DNA of 64,000 nucleotides from Candidatus Spechtbacterales bacterium (GTDB lineage: Bacteria; Patescibacteriota; Minisyncoccia; Spechtbacterales; 2-12-FULL-38-22). The notes beneath the pieces were generated by a model. It ran no database searches, was not told the origin of the DNA, and saw nothing but the letters and a program-made list of their open reading frames with translations. The translations under genes and the position numbers were made by a program. Where the stretch lies: contig JBBDKX010000035.1 of NCBI GenBank assembly GCA_040879145.1, forward strand, positions 1,122 through 65,121. The letters are read 5' to 3'. Position 1 is the first letter of the stretch. Each line of letters begins with the position of its first letter. Below are positions 1-64,000 of the stretch, piece after piece.

Positions 1-86
1 CCCAAAAGTTCGCGTGCCACATCAGCGGACGGTTTTGTATAAAAGTCTATACCTAATCTTTTTTGCATATAAATTATATTAACATA

Positions 87-111
87 AAACCGCCTCCAGG
101 GGCGGTTTTAA
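87..111. terminator. rho-independent terminator hairpin (bidirectional)
   Basis: aaaaccgcctccaggggcggtttta: GC stem with A/T runs on both sides; downstream of minus-strand ORF ending at 119. Confidence 0.6.
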
Positions 112-118
112 TGAACTA

Positions 119-439
119 TTAACTCACAAGTACCTTGCTATCTTCCGCAAGGATAATTTCTGCGGCACAAAACGGGCAGAATTTTACCTCAATCTCATCT
201 CTTGTTGTTGCAAGAGTAACAGCGAGCTTGCCGTTAAACTGAGTGAAGTTCAAACCGGGTTGTACCTGGCCTGAAACTTCATCAAAGGTCATTGCCTTCT
301 TATTGCCGGAATGGCAAAAAGTTGTGAAGAAATCACGGCAACAAAAATCGTTTTTAGTAAGCCGATACCCCTTGGCGTATCCGCTTTCATTGACTCCTGT
401 CGTGTAACGAATTACACACTGGTCGTTTCTTTGACCCAT
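119..439 (-). CDS. hypothetical Cys-rich protein (7 Cys, possible metal-binding)
   Basis: 106-aa ORF followed by terminator; CC and CxxxxxxxC and CPFC motifs; no family recognised. Confidence 0.45.
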   Translation of the reverse strand: MGQRNDQCVIRYTTGVNESGYAKGYRLTKNDFCCRDFFTTFCHSGNKKAMTFDEVSGQVQPGLNFTQFNGKLAVTLATTRDEIEVKFCPFCAAEIILAEDSKVLVS

Positions 440-543
440 TCTGCTCCTCCTTGTTTTGGAACTATGAATATAATATCACTTTTTTTGAAAATAGTCAACA
501 AATACCTACTTATTCGCTACTTAAAATCGTTGCCAGACAACAC

Positions 544-1683
544 TCACTTAAAGTACCTCTTCCCTTTTAACTTCTCCGGCATAAAATCCTCTTCTGTGTA
601 CTTTTCATAGTCTTTTCCATAATCCATCTCTTTCATAAGTTTTGTGGGAGCATTTCTTATTTTAAGCGGTACAGGCAGATTGCCGTGCTCTTTTACATCT
701 TTTTGTGCCGCCCGCAAAGCATCGTAAGCGCTCCTGTCCTTTTGTGCATTAGAAAGATAAGCGACTCCGTGTGCTAAATTTATTGCGCACTCAGGCATGC
801 CTATCTGCTCCACAGCGCGAAACACACCATTTGCGACAACAAGTGCTGTCGGCTGCGCTATGCCTATATCTTCACTGGAAAATATCACCATGCGCCTCGC
901 TATAAACTTCGGGTCCTCTCCCGCGTCCAGCATCCGCGCCAGGTAATACATGGCCGCATCCGCCTGACTTGCCCGCATGCTTTTTATAAAAGCGCTTATT
1001 GTATTGTAGTGCTCCTCCCCTTTTTTATCGTAACGCAGATATTTATCCTGCAAGGTATTCTTTAAATTCTCTACCGTTATTTTGCCGTAAAGTTCATTTG
1101 TATTTTCTAACATGCCCAATGCCTGTCGCGCGTCGCCGTTTGCAAGACGAACTAAAAAATCCTGTTCGTCTTTACCCATTTTAAATCCGCTTCTTGCAAA
1201 AATATGTTTCATCTCTTTTTCGTCCAATTCATTCAGCGTAAATACCCGGCACCTGGAAAGAAGCGGAGATATTACCTCAAAACTCGGATTCTCCGTTGTA
1301 GCTCCTATTAATATAAGCTCTCCGCTCTCCACATGGGGTAAAAGGAAATCCTGTTGGGCTTTGTTAAAGCGGTGTATCTCATCTAAAAACAGTATCTTTG
1401 GCCGGTCCTTAGTACTTGTATCAAGTATTTTTTTAATATCCGCTTTTCCCGCCGATACCGCCGACAGCTCAAAAAGTTCCGCCTTTAAGCTTTCGGCATA
1501 AATTCGCGCTAAAGTTGTCTTACCCACTCCGGGAGGTCCCCACAATATAAAAGAAAATAAATGCCCGCTCTCTATAGCAACACGAATAGGCCTGCCTTCC
1601 GCGACAAGATGTTCCTGTCCAACGAATTCATCCAGATTCTTTGGTCTTATTTTAGATGCCAATGGTTCTGTCATAGCGCTCAT
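544..1683 (-). CDS. rarA: replication-associated recombination protein A (AAA+ ATPase RarA/MgsA)
   Basis: Walker A GPPGVGKTTLARIYA, Walker B FLDEIHRFNK, sensor motifs, C-terminal MgsA helical domain. Confidence 0.9.
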   Translation of the reverse strand: MSAMTEPLASKIRPKNLDEFVGQEHLVAEGRPIRVAIESGHLFSFILWGPPGVGKTTLARIYAESLKAELFELSAVSAGKADIKKILDTSTKDRPKILFLDEIHRFNKAQQDFLLPHVESGELILIGATTENPSFEVISPLLSRCRVFTLNELDEKEMKHIFARSGFKMGKDEQDFLVRLANGDARQALGMLENTNELYGKITVENLKNTLQDKYLRYDKKGEEHYNTISAFIKSMRASQADAAMYYLARMLDAGEDPKFIARRMVIFSSEDIGIAQPTALVVANGVFRAVEQIGMPECAINLAHGVAYLSNAQKDRSAYDALRAAQKDVKEHGNLPVPLKIRNAPTKLMKEMDYGKDYEKYTEEDFMPEKLKGKRYFK

Positions 1684-1738
1684 TCTATCACAAAACGTGT
1701 GAAATATCAGTAAATAAAAACACCTCTTTCATGTCCAA

Positions 1739-1773
1739 GTTGACAAAACATAGGTTTTCAGTATATAATAGCC
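1739..1773 (+). promoter_or_regulatory. sigma70-like promoter TTGACA-N16/17-TATATAAT with ~180-nt 5' UTR
   Basis: ttgacaaaacataggttttcagtatataat upstream of DEAD-box helicase gene. Confidence 0.55.
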
Positions 1774-1953
1774 CTAAATCAAGTGAATCTCATATCCTGC
1801 CTGCACGGTTAAAATTACCGCAAGCGCGCAGGCAGGCGTTTATCTCTTGTTACATCAAGAGAAACTATAATCCAATACGCCCGGAGATATTCTCGCCAAA
1901 GGCGGGCAAACTTGTAAACTCACAAAAAATAATAATAGTGAGACGAATTTAAT

Positions 1954-3192
1954 ATGACACAAAGACACAACAATAGATCCTCAAACCGTTCGCGTTCCCA
2001 CAACAATAACCGGGGCTCATCTTCACGCCAAAACTATGGCGGAGGAAGAAGGCGCCATTCCGCTCCTCAAAATCGCGGAGGTCAAAGACAAAGCCTAAAT
2101 ATAAACACATTTATAAACAAGGCTGAAGCGATACAAAATACTGAAGAAAAAATAGTGCCAAAGCACAAATTCAGTGATTTTGCGATACACGAAAATCTAA
2201 AGCGTGCTATTGCCGCAAGAGATTTTACATCACCCACACCTATCCAGGATGAGGCAATACCTCATATCCTAAAAGGGCGTGACATTGTAGGGATAGCCAA
2301 CACAGGAACAGGAAAAACTGCAGCTTTTCTGATACCCCTTATAGACAAAATACTAAACAACCCTGACAAAAGGGTTCTTATTGTTACACCAACCCGCGAA
2401 CTTGCAAACCAAATACATAACGATGTAAGAAAACTTACGCCTCAAATGGGGATTTATTCTGTTTGTTGCGTTGGAGGAGCATCTATTGGTCCCCAGCTTC
2501 GTGACTTAAAGAGACGTCATAACTTTGTTATCGGAACCCCCGGACGCTTAAAGGACTTGATAGAGCGCGGAAACTTAAACCTTGCAAAGACAAGTACAAT
2601 AGTGCTTGACGAAGCAGACCGAATGTTGGACATGGGTTTTATTCACGACATGCGCTATCTTGTTGCAAGAATGCCCGAGCAACGCCATACGCTTTTCTTC
2701 TCAGCTACGCTTTCCAAAGACATTGAAAAACTTGTTAGCGATTTTCTGCGCGACCCTGTAACAGTGTCTGTAAAAACACAGGATACTTCAAAAAATGTTG
2801 ACCAGGATGTTATACGCGTAAACGGAAAAAACGCGAAGGTTGACGAACTGCACAACCTGCTCTTGCAGCCCGAATTTAATAAAGTACTGGTATTTGGCAG
2901 AACGAAGCACGGAGTTGAAAAACTATCTGTAGATCTTAGAAAACGAGGGTTTAAAACGGCCTCTATTCATGGAAATAAATCATACAACCAGCGTCAGAGT
3001 GCGCTCGGCTCATTCAAAGAAGACAGAGTACGCATACTTATAGCAACAGATGTTGCCTCCCGCGGACTTGATATTCCTGATGTAAGCCATGTTATAAACT
3101 TTGACATACCCAACACTTACGATGATTACGTGCACCGTATCGGCAGAACAGGCCGATGGGGCAAAACAGGAAAAGCTCTCACCTTCGTATAA
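1954..3192 (+). CDS. DEAD-box ATP-dependent RNA helicase with N-terminal R/S/N-rich region
   Basis: Q-motif TPIQ, Ax[29 protein letters not shown] motifs. Confidence 0.9.
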
Positions 3193-4982
3193 TGGAGATT
3201 AGAAATATAGCAATCATAGCCCATGTGGACCATGGTAAAACCACGCTTACAGACGCGATTATGCGCCAGACCGGCTCTACAAAGGAAGGTGTAAGTATGG
3301 ACTCCAACGATCTTGAGCAGGAACGCGGTCTTACGATTTACGCAAAAAACGCCTCCGTTGCATACAAGGGCACTAAAATAAACATAGTGGACACTCCAGG
3401 CCACGCGGATTTCGGTTCTGAAGTAGAACGGGTACTTCGCTCCATAGACTCCGTTATTCTTGTTGTGGACGCGCAGGAAGGTCCTATGCCACAAACCCGT
3501 TTTGTGCTTAAAAAATCGCTGGAACTCGGACACAAACCTATAGTTGTGCTAAACAAGATAGATAAGCCCGCGGCTAATCCGGCGCGCGCGCATGATGAAG
3601 TACTTGAACTGTTTTTTGACCTGGGCGCCGAAGAAGACCAGCTCAACTTTACAACAGTTTACGCAATAGGAGTAGACGGCGTTGCTATACGCGAGCTAAA
3701 AGACGAACGTAAAAATATAGAACCCCTACTGGATGTAATACTTGAAGAAGTTCCTCCCGCATCCGACAACAGTGAAGGGGCTTTAAAGGTGCAACCGTTT
3801 AACCTGGCGTACGATAACTTTCTCGGCAGACTTGCCATCGGCAGAATATACAGCGGTGTTTTAAAAGACGGCGCTAATGTTTTTATCAAAAAAGCTTCCG
3901 GCAAGATTGAATCAGGAAAAATAACAAAGGTTTTTACTTTTGAAGGAACTAACAGAAAAGAGGCGGCGCAGGCGCAAGCGGGAGACATTGTAATGCTCGC
4001 AGGACTGCCTGAAATTTATATAGGAGATACAATATGCGATTCTAAAGAAACAGAAGCGCTCCCTGCGATAGAGGTGGACGAGCCGACCATAGCTTTAAAT
4101 TTTTTAGTAAACAACTCCCCTTTTGCGGGGCGTGAAGGTAAATATGTAACAGGAAGGCAGATAAAAGACCGCCTGCTTAAAGAATTGGAGGTTAACGTTG
4201 GATTGCGCGTAGATTTTGAAGACGACCAAATGAAAGTGTACGGAAGAGGTGAACTACACATAGCCATACTTCTTGAAAACATGCGAAGAGAGGGATACGA
4301 ACTCCAGGTGTCACAACCCCAGGTAATAATAAAAGAAATAGACGGGGTAAAAAGCGAACCTTTTGAAGAGGTAATAGTAGATGTTCCGATGGAATCACAG
4401 GGAACAGTTATAGAAAAACTCTCACAAAGAGCTGTAATTATGATAGGAATAAAACAGGATGGTAACACTGTACGCCTTACTTTTGAAGGTCCCACCCGCG
4501 GGCTTTTGGGATACCGGGGACAATTTATAGTAGATACTAAAGGAGAGGGAATTTTTGCCAGTCGTTTTATAGGGTTCAAGCCACACGCGGGCAAGATACA
4601 AAAACGCAAGACGGGTTCCATGGCATCTATGGCAACAGGAAAAGCTCTTGGGTTTTCACTGTACAACCTGCAGGCAAGAGGCACTCTGTATATAGGGGCA
4701 AATACCGAAGTGTACGAAGGAATGGTAATAGGAAACACATCCAAAGGGGTAGACTTAGCGGTAAATCCCACAAAAGGGAAGCAGCTTACAAATATGCGCG
4801 CGAGCGGCTCAGACGATAACATATCCCTAACCCCACCCACTCCTGTCACAATAGAAGGCGGGCTGGAAATAATGCAGGACGATGAATATCTTGAAATAAC
4901 TCCAAAAAGCGTACGCCTGAGAAAACAACTCTTAACCGAAGTAGAACGGGCAAAGATAAAACGGCAGGAAAAATACGAATAA
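3192..4982 (+). CDS. typA: translational GTPase TypA/BipA
   Basis: [26 protein letters not shown]-motifs; ATG overlaps helicase stop (taATGg); ORF-track start 3156 is upstream of the likely ATG. Confidence 0.9.
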
Positions 4983-5004
4983 TCACACTCAATACCAAAA
5001 AAAT

Positions 5005-5039
5005 AAACGGGTCACTGCAGTGACCCGTTTATTTTTTTA
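5005..5039. terminator. rho-independent terminator (bidirectional)
   Basis: aaacgggtcactgcagtgacccgttt followed by T7; A-run on other side. Confidence 0.75.
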
Positions 5040-5055
5040 TAGTTAAATGTCGGCT

Positions 5056-5215
5056 TTACTTCTTTTCTGTTTCACCCTCTTCAGGCACTACTATCCAGGC
5101 AATAAGATATAAAATTACTCCGGGAAAAACACCCGTAAATACAACAGCCACTGCCATTATAAGCCGGAGTATGGTTGAATCTGTCTTAAGATACTCCCCT
5201 AATCCGCCGGCAATC
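5056..5215 (-). pseudogene. PspC-domain reading frame without own start codon (possible frameshifted C-terminal continuation of ORF 5199..5480)
   Basis: my translation of minus frame: RGIAGGLGEYLKTDSTILRLIMAVAVVFTGVFPGVILYLIAWIVVPEEGETEKK matches PspC family consensus; frame opens right after TGA, no ATG/GTG/TTG before domain. Confidence 0.4.
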
Positions 5216-5480
5216 CCTCTTCAATCCTTTTAGCTGTATTTTCTCTTTTGTTGACTATAATACCCCCGCCCGCTATATATTCATTACCGGACGATGTTTC
5301 TATTATTACAGGCATTGCCATGGAAGGTTCCTGAAAATATTTATTTTTACTCCACTCTATAACATCACCCGGCGTGCGAAATGTAATCGCGGTTTCTCCG
5401 TCTTGAAATCGCAATATTTCCTGATGCTGAAAAGATTCTTTTTCTTCAGAATTATTAAAATTAGGTTTTTCAAAATTCAT
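5199..5480 (-). CDS. hypothetical protein (93 aa), ends 1 frame off from downstream PspC domain
   Basis: ORF track; C-terminus ...KRIEEGLPAD* while shifted frame continues IAGGLGEY... Confidence 0.4.
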   Translation of the reverse strand: MNFEKPNFNNSEEKESFQHQEILRFQDGETAITFRTPGDVIEWSKNKYFQEPSMAMPVIIETSSGNEYIAGGGIIVNKRENTAKRIEEGLPAD

Positions 5481-5671
5481 ACATTAAAAATTAATTGTAC
5501 CTCTTTATAGTAGCAGATTAAAAACGAAATATAAATGAATTTTACTTCCCGTGGAGAGTGTTTAGATCTGATGAGGTCTGGCTTTGTAGGGTTTAGAGAA
5601 CTTAGGTATTTCATTAGACACCACACGCTTATATGAAATATAATAGATATGCTATAATTTAGTTAAATAGT

Positions 5672-6415
5672 ATGTCTAAAGAAAAAATACCAAAAATTGA
5701 AGATGTTGCGAATAAAGAAAATTGGGAAGATGCCAATGTAACATACGAATTTAAAGATGGTAAGTATATAGTGGGAAGGATAGAAATAACTGGATTAGAA
5801 TACTTATCCAAATTTGAAATGACTTCCGAGGAGGAAGATAAGTTTTTTAATGCTATATATAAATTATTTGCTTTAAATAATTTTAATCTGGAAGAAAAAG
5901 AGGTTGAACAAGATATAGGAAGAGAACAACCTATACGAAAATTGGTAAGAAAAATTACAATTAATTTTTCGCCTGAAGCTCCAAAAAAGTGGTACCAAGA
6001 ACACAAAAAGGAATTAGTGATTACTGGTAAATGGAATCAAAGTGGTCAAAATATTAAGCCTGACCCCTCAATTTTAGATAAGCAGAAAGAGTTGAAAGAT
6101 ATGTATCCAGATACATACCCTGGGGAATATAAAGACCCTTCAGAAGGGTTTATGGAAGAATATACAGGAAGTGTTACTATTTATCCAAATAATATTTCAG
6201 ATAAATCTGAATTATATATAACTACTTTTCATGAGCTGGCTCATGTAACTCAAAAATGGCAGGGTAGAAGTTTCATGTTAAATACGCCTATTGGCGCAAA
6301 ATACGGAGAAGAACCTCACGAGGTTGAGGCTGAAAATGTAGGCAAAAAATTTGCAGAAATGTTATTAGAATCAAAAAATAACAAAAAACATAAAACTAAA
6401 TTTAAAAAAAGATAA
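5672..6415 (+). CDS. hypothetical protein with HExxH motif (HELAH) and Lys-rich C-terminus; AT-rich gene
   Basis: 247-aa ORF, TATAAT-like box upstream, terminator downstream. Confidence 0.5.
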   Translation: MSKEKIPKIEDVANKENWEDANVTYEFKDGKYIVGRIEITGLEYLSKFEMTSEEEDKFFNAIYKLFALNNFNLEEKEVEQDIGREQPIRKLVRKITINFSPEAPKKWYQEHKKELVITGKWNQSGQNIKPDPSILDKQKELKDMYPDTYPGEYKDPSEGFMEEYTGSVTIYPNNISDKSELYITTFHELAHVTQKWQGRSFMLNTPIGAKYGEEPHEVEAENVGKKFAEMLLESKNNKKHKTKFKKR

Positions 6416-6431
6416 AAACAGTAAATAAAAT

Positions 6432-6460
6432 AATAGCCCTTAAAGGGGCTATTATTTTTT
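6432..6460 (+). terminator. rho-independent terminator
   Basis: aatagcccttaaaggggctatt + T6. Confidence 0.6.
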
Positions 6461-6485
6461 AGGTTAAAAATTAGGTGTCTCGGTC
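6455..6485. repeat. 31-bp direct repeat copy 1 (ttttagg(g)ttaaaaattaggtgtctYggtc)
   Basis: near-identical to 7536..7567. Confidence 0.7.
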
Positions 6486-6638
6486 TGTAAAACTTGCTAA
6501 ATATAAATATTTATGATATATAAAGACAAACCTCCAGAGCTTGTTGTAGTCATTATACCTCGCAATTTAGGGAATTGCGAGGGCTCATTATACCGTGCTT
6601 AAAAGGAGTGCGGTATCGACAAGCAAAGGAGATAAGCC

Positions 6639-6986
6639 ATGTCCGAAAAATACGTAGAGAACCCAAGCAACTTGAATAAATTCGATCTGGTGCAAAGCGG
6701 AAGAATAGAATTGGGAGTAATAGTCAGCGATCCCTTTTCTGTGAGCTGGCATGAACATGGTCCAATAGGTGATCCTAGTTCTTATGCTCTCGTAAACGAT
6801 AACATGGTCGTTGTTTGGCTTCCTCTGGAATCACGCACAGAGCTTTGCAGAATTGATAATCTGAATCTACTTAGCGTAGATATTGAAGATCTAAAACAGC
6901 GTTTTTCTGACCTTGTGTCAGATGCGTTGTTGGATGCTCATAGGCTTCGCGCAGCTGCCGATGCGATAGGTGAAAAGAAAGCATAG
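6639..6986 (+). CDS. hypothetical protein (115 aa)
   Basis: strong SD aaaggagataagccATG; terminator follows; higher GC than flanks. Confidence 0.55.
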   Translation: MSEKYVENPSNLNKFDLVQSGRIELGVIVSDPFSVSWHEHGPIGDPSSYALVNDNMVVVWLPLESRTELCRIDNLNLLSVDIEDLKQRFSDLVSDALLDAHRLRAAADAIGEKKA

Positions 6987-6999
6987 TTAGTTCTTTCTA

Positions 7000-7027
7000 C
7001 AGCCCTCTATTAGAGGGCTGTTTTTTG
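7000..7027 (+). terminator. rho-independent terminator
   Basis: cagccctctattagagggctg + T6. Confidence 0.7.
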
Positions 7028-7046
7028 TTATTGTTCCACAAAAATA

Positions 7047-7535
7047 CTATTCTAATGTAATCTTCTCCGGAGATAAATCTTCAAACTGTTCTTTTGAGTA
7101 AACACCGATACCTCTTAGCTGATTTTCCTCTCGTGTACTTGTTGTAAAAAGAGTAATGTGAGGCAGTGGAACTTCCAGATCAAGTCCTAGGATCAAATTT
7201 AACTGCGTATAAAATGTGGCGATATCCGACAAATCTATTAACTGGATATAGGATTCTCTTATTTCTGGCTGCCCTTCATCACTCTTGCTATCTTCCTCTT
7301 CGTAGTTTTTAGTGATGTGATAATATTCGGGTTTGAAAGAAAAAGACTAATTTAAATCTTGTGCGAGTTGTTCGATTTTGTTTAACAGTTGTTTCTTTTT
7401 GTCTTCGGGGAATAAATTTAATTTTTCTAAAATAGCTTCACCGGTTCTGCTTCCAATTAAAGTGAGATGGAATTCACTCTTCTCAGAAAGCCCTTCAATT
7501 TCTGCCTGGTTCAAGACGGTAAAGGCTTCTCGGGA
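7047..7535 (-). pseudogene. 2H-phosphoesterase (LigT/ThpR-like 2'-5' RNA ligase) gene with in-frame TAG and missing 5' end
   Basis: my translation: ...SEKSEFHLTLIGSRTGEA...QDLN*SFSFKPEYYHITKNY...VPLPHITLFTTS...; two HxT/S motifs, one continuous frame interrupted by TAG at 7343-7345; N-terminus cut by repeat copy 2. Confidence 0.5.
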
Positions 7536-7567
7536 TGTTTTTAGGGTTAAAAATTAGGTGTCTTGGT
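7536..7567. repeat. 31-bp direct repeat copy 2
   Basis: gtttttagggttaaaaattaggtgtcttggtc vs copy 1. Confidence 0.7.
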
Positions 7568-7576
7568 CGGATAGAA

Positions 7577-8377
7577 TTATTCCAATTTATTTCGAACCAC
7601 CTTCTCTTTCGCCTCGGATTCTATCTCTTGCCAATCCTCTTCACTAAAATGCCTTTCGTCACCCTCACGACGATAGTAATGCAGCCAATTTGTATTTTCT
7701 GAATATTTTTTATACATAACATTCAGCAAATTAGAGCTCACAGGATTAAGACCGAGTTGGCGCTCAATTTCCTCTACCTTTTCTACACTATTTGATTCTA
7801 TTTCTGCTGTGTATCCATAGCCGGTTACATTTTGTATATCTATTTGAGTATCTGCATCTATCTTATACAATTTTCTTCTGCTAGTCCAAATGGAGGTTTC
7901 TTTGGGCCCTAACTTGTATAATGCTTTGGAACATTCATACACATAGTCCCCATCAACAACAACATTGATCTCTACACGTTCTACATCATGCAACGGATTC
8001 TCACTCGCTTTAAATGTAAGCTCAATACTCTGAATAATATTATTTTCATCCAATCTCCCTCTAAGTCGAAGCTGTATGCGTATATCATCGGGAAGATGTG
8101 TTAACTGCTTTATTAAACTATCTACTCCCGCCATATAGTCAAAATTGAGTTTTTCCGCAAATTCCAAGGCCTGCTCTTTATTCATGGACTCATAAAAACG
8201 AGAGTCCTCATGATATTCTCCTATCATCTTGGTATTAGGAAAAAGAGATACTATTTTATCTTCTAACTTTTCTAGATCTTCTTCGGAAGCTAGTAAATAT
8301 TTACGCTCTATTTCTAAGCTGGGTTCGCGTTCTTTTGGATTAACTTCTGCTTCTTTTTTAGGAAATGATTCATCCAT
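7577..8377 (-). CDS. CYTH-domain protein (triphosphate tunnel metalloenzyme/class IV adenylyl cyclase-like) with C-terminal extension
   Basis: N-terminal EIERKYLL signature, RLRGR, ExE motifs near C-end of domain. Confidence 0.55.
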   Translation of the reverse strand: MDESFPKKEAEVNPKEREPSLEIERKYLLASEEDLEKLEDKIVSLFPNTKMIGEYHEDSRFYESMNKEQALEFAEKLNFDYMAGVDSLIKQLTHLPDDIRIQLRLRGRLDENNIIQSIELTFKASENPLHDVERVEINVVVDGDYVYECSKALYKLGPKETSIWTSRRKLYKIDADTQIDIQNVTGYGYTAEIESNSVEKVEEIERQLGLNPVSSNLLNVMYKKYSENTNWLHYYRREGDERHFSEEDWQEIESEAKEKVVRNKLE

Positions 8378-8448
8378 ATATTTTTATTACTTTTAATACC
8401 CTCCCGGTCACTTGCCCGTCCGTCCTTTGACGGGAACTAGCACATGAG

Positions 8449-8467
8449 TGTTGCCTCGCAGGGATTC
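8449..8467 (-). repeat. 19-bp duplicate of tRNA-Gln 3' end (tgttgcctcgcagggattc)
   Basis: identical to 8663..8681 in same orientation. Confidence 0.8.
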
Positions 8468-8662
8468 CGGGCTTCGCCCTAGAACCCTCGCTCTCTTCGT
8501 TCGCTCTTTGAAACCCCTCGGTTTCAACGCTATGCGCCTAAAGGCGCAAAACGGCATCCGCCACAGGGAACCGCGGTTCCCCGACCCCCTCCGCAGGTTC
8601 GAATCCCTGCTGTCAAAAAACCAGTATAATTTTAGCGGGATTAAACCCGCTAAAATTAACTA
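8468..8662. other. GC-rich structured segment with tRNA-like T-arm fragment (ggttcgaatccctgc, inverted) and several hairpins; possible pseudo-tRNA/att remnant
   Basis: hairpins gggaaccgcggttccc, tgcgcctaaaggcgca, gaaacccctcggtttc, agcgggattaaacccgct; cannot be folded into a canonical tRNA. Confidence 0.35.
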
Positions 8663-8664
8663 TG

Positions 8665-8735
8665 TTGCCTCGCAGGGATTCGAACCCCAGTTTTCGGTTC
8701 CAGAGACCGACGTTCTACCACTGAACTACGAGGCA
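8665..8735 (-). tRNA. tRNA-Gln (anticodon CUG)
   Basis: hand-folded: U1-A72 acceptor TGCCTCG/CGAGGCA, D-arm GTTCAGTGGTAGAAC, anticodon loop CTCTGGA, T-loop TTCGAAT; no encoded CCA. Confidence 0.7.
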
Positions 8736-8850
8736 ATATGTACAAATTTTTTAAAAACTTCTCTTCAACTACGGGGCAATGAACATTTTGTATCTTACCT
8801 TAATCAATATTCTTTATCAAGAAAAAGCCCCACAAAAAATGCGAGGCTCG

Positions 8851-8933
8851 TGCCGGAGGCGGGATTTGAACCCGCACGCTCATAGAGCAACGGAGTTTAA
8901 GTCCGTCATGTCTGCCTATTCCACCACTCCGGC
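8851..8933 (-). tRNA. tRNA-Leu (anticodon UAA), class II with long variable arm
   Basis: acceptor GCCGGAG/CTCCGGC, anticodon stem ACGGA/TCCGT loop CTTAAAC, variable hairpin, T-arm GCGGGTTCAAATCCCGC. Confidence 0.8.
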
Positions 8934-8980
8934 AAGGAACAAAGTTTTCTGCTTCGCATAAACATTTATGCGAAGTTTCG

Positions 8981-9052
8981 TGCGCGCGGCTGGGATTGAA
9001 CCAGCGACCTCCTGCGTGTAAGGCAGGCGCTCTTCCGCTAAGCTACGCGCGC
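8981..9052 (-). tRNA. tRNA-Val (anticodon UAC)
   Basis: acceptor GCGCGCG, anticodon stem CCTGC/GCAGG loop CTTACAC, T-arm GCTGGTTCAATCCCAGC. Confidence 0.8.
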
Positions 9053-9071
9053 AGTTTGCGAAGTGAAATAA

Positions 9072-9263
9072 TCACTTCTTTTTCTTATCTCTTTTTTCCT
9101 TGATGAGGAATCCCCGCCTCGCGCCTTCCGCGCGGGAAAGAGGAAATGGTTTGCCGTCATTTGCGGCAACAATTTCTTCCGCCTCATGGCGGGGCATTCC
9201 GCGTTGAACCATTGCCTCAACCCACTCTTCGCGGGTTAAGACCTGTACTTCGTTATCACTCAT
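9072..9263 (-). CDS. small hypothetical protein (63 aa, Lys-rich C-terminus)
   Basis: ATG overlaps stop of upstream small ORF (gATGAgtgataa); embedded in tRNA array. Confidence 0.4.
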   Translation of the reverse strand: MSDNEVQVLTREEWVEAMVQRGMPRHEAEEIVAANDGKPFPLSRAEGARRGFLIKEKRDKKKK

Positions 9264-9453
9264 CTTCACTCCTTTCTTTCTTGTACTTAGGGCAGACACG
9301 TGCCGCGCCTTCTACCCCTCCCGCAACACGGTCTTTCGTATTCTCCCGACAATAATCACACTGTATGACATGCCGGAACATTCTTTCATTTTCTTGGCGC
9401 GCCTCACGCACCTGTTCCGCGAGTGTCTTTTGCATTGTTACCTCCATACTCAT
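9256..9453 (-). CDS. small hypothetical protein (65 aa) with CxxC-x18-C zinc-ribbon-like motif, possible DksA/TraR-like
   Basis: coiled N-part AEQVREARQENERM then CDYC...VCPKY. Confidence 0.35.
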   Translation of the reverse strand: MSMEVTMQKTLAEQVREARQENERMFRHVIQCDYCRENTKDRVAGGVEGAARVCPKYKKERSEDE

Positions 9454-9469
9454 ACAAGGAACCGTCTCG

Positions 9470-9544
9470 TGCCCCCGGCAGGATTTGAACCTGCGACTTT
9501 CGGATTAGAAGTCCGATGCTCTATCCGGACTGAGCTACAAGGGC
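9470..9544 (-). tRNA. tRNA-Arg (anticodon UCU)
   Basis: D-arm GCTCAGTCCGGATAGAGC, anticodon stem TCGGA/TCCGA loop CTTCTAA, T-arm GCAGGTTCAAATCCTGC. Confidence 0.8.
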
Positions 9545-9616
9545 GTAGTATCCCCTCGCCTCTATTTTAGAGGCGAGGGGTTCGTCCTCCTTCTCGTAAA
9601 GATACGGAAGGACACG

Positions 9617-9689
9617 TGGGTCGTCAGGGAATCGAACCCTGAACCTTCGGGTTAAAAGCCCGCTGCTCTGCCAATTGAGCTAACGACCC
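9617..9689 (-). tRNA. tRNA-Lys (anticodon UUU)
   Basis: acceptor GGGTCGT/ACGACCC, anticodon loop CTTTTAA, T-arm CAGGGTTCGATTCCCTG. Confidence 0.8.
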
Positions 9690-9727
9690 GTGTGTAGCCC
9701 GCTGTCATTTATGACAGCGGGCTTGCG

Positions 9728-9802
9728 TGCGCCCGGCTGGCTTTGAACCAGCGACCCCCACTTTATAAGAGTGGTGCTCTCACCAGACTGAGCTACGGGC
9801 GC
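9728..9802 (-). tRNA. tRNA-Ile (anticodon UAU)
   Basis: acceptor GCGCCCG/CGGGCGC, D-arm GCTCAGTCTGGTGAGAGC, anticodon stem CCACT/AGTGG loop CTTATAA (34-36 = TAT). Confidence 0.7.
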
Positions 9803-10891
9803 CTATGAATCCTTTTCAGGACATAAAGCCACCACAGCGAGTTCAAGCGGTAGTTGCGGCAAGGGTGCCGTTTTCACACTATTGCTTGCTGTAATGAACT
9901 CGCGTATTATATCATAAATTTGTTTTTCCGTCAATTTTTGAGCCCCTAAAGAGGCGGTTTCCGCTTCTTCAGCTGTAAAATTAGCAGTAAGCATCTCTTT
10001 TGAAGACGGACTGAGTTTTAAAAGTAGTAATGTCCGCGCATACTCAATTACATTATTCGCAAACTGACGCATATCCCCTCCCTCTTTATTTAAATTATCT
10101 ATAAACTTAATTGCTTCTTCTTTTTTTAGTTCCGCTATTAGGCCGGTGAAAGAGGCGATTTTTTCAAAATCTGTAACTCCAAGAAGAGAGCGAGCTTTTG
10201 TAGCATCTATATTTCCAACAGAAAGCACCTTGCCTAAAATACTTTCGGCATCACGCAAAGAACCTCCTGAAGCGGCAACTACAAGGCGAATAACATCGTC
10301 ATCAAGTTTTTTATTCTCGCGTTTTATAAGATCACCCAATCTTGTGGTTATCTCTTCTGTGTTTAAATAACGAAAATCAAACCTCTGTGTTCTTGATATT
10401 ATGGTGGGCAAAACCTTATGAGGCTCTGTTGTTGCCAGTACAAAAACCACATGCGCGGGAGGCTCTTCAAGTGTTTTCAAAAGCGCATTAAAAGCATCTT
10501 TTGATAACATGTGTACCTCGTCTATTAGATACACTTTGTACTTTCCTTTGTTGGGTGAAAATCTAACTGCCTCTTTCAACTCTCTTATATCATCTATACC
10601 CCTGTTTGACGCGGCGTCTATCTCTATCAGGTCAACAAAAATTCCCTCGTCTACTTCACGACAAACTTCGCATTTAGCGCATGCCTCACTTTTTTGCTCC
10701 ACACAATTTAAAGTTTTCGCGAAAAGCCGTGCAGTTGTGGTCTTGCCCGTCCCTCGCGGTCCTGTAAACAAATAGGCATGGGCAACCTCATCCATCTTTA
10801 CCGCGTTTTGAAGCGTTGTAATTACATGTTCCTGCCCAACAACTTCACTAAAAGTTTTCGGACGATATTTTCTATATAGTACTTTAGACAT
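9803..10891 (-). CDS. dnaX: DNA polymerase III subunit gamma/tau (short form)
   Basis: YRPKTFSEVVGQ, GPRGTGKTTTARLFAK, zinc module CxxC..CxxC, SRTQRF. Confidence 0.9.
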   Translation of the reverse strand: MSKVLYRKYRPKTFSEVVGQEHVITTLQNAVKMDEVAHAYLFTGPRGTGKTTTARLFAKTLNCVEQKSEACAKCEVCREVDEGIFVDLIEIDAASNRGIDDIRELKEAVRFSPNKGKYKVYLIDEVHMLSKDAFNALLKTLEEPPAHVVFVLATTEPHKVLPTIISRTQRFDFRYLNTEEITTRLGDLIKRENKKLDDDVIRLVVAASGGSLRDAESILGKVLSVGNIDATKARSLLGVTDFEKIASFTGLIAELKKEEAIKFIDNLNKEGGDMRQFANNVIEYARTLLLLKLSPSSKEMLTANFTAEEAETASLGAQKLTEKQIYDIIREFITASNSVKTAPLPQLPLELAVVALCPEKDS

Positions 10892-10893
10892 AT

Positions 10894-11050
10894 AAATATT
10901 TATAAAGATTAAAATTTATTTACACAATATAATTTAAAATATCGTCCGAGGGAAGGGGTCGGGAAACGGAAGTTTCCCGTGGCGAATGTCGTTTTGCCCT
11001 GAGCTTGCCGAAGGACGACGGTCGCTATTTTCTATATAGTACCTTACTCA
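10894..11050. other. dnaX upstream region: 27/31-bp duplicate of dnaX start (encodes MSKVLYRK*) plus ~85-nt GC-rich structured element with GGAA-capped hairpin
   Basis: 11020-11050 atgagtaaggtactatatagaaaatag vs real start atgtctaaagtactatatagaaaatat; hairpin gggaaac-ggaa-gtttccc. Confidence 0.5.
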
Positions 11051-11076
11051 TAGTCAAATATTATCACAAACGCGGA

Positions 11077-11105
11077 GCAAAAGAAAATCCCACTACTTAC
11101 AGTAG
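11077..11105 (-). terminator. terminator hairpin downstream of M16 peptidase
   Basis: aatcccactacttacagtagcgggatt. Confidence 0.5.
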
Positions 11106-11131
11106 CGGGATTAAAAATTAAAGAATAATAT

Positions 11132-12409
11132 TTAGAGACTGGAAAAAAGCGTATCTTTCATTGAGCCCTTGTGCGGTCCTACCACAGCAAGCTGAAGGTT
11201 TGGTCCGAAAAAGACTTTAGGAACCAGGCCAACCACCTCTTTAGCGGTTACTCTTTCCCTGTTTTCCATCTCCTCTTTAGGAGTCGAGAAAGTGCCCGAG
11301 TACAAAAATTCCATAGCTAGCGAACTGGCAACAGAAGAACGGCTCTCGGATAAGCGAGAGAAACCAGACCTTAGCATGTTCTTTGCTTTGGCAAGCTCCC
11401 CTTCCGATATGCCGTGTTCCAATAAATTCGCGAACTCACGCCTTATAACCATAATGGTTTCCCCCACCTTAGATGGGTCTGTTCCCGCAGACACATAAGT
11501 AAACCCTGTATCTGTCGCCTGTTGGCTGGAGGAACTGACTGTATAGGCAAGGCCTCTGTTTTCACGAACTTCGCGAAAAAGCCTTGAACTCATGCCTTTG
11601 CCCAAAATGGTGGTTAAAAGATCCAGAGCCGGCACCTCAGGAGAACCGAAAGGAAATGATTTTGCCGCCAAAACAAAACTGCTTTGGGGTATGTCTTTGT
11701 ACGCCACCGATACGCGTTCCACTTTTTTGTTTTCAAGCGGAGGCATTTGAGGGCGCTCCCCTTGTGGAACGTCAGCGTAAAACTCATTGAGTATTGCCAG
11801 GGCTTTGTTTTCAGGCGGCAGATTTCCCGCAACCACGATAACCAAATTATTGCGGTTGAAATATTTTCTGTGCCAATAACGAAGCTTGTCAGTAGTGGTA
11901 CTTGCCACGGCTTCTCTTGTGCCTATCGTATTTTGCCCGGCAGGCTGGTCTCCATAAAGCATGGGCATTATCATGTCACCCAAAACATCACCCACATCTG
12001 ATTCCGAGCGTGCCATCTCCTGAAACACAACCAATTTTTCTTTTTCAAGCTCGCTTCCCCGCATAATGGGGTTTATTATCTGGTCCGACATGATGTCGGC
12101 AACACGGGCAAAATGCTCTACGAGAGCATCCACATAAAACCAAATAAACTCATTGTTGGTAAAAGCATTGTTGCTTGCGCCCATATCACTAAGTTCTACC
12201 GCAATCTCATGAGCTGTCTTTCTTCTTTTTGTACCTTTGAACATCATGTGTTCAAGTAAATGAGATATTCCGTTTCGCTTTGGGCTCTCGTACCTGCTTC
12301 CCGCACGCACAGCGCATATGTGGGTAAAAAAACCCGTACCGCGCATGGGAACCATAAGTACTGGAATACCATTATCCAGCTTTCGTTCTATTATTCTAAG
12401 GTCAATCAT
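11132..12409 (-). CDS. M16-family zinc peptidase (insulinase/pitrilysin-like)
   Basis: HxxEH motif HLLEHMMFKGT, downstream E; start at ATG 12409 with SD aaggaggg (ORF track start 12493 is upstream). Confidence 0.85.
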   Translation of the reverse strand: MIDLRIIERKLDNGIPVLMVPMRGTGFFTHICAVRAGSRYESPKRNGISHLLEHMMFKGTKRRKTAHEIAVELSDMGASNNAFTNNEFIWFYVDALVEHFARVADIMSDQIINPIMRGSELEKEKLVVFQEMARSESDVGDVLGDMIMPMLYGDQPAGQNTIGTREAVASTTTDKLRYWHRKYFNRNNLVIVVAGNLPPENKALAILNEFYADVPQGERPQMPPLENKKVERVSVAYKDIPQSSFVLAAKSFPFGSPEVPALDLLTTILGKGMSSRLFREVRENRGLAYTVSSSSQQATDTGFTYVSAGTDPSKVGETIMVIRREFANLLEHGISEGELAKAKNMLRSGFSRLSESRSSVASSLAMEFLYSGTFSTPKEEMENRERVTAKEVVGLVPKVFFGPNLQLAVVGPHKGSMKDTLFSSL

Positions 12410-12469
12410 GTTGACCCTCCTTTTAAAGAGCTTGTTAACTGCGCAAACTATAACACAGAACCATAAAAA

Positions 12470-12505
12470 AATAAACCCCTCACATCCTTGCATGTGAGGG
12501 GTTTT
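12470..12505 (-). terminator. rho-independent terminator
   Basis: cccctcacatgcaaggatgtgagggg flanked by T/A runs. Confidence 0.7.
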
Positions 12506-12511
12506 AAAAAA

Positions 12512-13810
12512 CTACCTTATTATTGTTTGCTCTCTGTGAGGTCCTACAGAGATAAATTTTGCTTTTGTCTTCATTGCGTCCTCTATCGCGCGTACATAAG
12601 CGCGAGCCTTCTTTGGCAGACGGGAATATTTGGTAATTCCCGAAATATCACTATTCCAACCATCAACCGGACGCAAGGCGGCCTGAGAACCTTCTTCCAA
12701 ACCGCAGGATACATCTTCGCAAACTGCCTGTTCATGTTCGCTGCAATTTTTATAACCAATCCCCACATAAAACTGCGGTAAACTATGTAAGACGTCAATC
12801 TTTGTAACCGCAATTGATGTAAAATCATTCCGCCTGTTCGCGTAAGATAAAAGAGGAAGGTCCAGCCACCCACACGCGCGCGGACGCCCTGTTGTAGCTC
12901 CGTATTCTTTGCCCCATTCACGGAGTTTATTATCCATAGCTCCTTCAAGTTTTGTAGGAAAAGCACCGGGACCAACCCGCGTACTATACGCTTTTACAAC
13001 GCCTATGCGCTCGTCTATGCGATTTGCGGGTATACCCGACCCTTGAGACGCGGCAGCAATCGTACAGGCACTTGAAGTGCAAAAAGGATACGTTCCGTGG
13101 TCTATATCCAAAAGCATGGCCTGCGCGCCTTCCAAAAGTATATTAGACCCCCTGTTTAAATACGAGTCTATCTCATTTTCGGCATTACATATCAGCCCGC
13201 GAACCTGCTCCGCGTATTCCATAAATTCACGGTACATCACTGAGGGGTTTGGTATATCCCAGTGTCTGTATAAAATCTGTAGGATAAGTTCGTACTCATT
13301 GTATTGATCAAAAAACCTATCTCTAAAATCGGTTCTCAGCAAATCGCCCGCGCGAAAACCTTTGCGGGCATGCTTAGCCGCAAATACAGGACCCATTCCT
13401 CTTTTGGTAGTTCCTATTTTTTTCTTTGGAGAACGTTTTAGCTCTTCAGCTTCGTCCAATAACACATGCCAGGGCATAACAAGATGCGCTTTTTTGCTGA
13501 TAATAACATTGTTTACATTCAGGCCTCCGGATTTAAGCTCGCTTATCTCCTGGGCAAGAGTAGGTATATGAACCGCGGTTCCCGCACCTATTACGTTCAA
13601 CGTTCTACTGTTGAACACTCCGGCGGGAACAATGTGAAGCTTTGCCACACCTTCGGGCATATCTTTGGTATGCTCGTTTTCTATTGTATGCCCGGCATTA
13701 TTACCTCCGTTAAAACGAATTACCATGTCAGCATCCTGTGCTAAAAGGTCAACTATTTTCCCTTTTCCTTCATCGCCCCACTGGGTTCCAATTACTGCGG
13801 TTACGGGCAT
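12512..13810 (-). CDS. purA: adenylosuccinate synthetase
   Basis: QWGDEGKGK, GTTKRGMGP, GATTGRPRACGWLD motifs. Confidence 0.95.
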   Translation of the reverse strand: MPVTAVIGTQWGDEGKGKIVDLLAQDADMVIRFNGGNNAGHTIENEHTKDMPEGVAKLHIVPAGVFNSRTLNVIGAGTAVHIPTLAQEISELKSGGLNVNNVIISKKAHLVMPWHVLLDEAEELKRSPKKKIGTTKRGMGPVFAAKHARKGFRAGDLLRTDFRDRFFDQYNEYELILQILYRHWDIPNPSVMYREFMEYAEQVRGLICNAENEIDSYLNRGSNILLEGAQAMLLDIDHGTYPFCTSSACTIAAASQGSGIPANRIDERIGVVKAYSTRVGPGAFPTKLEGAMDNKLREWGKEYGATTGRPRACGWLDLPLLSYANRRNDFTSIAVTKIDVLHSLPQFYVGIGYKNCSEHEQAVCEDVSCGLEEGSQAALRPVDGWNSDISGITKYSRLPKKARAYVRAIEDAMKTKAKFISVGPHREQTIIR

Positions 13811-13862
13811 TTATGCCTCCTTTTTTAAAATAACTGCCATTATTGTACACTACGAATGAAAA

Positions 13863-13895
13863 AAATAAAACAGGCATTTAGCCTGTTTTATTAAA
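13863..13895 (-). terminator. rho-independent terminator
   Basis: aaaacaggcatttagcctgtttt. Confidence 0.65.
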
Positions 13896-13921
13896 CTCTG
13901 TTATTTAAAAAATCGTAAATT

Positions 13922-15397
13922 TTATTTGGGTCTCATTGTCGGAAACAGTATAGATTCACGCAAAGCATGCGTACCCGTTAAAAACGCGGTAATACGATCT
14001 ACTCCCATCCCAAAACCAAAGGCAGGAGGCATGCCGTACTCCAAAGCTTCCACAAAATCCTCGTCCATAAACTGCGCTTCATCGTCTCCTTTTTTGCGGA
14101 GTTTTTCCTGTTTTTCAAAAAATTCACGCTGGCGTACAGGATCATTCAACTCCGAATACCCCTTTACAAGCTCCCACCCCGCTATTGCAAGCTGAAAACT
14201 TGCGGCATACTCCGGATTATCCTCAAGCGGTTTCGCCAATGGAAGCATCTCGCTTGGATGGTGTATAACAAATGTCGGATCAGATATTTTAGGCAGGCAA
14301 TATTTTTTATATATAGCATCAGCTACTTCTGTTTTTGAATACACATCCTTTTTTATATCAACGCCAAGTTCCCCGGCCTTTTTCTTTAATGCTTCAAAAT
14401 CATAGTCATCATAATTTACATCAGCATATTTCTGTAAAAGTTCGTTAAACCCTATGCGCTCCCACGGTGTTTTAAAGTTTATTTTTTTACCTTCATACTC
14501 ATAAACTGTTTTTCCCACAACTTTTTTTGCAAGATTTTTAACAAGCCTCTCTGTAAGTTTCATACCCTCTTTATAGTCGGAATACGCCCAGTAAAATTCA
14601 AGCATTGTAAACTCCGGGTTATGCGAATAATCCACACCCTCATTCCTAAAATTCCTGCCAAGTTCATAAACCTTTTCCATACCTCCAACTAAAAGGCGTT
14701 TTAGATAAAGCTCCGGCGCTACGCGTAAATACATATCCATATTCAGAGCGTTTAAATGGGTTTCAAAAGGGCGCGCCATAGCACCCCCGGGAATGGTTTG
14801 CAACATGGGTGTTTCAACCTCCATAAAACCTTCTTTTTCCAAAAAATTACGGCATTCAGAAATTATGCGCGAGCGCGTTTCAAATATTTCGCGTGTATCA
14901 TCATTCATTAAAATATCCAGATATCTTTTGCGGTATCTTTGCTCAATATCTTTTAGTCCGTGCCACTTTTCAGGAAGCGGACGTATAGACTTTGCTATAA
15001 CATCAAACTTTTTAACATCCAGGGTTTTCTCTCCCCTTTTTGTTGTAAAAAGAGTACCTTCTATGTTTAAAAAATCTCCCACATCAAGCAGAGCTTCCAC
15101 GTCTTCATATATATTTTTACCTAAGCCATCCTCTCTAAAAGCAATTTGTATAGAACCGGAACCATCTTTTATATTCCCAAAGGTAAGTTTTCCGTGCTGG
15201 CGTATAGACATAAGACGACCGGACAGGCGCACCAGTTTTTCCGCTTTAGACAGCTTGGCAAAATCGCTCAAAAGCTCATGGGTTGCATGAGTGTTTTTTA
15301 CGCTTACAGGATAGGGATTGTGCTGTCTTTCAATAAGCACCTTACGCTTACTTAAACGATTTTTTATTATTTCTTTAAGTGTTCTTTTTTCTGTCAT
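13922..15397 (-). CDS. lysS: lysyl-tRNA synthetase (class II)
   Basis: OB-fold N-domain, motif 2 YELGRNFRNEG, motif 3 GMGVDRI. Confidence 0.95.
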   Translation of the reverse strand: MTEKRTLKEIIKNRLSKRKVLIERQHNPYPVSVKNTHATHELLSDFAKLSKAEKLVRLSGRLMSIRQHGKLTFGNIKDGSGSIQIAFREDGLGKNIYEDVEALLDVGDFLNIEGTLFTTKRGEKTLDVKKFDVIAKSIRPLPEKWHGLKDIEQRYRKRYLDILMNDDTREIFETRSRIISECRNFLEKEGFMEVETPMLQTIPGGAMARPFETHLNALNMDMYLRVAPELYLKRLLVGGMEKVYELGRNFRNEGVDYSHNPEFTMLEFYWAYSDYKEGMKLTERLVKNLAKKVVGKTVYEYEGKKINFKTPWERIGFNELLQKYADVNYDDYDFEALKKKAGELGVDIKKDVYSKTEVADAIYKKYCLPKISDPTFVIHHPSEMLPLAKPLEDNPEYAASFQLAIAGWELVKGYSELNDPVRQREFFEKQEKLRKKGDDEAQFMDEDFVEALEYGMPPAFGFGMGVDRITAFLTGTHALRESILFPTMRPK

Positions 15398-15506
15398 TTT
15401 TAAAACTTATACTAGTACCCTTATATTTTATTATACCTTAATCCAAAAATAAACCCCGTTAGAAGCAGGAAGCAAAACGCTATCCATTTTCTAACAGGGT
15501 ACACAC

Positions 15507-16370
15507 TTACTCAGAATTATTACTCTTTTCAGTATCAATTATCCTTATATTCTCTTCGGCGAGTTCCCAAAGCTGCCTGCGCGCTTCTTGTTCCGCGTTC
15601 TTGCGCATACCAGCGACAATTTCTTCCGCTTCCTCGCGCGACTGCCCCGTTGATTCCACAATACTCTCTATGAGCTCTTCGGTCATCTCAGGAGAATAAA
15701 AACCTGTTTCAAAATCTCTGGCAATATGCTCTTCTATCATTCGCTCCATGTCAAAAAGGGCGACTATCTGCTTTCCCATATGTCTTTTTTCCGGGGAAAC
15801 CATTCCGACAGCGCGCCTTGATGCCACAGCCCTTTCGGCAAGCAAAATCTCGCGTTCGTACCATCCGACAAGAATGGTAAGGTGCATGCGCAGCGAGTGT
15901 CCGCAAGGCAGAAATTCAGACGCTCTTCCATCTTCCTCGCAGTCTCCATTTCCACAAGGACATCCCGAAGATGTTTGCCCAAGCTCTTTTCCCGCCTTTT
16001 CGAGCAAGTCTTCCAATTCCTTAATCCTGTTAGTTTTCAGATACTCATTCTTCACAAATATCTGATAAAAAGGAATAAGTGAGGTAAAAAATCCAACATC
16101 GTCACCTGCAGGGGTAACATTAATACCCGGGGGCAGTTCCAAGTCGCTATTTGCGAGCTTATACGCGTCATTTACAACTCTGAAAGTCTCCAAAAAAGTC
16201 TTAACTGTAGTATTGTCGCCGGAAATTAGCTTATCGCGAACCATTGTGTCCAGAATGTCATAGAAGACATGTGCTTCAAAAGCGCCAAACCTCCAAACTT
16301 CTCCGGGCAGCGGTTCTCTGACAGAATTATCGCGTACAAAGTTAAAGATAGATTCTTCAGAAATTCCCAT
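15507..16370 (-). CDS. hypothetical protein with central Cys cluster (CPCGNGDCEE...CGH)
   Basis: ATG at 16370 with SD aaggagg 8 nt upstream; ORF track extends to 16436. Confidence 0.5.
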   Translation of the reverse strand: MGISEESIFNFVRDNSVREPLPGEVWRFGAFEAHVFYDILDTMVRDKLISGDNTTVKTFLETFRVVNDAYKLANSDLELPPGINVTPAGDDVGFFTSLIPFYQIFVKNEYLKTNRIKELEDLLEKAGKELGQTSSGCPCGNGDCEEDGRASEFLPCGHSLRMHLTILVGWYEREILLAERAVASRRAVGMVSPEKRHMGKQIVALFDMERMIEEHIARDFETGFYSPEMTEELIESIVESTGQSREEAEEIVAGMRKNAEQEARRQLWELAEENIRIIDTEKSNNSE

Positions 16371-16470
16371 ATTTAGACCTCCTTTCTGTAAGGTACTATT
16401 TGAGCTTAAAATACTACAAAAACAAGTTTTTGTCAAACCTAAAAAATTGACTCATGACCCTGAGTTAATT

Positions 16471-16507
16471 ATAAAAAAACGACTCATAGTGATGAGTCGT
16501 TTTTTTA
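16471..16507. terminator. bidirectional terminator
   Basis: aaaaaaacgactcatagtgatgagtcgttttttt. Confidence 0.75.
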
Positions 16508-16960
16508 TGCGATTTTTGTTATCCTATATTTCCTTTTTCCTTTCGGTGTATGCACCTCTACATCCTCGCCCACTTTTTTGCCCATAAGGGCTCTCCCTAA
16601 TGGAGATGCGGCTGATATTTTACCCGCCGAAGCATCCGCCTCTTCGGTGCTTACCAACACAACTTTTGACTTATTGTTTGAAGTGGTTGCAAACTCCACA
16701 CTGGCGCCAACACTTACAATATCCTTATTCCTGCGTTTTATGATTACAGCTATGCGAATCTTCTGCTCCAGTTCTTCTACTCTACTTTCCAAAGCAGTCT
16801 GGGCTTCTTTAGCAGCAAGATAATCGGCGTTTTCATCCATATCTCCCTGTTGAGCCGCCTCTCTTAACCATTCCGCTATCTCCCACTTTTTTACTGTTTT
16901 AAGTTCTTCCAACTCACGTTTGAGCTGATCCAGCCCTTTCTTAGTAAAATATTCTTCCAT
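16505..16960 (-). CDS. greA: transcription elongation factor GreA
   Basis: coiled-coil N-domain with GDMDENADYLAAKEAQ, FKBP-like C-domain. Confidence 0.9.
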   Translation of the reverse strand: MEEYFTKKGLDQLKRELEELKTVKKWEIAEWLREAAQQGDMDENADYLAAKEAQTALESRVEELEQKIRIAVIIKRRNKDIVSVGASVEFATTSNNKSKVVLVSTEEADASAGKISAASPLGRALMGKKVGEDVEVHTPKGKRKYRITKIA

Positions 16961-17053
16961 AAAATAGGACGCAAAACCTTGCAGGGTTGTGGGTTGTTAA
17001 TATATCCCACATTCCACAATGCAAACAACTTTTTTATTTTGCGCTGCTTTAAA

Positions 17054-19075
17054 TTAATTAATATTTTCCGAAACATCTTCAGAAACCGTCTCCGCTTCAG
17101 GCGCCGTTTGTACGGGAACAGGTTTCGGATAAAGCTCCGGGTGCCAGATTTTAAAATAAGAATCCAATATTCTGTATGCCACACGTACCGCGTTGTTACT
17201 GCCCTCTCCTTCTTCAAGCAAAACGGTAATTGTCACTTCAGGATTCTCATACGGTGCGAAACCTGTAAACCACGCGTTGTTCTTTCTTGCCGTCTGAGCC
17301 GTCCCTGTCTTTCCCGCCGAAGTTACCGGCAAATTTCTAAAATAAATACTGCTTCCTGTCTGAACTGCCTGCCTCATTCCCTCTCTCACAACATTAATGG
17401 AACTTTGGGAAAGGAAATTTTCATTAATTATATCATTCTTTCCGGACTCCTGCATTACACCATCCTGTGAATAAATCCCGGAAACAATATTGGGCCTAAA
17501 AAGGGTTCCTCCGTTAGCAAACACAGATGTGGCTGCAGCCACTTGCAGTGGTGTTGCAAGAATATCCCCCTGTCCTATGCTGGCGTTATAAGTATCTCCT
17601 ATCTGCCAGCGCTCACCTTTTGTCTCCATTTTCCACTCAGGATCAGGTACACGTCCGGAACTTTCGGAACCAAAATTTATACCAAGCTGCGTGCCCCATC
17701 CAAACTCTTTCAACCAGCGTGCCATTCTTTCTATGCCCAAACCTTTTTGGGACTCATAACCGCCTCCTATCGTGTAGAAATATACATTACTTGATACAGC
17801 AATTGCACCCCTCATGTCAACAGCTCCATGATTTTTGTTGTCATTAAAACGATAAACAACAGAGGGATCGTATACGCTTGGTACACTGATATAGCCGTGA
17901 GTTTGCAGTACTTTATCCGCGCTTATTATGCCCTCTTCAAGAGCCGCAGCCGCTATAAAAGGTTTGATAACAGACCCGGTAGCATACTCTCCAAGCGCTA
18001 CTCTGTTAATAAGAGGGCTTTTGGGGTCTTGAAAATATGCCTCTGCCTGTCCTTCTGTAAGGCCCGCAACAAAGTGGTTTGGGTCAAAGTCAGGCAGACT
18101 AACCATCGCAAGTATGTCACCGTTAGAGGGGTTCATAACCACGGCAGCAACAGAGGTAATTCCGTACTCGCGCAGGGAATCCTTCAGTATCTGATAGGTC
18201 TCGGTCTGTAGCCTGTTGTCTAAAGTCAGCTGTATAGAACTTCCCTCTTTTACGGGTTGCAGAACTTTTTCCTCCACAACATCTCCTTTTGCGGTTACAA
18301 ATTTAGCAAAAAGACCCTTAGTACCCCGTAAAAACCTCTCATAATAGAACTCTACACCCTTTTTACCAACGTTATCCGTCAAAGAGTACCCTGACAGCTT
18401 TTCTGTCTCTTCGGCCGTAATAGAGGCAGTATAGCCTATCAGATGCGAATATACGCTACCATGCGGATAAACTCTCTGGGGGCGCTCCTCAAGGGAGAGT
18501 GGCGGATAATCAGTCAATAAAGACCTCACTCGCGAAACCTCAGATTCTGTGAGGTTTTTTGCTATAACAAGACTGCCAAGATTTCGCTCCTGAGCGGAAG
18601 ATATAATTCTATAAAAATAGTCACTTGAAAATCTGTCAAAATATTGCGCCAAAGAAACAGAGAGGTTTTCAGCTTCCTCTTCAGGAAGCTTGCTTGGATC
18701 CAGTATTAAATTAAAGCCAAGCTCGGAGTAAGCGAGTACTTCACCATCAGAAGATGTTATCTCACCCCGAGGAGCGCCCATGTCATGAACTCTTTGCGCG
18801 TTAAGCGTAGCTAATTCTTTGTACTCATTCCCATAACGCACATTGAGATACACACCATAACCTGCCAAAAAAACGAGTATCGCAAATATTCCCAAAAAAA
18901 AGATACGAGTAGATGTGGGATTAACCGGAACTTCCAGTTTTTGCTCTCCATCTTCAAAAAGCGGACTTGAGGCATCACTAAAAACATCTTCAGGAGTAAT
19001 ATCGCTTCTTGCATGAAGAGGCACCCAAAGATCAGATGGGTGCTTAGAGCGTTTCAAGCTGTTAAACAAAGGCAT
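17054..19075 (-). CDS. mrdA: penicillin-binding protein 2 (peptidoglycan D,D-transpeptidase)
   Basis: N-terminal TM, SxxK (TGSVIKP), SSN, KTGTA motifs. Confidence 0.85.
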   Translation of the reverse strand: MPLFNSLKRSKHPSDLWVPLHARSDITPEDVFSDASSPLFEDGEQKLEVPVNPTSTRIFFLGIFAILVFLAGYGVYLNVRYGNEYKELATLNAQRVHDMGAPRGEITSSDGEVLAYSELGFNLILDPSKLPEEEAENLSVSLAQYFDRFSSDYFYRIISSAQERNLGSLVIAKNLTESEVSRVRSLLTDYPPLSLEERPQRVYPHGSVYSHLIGYTASITAEETEKLSGYSLTDNVGKKGVEFYYERFLRGTKGLFAKFVTAKGDVVEEKVLQPVKEGSSIQLTLDNRLQTETYQILKDSLREYGITSVAAVVMNPSNGDILAMVSLPDFDPNHFVAGLTEGQAEAYFQDPKSPLINRVALGEYATGSVIKPFIAAAALEEGIISADKVLQTHGYISVPSVYDPSVVYRFNDNKNHGAVDMRGAIAVSSNVYFYTIGGGYESQKGLGIERMARWLKEFGWGTQLGINFGSESSGRVPDPEWKMETKGERWQIGDTYNASIGQGDILATPLQVAAATSVFANGGTLFRPNIVSGIYSQDGVMQESGKNDIINENFLSQSSINVVREGMRQAVQTGSSIYFRNLPVTSAGKTGTAQTARKNNAWFTGFAPYENPEVTITVLLEEGEGSNNAVRVAYRILDSYFKIWHPELYPKPVPVQTAPEAETVSEDVSENIN

Positions 19076-19083
19076 ATTTCCTT

Positions 19084-20145
19084 TTATTTAAGCCTGGGTG
19101 GCTTTTGATTGTAATTCATATCCACTAAAACTTCCCGTAACTGATCTATATTTTCAAGCACAACACCTGTTCCTCTAACAACGGCTGTCAAAGGGTCTTC
19201 GGCGATACGTACAGGCATCTGAGTCTCTTTTTGTATAAGCTCATCGAAACCGCGAAGTAAACTTCCGCCTCCCGCAAGAACGATTCCGCGCTCCATTATG
19301 TCGGCTAAAAGTTCTGGTGGAGTTTGTTCAACTGTACCCTTAATGGCGGTTGCCAAAGCATTAACTGAAGGTGTTAATGCTTCGCGAATATGCTTATCCT
19401 GAATTATTATTTCTTTTGGTAAACCTGTAATAAGGTCTCTTCCGCGCATAGGCATTGAGATTGTTTCTTCCAAAGGAAGTACGGATCCGGCCGCTATTTT
19501 AAGATTTTCAGCTGTCCTTTCTCCAAGAAGTAGGTTAAATTCTTCACGAGCGTAATTTACGATATCCTCATTTAACCTGTCTCCCGCAATGCGTAATGAA
19601 CGCGCAACCACTATACCTCCGAGAGATATTACAGCTACCTCGGTAGTACCTCCTCCTATGTCTATTATCATATTTCCCGAAGGCTCCTGAACATCGAGGC
19701 GCGCGCCAATTGCGGCAGCCATAGGCTCTTCTATTAAATACACCTCACGGGCTCCCGCGGCTTTTGCTGCATCTTCAACAGCGCGTTTTTCTACTTCGGT
19801 AACTCCCGATGGAATCCCTACAACAACACGCGGACGTGGAAGAAAGCGAAGTGGCTCAGAGTGAACTTTATCTATAAAATATTTAAGCATCTGCTGTGTT
19901 ATCTCAAAATCTGAAACCACGCCGTCCACCAAAGGACGTGAAGCTACAATATGAGCAGGTGTTTTACCCACCATTCTCCTGGCCTCCTCGCCTATAGCAA
20001 GAACACGCCCGGTTTTTTGGTTTATAGCGACAACAGATGGTTCGTTTATAGCTATTCCTTTTTTCCGAACATAAACAAGTGTATTTGCGGTACCAAGGTC
20101 TATTCCTATGTCTAGAGAAAAGGCTCCTAAAATTTTATTTAACAT
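19084..20145 (-). CDS. mreB: rod shape-determining protein MreB
   Basis: DLGTANTLVYV, GGGTTEVAVISLGG actin-fold motifs. Confidence 0.9.
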   Translation of the reverse strand: MLNKILGAFSLDIGIDLGTANTLVYVRKKGIAINEPSVVAINQKTGRVLAIGEEARRMVGKTPAHIVASRPLVDGVVSDFEITQQMLKYFIDKVHSEPLRFLPRPRVVVGIPSGVTEVEKRAVEDAAKAAGAREVYLIEEPMAAAIGARLDVQEPSGNMIIDIGGGTTEVAVISLGGIVVARSLRIAGDRLNEDIVNYAREEFNLLLGERTAENLKIAAGSVLPLEETISMPMRGRDLITGLPKEIIIQDKHIREALTPSVNALATAIKGTVEQTPPELLADIMERGIVLAGGGSLLRGFDELIQKETQMPVRIAEDPLTAVVRGTGVVLENIDQLREVLVDMNYNQKPPRLK

Positions 20146-20216
20146 ACAATTGAATGGTTAAATGGCCAAATGGCTGGTAGAGATGGTAAAAACTTAACCA
20201 TTTAGCCATTTGGGAA
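20146..20216. repeat. AAATGGCTAAATGG-family palindromic element (copy 1)
   Basis: ggttaaatggccaaatggctgg ... ttaaccatttagccatttggg; overlaps proS stop; related copy at 26418..26498. Confidence 0.6.
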
Positions 20217-21438
20217 GATTATTGATTTTTATAATTTCCTCTTTATCTGAACTTCTTCTCTTTATCTCAAAACCCCCGGCTTTCAAACTGCGCTCGCTTA
20301 CAACTACACGCAACGGAATTCCTATAAGATCGGAGTCTGCAAACTTCTGTCCGGCTGAAATATCTTGCCTGTCATCATATAGCACTTCTGTGTTTTGAGC
20401 AAGCAGTTTTTCATATAATTTATCGGCATCTTTTTCACCTCCTGAAAGCGCGATAAGATGCACCTTGAAAGGCGCTATTTCATCGGGCCACACAATACCT
20501 TTACCATCGGAGAGTACCTCAACTATAGTTCCCATTAACCTGCCAAGCCCTATGCCATAACTCCCCATTACAACCGGGTGGTTTTCTCCTTTTTCATCCG
20601 AATACGTAAAGCCAATTGCGTCAGAAACTCGCGTCCCAATGGGGAATATATTTCCAATTTCAACAGATCGCTTTTCTTCCAGCTTATCCTTAACTAATCC
20701 CAGCTCCTCTATTGTTTCATCTGTAAACACCTCTTTGTTTATAGCAAGTTTTTTATCTTTATCAATAAAAATGGTGTCCTCTCCTGCCTCTGATAAAACC
20801 TGAAACTCATCCGACCAGGGGCCGAACACACTCCCGTCCGCGCGGGTTAAATATGTTTTTTCCTTCAAACCAACCCGATCCACGATATTAAAATAGGCTT
20901 TTTTGGCTTCTTCATAAAAATGCATGAGCTCATTTTCTGTTCGTGAAAATGAATACATGTCTTTCATAAAAAATTCTCTGCCTCTCATAATACCGCTCTT
21001 TGCTCTCAACTCGTTACGGAATTTTGTCTGAAACTGATACACAGAAAACGGCAAATCCTTATATGAAGAAGTATGGTTTTTTAACATCTCGGCAATCACT
21101 TCTTCGTGGCTAAAAGCAAGGCCGAGATCCGACCCGTTTTTTAGTTTTGTCTTAAACCAAACATCCACTTTTTCATCATCCCATTTGTCCGCTTTTTTCC
21201 AAATCTCAGAATCCTGTAGAGTGGTCATTTCTATTTCCTGTCCACCTATTGTATTCATTTCTTCACGAATAACCCTCTCTATTTTTTTTAACACGCGCAA
21301 ACCAAGAGGCAAATATGAATAAACGCCCGCCATTTCTTTATTTATAAATCCCCCACGAATTAAAAGTATCGCGTTTTTTGAAACCTCATCTTTTGGGGCT
21401 TCTTTCCTTGTTTTTGTAAATAGGTTTGACTGACGCAT
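20194..21438 (-). CDS. proS: prolyl-tRNA synthetase (short, no editing insertion)
   Basis: class II motifs, N-term MRQSNLFTKTRKEAP..., C-terminal anticodon-binding domain. Confidence 0.85.
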   Translation of the reverse strand: MRQSNLFTKTRKEAPKDEVSKNAILLIRGGFINKEMAGVYSYLPLGLRVLKKIERVIREEMNTIGGQEIEMTTLQDSEIWKKADKWDDEKVDVWFKTKLKNGSDLGLAFSHEEVIAEMLKNHTSSYKDLPFSVYQFQTKFRNELRAKSGIMRGREFFMKDMYSFSRTENELMHFYEEAKKAYFNIVDRVGLKEKTYLTRADGSVFGPWSDEFQVLSEAGEDTIFIDKDKKLAINKEVFTDETIEELGLVKDKLEEKRSVEIGNIFPIGTRVSDAIGFTYSDEKGENHPVVMGSYGIGLGRLMGTIVEVLSDGKGIVWPDEIAPFKVHLIALSGGEKDADKLYEKLLAQNTEVLYDDRQDISAGQKFADSDLIGIPLRVVVSERSLKAGGFEIKRRSSDKEEIIKINNLPKWLNG

Positions 21439-21440
21439 GG

Positions 21441-21478
21441 TTTTGTCCCGATACCACCCAAATCTTTGATTCGCTTGC
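21441..21478 (-). promoter_or_regulatory. conserved leader motif directly upstream of proS ATG (gcgaatcaaagatttgggtggtatcgggacaaaacc)
   Basis: near-identical motif precedes rpsK ATG at 34318..34356. Confidence 0.55.
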
Positions 21479-21557
21479 AGTATCGTGGATCCTCGACGCT
21501 ATAACAAAATCAAAGATTTTGATAGCGTCGGGATTCGCAAGCTCACAAAACAAGATT

Positions 21558-21650
21558 ACACTGATAACAACTGATACCACTGATGATTTTTACATGCATC
21601 AGCGTAATCAGCCATTATCTGTGATATCTAAGCGAGCGAAGCGAGCTTAA
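21558..21650. repeat. cactgatRa...gatgattttta repeat family copy 1
   Basis: similar to 31801..31895; ends in cgagcgaagcgagcttaa module. Confidence 0.55.
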
Positions 21651-22729
21651 AAAAATCTATTTATATCGTGTACTGTAATTAAAACTATTAGCAGTATCAG
21701 TAGCACAAAACCTGTAGCATGTGCCGCTGTCTCCACTTTACTGCTAACAGGGGAACCTTTTATCTTCTCTGCTACCAAAAAGGCGAATCTTCCGCCATCA
21801 AGCGCGGGGAAGGGAACTATGTTCAAAATACCGAGACTTAAAGATATTAGCGCTATAAATTGCAATACGTAGGTAAGCCCGAGGTCGCGAACGGTTCCTG
21901 TCATAATGGCTATGCCTACCGGACCCGAAATGTCTTCGGGTACGCTCCCATCAACTACAGCCTGTTTTACAGTACTGCCAAAAACACTTACCGAGGCGAC
22001 AGTGAGATTATATGTTGTCTTAGCTCCTTCAACTAATGCTGTGTGGGGTGGGTGTTGTATAACACCTATTCGTACCAAACTTATTCCTGTAGCTCCCTGA
22101 CCTTCCGGAATATCCTCGCGTGCCAAAATTGAAAACTCCAAAGTATCCTTACCTCGTTCTACTGTAAATAACAATGTTTCACCCGTGTGTCCAGATATAA
22201 AATCGGATACTTCGCCGGCAGATTGAGCTGATGTAACACTCTCCCCTGCTTGAATACTTAAAATTTTGTCTCCCGTTAAAATACCCGCGCTCTCAGCGGG
22301 AGAGTCCTTCACAACACTTATTATCTGAACCGCTACATCTTTGACATTGGAAGGGGTTTCTTCGTCTCCTATTATTGTGGGAGCGCCTATCATGTGGACT
22401 GCTGAAAAGAAGACGTACGCTACCAAAAAATTCATTACAACACCTGCAACTATGACCAGAGATTTTTTCCAAAAAGGTCTGCCCGCAAAACTGCGCGGAT
22501 CATTCCTGTCTTTGCCGTCCTCTCCGTGTATCTTTACGAAGCCCCCTATCGGAAATAAATTAAAGGTATATGTTGTCTCCCCTTTTTTTATTCCAAAAAG
22601 CTTTGGAGGAAATCCAAAACCAAACTCATCCACGCGCATTCCACTCTTTTTAGCCACGATAAAATGACCAAACTCATGAGTCAGGACTACAATTCCCAGT
22701 ATTAATATAAATAGTAATATTGTTAACAT
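21647..22729 (-). CDS. rseP: RIP metalloprotease RseP (site-2 protease, M50 with PDZ)
   Basis: HEFGHFIVAK HExxH in TM, PDZ domain, LDGG motif. Confidence 0.85.
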   Translation of the reverse strand: MLTILLFILILGIVVLTHEFGHFIVAKKSGMRVDEFGFGFPPKLFGIKKGETTYTFNLFPIGGFVKIHGEDGKDRNDPRSFAGRPFWKKSLVIVAGVVMNFLVAYVFFSAVHMIGAPTIIGDEETPSNVKDVAVQIISVVKDSPAESAGILTGDKILSIQAGESVTSAQSAGEVSDFISGHTGETLLFTVERGKDTLEFSILAREDIPEGQGATGISLVRIGVIQHPPHTALVEGAKTTYNLTVASVSVFGSTVKQAVVDGSVPEDISGPVGIAIMTGTVRDLGLTYVLQFIALISLSLGILNIVPFPALDGGRFAFLVAEKIKGSPVSSKVETAAHATGFVLLILLIVLITVHDINRFF

Positions 22730-22764
22730 TTTTAGGTTTTAGGTTTTAGGTTTTAGGTTTTAAG
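22730..22764. repeat. tandem aggtttt x5 immediately upstream of rseP start
   Basis: tttttaggttttaggttttaggttttaggtttt. Confidence 0.7.
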
Positions 22765-22793
22765 TGTAATACCTAACCCCTAATACCTAGAAC

Positions 22794-23342
22794 CTACTGC
22801 TCAAGTATCTCCCTCTCTCGCCCATCAATAGCTTCTTCTACTTTTTTGTTATACGCGTTTATCATATCCTGCAGAGCTTCTTTCTGTTTAAACTTCTCGT
22901 CTTCGGATATTTCTTTATTTTTTTCGGCGTCATCCAAGTCCTTAAGCGCTTCTTCTCTTATATTTCTCATACTTATGCGCGCGCTCTCGCCAAATTTATG
23001 AGCCTCTTTCGCAAGCTCTTTCCTTCTCTCTTCTGTAACAGGCGGCAAAGTAATACGAATAGAGTTACCTTCAACAACAGGATTAACATTCATGTCCGAC
23101 TGCCTTATCGCGTTTTGCACAGCGCCCACAAGAGCGGCGTCCCATGGCTGTATCAAAATCTGATTATTTTGCGGTATACTCACAGATGCCACCTGTTGCA
23201 GAGGCATTTTTGAATCATAAGCATCCACGGGAATATCTTCTACCATTCCCGCGTTAGCGCGCCCGACACGAAGACTTTTTAAATCTCCTGCCAGAACTTC
23301 CATCGTTTTTTCTAATTTTGGACTTATATCACTATTTTGCAT
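22794..23342 (-). CDS. frr: ribosome recycling factor
   Basis: Frr-family sequence, 182 aa. Confidence 0.85.
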   Translation of the reverse strand: MQNSDISPKLEKTMEVLAGDLKSLRVGRANAGMVEDIPVDAYDSKMPLQQVASVSIPQNNQILIQPWDAALVGAVQNAIRQSDMNVNPVVEGNSIRITLPPVTEERRKELAKEAHKFGESARISMRNIREEALKDLDDAEKNKEISEDEKFKQKEALQDMINAYNKKVEEAIDGREREILEQ

Positions 23343-24192
23343 ATTTTTTTATTGAAAGACCCTCTAACGCGTAGCGCACATTAACGTTGGTAGTCATTAA
23401 GTTTTGATAAATATTCAAAAGGTCGCTTAATAATTTTTCATTCGCGGGCATGTTGCTTCGGGCAATCTCCATCCAAACACGAAGCGCTTCGGCAACATCT
23501 CTCCTGTCCTCCATTTTGGCATATTTTTCACTTATTTTAAAGCTCTCAGAAAGAGAATTTTTAAAAAAAAGGTCCCAATCCGTCCTGTATCCTTTTATTT
23601 TTTTACGATAATCTTTATCATCCAACATTCTTTTGGCAAAACCGGGGCGTCCACTCCAATGAAGTTTTAATTCTTTTATAGGTTCGGTATTGAGTTCTTT
23701 TTCTATCACTTCATCGGCAACCATTAAAAACTTCATCTCCGTACAACGGGAACGTATAGTCTCCAAAATAATCTCAGGGTAAGAACTGCACAATATAAAT
23801 ATAGTATCGCCTCGCGGTTCTTCTATCATCTTTAACAAGGAATTGGCTGCATCCGTGTGCATATTGTGAGCAGCCGGTATTATAACTATTTTATACTTTC
23901 CTGAAAAGGGTGAAGTATAAAGCCGTTTTTTTAAATCCTGCGCGTCTTCAATGGGCAAAGGGCTCGGGGTTTCTATAATATCGGGCCCTCCTTCGCGCAA
24001 GGCTACGGAAGGGTCAAGTACCCCGCCATCTTCAAACTGAAGCCATGCGGCGATTTGGCGGGCAAATTCAAGCTTACCCACGCCTTCAGGTCCTGTAAAT
24101 AAAAAGGCGTGCGCTAAATTATCATTAGCGCTCATATCTTTAAACATTTTAAATTGTTTGGGGTGAAAATTTAACATTAAAAAATGTATCAT
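23332..24192 (-). CDS. holB: DNA polymerase III delta' subunit
   Basis: AHAFLFTGPEGVGK Walker A, SRC motif; true start possibly at internal Met (24147 or 24135). Confidence 0.75.
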   Translation of the reverse strand: MIHFLMLNFHPKQFKMFKDMSANDNLAHAFLFTGPEGVGKLEFARQIAAWLQFEDGGVLDPSVALREGGPDIIETPSPLPIEDAQDLKKRLYTSPFSGKYKIVIIPAAHNMHTDAANSLLKMIEEPRGDTIFILCSSYPEIILETIRSRCTEMKFLMVADEVIEKELNTEPIKELKLHWSGRPGFAKRMLDDKDYRKKIKGYRTDWDLFFKNSLSESFKISEKYAKMEDRRDVAEALRVWMEIARSNMPANEKLLSDLLNIYQNLMTTNVNVRYALEGLSIKKYAK

Positions 24193-24296
24193 TTAATACA
24201 TAATATACTTTATACAGCAATTTTTAAATGTTCCACTGCACCTACCTGTATGCCAATTGAAACATGAACCGGCAGGCAGGGTGAAACATTTAAAAA

Positions 24297-24325
24297 TTGA
24301 CATTTTGTATATTTTGTGCTATTTT
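24297..24325 (+). promoter_or_regulatory. sigma70-like promoter TTGACA-N17-TATTTT
   Basis: ttgacattttgtatattttgtgctatttt, 35 nt upstream of SD ggaggaaag. Confidence 0.5.
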
Positions 24326-24359
24326 TATAGTAGTTCATACCACTATAGAAGGAGGAAAG

Positions 24360-24629
24360 ATGGAAGAGAAAATATCCAGAATATTTTTACCGACTATTCT
24401 TTTGGTTGCTTCTTCAAGCCTTTTACTATTTCTTATTGCAAGGATGGCATTTGTTGGTTTGACAGATGAAATACTTGTAAATTTCTTAGCAATATTTATG
24501 CTATTTGCTATAGGAGCCAGTATATCCCTATATACACTCATACAAAATATCGTACTCGCGATAACGGAACGGCACTGCACACATCAAGCACATAACTTGG
24601 AAATGGATACTCAGAAGGAGGAACGATGA
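24360..24629 (+). CDS. small membrane protein (89 aa, 2 predicted TM)
   Basis: strong SD ggaggaaagATG; hydrophobic segments. Confidence 0.55.
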   Translation: MEEKISRIFLPTILLVASSSLLLFLIARMAFVGLTDEILVNFLAIFMLFAIGASISLYTLIQNIVLAITERHCTHQAHNLEMDTQKEER

Positions 24630-24994
24630 AACCAAGATTTGCGGAAATCGCACGCAACATTGAAATTTCATTTCGCAAAGTAGTAGAATCTATATCTATG
24701 CTTGTAGGAAGTATTTTCATAGTCGTACTGGCAAGCATGATTGCAAGTTATCCGTCTCAAGTCGTGATGGTTCTTATCTCTATAACCCTTCTGGGCGCGG
24801 GCTCAAGAAAGCTCTACTCTTCAGGAAAAGATCTCCTAGTATACATTGTACTGGATGATCACGCTACAGACATGCGAATTTTCAATGAAGTGGGAGAGGT
24901 TGATAAAGAGTTGGATGAGATTAGAAAACCCAACCTATCCACAATTCGTGGCGCAAGCACAGACGGCGGAGATATACCACTGCCGACAAAATAA
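24626..24994 (+). CDS. small membrane protein (122 aa, 2 TM, acidic C-tail); translationally coupled
   Basis: ATGA overlap with upstream stop, SD aaggagg; terminator follows. Confidence 0.55.
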   Translation: MKPRFAEIARNIEISFRKVVESISMLVGSIFIVVLASMIASYPSQVVMVLISITLLGAGSRKLYSSGKDLLVYIVLDDHATDMRIFNEVGEVDKELDEIRKPNLSTIRGASTDGGDIPLPTK

Positions 24995-25002
24995 GCACCT
25001 TA

Positions 25003-25031
25003 AAACGACCCTCCGGGGTCGTTTTTTTTAT
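25003..25031 (+). terminator. rho-independent terminator
   Basis: aaaacgaccctccggggtcgtttttttt. Confidence 0.8.
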
Positions 25032-25158
25032 TAAAAACCCGGTTGAGGTTTCAAGTAATACTTTATGAAGTCATAAGCGGGAAAATATGCGTTTCGCAGT
25101 ATAATGTAAAAAACTCAATAGTCTCGGCTTTTCAGCTTTCCGCTTATTTCTAGGAAGT

Positions 25159-25212
25159 GGCGAGGAGCGGAATAAGACGTAGATGACAACTACGTTGTTG
25201 AGCACCGCAGCC
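25159..25212. repeat. ggaataagacgtagatRAYAACTACGTYGTT-core repeat copy 1 (flank modules swapped relative to copy 2)
   Basis: cf. 44049..44104. Confidence 0.55.
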
Positions 25213-25245
25213 GCTGACAAAGAAATAAGCGAAAAGATAAAGCCA

Positions 25246-26415
25246 CTATGCCACCTCCCACTCGTGCGCCAATATACGCTTTAGCACCCTCTTAAATTCA
25301 TTTTGAAACCTCTCGGTATTATATCTATTTCCTATATTTCTCATCATTACGGGATTATATCCCTCATAGTTGTTCACAAGACGCCTTACACCATCAGCCA
25401 AAACTGCCGGATGCAAGTCATCAAAAAACTCCCCGCTTACACCTTCCACAACACTCTCAAGTACCCCTCCCGCGCGGTAAGCTAAAACGGGCTTGCCAAA
25501 AATCATAGCTTCTACAGCGGATATGCCAAAATCTTCACGACCCGGATATATATAAGCAAAACAGTTCTCATATGCGTACTGCACAATATCATCAGGCTGA
25601 CGTCCAAGAAAAATAACATTATTGGAAGCCAGTTTTTCAAGCTCTTTTTTCTCCGGACCATCACCAATAACCACTAAAGGATACTTCATTCTACTGAATG
25701 CCTCTACGGCAATATCTATGTTTTTATAATCCTGAAGCTGTGAGACTATCAAAAAATACTTTTCAGGCAACTCTGCAAGAATACTTTTTTTGTGCATAGC
25801 ATCAGAACGCTGTCCGTTTTCCAGGAGTTCTAAACTCGCGCACGGATAAACAACAAAAGAATCTTTATTGTAATATTTTTTAATACGCTGCTTTGTGTTT
25901 TTGGAATTTGCTATAAAATAATCCACACGCGCCGCCGCATTAAAATCCCAAAGCCTGAAAAAGTGCAGAGTCATTTTTTCCAGTATGTGTTTTATAATGC
26001 CGTCCCTTTTTCGCCTCTTCTCTTCTTTAAATTCCCAAAGATGTTTCGTGGGTGTGTGGCAGTAACTTATATGTATGGTATCAGGGCTTGTAATTACCCC
26101 CTTTGCAAAAAAGGCGGAGGATGAAATTACAATGTCATATTTTTGAAGATCAAAATTCTCCATAGCAGGTATGGCTAATGGCGCCAAATAACGAAACCTG
26201 GAATGTAATTTTTTAGGAAACTTTTGCAAAAAAGATGTGCGAATATCGGCTGCCGGAAAATAAATATCAGCAAGTTCCGGGTCGCTAAAAAGAGTATATA
26301 TAGGCGCTTTTGGAAAAATACTATGCAACACACGTAAAACACGTTCGGCTCCGCCAAACTGTGTCATATAATCGTGCACTAATGCGACTTTTAACTTGTT
26401 GTTAGTTTGGTTCAC
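25246..26415 (-). CDS. glycosyltransferase family 4 (GT-B, group 1)
   Basis: C-terminal EGFGxxxxEAMxxGxPVV-type motif (ISAVEAMIFGKPVLAY, GGVLESVVEG). Confidence 0.8.
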   Translation of the reverse strand: MNQTNNKLKVALVHDYMTQFGGAERVLRVLHSIFPKAPIYTLFSDPELADIYFPAADIRTSFLQKFPKKLHSRFRYLAPLAIPAMENFDLQKYDIVISSSAFFAKGVITSPDTIHISYCHTPTKHLWEFKEEKRRKRDGIIKHILEKMTLHFFRLWDFNAAARVDYFIANSKNTKQRIKKYYNKDSFVVYPCASLELLENGQRSDAMHKKSILAELPEKYFLIVSQLQDYKNIDIAVEAFSRMKYPLVVIGDGPEKKELEKLASNNVIFLGRQPDDIVQYAYENCFAYIYPGREDFGISAVEAMIFGKPVLAYRAGGVLESVVEGVSGEFFDDLHPAVLADGVRRLVNNYEGYNPVMMRNIGNRYNTERFQNEFKRVLKRILAHEWEVA

Positions 26416-26417
26416 AA

Positions 26418-26498
26418 AAAATAAATGGCTAAATGGTTAATTGTTAAATGGTTAATTATTTTTTACCAGCCATTTAGCCGTATAGCCATTTAACTATT
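26418..26498. repeat. AAATGGCTAAATGG-family palindromic element (copy 2)
   Basis: aaatggctaaatggttaattgttaaatggttaatt ... ccagccatttagccgtatagccatttaac. Confidence 0.6.
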
Positions 26499-26512
26499 AC
26501 GAGTACGGCTAT

Positions 26513-27541
26513 TTATTTCTTACTCATTACACTTCGCTTATAGACCTCCAAATTCTCAAGCGCTATTCCTGTGCCTTTTACTACGCACAAGAGAGGCTCG
26601 TCTGCAACATAAGCGGGTACGCCCGTTGCTTCCGATAACAACTCATCAAGATTTTTTAAAAGCGACCCGCCACCGGTCATAACCATTCCCTTATCCATAA
26701 TGTCTGCAGAAAGCTCAGGAGGAGTTTCGCGCAAAACAGATTTTACTGTGAGAACTATCTCTTTTAAGCGCTCGGATATGGCATTGGTTATTTCATTAGT
26801 CTTTACCTCAATATTTTTAGGCAGGCCTGATGTCATGTCGCGACCGCGCAACTGAAAGACTTCCTCGTCTTTAAGCGGAAGAGCGCTACCTATTGTTATT
26901 TTTATCTCCTCTGCGGTTCTTTCTCCAATGGCTAGATTGTACTGGCTCTTAATATAGCCCACAATGGCGCTGTCTATTTTGTCACCCCCAACGCGCGTTG
27001 AAGCGTTAGACACAATACCCCCCAGTGAAATAACAGCCACCTCGGTGGTGCCACCCCCTATATCCACAACCATGTTTCCGCTTGGTGAATTAATAGGTAT
27101 ACCCGCACCTATCGCTGCAAGTACAGGCTCTTTTACCACATAGGCGGCCTTGGCACCCGCATTCATAGCAGATTGCACTACAGCCCTTCTTTCTGTTGAG
27201 GTAATGCCTGCAGGAATAGATATCATTATTTCAGGTTTTTTAAGCCGCACCCTCCCTGACGCTTTATTTACGAAGTATCGAATCATAGATTCGGTTACTC
27301 TGTAATCGGCAATGACACCATCTTTCAATGGTCTGTGAGCAACTATGCTGTCAGGTGTCATGCCTATCATTTCTTTTGCCTCTTTACCAACAGCCAATAT
27401 GGTGTTGTCCCAAACAGATACCGCAACTACAGAGGGTTCATTCACGATTATTCCTCTTTTTGGCACATACACAAGAGAGTTTGCGGTGCCCAAATCTATT
27501 CCTATTTTTGATGGTGATAACATATGGTCGCTATGCTCCAA
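26513..27541 (-). CDS. MreB-like actin homolog (second paralog)
   Basis: IDLGTANSLVYV, GGGTTEVAVISLGG. Confidence 0.85.
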   Translation of the reverse strand: MEHSDHMLSPSKIGIDLGTANSLVYVPKRGIIVNEPSVVAVSVWDNTILAVGKEAKEMIGMTPDSIVAHRPLKDGVIADYRVTESMIRYFVNKASGRVRLKKPEIMISIPAGITSTERRAVVQSAMNAGAKAAYVVKEPVLAAIGAGIPINSPSGNMVVDIGGGTTEVAVISLGGIVSNASTRVGGDKIDSAIVGYIKSQYNLAIGERTAEEIKITIGSALPLKDEEVFQLRGRDMTSGLPKNIEVKTNEITNAISERLKEIVLTVKSVLRETPPELSADIMDKGMVMTGGGSLLKNLDELLSEATGVPAYVADEPLLCVVKGTGIALENLEVYKRSVMSKK

Positions 27542-27662
27542 TTTTTAATTTAAAATTTTAATTGAATGCCTTAATTTATAATGTTTTAACCTGCCTGCCC
27601 GCTCCGCCGAGGAAGCGAGGCGAGCCGGCAGGCAGGTAGGAATTAAATAATTTGAAATTGTT

Positions 27663-28982
27663 TTAAAATTTGAAATTTGAAATTTGCGATGCGTCAACTG
27701 TGTTGAGCGGTGCTTCATAATTTATTCTCTCTATGTCCGCCCCAAGACTGCGTAACCTTTCTTCTATCCTCTCATAGCCCCTGTCTACCTGGTAAGCATT
27801 TTCTAATATGGTTTCTCCTTCTGCAATCAGTCCCGCAATGATAAGAGACATCCCTCCTCTTATATCTTCTCCCCGTATGGTTACACCCCTGAGTTTTGTG
27901 GGGCCTATTACTTCAGCTCTGTGATCATCCATTATATTAACCTTAGCTCCCATTTTCTGCAATTCCTTAAGATAGCTCAAACGCCTTTCATAAAGAGGAT
28001 CGTGCACAATAGTAGACCCCTGCGTCTGTGTAGCCAGTACACCTATGGGAGATTGAAGGTCTGTGGGAACTCCCGGGTATATCATCATCTGCATTTTAGG
28101 CATAAACAACTGCCTCGCCTTTCTTACAAATACAGTTCTTTGGTCTTCAATTGTAAAATCGGCTCCAAATCTTTTTAGTTTTTGCAGAAAAAGCTCAAGA
28201 TGGGAAAGTGGAAAATCATGTATACGCAGGGCTCCTCCGGCACACAACGCGGTCACAATAAATGTTCCCGCCTCTATATAATCCCGCACCACCTCATGTT
28301 CTGCTCCATAGAGAGCTGTCCTGCCTGTAATGATTGCTCTGTGGTTGGGCAAAAGATGAATGTCCGCGCCCATTTTATTCAGAAATTCAACAAGATTTTC
28401 TATGTGCGGTTCTGTAGCTAATATTGAAACTTCAATTTTATAAGGAAGAAGACTTGCCGCCATCAATAAATTTTCTGATGCCGTTACACTAAATTCATCC
28501 AGAACAACCTTTCTGACAATCGGGACCTTCGGGGTTTTGCGTATAGTAAAGTATCCCTCTTCGGCAATCACCTCATATCCGAGATCGGAAAAAACATTAA
28601 AATGAGTATCGAGACCGCGCGCGCCTATTTTGTCACCCCCCGGATAAGGCATTCTAACCTCGCCAAATCGTCCCAAAAGAGGACCTATAAAAACAACGGA
28701 AGATCGCAACTCCCTAACCATGTCTGCCGGCATTTTATTAGGATCTATGTTGCTGTTGTCTATGGCAACAACACCTTCCTCGCGCTTTATTCGCGCCCCC
28801 ATCTTTTCCAAAATTGCCAGCATAACATTAACATCACGAATATCAGGCAACCCCTTCAAAACACATTGATGGGATGTAAGCAAAGTAGCCGCAACCAGCT
28901 TTGTTGCAGCGTTTTTCGAGCCCTGGACACTAATCTCTCCTTCCAGTACCCGTCCGCCGCGGATTCTAAACGCCTCCATCAT
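27663..28982 (-). CDS. murA: UDP-N-acetylglucosamine 1-carboxyvinyltransferase
   Basis: GSKNAATKLVAATLL, catalytic Cys-containing loop, EPT fold repeats; ORF-track start 29018 is TTG, ATG at 28982/28979 more likely. Confidence 0.85.
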   Translation of the reverse strand: MMEAFRIRGGRVLEGEISVQGSKNAATKLVAATLLTSHQCVLKGLPDIRDVNVMLAILEKMGARIKREEGVVAIDNSNIDPNKMPADMVRELRSSVVFIGPLLGRFGEVRMPYPGGDKIGARGLDTHFNVFSDLGYEVIAEEGYFTIRKTPKVPIVRKVVLDEFSVTASENLLMAASLLPYKIEVSILATEPHIENLVEFLNKMGADIHLLPNHRAIITGRTALYGAEHEVVRDYIEAGTFIVTALCAGGALRIHDFPLSHLELFLQKLKRFGADFTIEDQRTVFVRKARQLFMPKMQMMIYPGVPTDLQSPIGVLATQTQGSTIVHDPLYERRLSYLKELQKMGAKVNIMDDHRAEVIGPTKLRGVTIRGEDIRGGMSLIIAGLIAEGETILENAYQVDRGYERIEERLRSLGADIERINYEAPLNTVDASQISNFKF

Positions 28983-29141
28983 TGGAATTATAATATCACC
29001 TGAATTTATGAAATACAAGTTGATTTTTGCCTGCTTTTATTATACAAAAATATAAGGTTAAATTTTGTTGTAATTGCTAACTTGTATTGATAATATACAG
29101 TAGTGGAACAAAAATATTCATCTGCAATACTGCACTAAAAA

Positions 29142-30569
29142 ATGCGCTACAAAACACGAAGAAATTTATTTATACTTTTTACCCTGCTGTTTTTTGTAAG
29201 TATAGTCCCTGTTATTTTATACACACAAGGATATCGTCTCGATACTCAAAAACTAACCCTGACAAAAACAGGCGGTCTTGATTTAAATGTTATAAATTCA
29301 GGTTCGGAAGTATATTTAAACGGCAAGTTCCAAAGAGAAACAAATTTTATTTTTAGAAATGCCGTATTTAGAAACATACTTCCTGGAGATTACAATATAG
29401 AAATAAAAAAGGATGGATACCATGCATGGCAAAAAACAGAAGCAGTCAAAGAAGGACAAGTAACCAAATTCACCACAATACGCCTTTTTCCTGTTGAACT
29501 GACAGGGGGAATATTGATGAAAGACGTCCAAAATATATTTATATCCCCAAATGAAAAATATTCAATAATCCAAACTCCATCCCCTGCAACTACGGAGGGA
29601 GAAACAACAAGCCAGCTTACATACTATGACTTAAATGTAAGACTGCCCATACCTTTACTTACGATACAATCCGATGAAGTAATACGAAGCGTTAAGTGGT
29701 CTCCTTCCGGAATATTTTCAATTTTAATAGACGATAATATAAATTCCACACTATATACAGGAGCCGGAGCTGAGGGAGAAGTAGGTCTCGTAAACTGGAG
29801 TGTGTTTTTAAGAAGGAGTTATCCCACAGCTTTTAATGAAGATGCTATAGTACTACCCGACAATTCCAGGGACGTAATATACGTAATGACACTTGAAGAG
29901 GATGACACATATTCCCTAAACAGGGTGGAGTTAACCCAGGGTATAATACGTCCGGATATAGTAACCGGTATATTGGGATTTACCATAGCAGACGAGAATA
30001 TGTTTTACCTGGATGAACTCGGGTCTTTAAAAAGAACAAACATATCCGGTAGAGACACTGTGGAAATCACGCCAACCGCGATATCAAATCCCCGAAAAGA
30101 TTTGACCAAAATAATTGTACGCGGAGACAGGCGCGCCATTGCTGTAATAAACAGTGGAGCTTTGTTTATTTGGCAGGAAGACCAACCACTGGAAAAAGCG
30201 GATGACGGAGTGATAAACGCCTCTTTCTCTCCCGACAATAATAAAATACTCTATACAAAAAAAGATGAAGCGGCTATTTACTGGACTGAAGATGTTTTTG
30301 GACCGCCAAAACATCTTATCGGAGACATAGAAAGAGTACCATTTGAAAACATAAATAATGCCGCGTGGGTAGGATACGAGTCAAATCATATTGTCTTACA
30401 ATCACCCACCAGTATTATGTTTACGGAATTAGATGAAAGAGGCGGCAGAAATACAGCCGAATACAATGTTTTAACCGAAGAAAGCGGAGTTTTTGCATCC
30501 AATTTAGAACGCCAGGAGGTCTATACCTTGCTTCCGGATAAAAACTTCGTATTTCTTAAATACGAATAG
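29142..30569 (+). CDS. membrane-anchored PEGA-domain protein with beta-propeller (TolB-like) C-terminal region
   Basis: N-terminal TM; PEGA-like VYLNGK...LPGDYNIEIKKDGY...W; FSPDNNKILY repeats. Confidence 0.55.
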   Translation: MRYKTRRNLFILFTLLFFVSIVPVILYTQGYRLDTQKLTLTKTGGLDLNVINSGSEVYLNGKFQRETNFIFRNAVFRNILPGDYNIEIKKDGYHAWQKTEAVKEGQVTKFTTIRLFPVELTGGILMKDVQNIFISPNEKYSIIQTPSPATTEGETTSQLTYYDLNVRLPIPLLTIQSDEVIRSVKWSPSGIFSILIDDNINSTLYTGAGAEGEVGLVNWSVFLRRSYPTAFNEDAIVLPDNSRDVIYVMTLEEDDTYSLNRVELTQGIIRPDIVTGILGFTIADENMFYLDELGSLKRTNISGRDTVEITPTAISNPRKDLTKIIVRGDRRAIAVINSGALFIWQEDQPLEKADDGVINASFSPDNNKILYTKKDEAAIYWTEDVFGPPKHLIGDIERVPFENINNAAWVGYESNHIVLQSPTSIMFTELDERGGRNTAEYNVLTEESGVFASNLERQEVYTLLPDKNFVFLKYE

Positions 30570-30584
30570 GAAAGAATACCTTTT

Positions 30585-30640
30585 ACGCGTGAACAAACTA
30601 AAAGCTCCGGATGTTCGGAGCTTTTAGTTTGTTCACGCGT
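30585..30640. repeat. perfect 25-bp inverted repeat with 6-nt loop
   Basis: acgcgtgaacaaactaaaagctccg-gatgtt-cggagcttttagtttgttcacgcgt; no U-tract either side. Confidence 0.8.
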
Positions 30641-30650
30641 AAATACAAAC

Positions 30651-30743
30651 CTACTTTTTCTTTCGGTGTCTCATTCGCCTGCGCATCTTCTTTCTTTTGC
30701 GCCTTTTAACAGATTTTCTTTTGTTTTTTAACTTAGTACCCAT
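30651..30743 (-). CDS. candidate 30-aa highly basic peptide (MGTKLKNKRKSVKRRKRKKMRRRMRHRKKK)
   Basis: my translation of minus strand; not in ORF track (<60 aa); lies between rpsI and the 25-bp palindrome. Confidence 0.3.
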   Translation of the reverse strand: MGTKLKNKRKSVKRRKRKKMRRRMRHRKKK

Positions 30744-30764
30744 GATATTTTATTCACTTTGTTC

Positions 30765-30894
30765 ATAAAAAGTATAGAGTATGCAGTATACAATATACAG
30801 GAGTGCTTTGTAATTAGCTTTGCTGAATACTCTATACTATATACTCTATACTTGAACGAGCGCGAAGCGTGAGTTTTAAGCTCGCTTCGCGAGT
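30765..30894. repeat. ~120-bp palindromic intergenic repeat, family A copy 1
   Basis: agtatagagtatgcagtatacaatatacaggagtgctttgtaattagctttgctgaatactctatactatatactctatacttgaacgagcgcgaagcgtgag. Confidence 0.8.
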
Positions 30895-31407
30895 TTATCG
30901 CTTGCTCCACTGTGGAGCTTTGCGAGCTTTTTTAAGTCCGTATTTCTTTCTTTCCTTTTCTCTCGGATCTCTCTTGAGAAATCCGGATTTTTTAAGGCGA
31001 AGTCTCATTTCTGCGTCATATTTTACAACCGCACGCGCAAGTCCGTGCCGTATCGCCTCTGCTTGTCCCCTGGAGCCTCCCCCATTAACAATTACGGACA
31101 CTTCAAACTTCTCAAGCATCTTAAGTTTGCGCAAGGGTCCGTTAGCTGCTGTAATCAAATCTTCTGTAGGAAGATATTTTGTATGGTCTTCACCGTTTAT
31201 GGTAAATTTGCCGGAACCATTGTCCCAAATACGCACACGGGCAACAGAAGATTTCCTTCTTCCCACTCCCTCAAAATACTTACCTTCTTTTTTTACGGTC
31301 TTTTTAGCTTTTGCCGGAACTGCCTTCTTTGCAGTTGTTTTCTTGGCCTTAGCCGGAGTTTTTTTCTTTGCGGTTGTTTTAGTTTCTGCCATTTTTTTAT
31401 TTTTCAA
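30895..31407 (-). CDS. rpsI: 30S ribosomal protein S9 with ~45-aa Lys/Ala/Thr-rich N-terminal extension
   Basis: GRRKSSVARV ... RDPREKERKKYGLKKARKAPQWSKR. Confidence 0.95.
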   Translation of the reverse strand: MKNKKMAETKTTAKKKTPAKAKKTTAKKAVPAKAKKTVKKEGKYFEGVGRRKSSVARVRIWDNGSGKFTINGEDHTKYLPTEDLITAANGPLRKLKMLEKFEVSVIVNGGGSRGQAEAIRHGLARAVVKYDAEMRLRLKKSGFLKRDPREKERKKYGLKKARKAPQWSKR

Positions 31408-31819
31408 CTATTAATCTCTTCATTCTGCCTTTTCTTAGGCGGTTGTCAGGCAACATTCTCTCAACGGCTTTTCTTATAACCCATGTAGGGTCCTTTTCGA
31501 ACATCTCCTCATATGTCTTGCCATAAATTCCGCCTGGATACCCTGAATAATGCCAGTAGATCTTGTCGGTCTTTTTCTTTCCTGTCACCTTGACCTTCTT
31601 GGCATTAACAACTTTGACGACGGTATCATCATCCATATTAGGCTTATAAGCAGGGCTGTGTTTTCCCTGCAAATATACAGCTATTTCCGTAGAAAGGCGT
31701 CCCAAAATCTGCCCCTTGGCATCCAGTTCAATAACCTCTTTCTTGCTTTCTGTTTTTTTTGAGGTTTTAGTTGTTATTTTCTTTTTACTCATATTTTTGA
31801 TTACACTATTTGATTGCAC
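31397..31819 (-). CDS. rplM: 50S ribosomal protein L13
   Basis: GQILGRLSTEIAVYLQGKH...PGGIYGKT. Confidence 0.95.
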   Translation of the reverse strand: MQSNSVIKNMSKKKITTKTSKKTESKKEVIELDAKGQILGRLSTEIAVYLQGKHSPAYKPNMDDDTVVKVVNAKKVKVTGKKKTDKIYWHYSGYPGGIYGKTYEEMFEKDPTWVIRKAVERMLPDNRLRKGRMKRLIVEK

Positions 31820-31895
31820 TGATGATAACTGATATCACTGATGATTTTTATCTGCTATCTGCGAAATCAGCTATTATCAGTGAAATCTGAAGCCT
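31801..31895. repeat. cactgatRa...gatgattttta repeat family copy 2
   Basis: cactgatgataactgatatcactgatgatttttatctgctatctgcgaaatcagctattatcagtg. Confidence 0.55.
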
Positions 31896-32245
31896 TACTC
31901 AACAAATTCAATAATTGCCCTTTTAGCAGCATCTCCCCTACGCACTCCCCTTTTTACTATTCTTGTATAGCCACCGGGTCTCTCTTTAAAGCGCGGCCCT
32001 ATCTCTTTTAGTAACTTCTCAACGATCTCTCCTGTAAATTCACGGTTCAACATTCTGCGTACATGCAGAGAATCATTACCGCTCTTTGTAACCAACTTTT
32101 CAATAAAAGGGCGAAGTTCTTTTGCTTTAGCCTCTGTAGTTTCTATTCTTTCATTTTTAACCAAAGCCTCCGCAAGAGAGCGAATTAACGCTTCGCGCTG
32201 GTCTTTCTTTCTATGAAATTTTCGTCCTTTTACAGATTTTTTCAT
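31895..32245 (-). CDS. rplQ: 50S ribosomal protein L17
   Basis: L17 family sequence. Confidence 0.95.
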   Translation of the reverse strand: MKKSVKGRKFHRKKDQREALIRSLAEALVKNERIETTEAKAKELRPFIEKLVTKSGNDSLHVRRMLNREFTGEIVEKLLKEIGPRFKERPGGYTRIVKRGVRRGDAAKRAIIEFVE

Positions 32246-32253
32246 ATTTAAAA

Positions 32254-33048
32254 TTATTTCTTCTTCTTAGCTGCAGGCTTCTTCTTTGCAGTTGTTTTCT
32301 TGGTGGCTGTCTTCTTGGCTGTAGCTTTTTTCTTTGTTGCAACTTTCTTCTTTTTCTTGCCCTGTAGTTCCTGTAAAACGTTGAAGTGATTAACAAGAAC
32401 ACCTACTGCGTGCTCAAACGCGTCCTCAGGATCAATTGTTCCATCAGTTACAATTTCAAGTACCAACTTATGATAGTCGGTCCTATCTCCAACTCGCATG
32501 TTTTCCACTTCAAAATTAACCTTTTTAACGGGAGTGAATACCGAGTCAAGACTAATTACTCCTATCTCTTTCTTCTCTTCATCTTCTTGATTTTGAACAT
32601 AGCCTAAACCGGACTCTACTTTTAACTCCATCTCAAAAGTTGTTTTTGGCGAAGTTATGCTCGCTATATGTAAATCTTTGTTTATTATTTCAACCTGGGA
32701 GGGTGTTTCAATATCTCCCGCCTTTATATCCTTTGGACCTTTCACTTTCAATTTAAGAGTCCTGGGCTCTGAACCATGAAGTTTTAATCTTATCTGCTTA
32801 AGATTAAGACTTAGTTCAATTCCGTCTTCAAGTACGCCGTCTATTGTTGAAAATTCGTGTGGAACTCCCGCTATTTTTACTGATGTTATAGCAGCTCCCG
32901 GCAAAGATGCGTACAACGCGCGTCTTAAGGCATTTCCTATTGTAGATCCAAATCCAGGATAAAGCTCGCTAATCTCAATAACGGCTCTGCTGTCGCTCTT
33001 TTCTACAACTTTAGGTTTTTTGGGCAATGATAGTGAAACTGATTCCAT
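32254..33048 (-). CDS. rpoA: DNA-directed RNA polymerase alpha subunit, N-terminal domain only, with Lys-rich tail instead of alpha-CTD
   Basis: alpha-NTD motifs GNALRRALYASLPG; ends GKKKKKVATKKKATAKKTATKKTTAKKKPAAKKKK. Confidence 0.9.
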   Translation of the reverse strand: MESVSLSLPKKPKVVEKSDSRAVIEISELYPGFGSTIGNALRRALYASLPGAAITSVKIAGVPHEFSTIDGVLEDGIELSLNLKQIRLKLHGSEPRTLKLKVKGPKDIKAGDIETPSQVEIINKDLHIASITSPKTTFEMELKVESGLGYVQNQEDEEKKEIGVISLDSVFTPVKKVNFEVENMRVGDRTDYHKLVLEIVTDGTIDPEDAFEHAVGVLVNHFNVLQELQGKKKKKVATKKKATAKKTATKKTTAKKKPAAKKKK

Positions 33049-33219
33049 ATTTTTTATTTCCTACCTGCGTCGCATTTTGCAACACGGCAGGCAGGCGCTT
33101 CGCTCACATAACCGCTGATATATGCTAATTTTGCGGATTTTATGCAGATAGTATCCGCATTAATCTGCTTTAATCCGTATTAATCCGCGGTTTAAGCGAA
33201 GCGTTAGTGAGCTTAATTA

Positions 33220-33711
33220 TTATCGTGAATAAAACTCTATAACTGTTTGAAAATTAAACGGCTGTATTTGTTCTTTAATATCAGGTAAAGATTTTACCTT
33301 TAACTCCTTTTTCTTTTTATCTAAAACCAACCATGATGGAGGATTGAGGTTCTTTACTCTTATCTCGTAATCGGCAAATATTCCCTTTACAGCGCTTGTT
33401 TCTTTGACTGTTATAATATCGCCAGGGCGCACCTGATAAGATGCTATGGTAACCTTCTTTCCGTTTACTTGCATATGCCCATGGCTTATAAGCTGCCTTG
33501 CCATCCGCCGTGTTGGCGTGAATCCTCCCGCAAAAACAATGCTATCCAGACGAAATTCAAGTAAAGAAAAGATATTTTCGGGCTTTTGTCCCTTATCAAA
33601 ATACCGCCTGAATTGCTTTTCGCGCAACCCATACTCTTCGCGGATTTTCTGTTTTTCCGCAAGCTGTAAACCGTACTCTGATTTTTGTCTTGGTCTTCCT
33701 CCTTTTGCCAT
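33220..33711 (-). CDS. rpsD: 30S ribosomal protein S4 (short form)
   Basis: S4 domain RLDSIVFAGGFTPTRRMARQLISHGHMQVNGKKV. Confidence 0.9.
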   Translation of the reverse strand: MAKGGRPRQKSEYGLQLAEKQKIREEYGLREKQFRRYFDKGQKPENIFSLLEFRLDSIVFAGGFTPTRRMARQLISHGHMQVNGKKVTIASYQVRPGDIITVKETSAVKGIFADYEIRVKNLNPPSWLVLDKKKKELKVKSLPDIKEQIQPFNFQTVIEFYSR

Positions 33712-33809
33712 AATAATTATTTGTGGCTAAGCCCTTTGGGCCGCCATCCCGGCCGTTAGGCCTAGGGACTTCACTCACAAATTTAGGATTTAGGAATTAG
33801 GAGATAGGA

Positions 33810-33862
33810 GTTAGCTTTTTTTACGTTTTCTAATTCCTATTTCCTAAGCCCTAATTCCTGCG
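33810..33862. repeat. tttttttacgttttctaattcctaWttYctaa...ttcctgcgagc repeat (copy 1)
   Basis: cf. 34487..34545. Confidence 0.6.
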
Positions 33863-33874
33863 AGCTTTAGTGAG

Positions 33875-34312
33875 TTATACTCTTCTTCTTTTAGCCGGCC
33901 TGCATCCATTGTGGGGCAGTGGCGTAACATCTTTAATTGCAGTAACATTCAACCCTTTGCCCGTTAAAGCTCTGACAGAAGAATCTCTGCCGGCCCCTAT
34001 CCCTGTAACATAGATATGCACCTCTTTCATGTCAACATTTTCCAATTTACTTAAAAGTATGTCTACAACCTGTGTCGCGGCATACGGAGTAGCCTTTCTC
34101 GGTCCCTTAAAGCCCGCGGCACCCGCAGTTGACCACGCCAAAACATTGCCGTCCTGGTCTGAAGCGGTAAGCATTGTATTGTTGTAACTTGCGCGCACAT
34201 AAATATTCCCTCGTTCAACTATACGAGCTTTCTTTTTATTCTTGGCTTTCTGAGCGTCCGTTTTGGATGCCTGATCGCCTGCTTCAACTATTGCTACACG
34301 TTTTTTACCCAT
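33875..34312 (-). CDS. rpsK: 30S ribosomal protein S11 with Lys-rich N-terminal extension
   Basis: S11 family core; C-terminal region GIGAGRDSSVRAL. Confidence 0.95.
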   Translation of the reverse strand: MGKKRVAIVEAGDQASKTDAQKAKNKKKARIVERGNIYVRASYNNTMLTASDQDGNVLAWSTAGAAGFKGPRKATPYAATQVVDILLSKLENVDMKEVHIYVTGIGAGRDSSVRALTGKGLNVTAIKDVTPLPHNGCRPAKRRRV

Positions 34313-34317
34313 AATTT

Positions 34318-34356
34318 TTTGTCCCGATACCGCCCGAATCTTTGATTCGCCTGCCT
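34318..34356 (-). promoter_or_regulatory. conserved leader motif directly upstream of rpsK ATG (gcgaatcaaagattcgggcggtatcgggacaaaaaatt)
   Basis: same motif as upstream of proS; preceded by CCTGCCTGCC hairpin. Confidence 0.55.
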
Positions 34357-34486
34357 GCCGGTTTACATGCCGATTGGCATGCAGGCAGGCTCACAAAAAG
34401 TGAACAGTAAGCAGTGAACAATTAACAACAGGGCTCCGTTTTTTCTTTTCTACTGTTTCCTGTTCACTGTTTACTGTTATCTGCGA

Positions 34487-34545
34487 GCTTTAGTTTTTTT
34501 ACGTTTTCTAATTCCTAATTTCTAATTCCTAATTCCTGCGAGCCT
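34487..34545. repeat. tttttttacgttttctaattcc... repeat (copy 2)
   Basis: gagctttagtttttttacgttttctaattcctaatttctaattcctaattcctgcgagc. Confidence 0.6.
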
Positions 34546-34615
34546 GTCTGCGTGCGTTCACCTGTCTGCCGTGCTTGCGGCACAGGTAGACGCACAGGCA
34601 GGCGTTAGTGAGCTA

Positions 34616-35005
34616 TTAAGTTGCGGATGGGGGCGGTTTTCTTCCCGATCCCACTGTGGTTCTTTTATTTCCGCGAACTGTCCTGGAATTAACACGCGTC
34701 CTCTGTCCACGGACGGGAAGTCCTTTCTGGTGTCTTGAACCCCTGTATGTACCTATATCTTTAAGACGCTTTACGTTCTCACGAACATCTCTCCTTAAAT
34801 CACCTTCTATCAAATGTCCTTCAGATATGGCGTTCCTAAGTTGGTTAAGCTGATCGCCTGTAAGATCCTTTATTCTTATGTTTTCGTCTATGCCTGCATC
34901 CTTAAGTATCTTGCGACTCAAAGTACGCCCTATGCCATGCACATAAGTAAGGGCAATAACTACTCTTTTATTGTCCGGAATCTCAACTCCTGCTATTCTT
35001 GCCAT
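34616..35005 (-). CDS. rpsM: 30S ribosomal protein S13
   Basis: [10 protein letters not shown]...[25 protein letters not shown]. Confidence 0.95.
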
Positions 35006-35011
35006 AATGAT

Positions 35012-35129
35012 TTTATCCTTGCCTTTGTTTATGCTTCGGATTTGTTTTGCATATCACATAAACACGGCCCTTCCTACGAACAACCTTGCATTGATTGCAT
35101 ATTTTTTTTACCGAAGCTCTAACTTTCAT
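35012..35129 (-). pseudogene. rpmJ: 50S ribosomal protein L36 gene with 1-nt frameshift at A8 tract (as sequenced)
   Basis: my translation: [10 protein letters not shown] then +1 frame [28 protein letters not shown]; 118 nt = 39 codons + 1. Confidence 0.7.
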
Positions 35130-35141
35130 AATTTAGGTCCT

Positions 35142-35363
35142 TTATTTAAAACGATAAACAATTCTACCTCTGCTTTCACCCTCGGAAGGTATTTCTATTT
35201 TAACCCTGTCACCGACCAAAATACGTATCCTGTGTATTCTCATTTTCCCGGATACATATGATAGTACTTCACGCCCGTCCTCCAGCTCTACACGAAACAG
35301 GGTGTTTGGGAATGCTTCTAAAACAACCCCTTCTATACTTTCTATATTATTGTTTTGTGCCAT
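35142..35363 (-). CDS. infA: translation initiation factor IF-1
   Basis: S1-like OB fold, EGVVLEAFPNTLFRVELEDGREVLSYVSGKMR. Confidence 0.95.
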   Translation of the reverse strand: MAQNNNIESIEGVVLEAFPNTLFRVELEDGREVLSYVSGKMRIHRIRILVGDRVKIEIPSEGESRGRIVYRFK

Positions 35364-35631
35364 AAAGTGACTATGTTGAACTCAAATCTATTAAACTCAG
35401 ACCTCTACAATGATAACAAAATAAAAAAAATAGGTCAACCCCCACACCAATTTATGGGATTTCTTAGCTACTATAATGAAATTATTGACGGTATAACAAA
35501 TTGGTAGTGGGGGTCAACCCCTATTTTTAATAGGTCCCTAGGCCTTTGGCTGGTGGCTAGGCGTAAAGCCGCCATCCCGGCTCTGCCTAGGGAGATCCCG
35601 GCCCGCCCGCGCGGGTCTAGGGACTTCGCTT

Positions 35632-35742
35632 CACGAAAAGTACAAAGTATACAGTATTTGATATGCAGGGGTGCTTTATAATTAGCTTTGCTTAATACTA
35701 TATACTGCATACTGTATACTTGAACGAGCGAAGCGAGCTTAA
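35632..35742. repeat. family A palindromic intergenic repeat copy 2
   Basis: cacgaaaagtacaaagtatacagtatttgatatgcaggggtgctttataattagctttgcttaatactatatactgcatactgtatacttgaacgagcgaagcgagc. Confidence 0.8.
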
Positions 35743-37562
35743 TATTCCACCTCTATTTTCACCTTTTTTGGATTATCGGGCACACTTTTTACCCAAAATG
35801 GCCAAAACATGACCTGTGCCCTGCGCAGTGATTCATTTGCTGAAAGGATTCTCCTGACCTCTGCCTCATCTTTCCCTATAACATCCTTTAAAATAGCGGA
35901 GGTATCTACTACCATATCAAATCGTTGGTTCGCTTTAAGGTTAAACTCGGCATATCCGGCTTCATAATTTGCCTCTTTTACTGTATATTCCACATCCCTC
36001 TCTTCGGCAAGCTCAAATTCCTTGCTGTACTGTGTAGAATTTATAAAATAATGCGCAATTGAATTGCTTATATCTTCCTCTTTTATAAGAAATGCCTGGG
36101 CCACTCCAACGAATCTCACTGTAAAATCATCCTTTGGCTCACCAACTACAGCATCAATATCTAAAGACTCTACATGCGCGCCAAGAGACTCTTCAAGCAT
36201 TTTAAGATCGTCCGGAACTTTACTCCTGAGGCTTTGTTCAAGAGCTGGTAAAAATTCGTCCTGTATTCTTGCCCTAGCTCCCTCTATGTCCTCTTCTGTC
36301 GGAACAGTAGCCACCCCTTGAAATCCGCCCGTCATTGAATTTTCGCTCTTTCCGTAAAAAGCCAGATATTTTGGATCGCCCTGAAATCCGGGAATAGAGA
36401 AGGTGGTAGGTCCTATATTAAAACTATCTCCTGCCTCATCAGCACGTACATCAACAGAAACAGAACTGGCTATTATCCTTCCTCCTTCTATTTGCGCGCC
36501 CGGAACAACTACGGTTTCGGTTGTTCTAAAAAGTTTATTTTCAGAAGACATAAGTCTTGTGTTTGCAACCAAAGTTTGTGGACTTGAGCTGTACTCATTA
36601 TAAATTGTTACCCCACCGACGGAAAATTCTTCCAATTGCGCCTCACCTGTCGCCTTGTATACAAATGTCTCTTCTTTTCTCTCCTCTAAAATTTGAGCCG
36701 GTATAGTACTTCGATTATAGTCAGCGGAGGAAATATTACTGTCAGCCACCACTGCAAACTCCATTTGGTCTTGCACAACATGCGGACTTAAAACTATTGT
36801 TGCTTTAGGAAGAACACTTGTCGCCAAATACCCCACACCAACCACGACTGCGACAATTCCGACAAAACCCAGTAAATACAAGGGTTTCTTCAAAAAAGCG
36901 GGAAGGGATAGATTTTTCATCTTTCCTGTTGCAAATCTTCCCGCCCTTGCGCCAACAGATGCGCCTGGAAGAGAAAATCCTTTGCTTGATTTTGAAAAAA
37001 CATCCCTTCGTTCCTCTTCCGGGTCGTATCTTTTAACAGGCATATCAGGTTCTGCATCTTCCGTGTCCGTATTTAATGTGTCTTCTTTTTTAGTTTTGGG
37101 CTCCTCAAAAGACCGAGGGGCAAATATACCACCGGTCTTCTCATCTGCCTCAACACTGTCAGACGCAACAATGCCTCCGCTTCTTGTTTTTCTAAGATCT
37201 GTTGTATGTTCAAGATACTCTTGTCTGCTTGTGGGCGGCAATATATCCGTGACAGAGCGGGCATAATGCCCCGAGTGCGTTGTTGTAGAAATATTAGCTT
37301 TATCTTCCACCTCATCTCTAACTTTTAATCCGGCCTTAGCGGCAAGGTTTTGTATTCTTGAATCTTCGGAAATAACAACAACTTCCTTATCAACGTCTTC
37401 GGATGCCCTTTTAATCAGTCTTAAATTCAAAACATTTTGGGCTATAAACGCCTCGCTCGGAATAAGCAAAAACACCAGTCTAGATTCAGACGTTACTACT
37501 TTATCTATAACTGAAGTAAGTTCTTCAGAAGGTCCTACTTTTATCACACTGCCTTTTGTCAT
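35739..37562 (-). CDS. hypothetical bitopic membrane protein (607 aa; ~230-aa cytoplasmic N-domain, TM, large C-terminal domain)
   Basis: TM KPLYLLGFVGIVAVVVGVGYLATSVL; no family recognised. Confidence 0.5.
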   Translation of the reverse strand: MTKGSVIKVGPSEELTSVIDKVVTSESRLVFLLIPSEAFIAQNVLNLRLIKRASEDVDKEVVVISEDSRIQNLAAKAGLKVRDEVEDKANISTTTHSGHYARSVTDILPPTSRQEYLEHTTDLRKTRSGGIVASDSVEADEKTGGIFAPRSFEEPKTKKEDTLNTDTEDAEPDMPVKRYDPEEERRDVFSKSSKGFSLPGASVGARAGRFATGKMKNLSLPAFLKKPLYLLGFVGIVAVVVGVGYLATSVLPKATIVLSPHVVQDQMEFAVVADSNISSADYNRSTIPAQILEERKEETFVYKATGEAQLEEFSVGGVTIYNEYSSSPQTLVANTRLMSSENKLFRTTETVVVPGAQIEGGRIIASSVSVDVRADEAGDSFNIGPTTFSIPGFQGDPKYLAFYGKSENSMTGGFQGVATVPTEEDIEGARARIQDEFLPALEQSLRSKVPDDLKMLEESLGAHVESLDIDAVVGEPKDDFTVRFVGVAQAFLIKEEDISNSIAHYFINSTQYSKEFELAEERDVEYTVKEANYEAGYAEFNLKANQRFDMVVDTSAILKDVIGKDEAEVRRILSANESLRRAQVMFWPFWVKSVPDNPKKVKIEVEY

Positions 37563-37613
37563 GGATGGTTAGTGAATGCGAGCCATGGCGAAGTGTGAAC
37601 TTACAGCCATGAG

Positions 37614-37652
37614 CACCCCGCACATAAAATTGATAATCAATTTTATGTGCGG
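37614..37652 (-). terminator. perfect palindrome hairpin nested in a larger inverted repeat
   Basis: ccccgcacataaaattgataatcaattttatgtgcgggg. Confidence 0.6.
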
Positions 37653-37693
37653 GGTGAGTAATTCTAAGCTCGCTACATTCACTAAGAATTACT

Positions 37694-38986
37694 TTATTGG
37701 TCTTGTATTAGTTTCACCATACGGCTTAATGTTTTGGTTAATAAAGTATCTTTTTCTATTGAGATATGTAAAAGATGGTCCGCAATACCCGCCACAGAAA
37801 CAAGCTGAGAGTGAGAATTTACAGATTCATCTATTTTAATATTCTCAAACATTGCCGGATCCAAAATATGTATTTTAGGCGGTTTCAAAAAAGAAAGTTC
37901 ACGCTTCCACTTTCTTTTACGTATTATATCATCAATCAAAGGAATATGCCCACCGCCCCCATGAACAAATATCTCACCGGGAAGCAAGGTTGTCCGTGAA
38001 AACTCTTTCAATATCATTTCCAGTGCGCTCAAAAACAGTGAAATCTCTCCCTGCAAAATGTCCTCAACAACACCCAAAGCATTTCCGCTCAGGTTTCCGT
38101 TGCTATATCTGAGTTTTATATTTTCAGCCTCCCAAAACCCAATTTCAAAATGAGACGCAATACGGCGCGTAAAAGATTCTCCGCCAAAAGAAAAGGTTCT
38201 TATGTCCTCAAACTTGCCCTTTCTTGCCAAACTAACGCGCGTCGTCTTGCCGCCTATGTCTATAATAATACCTTCAAACTCTTCGCCATGTTTTCTACGC
38301 AAGGCGCTGAACACAGCATAGGGCTCATAAATAAGCGAGGTAAGATTGAATTTTAATTGCCGGGCAACCTCATCAAAAATATTTTTATAAAATATCGGTA
38401 AATACGCGTTAAACACACTAATATAAAGCTCTTCACCATCAAAACCTATGGGGTTTGTAACTTTATAGCCGTCTATTCTCACATCCTGAATTGAAGAATT
38501 TATAAGCAAAACGTCGGTTTCCGAGTACCCGCTATCTACTACAAACCTACGTCTTATATCTTCGTACGCCTTCAACTCCGCGTTGTGTATGGCGTTTTTC
38601 AACTCTCTCAAATCAATCTTTGCCTCAGGATTTTCCCGTTTATAAATATATGAAAAATTATGGCCGTAGACCATTTCCGAAGCCAGCCCTATTACTATAT
38701 CTTTCGTCCTGCCTGATCTCGCCTTGCGTCCACTAAAGATGCTGTCAAAAGCTCTTTTTACGGTAGAGGTTATCTGTTTAATATGTTCAACCTCATCTGT
38801 AGCGCCTGTGTTGTGAGTGTGTAACTCCTCGGCTACACGTAAAATAGTCGCCTCTTTAGACTGCTTGTTTATCTCAACAAGCGCAAGCTTTACACTGCTT
38901 CTTCCAAGATCAAGAACATATAAATTCTCATACTTTTTTGAGAACAAGTATTTAAAAAATTTCGGCTTTCGCAAAAGCTTTTTCAT
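37694..38986 (-). CDS. actin-fold ATPase of the FtsA/PilM family
   Basis: VLDLGRSSVKLALVE N-terminus, IIDIGGKTTRVSLARKG; 430 aa. Confidence 0.6.
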   Translation of the reverse strand: MKKLLRKPKFFKYLFSKKYENLYVLDLGRSSVKLALVEINKQSKEATILRVAEELHTHNTGATDEVEHIKQITSTVKRAFDSIFSGRKARSGRTKDIVIGLASEMVYGHNFSYIYKRENPEAKIDLRELKNAIHNAELKAYEDIRRRFVVDSGYSETDVLLINSSIQDVRIDGYKVTNPIGFDGEELYISVFNAYLPIFYKNIFDEVARQLKFNLTSLIYEPYAVFSALRRKHGEEFEGIIIDIGGKTTRVSLARKGKFEDIRTFSFGGESFTRRIASHFEIGFWEAENIKLRYSNGNLSGNALGVVEDILQGEISLFLSALEMILKEFSRTTLLPGEIFVHGGGGHIPLIDDIIRKRKWKRELSFLKPPKIHILDPAMFENIKIDESVNSHSQLVSVAGIADHLLHISIEKDTLLTKTLSRMVKLIQDQ

Positions 38987-39052
38987 TACTATAAGTATAG
39001 CATGAATAATATTTGCGCTTCACGTGGATAACTACCTTAAATAATTTTAAAA

Positions 39053-39122
39053 TGTACATCTTTTCTGCTATAGCAGAAAAGATGTACATAAACAAAAACT
39101 CAGGAAATTATTCCTGAGTTTA
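39053..39122. terminator. two consecutive hairpins
   Basis: tgtacatcttttctgctatagcagaaaagatgtaca and aaactcaggaaattattcctgagttt. Confidence 0.55.
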
Positions 39123-39160
39123 CGCCAAATAGAGAAATTCTCACTCCTTTACCTTCATCT

Positions 39161-39424
39161 TTAATCATTCAAAAGAGTTGCCCTATACAAAAGTTCGTCC
39201 AATACTCCAATTACAACATTGTGGTCTGACCAACCCTCTGAAGTTGGATATGCCGCATGTATTCCCATATAAATTATACCCAGAGCTTCTTCTTCTGAAA
39301 CAGCTTCCACAAGGCACACATTATGGAGTATTTTCTTTGTAAGTGCTATTTTGTCTTCAGCAGAATCTACATCCGTGTGTTCTTGAATAACCACGAAAGA
39401 TCCGATATAACGAGTTTTAGACAT
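39161..39424 (-). CDS. hypothetical small protein
   Basis: ORF track 39161..39505; internal Met MSKTRY more plausible start. Confidence 0.35.
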   Translation of the reverse strand: MSKTRYIGSFVVIQEHTDVDSAEDKIALTKKILHNVCLVEAVSEEEALGIIYMGIHAAYPTSEGWSDHNVVIGVLDELLYRATLLND

Positions 39425-39641
39425 CTTTTCTCCTTCCAGTGAACTAAAACAAAAATACCACAAATTAATGTGGTGGTCAATAAATTTAAACCAACGCGGA
39501 GCCAATTTTTCTTTTAAGTAGCTCTCGGAAGCGGAAAAGCTTGGTTCCCGTCAGGGATTTTGCGCTGAGAGGCAGCGGCGGATTTTCGCTGGAAAAATCC
39601 GACCGCGGTACTTAAAAGAAAAGATTGGCGGAGCGTACACT

Positions 39642-41510
39642 CTACTCTAAAACCGCCTTAATTCGTCTTTTCCCGGCAGAGATACTCTCTTCTTTTTTTA
39701 TCTTAAAATGTCCGAGTTCAGATGTGTTCTTTACATGCGGGCCACCACAGTATTCAAACGAGTACATCTCGCTTCGCTCTGCTGTGGCAGGGTCGGCTCC
39801 TATGCCATAAACTCGCACAGTATCGCCATATGTATCTTCAAAAAGCCCTATCGCCCCCATTTCTTTTGCTTTTTCTTTCGAAATATCACTGTAATAAACA
39901 GGAAGCGCCTCTTTTACTTTTTGGTTCACAATGTCTTCGGTTTCCTTTATCTCGTCAGGAGTCATTTTCTCCCCGTGCGAAAAATCAAACCGTAACCGCT
40001 CAGGAGTTATATTGCTTCCTGTTTGGAACACATGGCTTCCCAGCACATCACGCAGCGCCTGGTGCAAAAGATGAGTTGCGGTGTGATATTTTACAGACAT
40101 CTCAGAGTGGTCAGCAAGACCCCCTTTGAACTTTTGCTCAGCTCCCGCGCGTGAAAGCGCTTTGTGTTTTTCCATCTCTTTTTCAAAACCTTCTCTGTCA
40201 ACATTCACACTCTTTTCTTCCGCCAATTCAAGTGTAAGGTCAAATGGAAAGCCATAAGTAGAAAACAAAATAAACGCCTCTTCTCCTGATATCTCTTTTT
40301 TCTCTGCAAGTTTCTCAAACTCTTTTAGTCCTTTAGTTAATGTCCTCCTGAATTTTTCTTCCTCTTTTTTTATGGCATCCTCTATTTCTTTTTGTTTTTC
40401 AGCAAGCTTAGGATAGGCCTCTTTATAATTTTCTACAACAGCAGGTACAAGCTTGTGCAAAGTGTTTTCTGTAATTCCCAAAAGGTCCATATGGCGTACA
40501 CTTCTTCGCAAAAGACGGCGTGTTATGTAACCCGAGTCTGTGTTGCTTGGGCTGGCGCCGTCGGCTATTACAAAAACGGCGGCGCGCAAATGGTCGGCAA
40601 CCACCCTGAAAGAATGCTGAAACTCCGCATTTGAATATGTCTTCCCCGATGCTTCCTCAAGGTTTTTTATTATCTTTTTAAAAACATCTATTTCAAACAC
40701 ATCGCCGTTATTATTAGAGGCCGCAGTTATCCTCTCAAGCCCTCCGCCAAAATCAACATTTTTTTGGGGAAGATTTTCAAAAGTACCACCTTCTGTTTTT
40801 ATGTACTCCATAAAAACAGAGTTTCCTATTTCCAAAAACCTGCCACAGTCACAGTTGGGGTGGCAAACCTCGCCAAAAGCCGAATCGTGCTCCGTTCTAA
40901 AATCATAAAAAATTTCCGAATCAGGACCTCCGGGTTCTCCCGCGGGCATATTTTGGGGCATTCCCGCGCGGCTCCACCAATTCTTTTTCGCGTCGTAATA
41001 AAATATTCTGCCACCCTGCATGCCAAGCTCTCCCGCGTTTTCAACATCTTTTGCTTCTATCCCTTTTTCTTCAAATATTTTTTTCCAGATTTCAACAGAT
41101 TCTGTATCACGAGGTATATTATTTGCCTCGTCTCCCGCAAAAACGGTTACGTAAATATTATTTGAATCAAGCCCTACAACATCTGTCAAAAATTCAAAAA
41201 ACCATGGAATCTGTTCCTTTTTAAAGTAAACGCCCAAAGACCAATTCCCGAGCATTTCAAAAAAAGTCGTATGGCGGTTATCACCTACCTCCTCTATGTC
41301 CTCTGCGCGAAAACTTTTTTGAGAGTCCACAAGCTTGTTACCATCAGGATGTTTTTCTCCAAGCAGATAGGGTAAAAGGGGCTGCATGCCCGAACCTGTG
41401 AAAAGGGTTGTCGGATCGTTCTCAGGTAAAAGCGAAGCTGAGGGTATGACAGAATGCCCTCTTTCTTCAAAGAATTTTAAATATTTTTGGCGTATCTCAT
41501 TGGAAGTCAT
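39642..41510 (-). CDS. alaS: alanyl-tRNA synthetase (catalytic + editing domains, lacks C-Ala domain)
   Basis: class II AlaRS N-terminus, editing HxxxH...CGGxH, 622 aa. Confidence 0.9.
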   Translation of the reverse strand: MTSNEIRQKYLKFFEERGHSVIPSASLLPENDPTTLFTGSGMQPLLPYLLGEKHPDGNKLVDSQKSFRAEDIEEVGDNRHTTFFEMLGNWSLGVYFKKEQIPWFFEFLTDVVGLDSNNIYVTVFAGDEANNIPRDTESVEIWKKIFEEKGIEAKDVENAGELGMQGGRIFYYDAKKNWWSRAGMPQNMPAGEPGGPDSEIFYDFRTEHDSAFGEVCHPNCDCGRFLEIGNSVFMEYIKTEGGTFENLPQKNVDFGGGLERITAASNNNGDVFEIDVFKKIIKNLEEASGKTYSNAEFQHSFRVVADHLRAAVFVIADGASPSNTDSGYITRRLLRRSVRHMDLLGITENTLHKLVPAVVENYKEAYPKLAEKQKEIEDAIKKEEEKFRRTLTKGLKEFEKLAEKKEISGEEAFILFSTYGFPFDLTLELAEEKSVNVDREGFEKEMEKHKALSRAGAEQKFKGGLADHSEMSVKYHTATHLLHQALRDVLGSHVFQTGSNITPERLRFDFSHGEKMTPDEIKETEDIVNQKVKEALPVYYSDISKEKAKEMGAIGLFEDTYGDTVRVYGIGADPATAERSEMYSFEYCGGPHVKNTSELGHFKIKKEESISAGKRRIKAVLE

Positions 41511-41548
41511 AACTTCCCTATTATAGCAAAATTATTGTTTATCGCAAC

Positions 41549-41851
41549 TTACAGTCCCCTTCTCTCGTGGTGGTCGCCGTAGCGAAGTTCACGCTCCAAA
41601 TCCTGAAGCTCCCTGCTTCTTCTTTTTTTAGATACCTCCTTAACGCGTATATCGTTCTCTAATCTTCTTATCTCAACCTGTCTCTTTCGCAAATCGCGAC
41701 TGGCTTCATTTATGGTCTGTTCAAGCTTTTCCTCTTCTTTTTTCGCTTCCAATAGCTTTTTATTTAATTCTTCAAGCTCACCCTCCTCTTTTTCAAGCAT
41801 CATTCTAAAATGCTTAATATCGCGGGGGGATATGTCTCCTTGCATTATCAT
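41549..41851 (-). CDS. hypothetical coiled-coil protein (100 aa)
   Basis: E/K/R-rich heptads; terminator-like hairpin 41888-41916 upstream. Confidence 0.4.
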   Translation of the reverse strand: MIMQGDISPRDIKHFRMMLEKEEGELEELNKKLLEAKKEEEKLEQTINEASRDLRKRQVEIRRLENDIRVKEVSKKRRSRELQDLERELRYGDHHERRGL

Positions 41852-41935
41852 ATGCTCTTATTATACATCATTATGGGACAAAATAAAAAAACAGCCCCTT
41901 AAATATTGGGCTGTTATAAAAAATTGGGGTGGTAA

Positions 41936-42211
41936 TTAGTCTTGTTCTTCAACAAGCTCTATTCTTACCTTTGTATGGGGTGATTCTTTGTCGTAAATAA
42001 ATTCCTTTTTTAAAACCCTGTATTTCTTGCCTTCTTTCAACTGTCCGGGTCCGTTTTTTGTGCCATCAGCTACCACATCAATGAAAAATACTTTTTCTTC
42101 CACAGAGCCATCTCCTTTTTTGTCCGGCATATATGATATTCTTTGAGAAAACTCCGCTAAACGCAATGTATTCTTGCGCAATCGCTTGCGTTCTTCATCT
42201 GTTAGAGCCAT
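41936..42211 (-). CDS. hypothetical protein (91 aa)
   Basis: ORF track only. Confidence 0.4.
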   Translation of the reverse strand: MALTDEERKRLRKNTLRLAEFSQRISYMPDKKGDGSVEEKVFFIDVVADGTKNGPGQLKEGKKYRVLKKEFIYDKESPHTKVRIELVEEQD

Positions 42212-42289
42212 ACGAAACCTCCTCTTAAGTACTGAGTATACTCTACCAAAATTTTAAAAAATGTCAAAAATTTAAACCCGATTTTTATT

Positions 42290-42907
42290 CTATTGTACAA
42301 CCTTCGTCAAAACCTTGCCTATTCTCTCCGCCATTATTTTATTTCCGGCGTCATTTGGGTGTATAGAGTCGTGCATAAGGTCGCGATTCTTTAAAATATT
42401 CTTTAAAATATTCGGAACAAAAGCGCTTCTGGTTTCTTTGGCAAGTTCTTCGTATTCGTCGTCATAAGGATCAAGTAATTTTCCCGGAATACCCACAAGC
42501 ACAACTACCGCCCCTTCGGCCTGTATGCGGGTTATTATTTGCTCCAGATTATTAAGAGTTTCTTCTTTTGGTATGCGGCGCAAAACATCATTACCGCCAA
42601 GTAAAATTATTACAATTCGCGGGTTTTTATCCAAAACATCACTATCTAAACGCGCCAAAGCGCTTTCTGTTGTATCTCCGTTCACTCCCGCGTTTGTTAT
42701 CTCCTCGCTTATATCACGGCTTAAAACATCTACCCAATTATTCCCCTCGGTTGCTCCGGCGCCATAAACTAAGCTATCCCCAAACGCCACAATGTTTTTA
42801 CCTGCAACAGGTTGCTTTACATCCCGATTCTCACGCGTAAAAAAATACACAACCCCCACGATCAGCAAAACAACCGCAATATAAATTATTATTTTATTTA
42901 AATTCAT
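42290..42907 (-). CDS. SGNH/GDSL-family hydrolase (lipase/esterase) with N-terminal TM/signal
   Basis: block I FGDSL, block III GGND, block V DSIHPN. Confidence 0.8.
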   Translation of the reverse strand: MNLNKIIIYIAVVLLIVGVVYFFTRENRDVKQPVAGKNIVAFGDSLVYGAGATEGNNWVDVLSRDISEEITNAGVNGDTTESALARLDSDVLDKNPRIVIILLGGNDVLRRIPKEETLNNLEQIITRIQAEGAVVVLVGIPGKLLDPYDDEYEELAKETRSAFVPNILKNILKNRDLMHDSIHPNDAGNKIMAERIGKVLTKVVQ

Positions 42908-43002
42908 ACTTATAGTTTACCAAAACAAAAGCCGGCTCCAAAGAGCACAAAAATACACAGGTTCAACCTGTGTATTTTACACAAACTAAAAACCGGCTCT
43001 TT

Positions 43003-43043
43003 AGAGCCGGCCACGACCGTAGTGTAATGTCAGATTGAAAATA
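43003..43043. repeat. cacgaccgtRgtgtaatgtcagattgaa direct repeat copy 1
   Basis: cf. 43860..43918; flank gene 43078..43791. Confidence 0.65.
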
Positions 43044-43072
43044 AAAAACAGACCTTCCGAAGGTCTGTTTTA
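43040..43072. terminator. bidirectional terminator
   Basis: aaaaaacagaccttccgaaggtctgtttta. Confidence 0.7.
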
Positions 43073-43077
43073 AAGAA

Positions 43078-43791
43078 CTAATTCGTTTCCGGTTCAATTT
43101 GCAGCTTCACACATGCTTTATCATACACGGCAGCAACTAAGCGACCGATAAGAGTTTTCCTTAACCTCGGCCATGCTTTTACTATCAAAGTGATAATAAA
43201 GGCCAACAAAGGCAAGCCGACAAAAGCTACAGCGCCCAAAGTAAGCAGCAGAGAACGCCAAGACTCAGCTGTCTGAGGAAGGAACGGTCCTTCGGCTTCA
43301 ACAAATAATCCTTCTGTAACGCCTTTGTATATAAGATAGGGAATAGCCACCACTAAAATAAGTATTGCGGGTAGCCACCAAGATAAAAACGCCACCAATT
43401 TCCAGTAAGTAGGGCAAATCCGAACTTCTTCGGGCACATCTTTAATAAATACTGTCCAGCCGCTATCGGTTACAATTTCTTTGTCCGGAGTGTAATTCTG
43501 GATAATCTTATACAGCCATGAACCCCTTGGCACCTGCCCTTTTTCGTTCAAAACGAAAAAAGTAGCAAATAGTAAAGCAACAGCCGGTATAAGCAGTAAC
43601 ACAACGACGACAACTGCAGCGAATAGCTTAGATCTAATATCTTCTATAAACAGAGGATCGCCGGGAAAATAACTATCATCAGCACCAACATACCTTGTCG
43701 GATGCCAATTCTGCCACAACCAAATAATTCCCACGTTTAAGAGCGCTATAAAGCCAACAAGCGATAATCTTGATTTGATCATTCCATTCAT
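43078..43791 (-). CDS. hypothetical polytopic membrane protein
   Basis: several hydrophobic helices; ORF track. Confidence 0.5.
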   Translation of the reverse strand: MNGMIKSRLSLVGFIALLNVGIIWLWQNWHPTRYVGADDSYFPGDPLFIEDIRSKLFAAVVVVVLLLIPAVALLFATFFVLNEKGQVPRGSWLYKIIQNYTPDKEIVTDSGWTVFIKDVPEEVRICPTYWKLVAFLSWWLPAILILVVAIPYLIYKGVTEGLFVEAEGPFLPQTAESWRSLLLTLGAVAFVGLPLLAFIITLIVKAWPRLRKTLIGRLVAAVYDKACVKLQIEPETN

Positions 43792-43859
43792 TCCATTTCC
43801 TTTCTGTCAAAGTAACTGCCGAAATTCTAACACAAAACATATAGTACGTCAATTTTTTC

Positions 43860-43918
43860 TAACCACAATCTGACATTACACCACGACCGTGGTGTAATGT
43901 CAGATTGAACAAAATAAA
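43860..43918. repeat. direct repeat copy 2, here as a perfect palindrome caatctgacattacacc-acgaccgt-ggtgtaatgtcagattg
   Basis: sequence comparison with 43003..43043. Confidence 0.65.
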
Positions 43919-44048
43919 TGCATCATAATATGATGCATTTATTTGGAATTGACTCATAAATGACTCACAAATAATCAACTCATGCTATGAGTCGATTATT
44001 TATAGTATGGTGCGGAACTTTCAAAAATTTGGATGCAATACAAGGCGT

Positions 44049-44104
44049 GGCCGAGCACCGGAATAAGACGTAGATAATAACTACGTCGTTGAGGAGCGCA
44101 GGCC
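44049..44104. repeat. ggaataagacgtagat...ctacgtcgtt repeat copy 2
   Basis: cf. 25159..25212. Confidence 0.55.
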
Positions 44105-44137
44105 ACAACACAGTAGTGCGTCAAATTTTAAAGTTCC

Positions 44138-45229
44138 TTACCTTATTATTCCGCCTCCCAATACCTCTTCGCCCTTGTATATAACCGCCATCTGTCCGGG
44201 AGTAACCGCCCTTTGGGGTTCTTTAAACTTAAGCACAACCTTACCGTTATTTTCCATCAATTCCGCCTCCTCAGGCTCCTGGCGGTAGCGAATGCTCGCA
44301 GTTACCTTTAATGGCATTTGAGGTGTAGCATTAATCCAAGCCATATCTTCAAGCACTAAAGAATTCTCAAACAATTTATCCTCATACCGTGTTCCTACAA
44401 TAAGCTTGTTTTCTTTTATATCTTTATCTACTACATAGTAAGGCACGCCTCCCCCTCCCGTACCAACACCCTTTCTTTGACCGATTGTATAGTACTGCAC
44501 TCCTTTGTGCTCTCCTATTTCCTCTCCACCAACAGTAACTACAACCCCGGGCTTTTGGGGAATATATTCTTCAAGAAACTGACTCACATCCACTTTTCCT
44601 ATAAAGCAAAGCCCTTGAGAATCCTTTTTTTCAGAATTTGGAAGATTATACTTTCGCGCCAATTCACGCACTTTTGGTTTTGGTAACTCACCTATCGGAA
44701 ACATCGCCCGCGCCAAACGCTCTCCAGGCACACGGTGCAAAAAATATGTCTGGTCTTTATTTTTATCAATACCCCTAAGCAATTTAATCATCCCTTTGTC
44801 GCTTGATATGCGCGCATAATGCCCCGTTGCCATATAATCCGCTCCAAAATCATTTATCGCCTTATCATAAAAAACACCGAATTTAATTTCGTTATTGCAC
44901 ATCACATCAGGATTTGGGGTTCGCCCTGCCCCATATTCACTGACAAAATAGTCTACAACCCGTGCTTTATACTCATCTACCAAGTCAACACTGTAAAAAG
45001 GAATACCTATGGTTTGCGCCGCGCGCCGCGCCCAATACTCATCTTCTTCCGCCGTGCACCCTGCTAAAGCTTGTGCTGAGCTTGCCGAAGCATCATCGGC
45101 GTTCCAGCAACGCATAAAAACACCAACGACATCATATCCCTGTTCTTTAAGCAGTGTGGCAGAAACACTTGAATCCACACCGCCTGACATTGCGACTACT
45201 ACTTTTGTGTTTTTATTCACTTTGCTCAT
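44138..45229 (-). CDS. mnmA: tRNA-specific 2-thiouridylase
   Basis: PP-loop VAMSGGVDSSV, catalytic Cys residues. Confidence 0.9.
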   Translation of the reverse strand: MSKVNKNTKVVVAMSGGVDSSVSATLLKEQGYDVVGVFMRCWNADDASASSAQALAGCTAEEDEYWARRAAQTIGIPFYSVDLVDEYKARVVDYFVSEYGAGRTPNPDVMCNNEIKFGVFYDKAINDFGADYMATGHYARISSDKGMIKLLRGIDKNKDQTYFLHRVPGERLARAMFPIGELPKPKVRELARKYNLPNSEKKDSQGLCFIGKVDVSQFLEEYIPQKPGVVVTVGGEEIGEHKGVQYYTIGQRKGVGTGGGGVPYYVVDKDIKENKLIVGTRYEDKLFENSLVLEDMAWINATPQMPLKVTASIRYRQEPEEAELMENNGKVVLKFKEPQRAVTPGQMAVIYKGEEVLGGGIIR

Positions 45230-45310
45230 AAAAATAATTTCAAATTGCGAACGAAGTGAGCTTTATTATACCACATTTTTACAAAAATAAAACCCTTAAG
45301 CTACGCATAC

Positions 45311-45354
45311 AGGCTCTACTATCACCCTCAGAGGGTGCCAGTAGAGCCTGTTTA
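45311..45354 (-). terminator. terminator hairpin (nested)
   Basis: caggctctactatcaccctcagagggtgccagtagagcctg + ttatt. Confidence 0.6.
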
Positions 45355-45357
45355 TTG

Positions 45358-46029
45358 TTACTTGGTAATATTGCTGATTAGCCACTCGGATAGTTCGTCC
45401 ATAAACTCAGGGTGTTTTTTAAAAATATCAGTACCATGACCGCCCTCCTCATAAATACGGGTCTTAACACGCTCTCCTCCGCAATCTGCTATTTCTCCTA
45501 CCGCTCTAAACGAATCTGGCACGTTTGGGTCGTCCTTTGTAGCAGCCATATATATCGCCTGACCGGCGCGTAATTTCTTAATCAAAGGCAGTGTTTCTAT
45601 GCCGTGATAATCAAACCCGGGAGAAAGAGCAAAACCGACCTGCGATTGCGGGTTTTGCGCCATATACTGTATAGACAAGTTTGCTCCTATAGACGCGCCA
45701 CCGACAACAATATTTTTAATTTCCACACCTTTATTTATAAAAAAATCCTGCGCAGCCAAAACATCAAACATTTTTTCCTGTTGCTGTTTGCTTGAAAATT
45801 CCCTGTAATCCAACTTCCCTCCTTGTGTACTTTCACCATGCCCGCGCTCGTCTATCGCTAAAACCTGAAATCCTTTTTCCAACAATAAAGACGCAAATTC
45901 ATCCCAACTCTCTTTGGTTGAAGGCATCATATGAAGCAAAATAACAGCAGGCGATGTTTCATCGCCTGCCGGATAGTAATCTCCTACTATTTTTATATTA
46001 TCTTTAGTTGTAAGCGTAACCTTTTCCAT
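45358..46029 (-). CDS. alpha/beta-fold hydrolase (dienelactone hydrolase/esterase-like)
   Basis: GxSxG nucleophile elbow GGASIG; catalytic Asp/His candidates. Confidence 0.7.
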   Translation of the reverse strand: MEKVTLTTKDNIKIVGDYYPAGDETSPAVILLHMMPSTKESWDEFASLLLEKGFQVLAIDERGHGESTQGGKLDYREFSSKQQQEKMFDVLAAQDFFINKGVEIKNIVVGGASIGANLSIQYMAQNPQSQVGFALSPGFDYHGIETLPLIKKLRAGQAIYMAATKDDPNVPDSFRAVGEIADCGGERVKTRIYEEGGHGTDIFKKHPEFMDELSEWLISNITK

Positions 46030-46032
46030 AAA

Positions 46033-47724
46033 TTATTCCCCAATCACCCCTATGTCTTTTAACAGATCCCTCAAACCCTCATTATCCGGGCCTTTTTTAT
46101 TTTTAGAATTTTTCTTTTCAACAGGAGGTTTACTTTCATTTTGAGGTTTTTTTTGTTGTTGTCCATCTCCAGCTTGAGGTTTTTTAGCCGGCGGGCCGTC
46201 GCCACGCTGAATAGGGCTTTGTCCTCGCGAAGGCGGGCGATACGGCTTCTGTTGGGGCGAGTCTGTCTGTGCACTACGCGAAGGCGGGCCGTCGCCACGC
46301 TGAAGCGAGCTTTGGCCTCGCGAAGGCGGGCGGTTTTTATTTAAATTGGGCGCTGGAAACTTCTGCATTGCCTCAGACATGCTTATTGGCTTTTCATTTT
46401 CTTTTTGCTCCTGCGCTTTTTTAGCAGGCACAGTAACCGGCCTCATCTTTGTGCTGACATCCCATTCTTGTATAACCTTCTCCATTTCTTGCCGTGAAGT
46501 TCCGTACTTATCGCGGGAACGCTTTATTATTTCTTCTGTCAATCTCTCCGCATGCCCGGGCTCAAGCGGGGCTATTGTGCGAGCGGCAAACGCGCGGTGT
46601 GTAATTCCGTCTATCATTAGCTTTAAAGCTATATTAAACTTGGGCAAGTTCACCAGATCGTCTACCATAAACTCGGGTGTAAACTCTTTCTCTATATGTT
46701 CTGCATCCTCAGCGCCTACCCGGAATGTAATAAACGTGCCTATATTACCGAATACGGCATCGCGCACTTCTTCATCCATTTGTGCTATATATTGGTGTGC
46801 CAAAATTAAGCAAAGGCGATACTTTCTCGCTTCTGAAAGTATTCCCTCAAAAGCCTCGGAGGCAAAGTTCTGGAACTCATCAACATAAAGAAAGAAGTCA
46901 CGTCTTTGGGCTTCGGGAGTGTCTATCCTGCTCATGGCCGCCAAATAAAGCTTTGTTATCGCCATAGCTCCAAGTAAACGGCTGTTATCCTCTCCGATGC
47001 GTCCCTTTGAAAGGTTCATAATAAATATCTTCCCGTCATCCATTATCTTTCTCATGTCTATGGTAGATACTTTCTGGCCCACAATATTACGAATTAAAGG
47101 AGCTGTTGTAAACTGCCCGATCTTATTTTGTATGGAAGCTGTAGCTTCAGACGCAAGCCGGTCTGAGTATTTCGCAAACTCTTCAAGCCAAAAGGAGCGC
47201 ACAATAGGGTCTTTCACATAGCTTAAAACCTCATTCCTGAAATTCTTATTAGCCATCATACGGTTAACATCCAAAAGTGTCGCGTCGGGATATTCAAGAA
47301 GAGCTAAAATTGTATTATTCAAAATATATTCCATTCTGGCGCTCCACACATCCACCCAAATTTTCTTAAACACACCCATAAGCCCGCTTGCCACAAGGTG
47401 TCTCTGGTTATATCCGACATCTTCAAGAAGATTTAAACCCATCGGAGCATCAGCATCAGCAGGATTGAAATACACAACATCGTCCATTCGTTCGGGTGGC
47501 ACAAAACTCAAAAGGGTCTCAGCAAATTCACCGTGCGGGTCTAAAATACCGAGGCCGTTCCCGTTTATAATATCCTGAATCGCCATATTCTGTATCATGT
47601 TCGTCTTACCCATTCCAGTCTTTCCTATGATGTACATATGGCGGCGGCGGTCATCAGTTTTTATGCCAAACCTGTCGCTGCGCCCCCTGTAATTCAATTG
47701 TCCAAAATAATTTATTTCTTCCAT
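46033..47724 (-). CDS. FtsK/HerA-superfamily P-loop ATPase (VirD4/TraD/VirB4-like, AAA_10/DUF87-like) with disordered repeat-containing C-terminus
   Basis: Walker A IIGKTGMGKT, ILDPHGEF, Walker B FFLYVDEFQNF, RKYRLCLILAHQ; ATG at 47724 (ORF-track N-extension is encoded by a CCTGCCTGCC hairpin). Confidence 0.65.
   Translation of the reverse strand: MEEINYFGQLNYRGRSDRFGIKTDDRRRHMYIIGKTGMGKTNMIQNMAIQDIINGNGLGILDPHGEFAETLLSFVPPERMDDVVYFNPADADAPMGLNLLEDVGYNQRHLVASGLMGVFKKIWVDVWSARMEYILNNTILALLEYPDATLLDVNRMMANKNFRNEVLSYVKDPIVRSFWLEEFAKYSDRLASEATASIQNKIGQFTTAPLIRNIVGQKVSTIDMRKIMDDGKIFIMNLSKGRIGEDNSRLLGAMAITKLYLAAMSRIDTPEAQRRDFFLYVDEFQNFASEAFEGILSEARKYRLCLILAHQYIAQMDEEVRDAVFGNIGTFITFRVGAEDAEHIEKEFTPEFMVDDLVNLPKFNIALKLMIDGITHRAFAARTIAPLEPGHAERLTEEIIKRSRDKYGTSRQEMEKVIQEWDVSTKMRPVTVPAKKAQEQKENEKPISMSEAMQKFPAPNLNKNRPPSRGQSSLQRGDGPPSRSAQTDSPQQKPYRPPSRGQSPIQRGDGPPAKKPQAGDGQQQKKPQNESKPPVEKKNSKNKKGPDNEGLRDLLKDIGVIGE
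46190..46332. repeat. two ~50-bp direct repeats inside the ATPase coding region (encode RPPSRGQSxxQRGDGPP twice)
   Basis: ggcgggccgtcgccacgctgaa...cctcgcgaaggcgggcg at 46190-46239 and 46283-46332. Confidence 0.75.
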
Positions 47725-47766
47725 GATTTTTGTTTCGCCTGCCTGCCGGCAGGCAGGGCTCCGCCT

Positions 47767-47895
47767 CACGAAAAGTATAAAGTATACAGTATTCAGTATA
47801 TAGGAGTGCTTTATAATTAGCTTTGCTTAATACTATATACTAAATACTGTATACTTGAACGAGCGAAAGGTGAGTTCCAAGCTCGCTTTGCGAGC
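47767..47895. repeat. family A palindromic intergenic repeat copy 3
   Basis: cacgaaaagtataaagtatacagtattcagtatataggagtgctttataattagctttgcttaatactatatactaaatactgtatacttgaacgagcgaaaggtgag. Confidence 0.8.
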
Positions 47896-49128
47896 TTATG
47901 TAGGCAATCCACTTGGTGGTTCCGATGTTCTTGAGGGCACTCTCGGCATAAGCGGGGCTCTTACTACCCTTCCAGGGAAATGATACATCGTAGCTATTTC
48001 TTCAGTACTCAAAACGTAGGGACTGGTGGCAAAATCAAGATACCTCCCTTTATAAGCTGCGAGTATATTGCGTTTGCGAATATAATTTCTAAACTTTTTA
48101 AAAAGAATAAGAGAACCTTTTGGAAAAGAACCTGAATGCGGACGAAAGCTATTTAAACCGCTAAACTGTCTAAGGTAGCCGTGCAAACCCGCGAGATGTT
48201 CACCGTGCCAGACATCTTTTCTTGCCACATAAACAGCGCGGAGCATGGTATTAAATTTAATTTTAGAATCTTTTATCTCAATTTTTTCTATATTCATACG
48301 CTCTCCTGGTGTCATTCGTGTCATATCACTTTGTGTTTTTTCAGGTTTTTTTTTCTGCCCGCCTCCACCAAAAGCGTTAAAAATACTTGTAAGCGGGTCT
48401 ACATATTTTGTACCCGAGTCCCTGCCTACCAGTTTATCTATCTCACTCTTTGCCTTGCCCTCAACTTCGCTAAGAACAGGGCTTATGACAACCTGCATCC
48501 ACATATGCTCCCCTTCTTCCATTTTAGAAACAAGTTCCGCGTACTGAGATATCGGGTCCATACGCCTGTCTTCATCCAAATCTTCAAACTCAATATATGT
48601 TCTTATAGGATAAACCCAACTTCTGTTAAGTGTATATTCCGCACCCCATACCTCATAACTCTCTCCGGGCACATCGGCAGGCAAATCCGCGGTATAATCC
48701 GGGACTTCTTCTATCGCGGCGTCAGAATACTGTGAATATACTTTAGATTCAACAAAATTACGCTGCGATCTTTTGCAGCGTATATAAAAATGCAACCTTC
48801 CGGCTGTTCCCACCATCTCAAGACTAAACCGGTCAATTACAACACCCTCTGTCCACTTTTCGCGGCTGGTTAGCGGACTCCAAACTCCGTGCAAGCCCTC
48901 AAGCACATTCTCCATAGCTTTGGGGGTTTTTAGAACATCCGGGGGTAAAGATACCTCGAGCACTATCCAGTCCAGTTTTTTAGAATATTGAGACCTTTTA
49001 TTGCGCAGATACAAAGGATGAACTTTTGAAAACAGGTAAAACGGAACTATGACCCACCAAGTGGCCTTAAATAAGTTCCATAAAATTAAACCTGCAAATT
49101 GTAGTATTTCTACCAGTGTAGAAGGCAC
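47896..49128 (-). CDS. hypothetical protein with N-terminal TM anchor (410 aa), upstream partner of the ATPase
   Basis: TM LVEILQFAGLILWNLFKATWWVIVPFYLF; GGGG/KKK-rich linker; no family recognised. Confidence 0.5.
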   Translation of the reverse strand: MPSTLVEILQFAGLILWNLFKATWWVIVPFYLFSKVHPLYLRNKRSQYSKKLDWIVLEVSLPPDVLKTPKAMENVLEGLHGVWSPLTSREKWTEGVVIDRFSLEMVGTAGRLHFYIRCKRSQRNFVESKVYSQYSDAAIEEVPDYTADLPADVPGESYEVWGAEYTLNRSWVYPIRTYIEFEDLDEDRRMDPISQYAELVSKMEEGEHMWMQVVISPVLSEVEGKAKSEIDKLVGRDSGTKYVDPLTSIFNAFGGGGQKKKPEKTQSDMTRMTPGERMNIEKIEIKDSKIKFNTMLRAVYVARKDVWHGEHLAGLHGYLRQFSGLNSFRPHSGSFPKGSLILFKKFRNYIRKRNILAAYKGRYLDFATSPYVLSTEEIATMYHFPGRVVRAPLMPRVPSRTSEPPSGLPT

Positions 49129-49140
49129 AACAGTAGCTCG

Positions 49141-49240
49141 CTTCGCGAGCAGGTTATAGGTTTTAGATTTCAGGTATCAGACTATCGCTTAATTTTTGAG
49201 TCTAACACCTATTACCTAACACCTATTACCTATCTTATAA
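49141..49240. repeat. aggttttag / taggtatcag / acacctattacctaac x2 leader repeat
   Basis: related segments at 22730..22800 and 60115..60195. Confidence 0.5.
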
Positions 49241-49243
49241 GGG

Positions 49244-50338
49244 TTATGCCAGGTAGTATTTATTGCCTTCGTCTTTCTTAAAGTGAGTTCTGTTCTGTAA
49301 ATTGAGCAAAATTGTATTTTTTTGCACTTTTCTCTGGTCCATTACACGATCCACCAAGACTTCTCTTTCTACCGGCTTTCCCTCTTCTTTTAATATGTTC
49401 ATTATAACATCTTTTACTGTACCAGGCATATAACCCCAGTTCGCAAGTGCGTAGATCCCCCGACCTATTAATACAAATCTTTCATCCTTTATAAGTTCGT
49501 TATGAACAGTTTGAGGATGAGTTTTTTTAGAATTTTTAAACCTAAAAGGAGCGTCGTCTATTCTGTGCGCGAGTTCTCTAAAATGAAGAGGATCTCCATG
49601 TCTGTGTAACACAAGAAATACCTTGTCTCTTACTCCGCGAGGTGTAATCTGGGGCCATTCAGCTAATCCCCACTGATTAAACGGACCAAGCTCTATCTTC
49701 TTAGAAGCACCTAAAAGTATATGTAGATTATCTTCAGTAACAGGCAGGAATTCTCTATTCGCCTCCTCAGCTTTAACCATAAGCTCTTCAGCATCTATGG
49801 GTTCGCCTGTCTTTTCCATGCTTTCAACAATGCCGGTCAAAAGTACTTTAACCTTTTCAGCACTTTCTTTGTTTACAGCCCAACTTGCCTGAAAATCATC
49901 GCTTTCTTTAATCTTTACAAAAGAGTCATTCAAAGCCAAAAGCAATGAGAGATATGGACGATGGGCATCAGAAGCTAAAGTTTCTACAAGAACTTCCTCT
50001 GACACAACACCGCAGTGTTCATTTAAATAATTATTTATCTCGTCAAAAGCGGGGGTAAGAAATTCATACTCAGCAGAATTTCTTATCTTCAAATAAGACG
50101 CCTCCTCTATCTGTCGCACCCTCTCCCTTGTAATATTATAAGCACCCCCGATCTTCTCGAGAGTTTGTCTCTCTCCACCTGTACCAATGCCGTGCCTTCG
50201 CGCGAGTATTGTGCTGTTTCTATCAGACAACACTCCAAGCGTTTTTCCTATAACAGGCTTTACATTGAGCTTTTTTACTTGAGTTGCTTGTGGCATATAA
50301 GTTAGTGGTTTACTTTTTACTTGTGTTTGACTTTTCAT
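49244..50338 (-). CDS. protein with sigma-70 region 4-like HTH near N-terminus, remainder unknown
   Basis: GERQTLEKIGGAYNITRERVRQIEEASYLKIRN; alternative start Met15 (50296). Confidence 0.55.
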   Translation of the reverse strand: MKSQTQVKSKPLTYMPQATQVKKLNVKPVIGKTLGVLSDRNSTILARRHGIGTGGERQTLEKIGGAYNITRERVRQIEEASYLKIRNSAEYEFLTPAFDEINNYLNEHCGVVSEEVLVETLASDAHRPYLSLLLALNDSFVKIKESDDFQASWAVNKESAEKVKVLLTGIVESMEKTGEPIDAEELMVKAEEANREFLPVTEDNLHILLGASKKIELGPFNQWGLAEWPQITPRGVRDKVFLVLHRHGDPLHFRELAHRIDDAPFRFKNSKKTHPQTVHNELIKDERFVLIGRGIYALANWGYMPGTVKDVIMNILKEEGKPVEREVLVDRVMDQRKVQKNTILLNLQNRTHFKKDEGNKYYLA

Positions 50339-50423
50339 AATTTAATCATACTTTTAAAATACTGTCAACACCCTTCATGCTTCCTTCCTCTTTCTGGAAG
50401 AACACTTTATGTCTTGCGACGGC

Positions 50424-51332
50424 TTAAGCTTTTCTCAAGCGCTCTGCCCAGCTAACAAGAATAGGGCTTGCTATAAAGATAGAAGAGTACGTTCCTATGG
50501 CAATACCTACAATTAATGTGAAGATGAAATTATGTATTGTTTCTCCCCCAAAAAAGAATACGGCAAAAAGAACAAGTAGTGTTGTTAAAGATGTGTTCAA
50601 AGATCTGACAACACTCTCTTTAACACTTGCCGAAACAAGTTCGTTAAAGTCTTTTTGGTTGCCAAAACGAAGTATATTCTCTCTCACCCTGTCAAACACA
50701 ACAATAGTGTCGTTTACAGAGTAACCCACTATGGTAAGCAGGGCCGCAATAAAAGGAACACCCACCTCTGTACCTTTAAAATGGGTAAATATTGCAAAAA
50801 ATCCAACCGTTATAATAACGTCGTGAAACAACGTAATTAAAGCGATGACACCATATCGCACGGAACCCAAAGGGTACGATATTCTGCGGAATGCCCACGC
50901 GACATAAACAACAATCATAGCAAGCACAAGCCCCATGGCCCAAGCGGATTTGCTTATTGTTTCACGGCCTATCACAGGCCCCACGCTTTGAAACTGTTTC
51001 TCTTCTACTTCAGCTTCACTTGCCTCGGTTATTTTAGCTAAAATCTCCTGGTGTGTTTCCTCATCAACATCGCGAAAACGCAAAATAAGAGAGTCGTCTC
51101 CTCCCTGTTGAATACTAATGCTTCCCAAATCAATATCACTCAAAGCGCTTGTCACATCCTCACGCGAAAGTATTGTTATATTGCCATCCTCATCCGGTAA
51201 AAAACCGACCTCCATCAAAGAGCCGCCTTTGAAATCTATACCTAAAGGCAACTTAAATACCGCGACTCCTATAATACTCACAGTTATAAGTACAGTAGAT
51301 AATATATAAAATATTTTTCTCTTTTCTATCAT
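50424..51332 (-). CDS. secF: protein translocase subunit SecF
   Basis: SecD/SecF family TM core, SVNDTIVVFDRVREN. Confidence 0.9.
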   Translation of the reverse strand: MIEKRKIFYILSTVLITVSIIGVAVFKLPLGIDFKGGSLMEVGFLPDEDGNITILSREDVTSALSDIDLGSISIQQGGDDSLILRFRDVDEETHQEILAKITEASEAEVEEKQFQSVGPVIGRETISKSAWAMGLVLAMIVVYVAWAFRRISYPLGSVRYGVIALITLFHDVIITVGFFAIFTHFKGTEVGVPFIAALLTIVGYSVNDTIVVFDRVRENILRFGNQKDFNELVSASVKESVVRSLNTSLTTLLVLFAVFFFGGETIHNFIFTLIVGIAIGTYSSIFIASPILVSWAERLRKA

Positions 51333-51341
51333 AATTAATAG

Positions 51342-52883
51342 TTAACGCGACCAGATAAATTTAATGGTTTCAAGTTTGCCTGTTAAAAACAACTTCATAA
51401 GATACTTTGTTACAACCATCGCGGAGAACATGCTAACAACAATACCCAGCCCCAGCGTTAAAGCGAACCCCTGCACGAAACTTGTTGAAAACCAAAACAG
51501 TATTACAGCAGTGAGCAGGGTTGATATGTTTCCGTCTCTTATTGAAGGCCACGCTCTTTCAAACGCCTTATCTACAGCATAAGACACATTTTCAACATCT
51601 CTTAACTCTTCCCGCAAACGCTCAAAAATAAGCACATTGGCATCTACGGCCATTCCAATAGACAGTATAAGACCTGCTATTCCGGCAAGTGTGAGTGTAA
51701 TAGGTATTGTCTTTATAAGCGCCAGGATAAACGCTATGTACATCAAAAGAGAGACAGCCGCTAAAAGACCGCTAAAACGATACATAATAACTATAAACGC
51801 GAGAACTGCCAAAACAGCTATGGCTCCCGCACGCAGGCTTGCCGCAAGCGACTCTTCACCGAGCGCGGCGCCTATTCTCTGTTGGGCTATAATGCTTATC
51901 GGAACAGGAAGCGCTCCCGCGTTTAGGTTTCGTACGAGCTCTCTTGCCTCATCTACAGTAAAGTTTCCGGTTATAACAGCTTGTCCGCCCGCTATTGCCT
52001 GGTTTACTGTAGGAATAGAAACAGGTGTTCCATCAAGATATATAGCAACTACAGAACCGATATTTCTCTTTGTTATTTCCTCAAACAACTCCGAACCCTC
52101 TTCATTAAACTGCAACCCTATTTGTAGCTCTCCGGTCTGCGGATGTGTCGTCACACTAGCCCTTTCTAAAAATTGTCCCGTGAGACTTGTACTTCTAAAA
52201 CACGGGTCTTCTCCGAGTATCTGGGTAAATGTCGCTATTCCCTGAGTATTGGCGCCGCTACAAATACTTGCAATCTGTTGGTCGCTAATCTCTCCTTGTT
52301 CTTCCACAAATCCGGATAAAACCTGAGACAGCGCCTGTTTTTGTTCTTCAAAAGGTCTTACCTCTTTGAACTCCAAAAACGGAGTCTGTCCTATTTGTTC
52401 TATGGCCTTATCCGGGTCGCTTATTCCCGCAAGTTCAACTATAAGGCGTGATGAATCATCACCCTGCTCTATTTGCACCACAGGTTCTGAAACCCCAAGG
52501 AAGTTAACTCGTCTTTCTATCGCGTCGCGTAAAGATTCCATAGCATCCTTCTGGTCGCTTTCTCTTATGCCGGAGAGATTGGCTTCATATACCAGGTGGA
52601 TGCCACCCTGCAAATCAAGACCTAAAGAGTAAGGACTTTCAGAGAATTTAGGAACGCGTGCAAAATTATCAATGGCGCGTAAAACTCCCCACTTGTCATA
52701 CTGTCCCACGTACCGGTTTGCATCTACAGCTTCCAGTTTAGGGTTTGACCAATCCGCAAACTGGTTCCAGTATTTAGGGTAATCTAAATTAGCCGCAAAA
52801 AATGCGGCAATCAAAATTAGAAATACAAATATCCAAGTTTGTCCTCTCTTTGTTGGTTTACGAAAAAGTCGCTTCAAAAACAT
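51342..52883 (-). CDS. secD: protein translocase subunit SecD
   Basis: GLDLQGGIHLVYE periplasmic domain, C-terminal 6 TM; ATG at 52883 (ORF track TTG start 52937). Confidence 0.9.
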   Translation of the reverse strand: MFLKRLFRKPTKRGQTWIFVFLILIAAFFAANLDYPKYWNQFADWSNPKLEAVDANRYVGQYDKWGVLRAIDNFARVPKFSESPYSLGLDLQGGIHLVYEANLSGIRESDQKDAMESLRDAIERRVNFLGVSEPVVQIEQGDDSSRLIVELAGISDPDKAIEQIGQTPFLEFKEVRPFEEQKQALSQVLSGFVEEQGEISDQQIASICSGANTQGIATFTQILGEDPCFRSTSLTGQFLERASVTTHPQTGELQIGLQFNEEGSELFEEITKRNIGSVVAIYLDGTPVSIPTVNQAIAGGQAVITGNFTVDEARELVRNLNAGALPVPISIIAQQRIGAALGEESLAASLRAGAIAVLAVLAFIVIMYRFSGLLAAVSLLMYIAFILALIKTIPITLTLAGIAGLILSIGMAVDANVLIFERLREELRDVENVSYAVDKAFERAWPSIRDGNISTLLTAVILFWFSTSFVQGFALTLGLGIVVSMFSAMVVTKYLMKLFLTGKLETIKFIWSR

Positions 52884-52937
52884 ACCTTGAATATGATAAT
52901 TAAGTTTACAAAGAAAATCAAGGGGGTTCATCCCCAA

Positions 52938-53012
52938 GCCGGTTCATTTTAGCCGGTCGGACTCTTTCTTCCGACCCCTTTACTTCCAACCTTACTATAA
53001 GTCCTATTCTTC
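52938..53012 (-). promoter_or_regulatory. promoter-like module with TA(A/T)AAT box, hairpin ggtcggaagaaaNagtccgacc and ATAGGAC 9-bp repeats, upstream of secD
   Basis: near-identical module at 53715..53813 upstream of ssrA. Confidence 0.5.
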
Positions 53013-53029
53013 AAAAACAAAAAGCACCA

Positions 53030-53285
53030 CATTTAAGTGGTGCGAAGAACATTAGGTGGCTGCACTCTCCCGTTACTCAAGCGGAAGAGTGCAGCATTTC
53101 CAACGCCGACAGCTTCGCTGTCGGGCATCCTCGATTGCTTTGCAATCGGGACAAGTGCCGAGGTCGGAAAAATTAGGCCGCGCGCCCCCGGAGAAAGGGT
53201 GAAGAGCCCAGAAGGGGCGCGCGACCTATAGGGCGAGTGCGACTCAGTGTCCGCCATCACAGTGAGAGCAGAACGGCACAGGCCC
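53030..53285. other. GC-rich 250-nt segment with 5+ stable hairpins immediately 3' of tmRNA; candidate structured RNA or terminator cluster
   Basis: gctgcactctcccgttactcaagcggaagagtgcagc, cgacagcttcgctgtcg, gcgcgccccc...ggggcgcgc, gcaccacttaaatgtggtgc. Confidence 0.3.
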
Positions 53286-53643
53286 TGGTGGAGGTGCCGG
53301 GAATTGAACCCGGGTCCGGCGTAATATTCATAAGCGTTTTAGTTTACGTGCGTTGACTCCGTAAAATTTCGGAAGGGTTATACAGAGACAGATTCACCTT
53401 TCCTATCCGTTGTTCAGTGTCCCTTGCAAAGCACTTCGGAAAAAGCTTTGCTTCGGCAAGCACTCTGGTTCTTCTTAGCTTAGAATGCGTGGGCTAAGAA
53501 GCTGGTTGCTCTTTCAGGCGGCAGCCAGGAGGCCTCTGCTATTTGTGGCAGTTATATGTTTCCAGCGACGGTTTACGAGCACACGCTGGTTTCTCGGCAC
53601 GAGTTCTTAGTTTCAACGACACCGTCGAGACCAATTCACCCCC
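53286..53643 (-). ncRNA. ssrA: tmRNA (SsrA), one-piece, CCA encoded
   Basis: 5' GGGGGUGAAUUGGUCUCGACG..., 3' ...GGACCCGGGUUCAAUUCCCGGCACCUCCACCA; acceptor stem pairs. Confidence 0.9.
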
Positions 53644-53714
53644 ATGAGTTTAAAGGTACAATTTGTGTGGACCGGTTTTTGACAGAAACCAGTCCGGAAA
53701 AACTGCGGCAAGTA

Positions 53715-53813
53715 TCAGTTGCCGGTTCATTATAGCCGGTCGGACTATTTCTTCCGACCCCTTTACTTCCAATCATCCTATAGGTCCTATTCGTCCTATA
53801 GGTCCTATTCTTC
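53715..53813 (-). promoter_or_regulatory. promoter-like module (TATAAT box + hairpin) with four ATAGGAC 9-bp tandem repeats, ~95 nt upstream of tmRNA 5' end
   Basis: ggaagtaaaggggtcggaagaaatagtccgaccggctataatgaaccggc; gaataggacctataggacgaataggacctataggat. Confidence 0.5.
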
Positions 53814-53935
53814 AGAAACAAAGGGGTTGTGGAGACACTTAAGGCGGTCTCCATTTGCCTTTCTTTGCTTTCTTCCTATATGGCAAAGAACTACACGTTT
53901 TTAGGGCGGTCTCTTCCGTGCGCCGCCAGGCCGCT

Positions 53936-54238
53936 TCAGACGGGTTGCAGTTGGTCCGGGTCAACAATGACAAGTCTCGTAGACTTGCCCTGCTTCCGGT
54001 CCAACTCCACCGTGTAGTTCGGGAAGTCCAGAATCTCTGTTCCGTTCTTTTCCGTCACGGTGGTGATACCGGCAACTGCCGGACAGCGGTGTTCGTCGGG
54101 AACTCCGACGACCACACCCTGAAGGGTGCCCCGGCGAGTGCTAACCACCCGGCGATGTAAGCTCTCATTGAGAGTAAGCACCTCAACCGGAAGGATAACG
54201 AACACGCGCGTTCCCACCTGAAGTCTATTTTCGGCCAT
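53936..54238 (-). CDS. hypothetical protein (100 aa) in GC-rich segment
   Basis: strong SD ttaaggaggtgaaATG; no family recognised. Confidence 0.5.
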   Translation of the reverse strand: MAENRLQVGTRVFVILPVEVLTLNESLHRRVVSTRRGTLQGVVVGVPDEHRCPAVAGITTVTEKNGTEILDFPNYTVELDRKQGKSTRLVIVDPDQLQPV

Positions 54239-54239
54239 T

Positions 54240-54560
54240 TCACCTCCTTAAGGTGTTGTGAAAGGTTCAAGGGAAGAGGTTTCGGAATAACTGCCGCGTT
54301 CGCTTTGTTATCCTACTTCCTCTCCCCCGCATTTAAACCCAGTCAAGTAATTCTGCCGCGGCCTGAGTGCTGGGTCACCCTCAAGCTGCAGAGCCGGTCA
54401 AAATTCGGACACCACTACCACCGACAGGCAATGTGGTTCCTACTCTGCTTCCTCAGAAGCATTCAGATAAACACAGTTCCTGTATTCATCTAAATACCGC
54501 CGATTATTAAAGATTGAGTGCCGCCGGCGCTCAATTCCAGTAAGCAGCAGACTACTGGAA
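54240..54560 (-). other. ~320-nt GC-rich highly structured leader/ncRNA candidate upstream of the 100-aa ORF
   Basis: 12-bp stem ccgccggcgctc/gagcgccggcgg with nested ccagta..tactgg hairpin, further helices. Confidence 0.35.
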
Positions 54561-54708
54561 GAGCGCCGGCGGAACCTGTAAGGATGTTAAACACCCCAAA
54601 CCTTAAGAACGAACTACATTATAGCATTTATGTATAAAAAAGTCAACACCCACGACACTATATAGAATGAATTCCTCATTAATTTTCAAATATGCTATAG
54701 TAGAACAT

Positions 54709-57699
54709 ATGAGTGATACAAAAAATACTAACTCTCTAACCAAAAAACAAAAGGAGGCGGTAGAGTCCAACTCGCCGGCAACAATAGTTATAGCCGGTCC
54801 GGGTACAGGAAAAACTCACATACTTGCCTCGCGCATAGAGTATTTAGTTGAAAAACAGAATATTTCTCCTGAAAATATTCTCGCGCTTACGTTTTCAAAA
54901 AGCGGCGCGTCTTCTATGAAAGAGCGGGTAGTTAAATTTCTGGGGGAAGAGGGTTACAAAATAACAATAAACACATTTCATGGTTTTGCATCTTCCCTGT
55001 TTGAAGAAGATCCCGAAGTATTTGAATTCGGACGAAACTTAAAAGAAGCAACAGATATAGACCGCGGAAAGATAATAGAAAATATAATTGACGAGCTTAC
55101 CGAAGAAAATAAATTAAAAGCCCTGCACTCCCCTTACGACAGATATTTTTACTTTAAAGATATTTCAAACGCGATAAAGCAAATAAAAAAAGAAGGCATC
55201 AGTGTTGAAGAATTTAAAAAATCAGTTGAGGACTGGCAAAACAGACTGGACACAATGCCCGACGAAGAAAAACTCTCAAGCCGTGGGCCAACAAAGGGAG
55301 AAGTTAAAAAAGTATTTAAAGACGAACAAAAGCAGATAGACAAAAACCGCGAGCTTGCACTTGTATATGAAAAATACGAAGAGGTATTAAAAAAAGACCA
55401 CAAGTTTGATTATGAAGATATGATAATACGCGCCATAAACGGCCTTGAGAAATCAGAAGATTTACGCCACGACCTTCAATCAAAATACAAAGCAATTTTA
55501 GTAGATGAATATCAGGACACCTCAGGGGGTCAAAACAAACTCTTCTTTCTGCTAATTTCCCAAGACCCTAACATATTTGTTGTCGGAGACGATGACCAGG
55601 CAATATATCGCTTTCAGGGAGCAACAATAGAGAACTTCCGCCAGCTTATACAAAAATTTCCGGATGCAAACATAATAAGTTTAGAAGATAACTTCCGCTC
55701 GCCACAACTTCTTTTAAACGCGGCGCTAAACATGGTGCAGGTAAACGAAAAACGTATTACCCCTGAAATGGGCCTACCTGATAAGAGTCTTTTAGCGCAT
55801 GGCGAATATAAAGATTCTCAGGATATATCTATAAGTGAATTTGAAAACGATATGGCGGAACACTCATTCCTTATAGAAAAGATACAGGAATTAAAAAAGG
55901 AAGGCGCGGAGTGGCACGACATTTCCGTTATTACCCGTACAAACAAAGAGCAGTCTGAAATATCCGAAATATTACGCCATCACGGCATGCCTGTATTTAT
56001 CTCAAGCGACAAAGACGCTCTCGATGAGCCCCGTGTCTCTTCTCTTTTTGCCATGGCGGCAGCGTGTATGAATCCGTTTGATAACGACAACCTGCTTGAA
56101 ATGCTTCTTCATCCCGCAACCCCTATGGTGCGTGAAGATGTATGGAAAATACTGGAAGCATATGACAAAAAAACAGATAAATCTCTCTATTCCGTGTTTG
56201 GGCGGCTGTTAGACGACAGTAAATTCTCCAATACCGATGCCGCGCAAAAAACTTACGACATTATCCACGAGCTTTCGGGTTCACACACAACAAAAAGCGG
56301 AGCGCACTGGTTTAAAGAGGTGTTGGATAAAACAGGTTTTCTTGAGTGGGTACTCACACAGGAAGAATATCCCTACATTCTTGCCAACATACGCGCGCTT
56401 ACAGACGAAGCAAAAAGAATACAGGCGGGAAACCCGGGCTTTAGAATGCGCGATATAATGGAGCATTTCCGCTCGCACCGAAGGCTGGGCATACCCCTCA
56501 AACCCACACTCGCGGATTTTGCGTTCAACAACGCGGTTCAGGTTATGACAGCGCATAAGGTAAAAGGGCTTGAGTACAAAAACGTATTTATAGTTCACGC
56601 TGTTGAGGCAAGTTGGTCAAAAAAACAAACGTCCAAAGGACTAAAGCTTCCTGAAGGTGTTCCAGTGCCCGAACAAGACGCCGAAGACGACAGAAGGCTT
56701 TTCTATGTTGCTTTAACCCGCGCCAAAAATAAAGTTTTTATAACCTACGCCAAAACATACACGCGCGGAATTGACGGCATGGCAGAAGACGCGCGCCAAA
56801 CCCAGCCATCTCTGTTTATAGAAGAACTAAAAAAACACATAAGTTACAAGGCAATAGAAAAAGAAGTAGAAGACTACCTTGTAAAAAGCCTGCGCGAACC
56901 TGGGAGCTTCGGCAATCTTGAACGCGAAATAGTAAAAAATATCGTAACTGCCCCCACCTACGCGCTAAACCCCACAAGCTTCAACTCATTCTTGCGATGC
57001 CCAAAAGGATTTTTATATGAAAAAATACTTCAGGTACCCACAGTTCAGAGTTTTTCTTTAACCTATGGAAATGCTGTGCACTGGGCGCTGCAACGACACT
57101 TTCAGACTCCTCAAAACAAAAGAAGCTTTGAAAATATACAAAAACTTATAAACCGGTACATAGACGAAAACTCCACATTAAGTGAGGCTGAAAATAAAAA
57201 AATGTCAGAACGAGCGAAAGAAAACCTTGCCGATTACTGGGAGTATAATTTAAAAAATGAAGCTCAGCCGGTTGCGGTTGAATACAGGTTCAGGCGCGGT
57301 TCTATGGCATGGGAAGACGTGCGAATTGCGGGCAACATAGATAAAGTATCCCTTATTACAGGGAATGATGTCCGGCTTGTGGATTATAAAACCTCTGAAA
57401 AACATAAAACCCAAAACGCGATACTCGGTAAAACACAGGACAAAAAAGCTCCCGATATGCACAGGCAGCTTATGTTTTATAAACTTCTCGCCGAAACAAG
57501 CGATATCTTCACTTACTCACCTAAAGAGTTCATGTTGGATTTTGTGGAACCTAACGTGCAGATAGTAGTGCCTGTAGAGCAAGACGCCTACCTGGAATTT
57601 AAAGAAACGCTCAAAAACGCATGGGGTTCAATACAGACACTTGAATTTCTGAATGAAGAGGGTTGTAACGAGTGCAAATATTGCAAGTTAGCTTCTTAG
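54709..57699 (+). CDS. UvrD/PcrA-type SF1 helicase fused to C-terminal PD-(D/E)XK (Cas4/RecB-like) nuclease with Cys cluster
   Basis: AGPGTGKT, DEYQDTS, VVGDDDQAIYRFQGA; C-term LVDYKTS and CNECKYCK; ORF track start 54667. Confidence 0.85.
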   Translation: MSDTKNTNSLTKKQKEAVESNSPATIVIAGPGTGKTHILASRIEYLVEKQNISPENILALTFSKSGASSMKERVVKFLGEEGYKITINTFHGFASSLFEEDPEVFEFGRNLKEATDIDRGKIIENIIDELTEENKLKALHSPYDRYFYFKDISNAIKQIKKEGISVEEFKKSVEDWQNRLDTMPDEEKLSSRGPTKGEVKKVFKDEQKQIDKNRELALVYEKYEEVLKKDHKFDYEDMIIRAINGLEKSEDLRHDLQSKYKAILVDEYQDTSGGQNKLFFLLISQDPNIFVVGDDDQAIYRFQGATIENFRQLIQKFPDANIISLEDNFRSPQLLLNAALNMVQVNEKRITPEMGLPDKSLLAHGEYKDSQDISISEFENDMAEHSFLIEKIQELKKEGAEWHDISVITRTNKEQSEISEILRHHGMPVFISSDKDALDEPRVSSLFAMAAACMNPFDNDNLLEMLLHPATPMVREDVWKILEAYDKKTDKSLYSVFGRLLDDSKFSNTDAAQKTYDIIHELSGSHTTKSGAHWFKEVLDKTGFLEWVLTQEEYPYILANIRALTDEAKRIQAGNPGFRMRDIMEHFRSHRRLGIPLKPTLADFAFNNAVQVMTAHKVKGLEYKNVFIVHAVEASWSKKQTSKGLKLPEGVPVPEQDAEDDRRLFYVALTRAKNKVFITYAKTYTRGIDGMAEDARQTQPSLFIEELKKHISYKAIEKEVEDYLVKSLREPGSFGNLEREIVKNIVTAPTYALNPTSFNSFLRCPKGFLYEKILQVPTVQSFSLTYGNAVHWALQRHFQTPQNKRSFENIQKLINRYIDENSTLSEAENKKMSERAKENLADYWEYNLKNEAQPVAVEYRFRRGSMAWEDVRIAGNIDKVSLITGNDVRLVDYKTSEKHKTQNAILGKTQDKKAPDMHRQLMFYKLLAETSDIFTYSPKEFMLDFVEPNVQIVVPVEQDAYLEFKETLKNAWGSIQTLEFLNEEGCNECKYCKLAS

Positions 57700-57733
57700 G
57701 AATTAGGCTTTAGCTTTTTAGGCAAAAATAAAA

Positions 57734-57795
57734 ACGGGTCACTGCACCTGCCTGCGCCGAGTGAAGCGCGGCAGGCAGGGTGACCCGCTTTTTTA
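57734..57795 (+). terminator. rho-independent terminator
   Basis: cgggtcactgcacctgcctgcgccgagtgaagcgcggcaggcagggtgacccg + T7. Confidence 0.8.
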
Positions 57796-57805
57796 TGTAC
57801 TAAAA

Positions 57806-57846
57806 CCAATAAGTCCTATAAGTCCTATTGGTCCTATTGGTCCTCT
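57806..57846. repeat. ATAGGAC-type 9-bp tandem repeats (x4) overlapping the M50 protease stop
   Basis: ccaataagtcctataagtcctattggtcctattggtcctc. Confidence 0.6.
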
Positions 57847-58499
57847 TTGTGTGAATTTATCAGCTCAGCAGTACCTGCCTGCCAAAGAAAAAAAGCTATA
57901 ATAGAAAACCAGATAAGGCTAAACATATTTACTCCGGCAAAAACCAGATAACCCAATCCAAACACAATAAACGCGTGGCTTACAGACACCGCGGCAACAA
58001 GCCCCTTGTGCCTATCTTTTGTAACCGCCCAGGCTATAGAATGAAACACTCTTCCTCCGTCCAAAGGAAACAAAGGTAAGATGTTAAATACTCCTACAAT
58101 AAAGTTAAAATAAAGAAGGAGTTGTAAAACAGGGATTGCAATCCCGGGAATATCAAAAAAATGGTCTGAAAGCAAAATAAGTCCGACCAAAGCAAAACTT
58201 GCAAGCGGGCCGGAAAATCCGATTAAAAATGCCTGAAAAGGCTTTTTACCCATGTGTTCAAGGTGTGCCCCCATGCCAAGAAACATAACGCGTATCTGCC
58301 TGCATGGAATTTTAAACATCCTACCTGTAAATACGTGCATAAACTCATGCGTCAAAAGGCTCAAAAAAGCAAGGAGGGCGAAAACACCGACACCTACCAT
58401 GCTTGTAATTACACCCATCCCCCACCAAGCGAAAATACCCATAAGAAACAACGCGTCAAATCCGGCAACTATATCAGTGCCAAAAAGTCTAAAGCGCAT
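57834..58499 (-). CDS. M50-family intramembrane metalloprotease (SpoIVFB-like, no PDZ)
   Basis: HEFMHVF HExxH in TM, LDGG motif, multiple TM. Confidence 0.8.
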   Translation of the reverse strand: MRFRLFGTDIVAGFDALFLMGIFAWWGMGVITSMVGVGVFALLAFLSLLTHEFMHVFTGRMFKIPCRQIRVMFLGMGAHLEHMGKKPFQAFLIGFSGPLASFALVGLILLSDHFFDIPGIAIPVLQLLLYFNFIVGVFNILPLFPLDGGRVFHSIAWAVTKDRHKGLVAAVSVSHAFIVFGLGYLVFAGVNMFSLIWFSIIAFFLWQAGTAELINSHKEDQ

Positions 58500-58596
58500 T
58501 TAGTACCTGCCTTTCTGTTTTTAAAAATCTACTGCATAGCGTACCACAAAAAAATTGCAATTCAAACTAAAAATACTCTGCCATGGCAGAGTATTT

Positions 58597-59232
58597 TTAG
58601 TAAAGTCCTTCCAGTGGGTCATTATCCTTTGGCTTTCCGCGGGCAGGAGAGGCATTTCTGCCGTATTCCTGAAAATAGTAGGCAATCATCCCCCAGTTAA
58701 GTTGGTGGTAAAGCTTCATTAAATCCTGCTCTATTTTGTTGGGCGCTATATGGTTTGTAAGTTTGAGTTTTCTGGCTACGCGCTTAACATGCGTATCTAC
58801 AGGTATTCCCTCCGCTTTGCCATATAATCGGTACTGTACGATATTTCCTGTTTTGCGCGCGACACCCGGCAATTTTACCAGTTCATTTATATCATTGGGT
58901 ATCCTGCCCTTGTAATCATCGCGTATAATTCTCGCGGAATTAACCACATTCTTGCCTTTTGTTTTATAAAAATTAATTGATTTTATCTCACTCTGAAAAG
59001 TTCTTATATTGGCATCAGCAAAATCATCTACATCCTTATATTTTTTAAACAATTTATCAGTTACGTTGTTTACATGATTATCCGTTGCTTGCGCGGACAT
59101 AATAACAGCGGCTAAAAGCTGCATGGGTGTTGCAAAGTTCAACTGAATACCGGCATTTGGATATGCTTTCATAAGATGCTTTAGAATTCTCAAAGCGCGT
59201 TTTTGTTTTTCTTGAAAAATTTCTTTAGGCAT
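58597..59232 (-). CDS. nth: endonuclease III-family HhH-GPD DNA glycosylase (no C-terminal FeS loop)
   Basis: HhH motif LVKLPGVARKTGNIV; 211 aa. Confidence 0.8.
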   Translation of the reverse strand: MPKEIFQEKQKRALRILKHLMKAYPNAGIQLNFATPMQLLAAVIMSAQATDNHVNNVTDKLFKKYKDVDDFADANIRTFQSEIKSINFYKTKGKNVVNSARIIRDDYKGRIPNDINELVKLPGVARKTGNIVQYRLYGKAEGIPVDTHVKRVARKLKLTNHIAPNKIEQDLMKLYHQLNWGMIAYYFQEYGRNASPARGKPKDNDPLEGLY

Positions 59233-59252
59233 AGATTTTGTTCGCTAACGCT

Positions 59253-59385
59253 CACGAAAAGTATAAAGTATTCAGTATACAGGGGGTGCTTTGTAATTAG
59301 ATTTGCTGAATACTCTATACTATATACTGCATACTTGAACGAGCGTGAAACATAAGTTCTAAGCTTGCATGGCGAAGCGTCCGCT
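59253..59385. repeat. family A palindromic intergenic repeat copy 4
   Basis: cacgaaaagtataaagtattcagtatacagggggtgctttgtaattagatttgctgaatactctatactatatactgcatacttgaacgagcgtgaaac. Confidence 0.8.
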
Positions 59386-59402
59386 AATTTAACAAAATAA
59401 AA

Positions 59403-60110
59403 CTACATGTTAAGATATTCATCCCACTTGCGATAAAGCTCGCGAGTAGCTATTACATCGTAATAATTATATTGCGCAATCTCCTTGTATCTTTTATCAT
59501 GAAAGGCTTTAGGAACATCCTTTCCCTCTATTTCGCCTTCCCTTTTTGGGCTTTCAATCCCGAACGCCTGTGCGGCAAAATGGAGCTTAGGTTTTCTGAA
59601 CATAGCGCCATAAAAAGTAAGCTGGTCCTGTAAATCTATATGTTTCGCTCCCCTCTGGAGTGGCAAATACCTGTTGCTCAGTAAATTTTGCGTGGGCTTA
59701 ATACCGTGCACAGCAGAGCGTATCATAAGATAAGGAATATCAAATCCCCTGCCGTTAAAAGTAATAAAGCAATCATAATGACTGGCAACATCCCAAAAGC
59801 GTTCTAAAATCTCCGCCTCCGTCCCCACGCGGTATTTTACGCCCTCGTCCTCCCAGTCCTCCATGTCCTCATCCGGTGCCTGAAAATAAACCGCGCCGTT
59901 ATCATCTCCGTCTAAAATAGCAACAGATACTATCTCGCCCAAAAAAGGAGAAAATGGAAAGCCCTCTTTTACACTCTCAAGAGATTTTTCAAGATCCTCC
60001 TCTGTACGCGATTCCCTCTCAGCCCACTCATTAAAAATTTCCTTTGATTTTTCATCAAATTCATCATAGGGTTTACCCACTGTTTCTATATCAAGCACTA
60101 AGTAGTTCAT
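59403..60110 (-). CDS. RNase H-like 3'-5' exonuclease (DEDD/PolB-exo-like)
   Basis: YLVLDIETVG exo I motif, FNGRGFDIPYL exo II, YYDV exo III. Confidence 0.65.
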   Translation of the reverse strand: MNYLVLDIETVGKPYDEFDEKSKEIFNEWAERESRTEEDLEKSLESVKEGFPFSPFLGEIVSVAILDGDDNGAVYFQAPDEDMEDWEDEGVKYRVGTEAEILERFWDVASHYDCFITFNGRGFDIPYLMIRSAVHGIKPTQNLLSNRYLPLQRGAKHIDLQDQLTFYGAMFRKPKLHFAAQAFGIESPKREGEIEGKDVPKAFHDKRYKEIAQYNYYDVIATRELYRKWDEYLNM

Positions 60111-60114
60111 GGTT

Positions 60115-60195
60115 TTATTCGGTTTCGCCTCCTAAAACAGGTTTTAGGTATCAGCTATTAGGTACTGCACCAGTGTAATACCTATTACCTGCGAT
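60115..60195. repeat. aggttttag/taggtatcag/taatacctattacct leader repeat
   Basis: cf. 22730..22800 and 49141..49240. Confidence 0.5.
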
Positions 60196-60353
60196 GCTAT
60201 GCAAGCCTATTTATATGTTATCACTAAAACAGGTACATTCCAAATCAATTGCCGGTACTAACCCAAAAAAGGCTCAAATGAGCCTTTTTAAATGTTTCAA
60301 CCTACCTACGCCAATGCTTCGGCAGGCAGGCGCCGTGCCTCATGTTGAAACGT

Positions 60354-60815
60354 TTATTTTTCTTCTTTACCCTTTCTTTTGTGGAAAAAGTCTTCCAACA
60401 ACCACGAACTTGACTGCACTTTATCGCCAAGATTGTATACCATTTTACATCCTATCTCTTCACACACGTCGGATTCAGGAGTGTTGTGCTCTTTGCGGTC
60501 TCCGCCATTTCCAAAAATAGCCGGCTTCACTTTGCGCAAAGCGTCGGCAACACTCATATCTTTCGGGTTTTTAGGATGCTCTGTAATAAAAACCCTGTCT
60601 ACCACCTCAAGGGCTTCTATTATATAGGCACGCTCCTCTTCAGGCATAAAGCCATATCCCTTTTTTTCTTCAAGCCAATTATCATTATTCAATATTACAA
60701 CAAGCTCATCTCCAAGCTTTTTTGCCTCCTTAAACAGCTGAACATGTCCCTTGTGTAGCGGGTCAAACCCCCCACTTACGGCAACTATGGTCTTTTTATC
60801 TTTTTTATTCACCAT
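60354..60815 (-). CDS. cytidylyl/adenylyltransferase-family nucleotidyltransferase (HIGH-type; RfaE domain II/TagD-like)
   Basis: VSGGFDPLHKGH (HxGH), ILNNDNWL; ORF track start 60839. Confidence 0.7.
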   Translation of the reverse strand: MVNKKDKKTIVAVSGGFDPLHKGHVQLFKEAKKLGDELVVILNNDNWLEEKKGYGFMPEEERAYIIEALEVVDRVFITEHPKNPKDMSVADALRKVKPAIFGNGGDRKEHNTPESDVCEEIGCKMVYNLGDKVQSSSWLLEDFFHKRKGKEEK

Positions 60816-61455
60816 CTTTATGTGTATATAACTTATCAACTTGCGCGAGAAGTTCTTCCCGTTCCTCTTCTGTTAAATTCATCTTTTCAATATATTCTTT
60901 ACCACCCTCTTTATAATTCAGTAAAAACTCGTGCACATATTCCCTTATATCGCCCTGCCCGCCAAATGCTTCTTCTATATCAATATTTAGCTCTTCTGTT
61001 ACTTTTCTAATTTGTTTCAACGCGTAAGCCCAGGCATCACGCTCGTCTTTGCTTTGAAGTTTTTCAAACAACTCCGCATCAGATGTGTCTCTCGAAAGTA
61101 ACAAACGCTCTTTTCCTACTATATGCGCTAAGTGTTCTTTTTGAGTATTAAACGCCAGAACGTGTCCTATTTCATGCAAAACACTCAGTGCGTATTTCCA
61201 ACCCTCGCTTCTTGCCTCTTCCGTATCTATCCACACCTCCTTTCCGGAAGCCCATGCAAATGTTCCGAAATCATTGTTTTCAACAATCTTCCAACCTTCA
61301 GGTAAAAGTTCGTTTAAAACAAATTTTTTACCCTCCGCATTTTCCAGTTCAACAATAACTTCGCCTTCTTCATTTTCTTTCATTCTAAAAACACCGGCTT
61401 CGTTTTTAAGCTCTATATCTTTTAACTTTTCGGATGGAGATTCAAAAGTTTTCAT
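60805..61455 (-). CDS. hypothetical protein with HExxH motif (VLHEIGHVLAF), putative metallopeptidase-like
   Basis: 216-aa ORF; acidic; overlaps next gene start. Confidence 0.5.
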   Translation of the reverse strand: MKTFESPSEKLKDIELKNEAGVFRMKENEEGEVIVELENAEGKKFVLNELLPEGWKIVENNDFGTFAWASGKEVWIDTEEARSEGWKYALSVLHEIGHVLAFNTQKEHLAHIVGKERLLLSRDTSDAELFEKLQSKDERDAWAYALKQIRKVTEELNIDIEEAFGGQGDIREYVHEFLLNYKEGGKEYIEKMNLTEEEREELLAQVDKLYTHKDGE

Positions 61456-61497
61456 AGAAATATACAGATATATATAAAGAGGGGGTTCCGATCTGTT

Positions 61498-62037
61498 TTA
61501 TTTAGTTTGCAAAAATTCTTTTAACTTCGTTAGCGCCAAATACCTGTGGCTCATTTTATTTTTTTCCTCATACGGCATCTCGGCATATGTTTTATTATAA
61601 CCTTTTGGCTGAAAAATAGGATCCCACCCAAACCTTTCTCCTGCGGGTTTTACAATGTTGCCCTCTACGTCTCCTTCAAAAAAATGGATATTATCTTCGC
61701 CGTTCGCGTATCCTACTATCAATTTAGCTGTCGCTTTTGTGTTATCCAGTTTATTTACAAAGTCATATATACCCTCAGCACCCAGAGACTGTAAAAACCA
61801 TTTTATAAAAGGTCCGGGAAGCTCCCCTCCCAAAGCGTCAAACACCAAGGACACATCATCCACTATAAATTCCCCTTCGTGGTGGCGCATTGCCTCGTTA
61901 AGTTTTGCCTTTATAACATTGTGCGCGTCTATGTCCTGAAGTTCTGGCAGGTCTATATCCAGCTGTTGCATATCAACGTCCAAAATCGCCTTCGCCTCTT
62001 CAAACTTATTCTTATTGCTTGTTATAAAATAAAGCAT
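61498..62037 (-). CDS. rdgB: non-canonical purine NTP pyrophosphatase (Ham1/RdgB)
   Basis: MLYFITSNKNKFEEAK, FGWDPIF motifs. Confidence 0.9.
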   Translation of the reverse strand: MLYFITSNKNKFEEAKAILDVDMQQLDIDLPELQDIDAHNVIKAKLNEAMRHHEGEFIVDDVSLVFDALGGELPGPFIKWFLQSLGAEGIYDFVNKLDNTKATAKLIVGYANGEDNIHFFEGDVEGNIVKPAGERFGWDPIFQPKGYNKTYAEMPYEEKNKMSHRYLALTKLKEFLQTK

Positions 62038-62127
62038 AGTTTTATTTACACAACATTATATCAAACTTTAATACAGAGTTTATTTTATATTTCTTATTTT
62101 AACCCTTTATAAAATGATTTTCACTCA

Positions 62128-62156
62128 TTGACATATTTTACTTTCGATTATATAAT
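62128..62156 (+). promoter_or_regulatory. consensus sigma70 promoter TTGACA-N17-TATAAT
   Basis: ttgacatattttactttcgattatataat; SD aaggag follows. Confidence 0.65.
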
Positions 62157-62193
62157 AATACTACCTATCGTTCTTTAGACAAGGAGTGTCATA

Positions 62194-62580
62194 ATGTCCA
62201 CATTCGGAACATGCGCGCTATGCAAAAAAGGTGGCAAGGGAGGAGTCTTAACAAGTGGCGATATCTACAATGATGGAAGTCATGTGGGTATCTCCCCTCC
62301 TCCACTTGCATTTTATTGCTCAGATTGTACAAAAAAGCATCCCGAAAAAATCCCTAATTTTGAGGATGAGATAGACCGGGCTTTTGCTAAAAAGGGTCTG
62401 TGCGGTTTCCTTGAGGCCTATGTGGGTCACTGCAGAAATAGTAAACCATGTGACCTGCACAACGAACAAAAATGCTGGAAATGCAGCAAACCCGCAACGC
62501 GCAATTGCACCAGCAGCGCATTGAGCTTTGTGTGTGGAACACCTGAATGCGCGGAACACTCACACTCAGAAACACATTAA
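62194..62580 (+). CDS. Cys-rich hypothetical protein (128 aa, ~16 Cys in CxxC/CxC pairs)
   Basis: CALC, CSDC, CWKC, CGTPEC; strong promoter and SD; terminator follows. Confidence 0.55.
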   Translation: MSTFGTCALCKKGGKGGVLTSGDIYNDGSHVGISPPPLAFYCSDCTKKHPEKIPNFEDEIDRAFAKKGLCGFLEAYVGHCRNSKPCDLHNEQKCWKCSKPATRNCTSSALSFVCGTPECAEHSHSETH

Positions 62581-62620
62581 TGTGCACCTGTTTTTACCAA
62601 AAATAACAAATTGTACCTCA

Positions 62621-62650
62621 AAAACCACGGGTTTAGCCTGTGGTTTTTTA
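62621..62650. terminator. terminator hairpin
   Basis: aaaaaccacgggtttagcctgtggtttttt. Confidence 0.7.
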
Positions 62651-62656
62651 ATTATT

Positions 62657-62875
62657 TCAATCTATAAATTCAAACCTTTTTATTTTTTTGCCATCCAGCT
62701 CAACCTCTTCTGTAAACATTTCAAGCGGGCGCGCCCACAAACCGCCCTCGTCATAAAGCGCGCGGTAAACCACTAATTCCTCAAGCGTCTCAGAATGCCG
62801 CGCTGTGCCAACAACTTCGTACTCCCCGCCTTTGTAATGCCTGTATTTTCCTAATTTTATTTTTTCCATAAACAC
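62657..62875 (-). CDS. DUF1653-family small protein
   Basis: YRHYKGGEY...YRALYDEGGLWARP signature. Confidence 0.7.
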   Translation of the reverse strand: MFMEKIKLGKYRHYKGGEYEVVGTARHSETLEELVVYRALYDEGGLWARPLEMFTEEVELDGKKIKRFEFID

Positions 62876-64000
62876 TATCCGCCTATGCGAGCACTTCCCC
62901 CCGCACTACCCTCATGCTTGTTATGTTCAGGCGCGTCAATAAGCCCGCACTTTTTATATTTGAGTCCGCTACCACAAGGACAGGGGTCATTACGCCCAAT
63001 GTTTTCAGCATTTTTAGGTTTTGAGCCTTCTGACGATTGCTTACTGTTATCTGTTGTCTGTTTATTAGAAACTATATTCTGTGCCACCCTTTGTGCTGTA
63101 TGGTCGTGACTATGGTCGTGTTGAATATTTATTTTAAATAAAGAGGTAACTATCTGTGTTCCTATAGATTCCAGTAAAGTGTGGTACAGGTTTATCCCTT
63201 CGTTTTTATATTCAACAAGAGGGTCGCGCTGCGCGTATGCGCGAAGCCGCACATCCTGCCGCATATAATTCATAGCATCCAAATGGTCCATCCAAAGCAC
63301 ATCTATACTGCGTAAAACAAGCCATTTTTCCGCTCTGCGCATAGTTTCAGCGCCAACCTGCTCTTCCCGCGCGCGCATGGCGTTTGATATCGCGCCACGC
63401 ACAAATTCCTCTACTTTTGCGCGCGCTTCTGCCGGGTTTTTAACAGAATCGGCTACTTCTGTAAGTTTTTTGGCAAGGTCGCCTTCCACAGGTAAAATGC
63501 CTTCAATGTCCGCGGAGATTTCTTTTATGTTCCACTGCTCTTTATACTCGGCTCCGATATGATAATCAAACATCCGCTTCAAATGGTCTTCAATATATCC
63601 CTCAACCACTTTTTTTGTCTCATCTCCTTCTGCCGCCAAAACCTGATCACGTTTTTTATATATAGTTTCTCGGTGCTTGTTTAAAACCTCGTCATAATCA
63701 AGCAGTCGTTTTCTTGTATCAAAGTTCATACCCTCTATCTTTCCCTGCGCGCTCTCTATCGCGTTTGAAACTATCTTATTTTCTATCGGCTGGTCTTCAG
63801 GTACCTGAAAACGTTCCATTATATTTTGTATCCTGTCTCCTCCAAAGACACGCATAAGTTCGTCTTCCAAAGAAAGGTAAAACTGCGAAGAACCCGGGTC
63901 TCCCTGACGCCCCGCCCTTCCCCTTAACTGGTCATCTATCCTGCGTGCTTCGTGGCGCTCAGTTCCCAAAACATGCAAGCCACCCGCATCTTTAACGCGG
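62875..64000 (-). CDS. secA: preprotein translocase ATPase SecA, C-terminal part (gene continues beyond window)
   Basis: C-terminal zinc finger CPCGSGLKYKKCG; helical wing/scaffold region; open to window edge. Confidence 0.9.
   Translation of the reverse strand, partial: RVKDAGGLHVLGTERHEARRIDDQLRGRAGRQGDPGSSQFYLSLEDELMRVFGGDRIQNIMERFQVPEDQPIENKIVSNAIESAQGKIEGMNFDTRKRLLDYDEVLNKHRETIYKKRDQVLAAEGDETKKVVEGYIEDHLKRMFDYHIGAEYKEQWNIKEISADIEGILPVEGDLAKKLTEVADSVKNPAEARAKVEEFVRGAISNAMRAREEQVGAETMRRAEKWLVLRSIDVLWMDHLDAMNYMRQDVRLRAYAQRDPLVEYKNEGINLYHTLLESIGTQIVTSLFKINIQHDHSHDHTAQRVAQNIVSNKQTTDNSKQSSEGSKPKNAENIGRNDPCPCGSGLKYKKCGLIDAPEHNKHEGSAGGSARIGG

Follow-up and report, generated by a model that had tools for sequence, protein, structure and literature searches.

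The window, a 64,000-nucleotide stretch of a Candidatus Spechtbacterales (CPR) MAG, carries a transcription unit upstream of the tmRNA gene ssrA. All features of this module lie on the minus strand and follow one another in the order promoter, leader of ~373 nt, perfect Shine-Dalgarno sequence (SD), 100-aa open reading frame (ORF), H-type pseudoknot, hairpins and ssrA (Table 1). Locus comparison shows that the strong promoter is also kept in the related loci L001, L002 and L004, and the transcript probably starts near 54611. A preliminary description of this DNA had bounded the segment of interest at 53830 and 54600. These bounds proved too narrow on both sides, since the transcription unit begins beyond 54600 with the promoter at 54646–54618, and on the 3′ side of the ORF conserved structure extends from 53927 as far as ssrA. 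Four copies of the leader and five of the ORF are known, from about three or four independent lineages. Restricted to one lineage, the unit occurs in a small number of Candidatus Spechtbacterales relatives, where it keeps its neighbouring genes. We observe at this locus a promoter match, RNA structure with covariation, a coding ORF and conserved synteny, and both the ORF gene and the two RNA elements, the leader and the post-stop pseudoknot, are real.

Table 1. Features of the transcription unit and of ssrA, in window positions
Feature	Positions	Strand	Details
σ70-type promoter	54618..54646	−	near-consensus, 11/12 matches
Promoter boxes	TTGACT 54646–54641; TATAAT 54623–54618	−	17-nt spacer; TG before TATAAT
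Structured 5′ leader RNA	54239..54611	−	~373 nt, helices P1–P9; MFE z = −7.9
P1, 5′ strand UUCUUAAGGU	54600..54609	−	pairs with ACCUUAAGGA (54254–54245), overlapping the SD
P2 hairpin	54581..54597	−	GGGGUG/CAUCCU; 5/6 pairs covary (window, L001, L002; hand-defined table)
P3 long GC-rich hairpin	54521..54572	−	12-bp stem plus UUCCAGU/ACUGGAA
P4 long hairpin	54458..54498	−	19 bp; base conserved (UAUUUA/UGAAUG), distal part covaries
P4b hairpin, junction, P5 hairpin, GUCCGAA	54404..54460	−	helices 1 and 2 of core alignment
Pseudoknot domain P6/P7/P8	54338..54392	−	helices 3–5 of core alignment
P9 two-tier hairpin	54273..54325	−	helices 6 and 7 of core alignment
SD and 100-aa ORF	53936..54249	−	SD AAGGAGG 54249–54243; ATG at 54238; TGA 53938–53936
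H-type pseudoknot	53893..53927	−	starts 8 nt past the stop codon; helices 1 and 2 of 3′ alignment
Hairpin B and terminator-like hairpin C	53831..53890	−	B UUCUUUGC/GCAAAGAA, SD-like loop; C GGAGAC/GUCUCC
Structured spacer before ssrA	53644..53827	−	hairpins D, E, F, G and −10-like box
tmRNA (ssrA)	53286..53643	−	tag ATNSRGLLAAA; ARAGORN; Rfam 124.5 bits

The ORF with its perfect SD lies where the preliminary description had placed it (53936–54238), on the minus strand and with an ATG start. Judged by the way its sequence changes, with a bias of substitutions to the third codon position and indels in frame, it is a real gene. Against a homologue of 71% identity, the differences at the three codon positions number 21/9/30 and include 21 synonymous codon changes, together with one in-frame 12-nt indel. 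Poor coding statistics, which the preliminary description had named as a reason to doubt the ORF, are not what we find, as substitutions concentrate at codon position 3. The family has five members among ~15 billion predicted proteins. These homologues are 95–105 aa long and each is preceded by a strong SD; the SD, the ATG, the stop position and protein-level motifs are kept across the five sequences at 46–59% nucleotide identity.

The encoded protein has no significant match in Pfam, PHROGs, NCBIfam, PADLOC or the PDB sequences, and searching the contig index for its exact sequence gave no record. An AF2 model from the five-sequence alignment is all-beta (pLDDT 64, pTM 0.59). The highest-probability Foldseek matches were ferredoxin-thioredoxin reductase chain B and SH3 domains, and the weak Pfam matches were Myosin_N and Xrn1 SH3-like, none of them significant. 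The predicted fold weakly suggests an SH3-like beta-barrel, and the orphan protein is possibly RNA-binding. Its N-terminal half is basic and its C-terminal part acidic, and with a pI of 5.6–9.2 among the homologues it is not strongly basic overall. Identity with SmpB was rejected, as the protein has no SmpB domain (Pfam, NCBIfam), is 100 aa long and lacks a basic C-terminal tail; tblastn with E. coli SmpB as query returned nothing from the window. A type I toxin-antitoxin system of the hok-like kind was likewise rejected, the product being 95–105 aa, soluble and beta-rich and not a hydrophobic toxin of less than ~60 aa.

Between promoter and SD lies a highly structured RNA. The minus strand (54239–54620) folds with a minimum free energy of −162.7 kcal/mol, compared to −116.8 ± 5.8 in dinucleotide shuffles, none of which (0/100) folds as well. 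The opposite strand of the segment gives −122.3 (z = −5.0), and because this fold is the weaker one we place the RNA on the strand of the ORF. The homologous leaders of L001 and L002 also fold (z = −6.6 and −6.8, respectively), and a two-sequence RNAalifold of the leader yields 113 pairs, 8 of them compensatory and 0 broken. In a four-locus alignment of the core, 91.7% of cells are paired and 15 pairs are altered on both sides, compared to 43–55% and 1–4 in slid controls; the values observed for the core are reached by 0/500 shuffles. In our hand-made helix table covariation is recorded for P2, P3, P4, P5, P6, P7 (the pseudoknot), P8 and P9. The preliminary description had named missing covariation as the point on which the structure could fail; the core helices covary across four loci. 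Even at E≤10 the leader matches no Rfam 15 family. Searches of the window and of L002 at gathering thresholds and at E≤10 returned tmRNA, tRNAs and sub-threshold noise only, the noise in the leader and 3′ UTR (E≤10) being mostly miRNA-hairpin models, and in the Rfam scan that the preliminary description had proposed no family matched leader or 3′ UTR above threshold. We conclude that the leader belongs to a previously undescribed RNA family, built of ~ten helices with a single pseudoknot and with invariant sequences at the junctions. The leader has the conserved pseudoknotted core with invariant unpaired nucleotides and covariation by which aptamer-type RNAs are recognised. The earlier suggestion of a large riboswitch or ncRNA-like leader before an unknown small protein has in this respect been borne out, there being a structured, covarying RNA without an Rfam match in front of a real ORF; the nested helices span ~373 nt instead of the ~320 nt first estimated. 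Several known RNAs were considered and rejected. A likeness to RNase P RNA ('AGAUGAAU...ACAGGAAC') is not conserved in L001 and has no covariance-model support, and the same lack of covariance-model support disposed of T-box, 6S and group I intron candidates proposed from motifs.

The helices differ in how well they are conserved. P1 occurs in the window and L001 only, without covariation, and barely beats shuffles (p about 0.07). As it is unsupported in L002 it was rejected as a conserved SD clamp, and comparison of the leader loci found no SD-sequestering helix common to all lineages. P3 contains the 12-bp stem noted in the preliminary description (ccgccggcgctc/gagcgccggcgg, found at 54561–54572 and 54521–54532) and shows compensatory C-G to U-A changes; its tip carries a 36-nt insertion in L001. 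A U7 run follows P3 in L002, so that transcription of the 5′ domain might end there and yield a small RNA. In the P4b–P5 region the junction GCAGAGUAGGA (54448–54438) and GUCCGAA (54410–54404) are invariant, and 4/5 pairs of the P5 outer helix covary. The signature AGUA-GGA[P5]UCC-GAA is loop-E motif-like. Within the pseudoknot domain, P8 is formed by UCUGC/GCAGA and P6 by GGGUG/CACUC, and CAGGCCGYGGCAG is conserved. Here the P6 loop CCCAG pairs with CUGGG further downstream to give P7, all five pairs of which covary in the hand-made table (CCCAG/CUGGG, AUCCA/UGGAU, UCUAG/CUAGA). In the P9 outer helix (GGAGAGG/CCUCUUC) one strand is SD-like and the other anti-SD-like, and the middle pair is A-U, U-A or C-G across three lineages; P9 also has an internal loop AGUA/GAAA and the loop AAAGCGAACGCGGCA. 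The AGUA-GGA...UCC-GAA module is present twice in the leader. From P9 to the SD there is a gap of 21 nt, and no terminator lies between core and SD in the window. Pairing of the leader sequence CAGGCCGCGGCAGA with the stop-codon region was rejected after sequence inspection, since neither L002 nor L003 keeps it.

A covariance model of the core, run on 258 kb of fetched loci, matched the four ORF-linked copies only. Scanning with the leader pattern GCAGAGTAGGA-N56-86-CAGGCYGYGGC picked out 7 stretches from GTDB genomes, 15 from JGI metagenomes and 0 from IMG/VR; by nhmmer and the covariance model every one of them is a chance occurrence. Scans of IMG/VR with the 3′-pseudoknot pattern and with the protein found nothing, as did BLAST against phages and plasmids. 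The locus L004 has promoter, SD, ORF, 3′ pseudoknot and ssrA and lacks the leader, which is therefore dispensable or separable.

A second conserved RNA element follows the stop codon. This pseudoknot consists of S1 (GGCGG/CCGCC), S2 (GCACG/CGUGU, or ACCCG/CGGGU in L002) and an A-rich linker CUAAAAA, and it is present in 5/5 loci, the leaderless L004 included. The spacer from stop codon to S1 measures 8, 8, 10, 9 and 9 nt in the five loci, which we counted as agreeing with the 5–9 nt at which a recoding pseudoknot lies downstream of its recoding site. Inspection of the five sequences found no X XXY YYZ slippery heptamer before the stop, and no extension reading frame is conserved, since the frame into which the conserved nucleotides fall is not the same for the window and L001 as for L003 and L004. 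Further downstream, hairpin C is invariant, and it is without covariation support because its sequence never varies. The spacer before ssrA contains hairpins D (ACCCCUUU/AAAGGGGU), E (53759–53738), F (53724–53706) and G (53697–53669) and a conserved −10-like CTATAAT (53735–53729). Between distant pairs of loci, nucleotide identity is 70–90% in the 3′ UTR, 69–83% in the tmRNA, 61–67% in the leader core and 46–59% in the fast-evolving ORF.

Downstream of the ORF the conserved neighbour is the tmRNA gene. In 4/4 loci that extend far enough it follows the ORF at a distance of ~300 nt, on the same strand, and the module lies 5′ of it. Relatives with an ORF of only 34–42% identity have the same order, helicase / leader-ORF-ssrA-secD, and in L002 and L003 the block is likewise flanked by helicase and secD. 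In L027 (SecD 72%) helicase and secD have neither the block nor ssrA between them. The block is absent, too, upstream of secD in L031 (SecD 72%) and upstream of ssrA in L032 (SecD 66%). Other promoter-driven, terminator-ended GC-rich RNAs are found in relatives, in L027 at this locus and in L032 just upstream of ssrA. In the window a direct repeat of 75–84 nt (52938–53021 / 53721–53822) brackets ssrA. It is composed of ssrA upstream-region sequence (hairpins D and E and the −10-like box) and not of tmRNA, and is not seen in L003.

The segment is GC-rich, as the preliminary description had it, with 0.50–0.59 in 200-nt windows over 53800–54500 compared to ~0.39–0.45 in 1-kb windows elsewhere. 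Its atypical composition was confirmed at the codon level, where GC3 of the ORF (0.644) is 6.2 sd above the mean of the 44 other window ORFs of at least 150 aa (mean 0.376, sd 0.043, maximum 0.460). From composition and position it had been proposed that the segment is a horizontally acquired cassette at a tmRNA hotspot. Of this idea the compositional anomaly and the absence of the block at L027, L031 and L032 remain, and the direct repeat bracketing ssrA could be added in its favour. Islands that target ssrA integrate at the ssrA 3′ end, however, and the module, while like them in adjoining the tmRNA and in its composition, is unlike them in lying on the 5′ side, without an integrase, without a tmRNA 3′-end repeat and in conserved synteny. 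No integrase, transposase or other mobility gene was found, the 100-aa ORF alone having coding support in the intergenic space from secD to the helicase. Moreover, the repeat consists of upstream-region sequence, and phage, plasmid and IMG/VR data hold no relatives. The gene order kept in relatives with such divergent ORFs also argues against an acquired cassette. Since the flanks are the same at 46–59% ORF nucleotide identity, the high GC3 is not an unameliorated relic of recent transfer. Taken together, insertion of mobile DNA beside ssrA now appears very unlikely.

Several known systems resemble parts of the module. The autoregulatory leaders of ribosomal proteins (E. coli L20 infC-rpmI-rplT; S15 rpsO) share with it a long pseudoknotted 5′ UTR before a small protein gene, an SD close to or inside the structure and a putative protein site, here two AGUA-GGA...UCC-GAA motifs. 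In contrast to these, the protein is no known ribosomal or RNA-binding protein, and the leader exceeds any described ribosomal-protein leader in size. Translational riboswitches of the anti-SD / anti-anti-SD type have a counterpart in the P9 pairing (GGAGNGG/CCNCUCC) 21 nt upstream of the SD and in the conserved pseudoknotted core upstream. They differ in that here there is no Rfam match, no ligand-related gene context, a very narrow distribution and a switching helix without covariation support. With OLE, raiA, ROOL, GOLLD and HEARO the leader has in common its size (>350 nt), its GC-richness in an AT-rich genome, many covarying helices and conserved junctions; however, the Rfam models of those RNAs do not match it, it runs straight into an SD and ORF, and it is found at four loci. 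A small protein gene directly upstream of ssrA on the same strand recalls the smpB-ssrA gene pair, for example rnr-smpB-ssrA in Bacillus, although the 100-aa protein here has no SmpB domain and its C-terminal part is acidic, without a basic tail. The post-stop element resembles the luteovirus and MuLV recoding pseudoknots and preQ1-I in its length of ~35 nt, its 5-bp GC stem and second 5-bp stem, its 7-nt A-rich linker and its place 8–10 nt downstream of a stop codon. It differs in having no conserved extension frame or slippery site and a 7-nt purine loop between the stems, and it is matched by no preQ1 or other Rfam model. A hairpin in the adjacent tmRNAs (AUAGGAAAGG...CCUUCCGAAA) resembles, on inspection, the AGUA-GGA...UCC-GAA modules of the leader, a likeness that is short and statistically weak.

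We tentatively suggest, at somewhat below an even chance, that this is a lineage-specific unit in which a cis-acting leader controls an orphan protein functionally tied to tmRNA. Translation of the ORF would most likely be the step on which the leader acts, in cis. The SD region may pair with the 5′ end of the transcript (P1, in the window and L001 only) or else with P9, whose 3′ strand is anti-SD-like, an alternative to which complementarity points. Which of these states prevails would be decided by a factor that binds the conserved core. The effector that we favour is the encoded protein, which may autoregulate its synthesis in the manner of ribosomal-protein leaders, with the two AGUA-GGA...UCC-GAA modules as candidate sites. 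For this protein tmRNA would be a target or partner as well; it is gene order that points to this tie to trans-translation. The post-stop pseudoknot would most likely stabilise or define the 3′ end of the ORF mRNA. A more specific form of this proposal is quite unlikely. Here leader, protein and pseudoknot would form a dedicated tmRNA partner system, the protein being a new tmRNA-binding or trans-translation accessory factor whose synthesis would be governed either by the leader, as a mimic of a tmRNA hairpin, or, through the stop-codon pseudoknot, by the activity of tmRNA.

Other readings keep the observations and differ in what the RNA does. The leader may itself be a functional ncRNA, new, large and structured and perhaps cut out of the 5′ UTR. 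Its link to the ORF would then be shared transcription only, or an RNP formed with the ORF product, and not regulation. The leader's complexity (~ten helices, a pseudoknot, invariant junctions) would suit such a role, as would a conserved core that leaves out the SD, the retention of the ORF without the leader in L004, the GC-rich RNAs of L027 and L032 and the U7 run after P3 in L002. However, the core was never seen apart from the ORF in searchable data, core and SD are separated in the window by no terminator and P9 and SD by just 21 nt, and the SD-like/anti-SD-like pairing of the P9 outer helix is typical of expression platforms. We regard this reading as somewhat unlikely. Decidedly unlikely is a riboswitch of a new class that senses a metabolite or ion to control ORF translation. 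The conserved pseudoknotted core with its invariant unpaired nucleotides, placed between promoter and SD, is what one would look for in such an RNA, but the one gene that it accompanies is an orphan and not a metabolic or transport gene, the clade is very narrow, its ~373 nt are far above known aptamer sizes, a conserved switching helix was not found, and L004 has lost the leader and kept the gene.

The post-stop pseudoknot could instead impair termination or mRNA 3′-end formation, so that the level of the protein, a backup or accessory ribosome-rescue factor, would be set by tmRNA tagging as for E. coli ArfA. Such a role would agree with a pseudoknot 8–10 nt past the stop in 5/5 loci that is conserved as much as the tmRNA, and with an ORF that always adjoins ssrA. 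Nevertheless we hold it to be highly improbable. Going by footprint geometry, the spacing should leave the pseudoknot just outside a ribosome with the stop codon in its A site; inspection shows neither a slippery site nor a read-through frame that is conserved; and the acidic C-terminal part of the protein is not the basic tail of ArfA or SmpB. Lastly, if the ORF were spurious, the whole ~1-kb GC-rich stretch would be one non-coding RNA. The ORF region is indeed more structured than control coding regions, with a fold z of −3.7 in the window (−1.1 to −5.1 in the homologues) compared to −2.65 to +1.2 in 12 control coding chunks. Against this stand the codon position 3 bias, indels that are all in frame, and an SD, ATG, stop position and protein motifs conserved at 46–59% nucleotide identity, which make a spurious ORF scarcely credible.

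Large complex bacterial RNAs beyond the known families are rare, and this leader is backed by covariation even at four copies. The very narrow distribution limits its general importance. The leader, an orphan protein family and a second conserved pseudoknot are all three fixed beside ssrA in a lineage of the candidate phyla radiation. Should the protein work with tmRNA, ribosome rescue would gain a new component or regulator in organisms whose translation machinery is minimal; if it is not linked to tmRNA, the module would still represent a new class of structured leader.

The window comes from a Candidatus Spechtbacterales (Patescibacteria/CPR) MAG and averages ~41% GC. The preliminary description had noted a GC-rich segment, a 12-bp stem and a 100-aa ORF with a perfect SD, all of which are present: GC is 0.50–0.59 across 53800–54500, the stem is at 54561–54572/54521–54532, the SD AAGGAGG at 54249–54243 and the ATG at 54238. 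The promoter sits slightly beyond the coordinates that description gave. The composition is indeed atypical, with an ORF GC3 of 0.644, 6.2 sd above 44 long window ORFs (their maximum 0.46). The other GC-rich peak is an ordinary six-tRNA cluster (Gln, Leu, Val, Arg, Lys, Ile; 8664–9802, minus strand).

Features around ssrA (window coordinates)
Feature	Position	Strand	Remarks
secF	50424–51332	minus	
secD	51342–52937	minus	
very GC-rich structured stretch	53010–53285	minus	
tmRNA	53286–53643	minus	ARAGORN; Rfam 124.5 bits
hairpin region, ~290 nt	between tmRNA and ORF	minus	
100-aa ORF	53936–54238	minus	
leader, ~373 nt	upstream of ORF	minus	
promoter	54618–54646	minus	TTGACT, 17 nt, TG-extended TATAAT; near-consensus, 11/12 matches
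UvrD-type helicase gene	from ~54709	divergent	

NCBI has an identical protein, 'hypothetical protein WDZ40_03855'. When 5.8 billion protein clusters were searched by word index, one homologue turned up (71% identity); HMMER run in full over 1.84 billion representatives added three (95–105 aa), and a profile search found none beyond these. The ORF is a real gene, as judged from third-position-biased changes relative to its closest homologue (21/9/30 across codon positions; 21 synonymous codon changes), one in-frame 12-nt indel, and motifs common to five homologous proteins (G-x-R-V-x-V; N/Q-G-[TV]-[IV]-x-[GN]-[VL]-P-D; G-I-[TS]; N-[YF]-x-V-x-L-D; plus one at the C-terminus). No significant protein match was found in Pfam, NCBIfam, PHROG, PADLOC or PDB sequences. 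The AF2 model from the five-sequence alignment is all-beta (pLDDT 64, pTM 0.59). Its Foldseek matches of highest probability, to ferredoxin-thioredoxin reductase chain B, SH3 domains and some eukaryotic ribosomal proteins (all E ≥ 0.1), suggest a small SH3-like barrel, and weak Pfam matches were partly to SH3-like domains. The protein is basic in its N-terminal half and acidic in its C-terminal part, with an overall pI of 5.6–9.2. The ORF regions fold with z = −1.1 to −5.1, compared to +1.2 to −2.65 for twelve control coding chunks. Since ORF copies are only 46–59% nucleotide-identical, the high GC3 cannot be an unameliorated relic; more likely it is maintained, perhaps for RNA structure.

The leader folds at −162.7 kcal/mol (z = −7.9) and its opposite strand folds much more weakly, placing the RNA on the ORF strand. 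For comparison we fetched the homologue-encoding contigs. One locus, L001, aligns to the window across promoter, leader, ORF and 3′ UTR; among 113 predicted helix pairs 8 changes are compensatory, 14 one-sided and none broken, so that every helix substitution keeps pairing, and a 36-nt insertion lies at the tip of P3, the helix that includes the 12-bp stem. The same RNA is found in L002 (protein 38% identical by BLASTP) and L003 (42%; contig 5′-truncated), and leader folding z is −6.6 in L001 and −6.8 in L002. In a hand-defined table of helices, two-sided covariation occurs in P2, P3, P4, P4b, P5, P8, P6, P7 and P9, P7 being a pseudoknot in which the P6 loop pairs with a downstream strand. When the core (window 54271–54463) is aligned with a covariance model, 91.7% of cells pair compared to 43–55% with slid partners, and fifteen pairs change on both sides compared to 1–4, values reached by 0/500 shuffles; the fifth row of this alignment, L009, is a chance fragment touching helices 1–2 only. 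Unpaired blocks GCAGAGUAGGA, GUCYGAA and CAGGCYGYGGCAG are invariant. P5 carries the signature AGUA-GGA[helix]UCC-GAA, and the internal loop of P9 a less perfect copy; the resemblance, in sequence only, is to the loop-E (sarcin-ricin) motif, whose signature is AGUA/GAA. The Rfam search proposed in the preliminary description gave no match to the leader, even at E ≤ 10. The structured-leader reading of that description is right, and the leader is a new structured RNA family.

Downstream, an H-type pseudoknot starts 8–10 nt past the stop codon in 5/5 loci, with stems S1 (GGCGG/CCGCC) and S2 (GCACG/CGUGY; ACCCG/CGGGU in L002) and an A-rich linker. It is followed by hairpin B, terminator-like hairpin C, hairpins D–G and ssrA. 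Across this stretch 98.4% of cells are paired, compared to 38–54% in slid controls, and nine pairs change on both sides compared to 0–2. Between distant loci the 3′ UTR matches tmRNA in conservation (70–90% against 69–83% nucleotide identity), with lower values in the leader core (61–67%) and the ORF (46–59%). The conserved nucleotides change reading frame from locus to locus, so the constraint is on RNA and not on a read-through peptide. In L003 the sequence between hairpin F and tmRNA (~757–848) is unlike that of other loci and holds a long GC-rich hairpin (ggacctccggtgg...ccactggaggtcc).

Other structured or repeated DNA lies nearby. The ~275 nt downstream of tmRNA (up to 63.5% GC in a 200-nt window; z = −7.7) comprise a 16-bp GC hairpin with UAAUUUUU, a branched domain, a 14-bp hairpin and, last, a terminator, and match no Rfam family. 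Hairpins of similar type, GGYCGCGCGC...GCGCGCGGCCAC, follow tmRNA in L002–L004 and resemble P3. A direct repeat of 75–84 nt (52938–53021/53721–53822; 91–93% identical, spacing 783 nt), not seen in L003, contains the 3′ half of hairpin D, hairpin E and a −10-like box. A second copy of this sequence from just upstream of ssrA lies immediately upstream of the secD promoter, so that ssrA and its downstream RNA are flanked by the repeat. Tandem 9-nt units nnGTCCTAn (TAGGTCCTA TTCGTCCTA TAGGTCCTA) occur at three intergenic sites (53776–53822, 52995–53012 and, after the helicase terminator, 57812–57842); they might serve as an array bound by protein or form a small family of repeats.

Promoter match, structure, coding status and synteny are demonstrated here; the leader would act in cis on ORF translation. 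In the window and L001 its 5′ end UUCUUAAGGU pairs with ACCUUAAGGA, overlapping the SD (P1), a pairing without covariation that only marginally beats shuffled sequences and was not found in L002. In P9 the outer helix joins an SD-like to an anti-SD-like strand, 21 nt ahead of the real SD, and the pair in the middle of this helix is A-U, U-A or C-G in three lineages; judged by complementarity, the anti-SD-like strand could form a switch with the real SD. Less likely alternatives are that the leader is a stand-alone ncRNA or RNP, that it is a metabolite riboswitch, or that ArfA-like control acts through the post-stop pseudoknot. Because a single orphan gene accompanies the leader, which carries repeated candidate protein sites, and a similar hairpin occurs in adjacent tmRNAs, we favour the hypothesis that the encoded protein autoregulates through the leader, in the style of ribosomal-protein leaders, and also acts on tmRNA.

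The leader-ORF block is not universal among relatives. L004 retains promoter, SD, ORF, pseudoknot and ssrA and has no leader, which is therefore modular. A covariance model did not find the leader core in L027, L031 or L032. L031 is not syntenic. In L027 (SecD 72% identical) helicase and secD are 507 nt apart with neither the ORF nor ssrA between, and the spacer holds a different promoter-driven GC-rich RNA (1611–1975; GCA_033721955.1, JAWVZY010000036.1): a consensus promoter, then ~330 nt ending in a terminator, with no Rfam match, a start like the window leader's (TAGTTCG) and a GC hairpin whose loop is CUCCUCC. L032 (SecD 66%) has ssrA-secD and no ORF; upstream of ssrA (61–270) a promoter (TTGACA, 17 nt, TATAAT) drives an RNA of ~170 nt that contains a P3-like hairpin (GGCTCGCGCTC...GAGCGCGAGCC) and a T-run terminator, possibly a small RNA akin to the 5′ domain of the leader. 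In L002 (~180–285) P3 is immediately followed by ACCUCUUUUUUU, resembling an intrinsic terminator inside the leader; window and L001 leaders have no U run there. In L028 (1–1575) and L029 (1–1098), ~1.3 kb upstream of secD holds no convincing ORF and no tmRNA or Rfam match; L028 410–532 is 99% identical to L029 799–921 (the same DNA as L028 ~1276–1398), indicating internal repeats.

The horizontally acquired cassette of the preliminary description, unlike its structural reading, is not supported. In the window, L002, L003 and L004 the ORF is followed, ~300 nt further on and on the same strand, by tmRNA; the L002 contig starts within the same divergent helicase (KKQKEAVESASQATMV compared with KKQKEAVESNSPATIV) and the L003 contig ends in the secD start. 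We found no mobility gene at the locus, no repeat of tmRNA sequence, and no relatives of the module among phages, plasmids or IMG/VR. This context argues against recent horizontal acquisition. The feature is real, and a narrow CPR clade inherits its two parts, an RNA family that is new and a protein family that is an orphan, together with ssrA.
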